Part shown: one piece after another, positions 1 through 20,000 of the stretch
Layout: every line of letters starts with the position of its first letter
Position numbering within the stretch: the first letter of the stretch is position 1
Assembly (NCBI RefSeq): GCF_004010195.1
Contig: NC_057719.1
Span: forward strand, 43,079,927 to 43,099,926
Source: Chiloscyllium plagiosum
Lineage: Eukaryota
Length of the DNA: 20,000 nt
Direction: 5' to 3'
Position numbers and translations under genes: made by a program
The notes under the pieces: model-generated
Databases searched by the model: none
Seen by the model: only the letters and a program-made list of their open reading frames with translations
What the model was told of the DNA's origin: nothing

Positions 1-317
1 TTCTTTCTCCCATGTGGAGTTCCTACTGTTTCTAATTTATATAAACCAGGACAAGATCTGAACTCAAGTTTTGAACAAGCTGTTTTTAAGGAGGTTTAAG
101 GATAGAGGATTGACCAAGAAAGCTTTGTCATCTTTTGAACTATTACAACGCTGTGGTTAAGGATTTTTGCAACAGACTGGCAATATTTGAGATTTATTTG
201 GGATTAAAAGCAGTTTGGGGTCAAGTTTAGCACCAACGTTGCAACCAGTCTGATTTAACCTGTGACATTGTCAGGGACAGGGATATATAAGGCTATAGGA
301 GTCCAAGTCAGGTGATT

Positions 318-405
318 TCTCCTGACAAAGGAGCATCGCTCCAAACGTTTGCAATTTCTAATAAACCTGTTGGGTTATAACCTGGTGTCATGTAACTTCT
401 GACCA
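318..405 (+). mobile_element. Degenerate Penelope-like terminal repeat with decayed hammerhead motif
   Basis: CTGACAA-A-GGAGC-ATC-GCTCC-AAAC followed by AATAAACCTGTTGGGTTATAACCTGGTG; homologous to the reverse complement of 17186-17270. Confidence 0.7.
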
Positions 406-817
406 TATGCCAAAATATGCTCAAGTCTGCTTCATGGACTTGAAGAAACCAAGCTGTACCATCTGGTTCATCTAAAGAGATTGGTTTATTCTCAATCACA
501 CACCAGCTTTGGAAATTGCAGCACCTGACACCATTTTTCTGCAACTCAACCTCTTTCCCAAGTATGAAAGCAATAGAAGGGCCAACATTTTCCTAATTTA
601 ACCGAATGCCCCAAACTTGGATTAGTCATCACATTGTAATTTTTCTCAGTGAAGATTTATTTGGGCCCACAATGCTCCATGAGATTTGCCATGGCATAAG
701 CCATGTGGCAAGAGAATTGAGTTGTGATATCCTCTCTGATTATACTTAGACATTGTTAGCCAACTTTACTGTTTTAGATGTAGTGTAGAATCTTCTCTAG
801 TTGGATAGTTATTAATT

Positions 818-1410
818 GAAACAAAAGCAAAGTATTGTTGATGCTGTAGATTTTTAAAAATTCATTCACAGAGTGTGGATGTCACTGGCTAGGCCAGCAT
901 TTGTTGTCCATTACTACATACTTAGAGGGAAGTTAAGAATCACCCATGTTGCTGCGGGTCTGCAGCCATAATTAGGCTAGGCTGGGAAAATTGGTTATCA
1001 TCTCTGAAGGACATTAATGAGCCAGATGGGTTTTTCCTGACAGTCAACACTGGTTTTGTGGTTGTCATTAGATTCTTAATTCCAGATACGTTTTTGTTTA
1101 AATTCCATTTCTATTCCATTATCTGCCATTTCAAACCTGGATCCCCAGAACATGACCTGTGTCTCTGGATTAATGGTCCAGTGTTTAATACTACTCGGTC
1201 ATCAGAATTAAAAACCAGAAAATGCTGGAAAAACTCAGCAGGTACGGCAGAATCTGCAGAGAGTGAGAGAGAGAGAGAGAGACGCAGAGTTAATATTTTG
1301 TTTCCAATATGATGACACTGGCAGTTCTTAAAAAGAGTTAAACTGGACTCAACTTTAACTCTGTCCACAGATATTGCCAGGTCTGAGTTTCCTCAGTATT
1401 TAGTTTTTAT
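818..1410. mobile_element. Palindromic (head-to-head) Penelope-derived terminal-repeat element, interrupted by a SINE at ~851-1202
   Basis: 1205-1293 (AAAACCAGAAAATGCTGGAAAAACTCAGCAGG...CAGAGTTAA) is an imperfect inverted repeat of 1355-1410 (TTAACTCTG...CTGAGTTTCCTCAGTATTTAGTTTTTATT); 818-850 plus the left arm resembles the HHR element at 16958-17094. Confidence 0.6.
851..1202 (-). mobile_element. tRNA-derived SINE (Meta-domain-like core)
   Basis: Minus strand: A-box-like TGACCGAGTAG, B-box-like GGTTTGAAA, core AAAACCCATCTGGCTCATTAATGTCCTT; 3' tail shared with LINE end at ~2935-2995. Confidence 0.7.
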
Positions 1411-2007
1411 TGTAGCTATAAATTTGTTCAAATCTCACTTATTCCAGCGATGGAATTAAAGATGTCACTGAAAATCAAGTTACATAAATAATGTTGACCT
1501 TCTGCACTGGGCAAACTATCATTCTTCCAGAGACATTTCCTGATAATTATACAGAAGGAAATGCTTCTGATGTGGTTAACAGCAGTGCCTATACAAATAA
1601 AAAAAACTGCTAAAAGTCTTCTAATCTTCATAAATTGTTGGGTCAGAGTAACTTCTCCCTTGTAAATCTGTCAGCAGTCATGTTGAGGAAGTGTGTTCAT
1701 TGCTAAAGTTCAGTTGGAATTGGCTACTGATGGTGGAAGATATTTTTGGTTGCATTGCCAAGTTCTTGGGTTAAAGATTGGAAGGTAATAAAGATAAGAT
1801 GTAATTTGGCCTGAAAGCTGAAAGTATTATACCACTACAAAAGTAAATACCAGTTTGTAAGAGAATATGGAAAAGTTAGCAATGAAAAAAAACATGAGAT
1901 AATTGTTTAAAAACACTGTACCTCTCATTGTTTCCATTAAAAGCACAGGACTGTGTGTGTGTGTGTGTCTTATGAGTGTGCACGCATGAGAGCAGAGCCA
2001 CAATTTA

Positions 2008-2360
2008 GGCAGCTCAGTGGTTAGCACTGCTGCCTCTCAGCACCAGGTTCCAGGGTTCGATCAGAGCCTCCCGTGACTGTCGTCTGTGTTCAGTTTGCAC
2101 GTTCTTCCCATATTTGCATGGGATTCCTTCAGGTGCTCCGGTTTCCTCCCCCAGTCCAAAGACGCCCAGTTCATGTGGATTGGCCATTCGAAATTGCCCA
2201 TAGTGTCCAGGGATATGCAGGCTAGGTATGTTAGCTATGAAGAATGTAAGTTTATAGCGATAGGGTAGAGGGGTGAGTTTGATTGGGATGCTGTTCGGGA
2301 AGGTCGATGTGGACTTGATGGGCTAAATAGCTCACTTTCACACTAGGGATTTTATGCATT
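2008..2360 (+). mobile_element. V-SINE (HE1-like)
   Basis: tRNA head GCTCAGTGGTTAGCACTGCTGCC...GGTTCGATC, V-domain GGTGCTCCGGTTTCCTCCC..TCCAAAGA, CR1-type tail; homologous to three other copies in the window. Confidence 0.9.
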
Positions 2361-2931
2361 CTCCTAATTGTTTTTAGAAACAATTTGCAGCAAATGGCTG
2401 TGTCCAACTGATCAATGATTTATATAAGGTGAAAGCCTTCATTTCGTTTAAGTGTCACATTTCTGGACTTTAGTTCAAGATGTTTTGGGCCACACCTGTA
2501 GGCAGATCTTGTATTCCCTGTAATTGGGAATATGCCCATACATGCCTCATGTCTAGATCATTGTTCCTTGAATATTCAAATCATAATACTGAATTCTTGT
2601 CATACCAACTATTGGATTCTCCTCTTCACACCACCTAGGCTGAATATACACTTGTTACTAAGACTGAACTCCAGCTGTGACAGAAGAGAATTTTCTGCAC
2701 TTAAAGTAGTACCAATTATTTACCAGTCCCAGAAATAATCTCTATGACATAAACAATCTACTTGCATTGTAGAACAGATTGCCACTTAGAGTATTGGATT
2801 GGTTAACACCAGTTGACAAAGTAATTTTCTTTCAAAAGCTCTTGTTGAGAAAGAAAACCCTGCCTGGGTGACACATATTCTGTGCATTTCATTGCGAGAT
2901 GCTGATGCCTCTTGCTGTCTCTCTTTCTGTT

Positions 2932-3160
2932 TTTTTTTAATTATTCAGGGATGTTGGCTTCACTGGCTGGGCTAGTAGTTTTTTCACATCCCTAATTATC
3001 CTCGAGGAGATGGTGATGAGTTGCCTTCTTTAACTTCTGCAGTCCATTTACTGTATTCATACTTCCTGTGTTGCTGAGTGAGAGTTTCAGGATTTTGACG
3101 GAATGGGATCTCGTTCCAAGCTGAGACAGTGAGTAGCTTGGAGTGCAATGTGCCTTGTAG
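2932..3160 (-). mobile_element. 3' end fragment of an old LINE (CR1/L2 group), probable partner of the SINE at 851-1202
   Basis: T-run then tail shared with the SINE (TCACTGGCT.GGC.AG); GAGAGTTTCAGGATTTTGAC also occurs at 7184-7203. Confidence 0.6.
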
Positions 3161-3194
3161 GTTACAGAAGATTAGCATTAAACATCAAGGCAAA

Positions 3195-3407
3195 GATAGT
3201 CCTTGGACAGTTTGCGCTGCAGAGGGTGATGCCAACAGCATGAATTCAGTTGCACACCAGTTGAGGTTACTATGAGGGGCTCTCCTTCTCAGCCTCTCCC
3301 CTCACCTAAGGCATGGTCACCCGCAAGTTAAACCACCACCGGCTGGGTCTGTTGAATGAGAATGCATCTATTCTAATCTGTTGTTACTATGGCAATTTTA
3401 CCTTTTA
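3195..3407 (+). mobile_element. Degenerate tRNA-derived SINE-like repeat
   Basis: Decayed B-box-like region (GCATGAATTCAGTT) after GATGCCAACAGC, and a CTATGGCAATTTTACCTTTT terminus; recalled as a shark repeat, not verified. Confidence 0.45.
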
Positions 3408-3894
3408 ATAAGGTAAACTGATATTCATTATTAGCATTAACCATCAAAGCGCTGCTTCTGCCATGATCATGAGTGGGGAGAGAGAACATATTCTTTTCAA
3501 TTTGAAACACGTATAGTGTTCTCTCTTTCCAAGATTGTCAGGAAAGTACCTTATTTGTAAATAAGTTGTAAATATTATAATAGGATTTTCAATCCTGCTG
3601 GCTGCAATTATTTTACACCGATTCTTGCTATCAGTTTCATTCAATTTGCATAGCAATTTGATATGCCACTTTGAAATGAAAAGGTTACCGCTGACAGCAA
3701 TCATACCCCTGCAATGAAACATTTACAGATCTGTACTTCACGGGAAATTCTGAGAAAATTGTGAGTAGAAACTTACATTCTTCATAAATTTAAATATTTA
3801 TTCTCTCTTTACTTGCACTGTCATGGGAGGAATAGCGTTTGGTTTCTGATGGTAAATTTGTCTTCTGCAACCTACATGCTCGAGCAAGAGACCG

Positions 3895-3912
3895 AAGAGA
3901 GAGAGAGAGAGA
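3895..3912. repeat. (GA)n microsatellite
   Basis: Direct reading; similar short tracts at 1258-1281 (GA) and 1952-1968 (GT). Confidence 0.9.
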
Positions 3913-4159
3913 GCCAACAGCAACTCGCAACGAAACAAACACATGCACTAACAAACAGCCCAGACTTGGAGAGGGAGGGGGAAGGGCAATTTAATATTAA
4001 CATGCAGATGCTGTTCAACCTTCCACCTGCCTGGTTGTGAGAGAGCAACGAATCCCAGTGAGACTGTAGTATTTTGAACTGAATATGAAACACAAGGTGT
4101 AACTGGCACAAGTTTGAAACTGCCATTCAACGTCCCAGCATTGGTTCAACGGTTCCAAG

Positions 4160-5025
4160 AATCTTGAGAAAAATTACAGCACAAAGAAGCTATTCAGACT
4201 GTCATGTCTGCGCCGGCTGAGTAAACTAGCCATCCATTCTAAACGAACTTTGTTGCACCCAACCTTGCAGGTTTTAGCAGTTCAGGTGCAAATGAGGTGA
4301 GAATTTCTATCTCAAACATCAAACTGGGCAGTGAATTTCAGACACTCAACCATCCCTGGGTGAAAGCAACTTTTTTCATGATACCTCTAAACTGTCCATT
4401 AATTGCCTTAAATCTGTTCCCCCTAGTGACTGACCTCTCCACTAGCGAAAATAAGTCTTCTTTGTCCACTCAATCCAAACCTGTCACTATTTTGAGCACT
4501 TCACTTAAGTGTCCTTCAGCTTACACTTGTCCTGGAGAAAACAACCACAACAATCAAATCTTTCCTCATATCTTTAATTTTCAATCCTGGCAAAATGTTT
4601 ATAAGTCCCTTCTGTACTGTCTCATGCAGTTATATCATCCTTGTAAGGTGGTGATAAGGACTGTGCATAACATTGTACCTGTGACCTAAGCAGTGTCTTG
4701 TATAGTTACAACATTTAGCCAGGCTTTTGTATTTAATACCTTGCCTAACGAAGTGAAGTATTCCATATGCCACCTTTGCTACCTTTTATCTATCTGTTCT
4801 GCTACCTACAGGGATCTCTGGTCATCCACTCAAATGTCTCAATTTCCTTTATCCCCTTAATACCCTTCCACTTATTCTCTGCTCCCTTGCTTGGTTTGCC
4901 GTTCCCAAATATATAACTTCTCACTTCCCATGATTAAATTCAATTTGTCATTTCCTGCCCACTCAATCCAACTATTAATGATATTTTGGGTTCAGCAGCC
5001 ATCCTCTTCACCATCAATGACACAG
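4160..5025 (-). mobile_element. Old degenerate CR1 LINE 3' fragment
   Basis: Colinear similarity with the CR1 copies at 5178-6398 and 16358-17150 (e.g. 4730-4830 vs 5755-5850); no open frame. Confidence 0.7.
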
Positions 5026-5177
5026 CATGCTATACGGTTTCCATATCCCAGGTGGGGAGTCTGAGTCTGTACCCAGCTAAAAACAAAATAGTTAGGGCAA
5101 CTGATGTTTCTGAATTTCTGAGTTAGAGTCCTCCGGTTACTCTGTATGTATGGAGGCAACCTTTCTTTGAGATTATT

Positions 5178-6398
5178 TAGAGTAATGAGTCCTAGAGATA
5201 TACATCAGGGAAACAGATCTTCAGTCCAACTCATCCATGCTGACCAGATATCCTGAATAAATCTAGTCCTGTTTGCCAGCATTTGACCCATATCCCTCTA
5301 AATCCTTCCAATTCACATACCCATCCAGATGCCTTTTAAATGTTGCAGTTGTACCAGTCTCCACCATTTCCTCTGGCAGCTCATTCCATACTCTTTTTGC
5401 CTCTTTTAAATCTTTCCCCTCTCACCTTAAACCTATGCCTTGTAGTTTTGGACTGTCCCACCTCAAGGAAAAGTCCTTTATCTTTTTATCCTATCCATGT
5501 CCCTCATGATTTTATAAACCTCTGTACAGTCACCCCTCAGACTCCAAAGCATCAGGGAAAATAGCCACAGCCTATTCAGCTTCTCCCTATAGCTCAAATT
5601 CTCCAACTTGGTGACATCCTTGTAAACCTTTTCTGAATGCTTTCAAGTTGTACAAGTCCTTCTTATAGCAGGGAGACCAGAATTACATGCAGTATTCCAA
5701 AAGTGGACTACCCAATGTTCTGTACAGCCACAACATGACCTCCCAACTCCTATACCCAGTGCACTGACCAATAAAGGAAAGCATACCAAACACCGCCTTC
5801 ACTATCCTATCTACCTGCGACTCCACTTTCAAGGAGATATTAACTTGCACTCTAAGGTGTCTTTGTTCCGCAACACTCCCCAGGACCTTGCCACTAAATG
5901 TATAAGTCCTGCCTCCATATATGTTTCCAAACTGCAGCACCTCAATTATCTAAATTAAGCTCCATTTACCACCTCTCAACTCATTGGCCCATCTGATCAA
6001 GATCCCATTATACTCTGAGGTAACCTTCTTTGCTGTCCACTACACCTCTAATGTTGCTGTCATCTGCAAACTTACTAGCCATACCTCCTATGTTCATATC
6101 CAAATCATTTATACAAATGATGACCAGTAGTGAACCCAGCACTGATCCTTGTGGCACACCTGTGGTCACAGGCCTCCAGACTGAAAAGCAACACTCCATC
6201 ACCACCCTCTGTCTTCTACCCTTAAGCCAGTTTTGTGTCCAAATGGCTAGTGTTCTCTCTATTCCATGTGATCTAATCTTGTTAATCAGTCTACCATGAC
6301 GAACCTTGTCAAACGCCTTACTGAAGTCCATATAGATCTGCCTTCATCAGTTCCACTTAATACTACTTCAAAACACTCAGTCAAGTTCATGATATTAT
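5178..6398 (-). mobile_element. 5'-truncated CR1 LINE (HER1-like), disrupted RT domain plus 3' UTR
   Basis: ORFs 6008-6331 (MDFSKAFDKV...GVPQGSVLG...KFADD) and 5683-5940 (CR1 ORF2 C-terminal region); decayed 8-nt tail repeat near 5178-5196. Confidence 0.95.
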
Positions 6399-7139
6399 TT
6401 CATGAAGTAATCTACTGCAAATTTTTGCCCTACCTTTGATTTTTCATAGCCTGTTTGTAAAGTTTTGACAGCAGTTTTGCCTGCCCCTCTGTTACACAAA
6501 AGCTTTTCTCCTAAAAGATACCTGTAAACATGTAGAAAGCTAACTGATATGAATACATTTCTCAGTATTGGGGATACGTAGCCATCCATCAATATTGAAA
6601 GCTTTTAGTAATACGTTTGCTGTTGAATGTGAAAGATGTAATTCATCAATGCCAAAGACTTCCTATTCGTGTTGTGTGATTGATTCACCAAATAAGGCAC
6701 TTGGTGAGGGGTTGGTGGGAGGGATAGATAATGAAGCTTGGATGTAAAGTTGTGAAATAGAAATTGAGAATCATTTAAAGTGTATACGCAAAGGTGAGGG
6801 TAGTGAATAGAGCAAATAAGACTTGCAATGGAGGAGATGGAGAAATCCTGAGAGACATGAACAAAGTTAAAGTTAATGAGAAGTATGTACAGATGTGAAA
6901 CAAGATAAATCTACAATAAAATATGAATGCAAAAAGCAACACATGCCAAAACTGGAGGTTGTAGTGGTAAAAATGAATGGCAATGGATTGCAAATGTCAT
7001 AACTCTATATTCTAGAAAGTGGAAATGAATTTCATATTCGACATAATTTTTAAATTCATTTTCTGGATCAGGTGCTACGAGTAAAGCAAGCACTTCATTA
7101 TCCCCTGAAAACATGTTGAGAAGAGCTAATAATGAACGA

Positions 7140-8040
7140 TTATGGACAATGTCACAAAGGTAGTTGAACAGAACTGTTAGGTTGAGAGTTTCAGGATTTT
7201 GACCCAATGGTCCTGAGAGTCTGACCAGGTGTCTGCTATTGTGGGTATTGTACTTAACAATCAGCGTAGGTCGGCGAAGGATGGAGTGGATGATTAAGCA
7301 CATGATGTGGTGTCAGGCTGTGGATAGTGTAGAGCATCTCATGCTGCAGTACCCAACCAGAAAAGTGAAGAGTGTCCCATAATACTTTTAATGTATAGAG
7401 GATGGTCCTTGCTGAGTACCTATGTGCCATAAATGTCATTTAACACTCACCACACCTCGCCTGAACATTATCCAAGTCTTTCTGCACATAGGGATGCCTC
7501 ATTACTGAATGAACTGAGAATGGAATTGAGTATTTGAGTACAATCATGAGTAAACATTCCCACTACAGGCCTTCGGATGGAGGAGGATAATTTGATGAGA
7601 CAGTTAAAGAGAATTTAGTGTGAACAAATACTGCAGCAATATCCATGGGTTGAGTTGATTAACTTTCAAGAATCAGAATTATACTATAGTTGGGGCTACA
7701 ATCTATCTAATGTTACTTTGTTGTCAAGGACAGTCATTTCCCCAATACCACTGAAAAATCAAGTCTTATGTCTATGTTCGGATCAAAGCTGTCGTTCCAC
7801 GGGATCCTTACAAACCCAAAGTGGTATTGCCAAATGCTACTTGCTAATATTATTGATGACTTATCCCATCATCTTACTGATGATTAAGAGAATCAAATCC
7901 TACAGCACAAAAATTAGGCCATTTGGCTCCTCTTGTTTTATGGTGGCTTTTTGTAAGAGCTGTCCACTTAAAAGTATCAGATATTAGATAATGACTTTCT
8001 ATTATTGGCAATAATGGTAAGTGACTTTTATGCCTGGTTT
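7140..8040 (-). mobile_element. Highly degenerate LINE remnant, same family as 2932-3160
   Basis: Exact 20-mer GAGAGTTTCAGGATTTTGAC shared with 3079-3098; extent is approximate. Confidence 0.5.
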
Positions 8041-8075
8041 AATAATGATCTAATTGATCTAACAACTCAGCCATA

Positions 8076-8395
8076 GAGCCCGGGTGTCCTTGGAGAAGGA
8101 GCACGCGGTGTCCACCAACACCCTGGAGTTGTTCAGGGAGAGGTGGGTGCCGCAGGGAGTGGAGTGCATTATTTCCCCCTCCAACTCTATTTTGATTTAG
8201 TCCCTGCCCTCCCCTTCACTGTTTGATCACACAGCATTGCCCTTTGATGTGAAGGGCACTGCTTGTCACTGGCCACTGGGGTATTTTCCTATCTTCCTGG
8301 TGATGGAAATTTGAATAAAGATTCATACACCTTGTGTCTCTCACTGTGTCTCATACCTGCACAAAAACAAATTTTAAAAAATAAAAAAAAACGAC
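8076..8395 (+). mobile_element. Young 5'-truncated Tx1/L1-clade non-LTR retrotransposon 3' end
   Basis: Open frame ARVSLEKEHAVSTNTLELFRERWVPQGVECIISPSNSILI* (stop at 8198-8200; F..RW C-terminal motif), AATAAA, A-rich tail, TSD CAACTCAGCCATA at 8063-8075 and 8396-8408. Confidence 0.8.
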
Positions 8396-8429
8396 CAACT
8401 CAGCCATACAGCTGTGAGGAAAGTTCTAA

Positions 8430-8930
8430 TTGATCACAGGCCATTTCGCTTATTGAACCTGTCCATTGGTCAAGAAGATGATTATTCTTCTCAGTTCCAC
8501 CTTACACATTATAATCATTTACCTCATTATTTAAAAATCTGTTGGTCTCTGACTTGACTACCACTGAGCATCCACAGGTCCTGGCAATGGACAGTGTGAA
8601 ATTTTGGAATTCAGAGAAATAAAAATCTAAACCTTTTTTTCCTAAATAGCTGACTGCTTAGCCTAAGGCTATGGGCCCTAGGTTTAGAATTCCTGATTGG
8701 GGAAGCCTTTTAACATCTGTCCTGGGAAGCACTTTTACAAAAATGTTTCAATAAGATGTGTCATTCTTCTCAGCTCAATAGGAGTATGGATACCTGGTTT
8801 ACTCAGTCTCTCCTCTTAGGACAGTCGCATCTTTCACCAATCTGTCCATTTGCGGCTCTTTGCCACTAATCTCCCTTCAACTGGAGATCTACACTTCCAG
8901 TATTTATCATTGCCGAGTCCTTTCAATGGA
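8430..8930 (-). mobile_element. Very old CR1-like 3' fragment
   Basis: Patchy similarity to the other CR1 3' ends (AGGCCATT...; GTTTCAATAAGAT..TCATTCTTCT). Confidence 0.45.
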
Positions 8931-9054
8931 AAGATTGCCAGAAATCATGACACGTGACTGAACCAACTTGTTGAATTTTAATTTGACGATGCTCCTGTAA
9001 AGTGATATGGGACATTTTTACTAAAAAAAAGGCACTAAATAAATGCAGTATTTT

Positions 9055-9690
9055 CTTTGTATGTGGCACAATGAGCACAGAAAAACATTTCAAAGTACTT
9101 CAGTGGCTGAGCCAAAAATGAAATTTTAGTTCCGTAACCTTGGGTGAAAGAAATGGGTTTTAAGGAGGACATTTCGGAGGAATAGGAGGCAAAAAAGGTA
9201 AAGGAGAATTATTAGAGGCAGTGGAAGAGTTGGGAATCATCGTAGCTCAGCAAGGGCCAGGATGTGTCCAATGAGGCGTGCTGAAGGACAGACCATTTGC
9301 ATCATAGTTTCAGATAAGCTGAGGTTTAAGGGAAATGGCACATTTCGGTGAGAATTGAAATATTTGAGTTTAGAGACAGCAGACACGTGAATGGTAATGT
9401 CAGTTAATGGACTTGGAGATATGAATGAATGCAGAAAATAATATGGAATGGAATCTGAAGTTCGGCATGAATTTGTTTTTAACCAAAGTAATTTATACAA
9501 TCTGGTTCAGCTTGATGGTGGGTAAGAGAGAAACCCTCCAAATGCTCATTTGGAAGATACTGTAGCTTATTGAAGATGGAATGTCAGATAAGCTGATTTA
9601 ATTACATAGAGGAAGTTGAAAAGGTCAGGGAAGTTGACAGGAAGGGAGAGCTAAGCTTCATCAGCGTACATCTAGAGGTTGATGGAAAGC
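9055..9690 (-). mobile_element. Degenerate L2-like LINE remnant (RT to 3' end)
   Basis: Reverse complement of ~9657-9672 gives ATGTACGCTGATGA (MYAD[D] RT motif); L2-type 3' end near 9060-9180; an oppositely oriented L2-type tail at ~8996-9050. Confidence 0.55.
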
Positions 9691-9784
9691 AATTAAAATG
9701 AGCTTTTCTAATCCATAATTATCTTGAAATCTTGTAAAGTGAAACTTCAAAGAATATTTCATCTGCACTGTCTTAATTCTTTAG

Positions 9785-9936
9785 GCTGATACAAGGAGTC
9801 TCTTGGAAAACATTCTTCAGAATTCCTTCCCGTCTGAACCCATTAAATGTTCCTTTGAAGACATCCCAACACTTGAGAAGGTTCTCAAGATAAATGGAGA
9901 AGAAAATGATGCTTATAAAGCAAACACATTAACCAG
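9785..9936 (+). CDS. Internal coding exon (152 nt, phase 0 to 2) of an unidentified host gene: ADTRSLLENILQNSFPSEPIKCSFEDIPTLEKVLKINGEENDAYKANTLT(R/S)
   Basis: Pyrimidine-rich acceptor CTGTCTTAATTCTTTAG|G, donor CAG|GTAATG, only one of three frames is open throughout, non-repetitive context. Confidence 0.75.
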
Positions 9937-10423
9937 GTAATGGATAATATTACAGCAAATGTGTTATATTAAAGCAACTGTGAAGCAAAATTTTGTAGCT
10001 TCAGCATCTCCGAAATAGATAGTACACTTTTATATAAACTTGGCTTAATTTTAGCAGGTACACTAACCACTGAAAATCTTGTTTTATCAACTACGTAGTT
10101 TAGGTGATAACTCTGGCACAAACTGATATCTCATCAAGTGACCGTAAAAAGTAAGCGACAGGAATTACTATCCAAAGATGGTAAAGCCTGGTGTGAACAA
10201 GTCTCACAGAAACAAAATTCATAACTGAATGGGAAGCTCAATGGGTAAATGTCTCCTTCTGTGCTGTGCTGTACTGTTCTGTTGCTCTTTCTGGGTCACA
10301 AAAAATATTCTAATTTGGATTTTTTTCTGTAACTGAAGCCAACTTCTTGGCTACTTCGAAAGTTTTCTGGATAGGAAAAATTGTACTACAGGAGTCTGCT
10401 ATATTTGCCAATCAATCTGTTCA

Positions 10424-10676
10424 GAGATGTTGTTAGGCACATCTCTAGAGCAGAAATGACTTGAGTCTGGAACTCCTGCTTCAGAGATAGGGACATTACC
10501 ACTGCACCACAGAAGCCTTTTAGTACAGAAGTGCTGACATATATTTACGATCTGGGGTCACTTGCCTAACTGAGATATTTTCCACTCATTATTATGCACC
10601 CCTCTGGAGCAGGTCAGATTTGCACACAAGCTTCCTAGTTCAGAGGTAGGGACACTGCTGCTGCATACCAAGAGCT
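10424..10676 (-). mobile_element. Two short degenerate tRNA-like SINE heads (~10424-10517 and ~10590-10676)
   Basis: Both contain TTCAGAG.TAGGGACA; minus strand shows A-box TGGTGCAGTGGT and a decayed B-box. Confidence 0.6.
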
Positions 10677-10771
10677 TTTAATAGCTTTAATCACTTTCCG
10701 TAATCATTTTGAATCAACCAGTTCAGATATGGAATAAGGCATTGTCAGTGCAGTTGAGATTCTAACCGAGC

Positions 10772-12095
10772 TTTTTAATTGATTGATTTATTGTCATGTG
10801 TACCGAAGTACAGTGAAAAGCTATGTTTACGAGCAGTACAGGCAGATCATAGTAAGTAAGGATGTACAGCTCAAAAAGACTTAGACAGTGGTGTACAGGT
10901 TACATTGCATGGGGTGTGGGCTCGGCAAGCTCAGCATTATTTGAGGCTAGACAGTCCATTCATCAGCCGAATAACAGCCGAGAATAAGCTGTTCTTGGAC
11001 CTGCTGGTGCATGTGTTCAGGCTTCTGTCTCTTCTGCTTGCTGGAAGTAGTTGTACGAGAGCATTGCTGAGATGCGAAAGGTCTTTGATGTTGGCAGCCT
11101 TTCTGCAGCACTGAGCCCTATAAATGGAGTCCACGGATGGAAAATTGGCTTCCATGATTGCTATACAGTTACGCACCCAGACAATATGCTCTCCATGCTG
11201 CATCTGTAGGAGTTGGTGAGGATCCTTATGGACATGCCAAATTTCCTGAGCTACCCGAGGAAGAAGAGGCCTCCTTGTGCCTTTTTGACTGTTGCATCTA
11301 CATGGAAATTCCAGGACAGGTTGTCAGTTATCATCATTCCAAGGAACTTAATGTTCTCCACCCTCTCAACCTCCGTTCCATTGATGTAGATGGGGTGTGT
11401 TCGCCTCCTTTCTTTCTGAAGTCAATGATCAGTTCTTCAGTGTTGTTGACATTGAGAGAGAGGTTGTTCTCATTGCATTACATCACCAAGCCCTCTATCT
11501 CCCTTCTGTATTTTGACTCGTCATTGTTAGATATTAGTCCCACCATGGTGGTATTGTTAGCAAACTTGTAGATGGCATTCATCTGGAATTTGGCAACACA
11601 TCATGGGTGTACAGAGAGTACAGTTGGGGGAGAGGGTGGGCTGAGGATGCACCTTTTGAGGATCTCCAGTATTGAGTATTATTGTGGAGGAGGTGCTGTT
11701 GTCTATCTTCATTGATTGCAGTATGTGGGTCAGGCAGCTGAGGATCCAGTTGCAGAGGATGGAGCCAAAACCAAGGTCACAGAGTTTTGAGCTCAGTTTG
11801 GAGAGGATAATGGTGTTGAAGGCAGAGCTGTAGTCAATGAGCAGGAGCCTGACGTAGGTGTCCTTGTTGTCCAGATGTTCCAGGAATGAGTGCGGGGCTA
11901 GGTATTTGGCACATTGTGGACCTGTTACATCGGTAGGCAAATTTTAGGGGATTGAAGCAGGCTAGAGTTGATGTGGGCCCTAACCAGCTTCTCTAAGCAC
12001 TTCGTGATTATTGAGGCCAGAGCTGCTGGGTGATAGCCATTAAGGCACATTGCAGATGCTTTCTTAACTCCAGGAGTGATCAGACAGGGAGACTA
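10772..12095 (-). mobile_element. Rex1/Babar-type LINE, 5'-truncated, frameshifted RT plus 3' end
   Basis: ORF 11557-11940 [24 protein letters not shown]...CNWIL...LNTG.PQ typical of Rex1 RT; ORF 10937-11203 is C-terminal region; (TCAA)n-type tail at ~10777-10786. Confidence 0.9.
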
Positions 12096-13049
12096 CCACG
12101 GTACCACCTTTTTAATACAGGAGTCCTAACATATATTCGTAATCCGAGCTAACATTTATCCAATTGATGAGAGTGATGTTTATGCAGAGCTGCTTGTGTG
12201 GTTTGTTAAACTGGATCTATTTAACGATAGCCTACTCTTAGCAAAGGAGCATTTATTTCAAACAGAGATACTATAGAGATATCATCCTTGTCAAATAATA
12301 CTCTTGAGTTTACAGATCTGGAAGTCTGCAAACTTTCATGATTTGGTCCATAAAGCCTATTGGTAAGTAATAATTGTTTATGTGAGGAGGCTGCAAGGAT
12401 TACTGAGACATGTGGGTGTTGCAAAGTGTAATACCAAGCTAATATTTGGATCACACTCATCCATTCTATTTCAAAATAAAATTGATCTCCTCCTCTGCAT
12501 TATGTCTTTATGGGTTTTTTTTTAAAGTAACTAAAATAGAAGTGTTTGATTTTAAAAATGAATTGGCTAACATCACTAATTCCCTCCCACAATGACCTAG
12601 AAAAGGAAACTGATTTTGAGCAGAACAGACACGTGCATGTGTGCTTTTGCACTCCGTAGATTACTTTTAAGCAGGAAGGGAATGTTGTTCAGGAAAGATA
12701 CAGAAGTAAAACTTGAGATTTTCCATTGAGACTATTTTATGTAAGTGGGGGAGGAGGACAAAGATACGTGAAAAATTATTTAGCGATTGGTGAAATGAAA
12801 TTTAAGGGAAGGGGCAATGAATTCTGAGATAAAAGCAACTTGACCATTAGTCAGTGAGATGTCTTAGCTTTAGGGCAACGAAGGGAAAGTAAAAGCCTTG
12901 GGTTTTGCTACTCTGTTTAAATCAGGCAAAGTCTAACAGTTCAGGTACTCTCTCCACTGTACAGTTATTAGGTAATACGTATGTTGTGACAAGTATTATC
13001 TCCTCAAAGTCATTTTTAATTATCATTTTGAAGGTTGTTGAGTTTCTTT

Positions 13050-13667
13050 TCCCAACATACATTTCACAAGCATCGTTACAAAGAGACTGTTGAATAGCAC
13101 CACCAACTTCCAGACACATCCTGATAGAACAATGGAGTTGATGGAGGCCAGGAGAAATACCAAGCTGAAGTAAGGGGTAGAATCAGGAACTGGAGAGAAA
13201 GTAAGAGAAGTGAAGGTTAGAAATAATGATACAATGAGATGAAAGTACATGTAAGAGCTGTGAGTACAGGGACAAGGCTAAACACAAGTTTAGTGGAAAC
13301 ATCGAGAAGTCCATGGAGGAAAGAGCACATGTGCTGAACCCTGTGAGAGAAAATGTAAAATGTGAGCGATCATGTTGGACGATGAGCAACAGTGTTGAGC
13401 CAGGAAAAATAAACGAGTAAAGGAGCAGGAAAGAAGACAAAGTGAAGAGCAAGTTTCAGGTGAAACGGAATGGTAAACTAAAGAGGCAGGCAGATTTTTT
13501 TCAAACATTACACTTTCAGAATCCTTACTGAAAGGAGCACAATACAATGTTTTAGGCAGAGGCACAAGCTGATGATGCAAGTTGAAAGTTAATGCTAACT
13601 TCAAAAGCAACAATGTATCTAGAGAATGTATAAATGGGAAACTAAAGTCACCACCAACAGTTACCAA
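13050..13667 (-). mobile_element. Ancient L2-like LINE remnant including APE endonuclease region
   Basis: ORF 13290-13667 begins VGGDFSFP (GDFN-like APE motif); purine-rich + strand as expected for antisense L2. Confidence 0.45.
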
Positions 13668-13994
13668 TCAAAACCAAAAAAAAACACAAAAAGAGAATAT
13701 ATGAAGGCAGAAGTTTTGATTTGAAATCATTGAACTCCATGTTGAGTCCATGACCTGAGGGCATAAAAGATGCTGTAGAAATTATCGGCTTTTTAATGAT
13801 AATTATTTAAATTTCCTCATTTGATCATATGGGGGGAATGAGGGAAAATCGATATATTAGAAACTCTGGTGCTAATTGCATTCAGTACAAAAATGTGTTG
13901 TGTTTTAAAGTAATACATTTCACTTTAGAATTCTAGGCAGTAAGCTTTCAGTTACTTTTGAGACATTAACTTCTGTAATATAGAACTTAAGTAT

Positions 13995-14125
13995 TGCTGA
14001 AGAAAGAAACGTGCTGTTAAAGCTTTTCATCTTGCACTCATCAGGCCAGACAGATGGCCAGATTTCAATGGGACCAGCAATTTAAATGTATGAGAAAAGG
14101 TGCTGATTGGTTAGTAAATTGAAGG
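13995..14125 (-). mobile_element. Old Penelope-like terminal repeat with hammerhead motif (separate family)
   Basis: Reverse complement of 14011-14050: CTGGC-CTGATGA-GT-GCAAG-AT-GAAA-AGCT-TT-AACAG. Confidence 0.6.
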
Positions 14126-14314
14126 GTTAGCATGGAGAATTATTGTTTGCCACAGTTTTATTGAATTCAAAGAAAAGTGCAATGACTAAATATGTTCCAT
14201 TTTCCTGTGGAAAGTAGGTCCATTTGTCTGAATATATGTAGTTTCTCACTAATACAAGTGAGCCACACTGCAAGGCCTTCGAGCACTCTGAAGGTAGAGG
14301 GTGAACAGTCACCT

Positions 14315-14403
14315 TCTGGATTAGTGGTGCTGGAAGAGCACAGCAGTTCAGGCAGCATCCGAGGAGCAATAAAATTGACATTTCGGGCAAAAGCCCTTCA
14401 TCA
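14315..14403 (-). mobile_element. 89-bp hammerhead-bearing Penelope-derived mini-insertion with 15-bp TSD
   Basis: GGTGAACAGTCACCT at 14300-14314 and 14404-14418; minus strand reads CTGATGA-A-GGGC-TTTT-GCCC-GAAA-TGTC; closely similar to 16994-17087. Confidence 0.9.
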
Positions 14404-14489
14404 GGTGAACAGTCACCTGACAAGCCAACGCATTTATCCTTTGGCTAGCAAAACAGAAAAAAAAGACAATCATTTATTCATGCAAATAT

Positions 14490-14700
14490 GTTACGCCCAA
14501 TACTTATGCACTTGCATTTTATGTAGCAATCTCCTAATGTGCCTTTTAGAAATCCAAGTATACCATATCTTGATCAATTTTATACACCTTGCACCTTGCT
14601 TCCATGAGTAACTCTAACGAATTTGTTAAACACAATTTCTCTTTCACAAAACCATGCCTAATTACTTTATGATTTTCTAAGTAATCAACGTTTTTCCTGA
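14490..14700 (-). mobile_element. Old CR1 RT fragment
   Basis: Minus strand from ~14655 reads HGFVKEKLCLTNSLE (cf. [13 protein letters not shown] in the 19072 copy). Confidence 0.6.
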
Positions 14701-14709
14701 GAAAAGGAT

Positions 14710-15660
14710 TCTAGCGTAAGAATGATGTGAAATTATAATGGGGGTAATTATTCTAATATAGATTGGATTAGCATACACCGTGGCTCTGTGGTTAGCACTA
14801 CTGCCTCACAGTGCCAGGGACCCAGGTTCAATTCCAGCTTCTGGCGACTGTCTGAGTCGAATTTGCACATTCTCCCCGTGTCTGTGTGGGTTTCCTCCGG
14901 GTGCTCTGGTTTCCTCCCACAAAGATGTGCAGATTAGGTGAACTGGTCATGCTAAATTGCCCATAGAGTTCAGAGATGTGTAAATTAGGTGCATTAGTCA
15001 GGAATAATGTAGGGGAATGGGTCTGGGTAGGTTACTCTTTGGAGGGTCAATGTGGACTTGCTTGGCTGAAGGGCCCATTTCCATGCTGTAGGGAACCTAA
15101 TCTAATCTAATTGTAGTGTAAAGGACAGAAATGCACAGGAACTTCTGGAGAATGTTCAGGATAATTTTCTGTATCAATATGCTTTTAGTTTAATGAGGAA
15201 TGTGGCTTGCTGGATCTGGTTCTGGAAAGTGAAGTGGAGCAGGTGCCAATTGGGGACCATTGAACACATGGATCACAGCCACATAAGGTTTGATTTAGAT
15301 ATGACAAATGACGAGAAAAAATAGAGTATTTTGGCAAGGACCAACACAAATGATGAGAACAGATTTGATATAGATAAATTAGATTCAAAGAATTGTAAAC
15401 AAAACAAATGTTGCAACATACTTGTTGCCTTTGAAGAGGCGATGGTTTCTGTGCAGTCAGGAGGAGCAAAGATAGACCAAAAATGTTGATGACAAAAGAG
15501 GCAGATAAACATATGAAAAATGCATGTGATAATTGTCAAGTAGATGGTGCAATTGAGAACCAGGCTCAATAAACCAGATTTAGAGGGGAAGTGAAAAAAG
15601 AAAGAACAAAGACAGAATGCAAATAGAGTGCCAACTAATAGGAGAATCCAAAAATACTGC
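14710..15660 (+). mobile_element. Old CR1 APE-endonuclease/linker fragment, interrupted by a V-SINE
   Basis: Decayed motifs IIMG..../NIDW (14731-14767), ENVQDNFLYQY (15148-15180), LLDLVL (15207-15224). Confidence 0.65.
14775..15111 (+). mobile_element. V-SINE (HE1-like)
   Basis: A-box TGGCTCTGTGGTTAG, B-box GGTTCAATTCC, V-domain, CR1-type tail, (CTAAT)3 end. Confidence 0.95.
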
Positions 15661-15667
15661 GTCTTTT

Positions 15668-15965
15668 AGATTAGATTGGATTAGATTCCCTACAGTATGG
15701 AAACGAGCCCTTCAGCCCAACAAGTCCACACCAACCTTCTGAAGAGTAGCCCACCCAGACCCATTCCCCTACCCTGTATTCACCCCTGACTAATGCACCT
15801 AACACTATGGGCAATTTAGCATGGCCAATCACCTGACCTACACATCTTTTGGACTGTGGGAAGAAACCGGAACACCAGGAGGAAACCCATGCAGACCCGG
15901 GGAGAATGTGGAAATTCCACACAGACAGTCACCCGAGACGCGAATCGAACTCTGGTTCCTGACGC
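15668..15965 (-). mobile_element. V-SINE (HE1-like), A-box end missing
   Basis: Reverse complement of the V-SINE body; (ATTAG)n tail at 15668-15686; B-box GAGTTCGATTC on minus strand. Confidence 0.95.
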
Positions 15966-15972
15966 CTCTTTT

Positions 15973-16305
15973 TACGGCGGCTCAGTGGGTAACATTGCTG
16001 CTTCATAGCACCAGGGACCTGGGTTTGATTCCAGCCTCGGGCAACTGTCTGTGTAGAGTTTTCACATTCTCCCTGTGTCTGAGTGTTTTTATCGGGTGCT
16101 CTGGTTTCCTCCCACGATCCAAAGATGTTAGGTTAAGTAAATCGGCCATGCTAAATTGCCCATAATGTTCAGGGATATGTAGGTTAGGTGCATTAGTTAG
16201 GGGTAAATGTAAATTATAGAATCGGGAAATGGGTTACTCTTTGAAGGGTCGGTGTGGACTTGTTGGGCCAAATGGCCTGTTTCCACACTGTAGGGATGCT
16301 ATGAT
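15973..16305 (+). mobile_element. V-SINE (HE1-like)
   Basis: CGGCTCAGTGG A-box, GGTTTGATTCC B-box, V-domain, tail GGCCTGTTTCCACACTGTAGGGAT. Confidence 0.95.
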
Positions 16306-16957
16306 GTGTTGGCCTACTGCATCCAACACAGTACAATCAAATTAGTGCTTTTTTTGAAGTCATAGAATTCTTCAAGCACAAAAAGAGGCCTATTGCTCAT
16401 CATGTCCATGTCAGACATCAAACGTTCATTCAACATTCTTACACCTAGCCCATAGTTTTGCATGTCATGGTGTTTCGAATGCTCATCTAAAAAGTTCATA
16501 AATGTCTTGAGGGTTCCTACCTCTACCACCCTTTCAGGCAGTGTGGTCTAGATACCCAAAATCCTTGAAGTGAAAGGATTATTCCTCCTTAATTGTAAAC
16601 CTTCTGCTGCTTACCCTTAATATCCACTGTTTATTGACCCTTAAACAGAGAGAGATTTCTCCTTTCTACCCTGCCTATTCCCCTCAGAACATTGTATACC
16701 TCCAATAGATGTCCCCCTCAACCTCCTCTACTCGAAAGCAGGGGTTGTTATCCTATCTAGTCTACCTTCACAACTGAATTGCTCCAGCTCAGTCAACATC
16801 CTGGTGAATCTCTTCTGCACCCTCTTTAGTGCATTGTATCCTTCCTATACTGTGGTAACAAGAACTGCACACAGTACTCCAGCTGTAGTTTAACATTACA
16901 GCTCCATCATAACCTCCCTGCTCTTGTATTCAGTGCCTTGACTAATAAAAGCAAGTA

Positions 16958-17094
16958 GGTAAAAATAATGACTGCAGATGCTGGAAACCAGATTCTGGAG
17001 TAGAGTGGTGCTGGAAAAGCACAGCAGTTCAGGCAACCTCCGAGGAGCACGAAATTCCGACGTTTCGGGCAAAAGCCCTTCATCAGGAATACAG
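16958..17094 (-). mobile_element. 137-bp hammerhead-bearing Penelope-derived mini-insertion with 7-bp TSD
   Basis: GCAAGTA at 16951-16957 and 17095-17101; removing the insert and one TSD restores continuous CR1 sequence. Confidence 0.9.
17054..17090 (-). ncRNA. Minimal type I hammerhead ribozyme motif, catalytic core intact
   Basis: ATTC-CTGATGA-A-GGGC-TTTT-GCCC-GAAA-CG-TC^GGAAT: core boxes, 4-bp stem II, palindromic ACGT stem III, GUC cleavage triplet. Confidence 0.8.
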
Positions 17095-17234
17095 GCAAGT
17101 ATCCCAAATGCCACTTTAACCACCTTATCTACCGAACTGCTTCCTTCAAGATTTGGAGGTACCTGTGTTGGACTGAGGTGGACATAGTTAAAAATCACAA
17201 CACCAGGATATAGTCCAACAGGTTTATTTGGAAG

Positions 17235-17270
17235 CACTAGCTTTTGAAGCGCTGCTTCTTCATCAGGTGG
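17235..17270 (-). ncRNA. Hammerhead motif of the Penelope terminal repeat (G12 mutated to A)
   Basis: CAC-CTGATGA-A-GAAGC-AGC-GCTTC-AAAA-GC-TA^GTG: stems I and II pair, palindromic AGCT stem III. Confidence 0.75.
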
Positions 17271-17807
17271 TTGTGGAGCAGAATCATAAGACACAGACTT
17301 TACAGGAACAGGATTGCAGTGTCATGGAATATAATATTGAACAAATTTAGCTGAAGTCGTTCATCGTTCAGAATGACCATGTTAGTTTCGGTTCCTTCAT
17401 ATGTGAATCCCAGAACTTTTTTAAAGTTACATTCTCAAGATAGCTTTTAACAATAGGTGTCTTCTCAGCTCAGATAATGCATTGAAGGTGTGAAGTTAAA
17501 GTCTGTCTATGTCCCAATGTTAGGTCAGACTGATTCTATTTCTAAAGTGGGATTTCAAATTTTACATGGATTTATGCAGTTTTTGCACAAAATAAAATGT
17601 AATTCTGCAAATACAAATTCGCCCCACAAACTTGTGTGTGCAGAGGAGACTGAGTGAGTGTGTTCATGTGGGGGTGTGAGTGTCTGTGAGAGAGTGTGTG
17701 TCTGTGTGAGTGTAATGAGATATAAGTCTGTGAGAGGGTGTGGGTGAGTGTGGGGGTGAGCATATGAGAGCTTATGTATCAGAGAGAGTCTGTGAGAGTG
17801 TGTGGGT

Positions 17808-19092
17808 CATAGAGTCATAGAGATGTACAGCATGGAAACAGACCCTTCGGTCCAACCCATCCATGCCGACCAGATATNNNNNNNNNNNNNNNNNNNNNNN
17901 NNNNNNNNNNNNNNNNNNNNNNNNNNNNNNNNNNNNNNNNNNNNNNNNNNNNNNNNNNNNNNNNNNNNNNNNNNNNNNNNNNNNNNNNNNNNNNNNNNNN
18001 NNNNNNNNNNNNNNNNNNNNNNNNNNNNNNNNNNNNNNNNNNNNNNNNNNNNNNNNNNNNNNNNNNNNNNNNNNNNNNNNNNNNNNNNNNNNNNNNNNNN
18101 NNNNNNNNNNNNNNNNNNNNNNNNNNNNNNNNNNNNNNNNNNNNNNNNNNNNNNNNNNNNNNNNNNNNNNNNNNNNNNNNNNNNNNNNNNNNNNNNNNNN
18201 NNNNNNNNNNNNNNNNNNNNNNNNNNNNNNNNNNNNNNNNNNNNNNNNNNNNNNNNNNNNNNNNNNNNNNNNNNNNNNNNNNNNNNNNNNNNNNNNNNNN
18301 NNNNNNNNNNNNNNNNNNNNNNNNNNNNNNNNNNNNNNNNNNNNNNNNNNNNNNNNNNNNNNNNNNNNNNNNNNNNNNNNNNNNNNNNNNNNNNNNNNNN
18401 NNNNNNNNNNNNNNNNNNNNNNNNNNNNNNNNNNNNNNNNNNNNNNNNNNNNNNNNNNNNNNNNNNNNNNNNNNNNNNNNNNNNNNNNNNNNNNNNNNNN
18501 NNNNNNNNNNNNNNNNNNNNNNNNNNNNNNNNNNNNNNNNNNNNNNNNNNNNNNNNNNNNNNNNNNNNNNNNNNNNNNNNNNNNNNNNNNNNNNNNNNNN
18601 NNNNNNNNNNNNNNNNNNNNNNNNNNNNNNNNNNNNNNNNNNNNNNNNNNNNNNNNNNNNNNNNNNNNNNNNNNNNNNNNNNNNNNNNNNNNNNNNNNNN
18701 NNNNNNNNNNNNNNNAAACTTACTAACTATACCTCTTATGCTCTCATCCAAATCATTTATGTAAATGACAAAAAGTAGCGGGCCCAGCACCGATCCTTGT
18801 GGCACTCCACTGGTCACAGGCCTCCAGTCTGAAAAACAACCCTCCACCACCATCCTCTGTCTTCTACCTTTGAGCCAGTTCTGTATCCAAATGGCTAGTT
18901 CTCCCTGTATTCCATGAGATCTAACCTTGTTAACCAGTCTCCCATGGGGAACCTTTACAAACGCCTTACTGAAGTCCATATAGATCACATCTACTGCTCT
19001 GCCCTCATCAATCCTCTTTGTTACTTCTTCAAAAAACTCAATCGAGTTTGTGAGACATGATTTCCCATGCACAAAGCCATGTTGACTATCCC
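17808..19092 (-). mobile_element. Young 5'-truncated CR1 LINE nested in the Penelope element
   Basis: Uninterrupted RT segment [13 protein letters not shown]...YMDFSKAF...[20 protein letters not shown]; (ATAGAGTC)n tail at 17804-17822; same family as 5178-6398. Confidence 0.95.
17878..18715. other. Assembly gap (838 N)
   Basis: Run of N. Confidence 1.
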
Positions 19093-19150
19093 GAGAGTCT
19101 GGAGGATTGTGTGTTTGTTTATGTTAGTGAGTGTGTATAGTGTAATGGGG

Positions 19151-19570
19151 TCACCTGTAGTGTGACATGAGCTCAAGGACCTGGTTGAGACCATCCTCAT
19201 GGGTACCCAACCTGGCTATCAGCCTCTGCTCGGCCACTTTGCGTTGTTGCCTGTCCCAAAGTCTGCCTTGGAAGATGGTCATCCAAATGACAGAGGCTAA
19301 ATGTCCCAGACCGCTGAAGAGTTCCCCGACTGGGAGGGAACACTGCTGGCTGATGTTTGTTGTGCGGTGTCCATTCATCCATTGCTGCAGCCTCAGCTCT
19401 GTCTCGCCAATGTACCATGCCTCAGGGCATCCTTGCCTGCAGCGTATGAGAGAGACAATGTTGGCCAAGTCACGTGAGTACCTGCCGCATACATGGTGGT
19501 GTTCCCACATGTAATGGTGGTATCTGTGTCGACACTCTGACACGTCTTGCAGAATCTGCCATGACAGGGT
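19151..19570 (-). pseudogene. Frameshifted Penelope C-terminal coding remnant: Cys-rich linker plus GIY-YIG endonuclease
   Basis: PCHGRFCKTC (19540-19569, different frame) then NIVSLIRCRQGCPEAWYIGET...MNGHR...PVGELF...EQRLIARLGTHEDGLN. Confidence 0.9.
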
Positions 19571-20000
19571 TATATGCGGTTGTTCTGAAGTGTGTTGTTG
19601 CCTCTCCCAAAATCCACACATGCACACAAGCATGTGTACGCACACGCACGCACACACACACACAATCCTCCAGACTCACACACTCTCGTAGACTCTCTCT
19701 CTCTCTCTCACACACACAAGCTCTCATATGCACACATACACACACCCCCATACTCTCACCCACACACGCACCCTCTCACAGACCTATACCCCATTACACT
19801 CTCACACAGACACATATTCTCTCACAGACACTCACACCCCCACAGGAACACACTCAGTCAGTCTCCTCTGCACACACGCACACACAAGTTTGTGGGGTGA
19901 ATTTGTACTTGCAGAAGTACATTTCATTTTACTCAATTGCATAAATCCATGTCAAATTCTGTAATTCCTACTTTAGAAATACAATCAGTCTGACCTAACA

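Follow-up and report, generated by a model that had tools for sequence, protein, structure and literature searches.

Minimal hammerhead ribozymes (HHRs) have been described in the pseudo-LTRs of metazoan Penelope-like elements (PLEs), and thousands of solo motifs in vertebrates come from truncated PLEs (PMC4209133; this and the other sources are cited for those parts of them that were available). Most such motifs are single genome-wide and 'probably related to truncated PLEs', the elements named in fish being Xena, Poseidon and Neptune (PMC4209133). DKG, CX4CxxC and CxxC motifs are given for canonical PLEs, the linker for Neptune and Nematis, and an optional tail of 30-40 bp is described at one end (PMC8557442). 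In the anole element this tail is the stretch between two start sites of the reverse transcriptase (RT), and uncut RNA is the main substrate (PMC11167929). Single minimal HHRs of S. mansoni showed no cleavage (PMC4209133), and of nine Xenopus dimers one was cleaved (bioRxiv 10.64898/2026.07.22.740005). The in vivo role of PLE hammerheads is given as an open question (PMC4209133; PMC11167929).

The window, i.e. the whole 20,000-nucleotide stretch of DNA analysed here, carries a 137-bp insert on its minus strand which is very probably the 5'-truncated pseudo-LTR end, with a 36-nt tail, of an abundant Penelope-like retrotransposon of Neptune type. The endonuclease and reverse transcriptase of this element probably inserted it into an older LINE. 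The features of the locus are collected in Table 1. Re-reading of the coordinates confirmed the insert and its flanking GCAAGTA words as originally predicted. Fourteen other copies of the host repeat could be read across the insertion site and none of them contains the insert, while those intact at the site have one GCAAGTA-like word followed by a match to the right flank, which demonstrates that the duplication is real. The host repeat is present on both sides of the insert. A genome search with the host repeat gave 3,744 candidates, the best other copies being ~80% identical. We take it to be the ORF2 end of a CR1-type LINE, an assignment made from the translated motifs LEYCVQF and AFISQGTEYKS and not from a library match. 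At both junctions the element shares 2-3 nt of microhomology with the flank, and the ends of the insert are therefore uncertain by 2-3 nt.

Table 1. Features of the locus, in positions of the window
Feature	Position	Strand	Basis
Target-site duplication, left copy GCAAGTA	16951..16957	.	Direct reading and empty host sites
Target-site duplication, right copy GCAAGTA	17095..17101	.	Direct reading and empty host sites
Last ~101 nt of pseudo-LTR plus tail, Neptune-type PLE (very probable)	16958..17094	-	Identity to element ends
PLE tail, ~36 nt	16958..16993	-	Inverted arms and tail-less sibling; optional 3' extension, by analogy with the available part of PMC11167929
Minimal type I hammerhead (HHR) motif	17055..17090	-	Core bases, descriptor, fold
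Older host repeat	16780..16950, resumes 17102 to ~17150	-	Genome search, empty sites, translations
Sibling copy, same PLE family, 90 bp	14315..14404	-	Begins at core C3, no tail

To identify the parent element we used the insert as a genome query, which returned 4,057 candidates. In 25 of the 29 best other matches a shared pyrimidine-rich UTR continues 5' of the insert sequence, and all 29 end 3' in TTTTTACC or a close variant. Walking upstream through overlapping copies leads into a GIY-YIG domain, then into an RT and then to the ORF start. With 92-95% identity, the insert matches the 3' end of the RT/GIY-YIG copies as well as the stretch that precedes the ORF: it lies downstream on the same strand in 16 of 19 copies selected for GIY-YIG, and directly upstream in 11 of 24 ORF-start copies, with the ATG 38 nt past its end. 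Because the same sequence stands on either side of the ORF, the repeat is a pseudo-LTR.

One copy with both domains scores E 1e-6 for RVT_1 and E 2e-4 for GIY-YIG, both slightly below the Pfam cut-offs, and the DKG motif (ADKGGAVVV), the CX4CxxC linker (CHRRNCKTC) and the CxxC within GIY-YIG can be read directly in it. Judged from its sequence, the parent is an EN+ PLE of Neptune type, placed by domain order and motifs and not by a tree. Its ORF measures ~3.2 kb by coordinates and was pieced together from overlapping broken copies; an intact full-length copy was not seen among the copies examined, and a PDB sequence search with the RT piece gave no match. The insert sequence thus ends an RT/GIY-YIG element and stands here as a solo copy with a target duplication, so that the Penelope origin through RT/GIY-YIG put forward originally is the most likely one.

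The family is large, with 20,943 genome matches to an exact 26-base pattern of the 3' end. For a sample of 5' ends we took the first 100 of these matches, which lie on one contig within 8.2 Mb and are otherwise unselected, and determined their ends by anchored extension, numbering from core C3 = 0 and treating copies with an unreadable upstream side as censored (copy L245 was entered as censored at -59). The 5' ends range from +98 to -541. An inverted element piece adjoins 35 of the 100 copies, and 13 have a duplication right at their ends by a test that misses duplications beyond inverted arms; the target duplications of solo copies are 7-17 bp long. The inverted pseudo-LTR arms (31/33 mappable) place the tail, since 20 of 31 stop 30-39 nt before the ACC 3' end. 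The tail-less sibling copy in the window has a perfect 14-bp duplication (14301-14314 and 14405-14418). Three copies (L009, L018 and L019) have 380-500 bp of upstream flank in common that is unlike the element UTR, probably because the locus was duplicated or the copy is carried within another repeat. Older relatives of the family are dense, with ~100 BLAST pieces in 575 kb (60 genome tiles, L146-L205); they differ in the loop of stem II, have CUGAAGA in the core and pair better in stem I (AUUC/GAAU).

On the minus strand the insert begins, in order, with 8 nt, CUGAUGA, A, GGGC-UUUU-GCCC, GAAA-CG-UC and GGAAU. The stem I arm AUUC occupies 17090-17087 and CUGAUGA 17086-17080, with one unpaired A next; stem II is at 17078-17067, and GAAA-CG-UC, which includes the ACGU palindrome, at 17066-17059. 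Each element of a complete minimal hammerhead core was thus found as predicted, with C17 at 17059 and the predicted cut between 17059 and 17058. A descriptor for minimal HHRs detects the motif in the window and gave 42 matches in genome tiles placed at even distances and totalling 575 kb, compared to 0-2 in each of ten shuffles, so that the motif is not a product of chance. Palindromic ACGU or AGCU is present in 33 of the 42, and position 7 varies among them as it does in hammerheads (A 21, U 18, G 2, C 1). An Rfam scan showed no hammerhead match at E<=5; since the motif is without stem III this null result is expected, and it is uninformative for minimal motifs.

All core motifs are exact in at least 15 of 40 family copies. 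Stem I is weak in the family as a whole, 30 of the 40 having GAUU behind the cut site (AUUC/GAUU). The window copy has a private U-to-A change in the 3' stem I arm at 17055 and an extra G that is common to 4 of 14 relatives. With four private changes within 137 nt it is a drifting copy. Three stem I pairs are possible in the catalytic register, and the energy model, which is blind to core contacts, favours the register in which C3 is paired. The caveat raised originally, that AUUCC/GGAAU pairing could hide C3 and weaken activity, agrees with this predicted fold, in which the modelled probability of C3 being paired is 0.97 for the window copy and 0.36 for a majority-type copy. The HHR of the insert is most likely a passenger; having no stem III, and a stem I that the model puts out of register, it is predicted to cleave poorly on its own or not at all.

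The 5' ends of the family are unevenly distributed. Expressed per 100 nt at risk, the end rate is 0.29 at +102..+66, 0.91 at +65..+29 and 0.83 at +28..+7, reaches 3.27 at +6..-9 (22 of 51 copies at risk), and is 0.62 at -10..-60 and then 0.40 and 0.36 further upstream. The comparison of this hotspot with its neighbouring bins yields p ~2e-6, the bin having been chosen on the same data. In a second sample, chosen by its match to the last 63 bases and viewed by eye beforehand, 9 of 23 ends fall in the hotspot (3.0 per 100 nt). The window copy, left out of the rates of this second sample, starts at -8, inside the hotspot, and 10 of 31 inverted arms end at -10..+6. An apparent gap of 5' ends at +29..+65 (0/29 in a smaller set) was discarded, as the larger sample has 26 of 89 at risk ending there.

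The position of the hotspot at the upstream edge of the hammerhead hints at an RNA 5' end and not at cleavage, and we give about even odds to the explanation that fits it best, namely that the element RNA begins there. The same truncation could also generate the hotspot if the RT stalls or folds back at the HHR or UTR start, or if microhomology favours joins at this place, an account that contests only the cause of the hotspot and to which we give rather less than an even chance. Consistent with stalling or joining, 29 of the 51 copies run far beyond the hotspot, full-length-type copies often reach upstream of it, and at many hotspot ends the junction is an inversion with a short self-complementary stretch. 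However, as the RT meets the stems from their 3' side, stalling should occur at +8..+35, a region with a lower end rate (0.83-0.91 per 100 nt). Furthermore, four of six composite copies have an ORF fragment fused to the pseudo-LTR at -9..-6, which is what a jump off the end of a template would produce.

These composites (L122, L124, L128, L129, L133 and L137; ~1240-2030) consist of a pseudo-LTR, the first 360-480 nt of the ORF and a second pseudo-LTR; those with both HHRs have them in direct orientation, ~570-620 bp apart. The composites resemble products of template jumping and are candidates for natural dimers. A non-autonomous family of internally deleted copies was considered for them and rejected, as the six have six different ORF breakpoints.

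Splicing at the HHR was considered as well, since the intron of D. virilis Penelope ends at its HHR. Most long copies, for example L144 at 1255-1270, have a pyrimidine tract that resembles a 3' splice site and ends in CAG 17 nt before the HHR core. Only two of the 100 copies end at the CAG site and their upstream sequences differ; no spliced copies were found among the 100, and we rejected this explanation.

The cut site itself might also leave a record, if the HHR cleaves in vivo and the cut RNAs template copies that start at the cut. This would apply to other copies and not to that of the window, and we regard it as improbable. Junction patterns number 249 at the cut site compared to 68 and 76 at two neighbouring positions, and four of the 100 sampled copies have unmasked ends at the cut, as cleaved templates would predict. 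On inspection, however, 21 of 30, 14 of 15 and 9 of 15 junctions were true, which reduces the counts to ~174, 63 and 46, and other single positions hold 3-4 ends too. The cut-site count is inflated by the purine-purine filter and by GA microhomology with the purine-rich inverted arm that many of these junctions abut. In the anole, moreover, no reads started or stopped at the cut, and mutation of the HHR did not abolish insertion, according to the available part of PMC11167929. Single-cell poly(A) data from a related organism gave 1,974 reads on both strands from one run and 0 from a second; 96% of those reads run into unlike sequence, with no pile-up of starts or ends, so that they are unsuited to show either an RNA start or cleavage.

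The stand-alone, retrozyme-like family that was proposed originally did not hold up, since the 5' ends are spread, the short copies form no clade and the sequence is the end of an autonomous element. A spread of 5' ends along Penelope had been named as the sign of ordinary truncation, and it is largely what we find: the ends extend from +98 to -541, yet unevenly, and plain random truncation is therefore an incomplete account. Given the hotspot, HHR-headed solo copies are a frequent class among the products of the autonomous element. When 31 short and 37 long copies are placed in one tree, the two kinds interleave, with 21 label changes compared to a shuffled mean of 22.5-22.9, although a young lineage of short copies could hide in a tree built on 122 columns with 3 starred branches. 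The 100 consecutive matches in 8.2 Mb contain no unit-length head-to-tail arrays, and the window insert is a single copy whose nearest sibling is 2.55 kb away.

These data make it very unlikely that solo units of HHR plus tail are a discrete mini-element, akin to a retrozyme or SINE, that is transcribed by itself and mobilised anew when the PLE protein acts on it in trans. The recurrence of the hotspot (22/51, 9/23 and 10/31 inverted arms) and the 7-17 bp duplications of solo copies would suit such an element, as would the derivation of animal retrozymes from PLE pseudo-LTRs (bioRxiv 10.64898/2026.07.22.740005) and the promoter within the pseudo-LTR of D. virilis Penelope (PMC2377424), both as given in the available parts of these sources. 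Against it, the ends are ragged across 16 nt and 78 of the 100 lie outside the hotspot, the short copies lack a clade (at the low resolution of the tree), and in place of arrays there are only six same-strand pairs, 276-921 bp apart. In addition, a cut-to-cut monomer would start at the cut and end with the 5' half of the HHR, and the window copy has the reverse order.

Our preferred reading of the insert as a truncated PLE end suggests the following mechanism. The GIY-YIG endonuclease would nick a target in the older LINE, and the RT would prime inside the element RNA, at the tail. Synthesis would stop 8-11 nt upstream of the HHR core and the product would be joined through short microhomology, at a point, the upstream edge of the HHR, where the element RNA may begin. 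If the RNA starts at the hotspot, an RT primed at the upstream pseudo-LTR would therefore run off after ~135 nt. The template of the window copy was uncut at the HHR, because the 5' half of the motif was copied. Most likely the window insert is a dead-end copy. We further propose, tentatively and at less than even chances, that HHR-headed solo copies may be a programmed product: an RNA start just upstream of the HHR and run-off after 90-140 nt would yield thousands of ribozyme-headed mini-insertions, whose >20,000 genomic junctions would record the transcript start and possibly in vivo cleavage.

A second, unrelated repeat end piece lies 150 bp from the insert on the same (minus) strand, at 17150-17400, with its own minimal hammerhead at 17235-17270. 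This motif has CUGAUGA, a stem II of GGAGC/GCUCC type and an AGCU palindrome, while G12 is changed to A here; the intact motif occurs eight times in the 575 kb of tiles. The repeat is likely to be another Penelope family.

As one of >20,000 PLE end pieces, the single locus is of little weight. The many young junctions in the genome would allow the stops of reverse transcription to be mapped base by base. An RNA start at the HHR edge, if true, would explain the commonness of solo minimal hammerheads in vertebrate genomes and would offer a route from PLEs to retrozymes. The cut-site excess, should it reflect cleavage, would be in vivo evidence that the cited papers, in their available parts, do not give. 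In the literature outside Repbase and most subscription journals we found no account of the insert's family or of a 5'-end hotspot at the HHR edge, and the available part of PMC4209133 contains neither a cartilaginous-fish family nor such a hotspot. Retrozyme families from one species of cartilaginous fish are given in the supplements of a preprint and may be relevant to the insert (bioRxiv 10.64898/2026.07.22.740005, available in part).

Compared to the systems described, and as far as the available parts of these sources go, the motif resembles the HHRs of Cervera and De la Pena (2014, PMC4209133) in the absence of stem III, the palindromic 15.1-16.1 bases, the single base between 9 and 10.1 and the G10.1-C11.1 pair, and differs in its 4-bp stem II and weak stem I. 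The parent shares with EN+ PLEs of the Neptune and Nematis groups (Craig et al. 2021, PMC8557442) an RT followed by a C-terminal GIY-YIG, the DKG motif and a CX2-5CxxC linker, and its insertions show the same strong 5' truncation, partial tandems, adjacent inverted copies and 30-40 bp tail; no structural difference from PLEs of either group is apparent. As in Poseidon of Anolis carolinensis (PAc; Frangieh et al. 2024, PMC11167929), the tail is probably set by two internal RT starts, with an HHR nearby and an uncut template. In PAc, however, the RT starts are inside the ORF, whose start codon overlaps with the HHR, whereas here HHR and tail are wholly upstream, with the ATG 38 nt after the tail. 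With non-LTR retrozymes (PMC7229834; bioRxiv 10.64898/2026.07.22.740005) the insert has in common that it is non-coding, has a type I HHR, and is kin to PLE pseudo-LTRs, and dispersed monomers of retrozymes also occur. Those retrozymes are characterised by tandem repeats with an HHR per unit and by linear and circular monomer RNAs, in contrast to the single copy found here, which is colinear with a PLE end and not part of an array. Thus, the insert is of a known kind, the end of a truncated EN+ PLE that carries a minimal hammerhead and lacks the retrozyme features tested (tandem units and a lineage of its own), and the hotspot of 5' ends is the sole part of interest beyond that kind.
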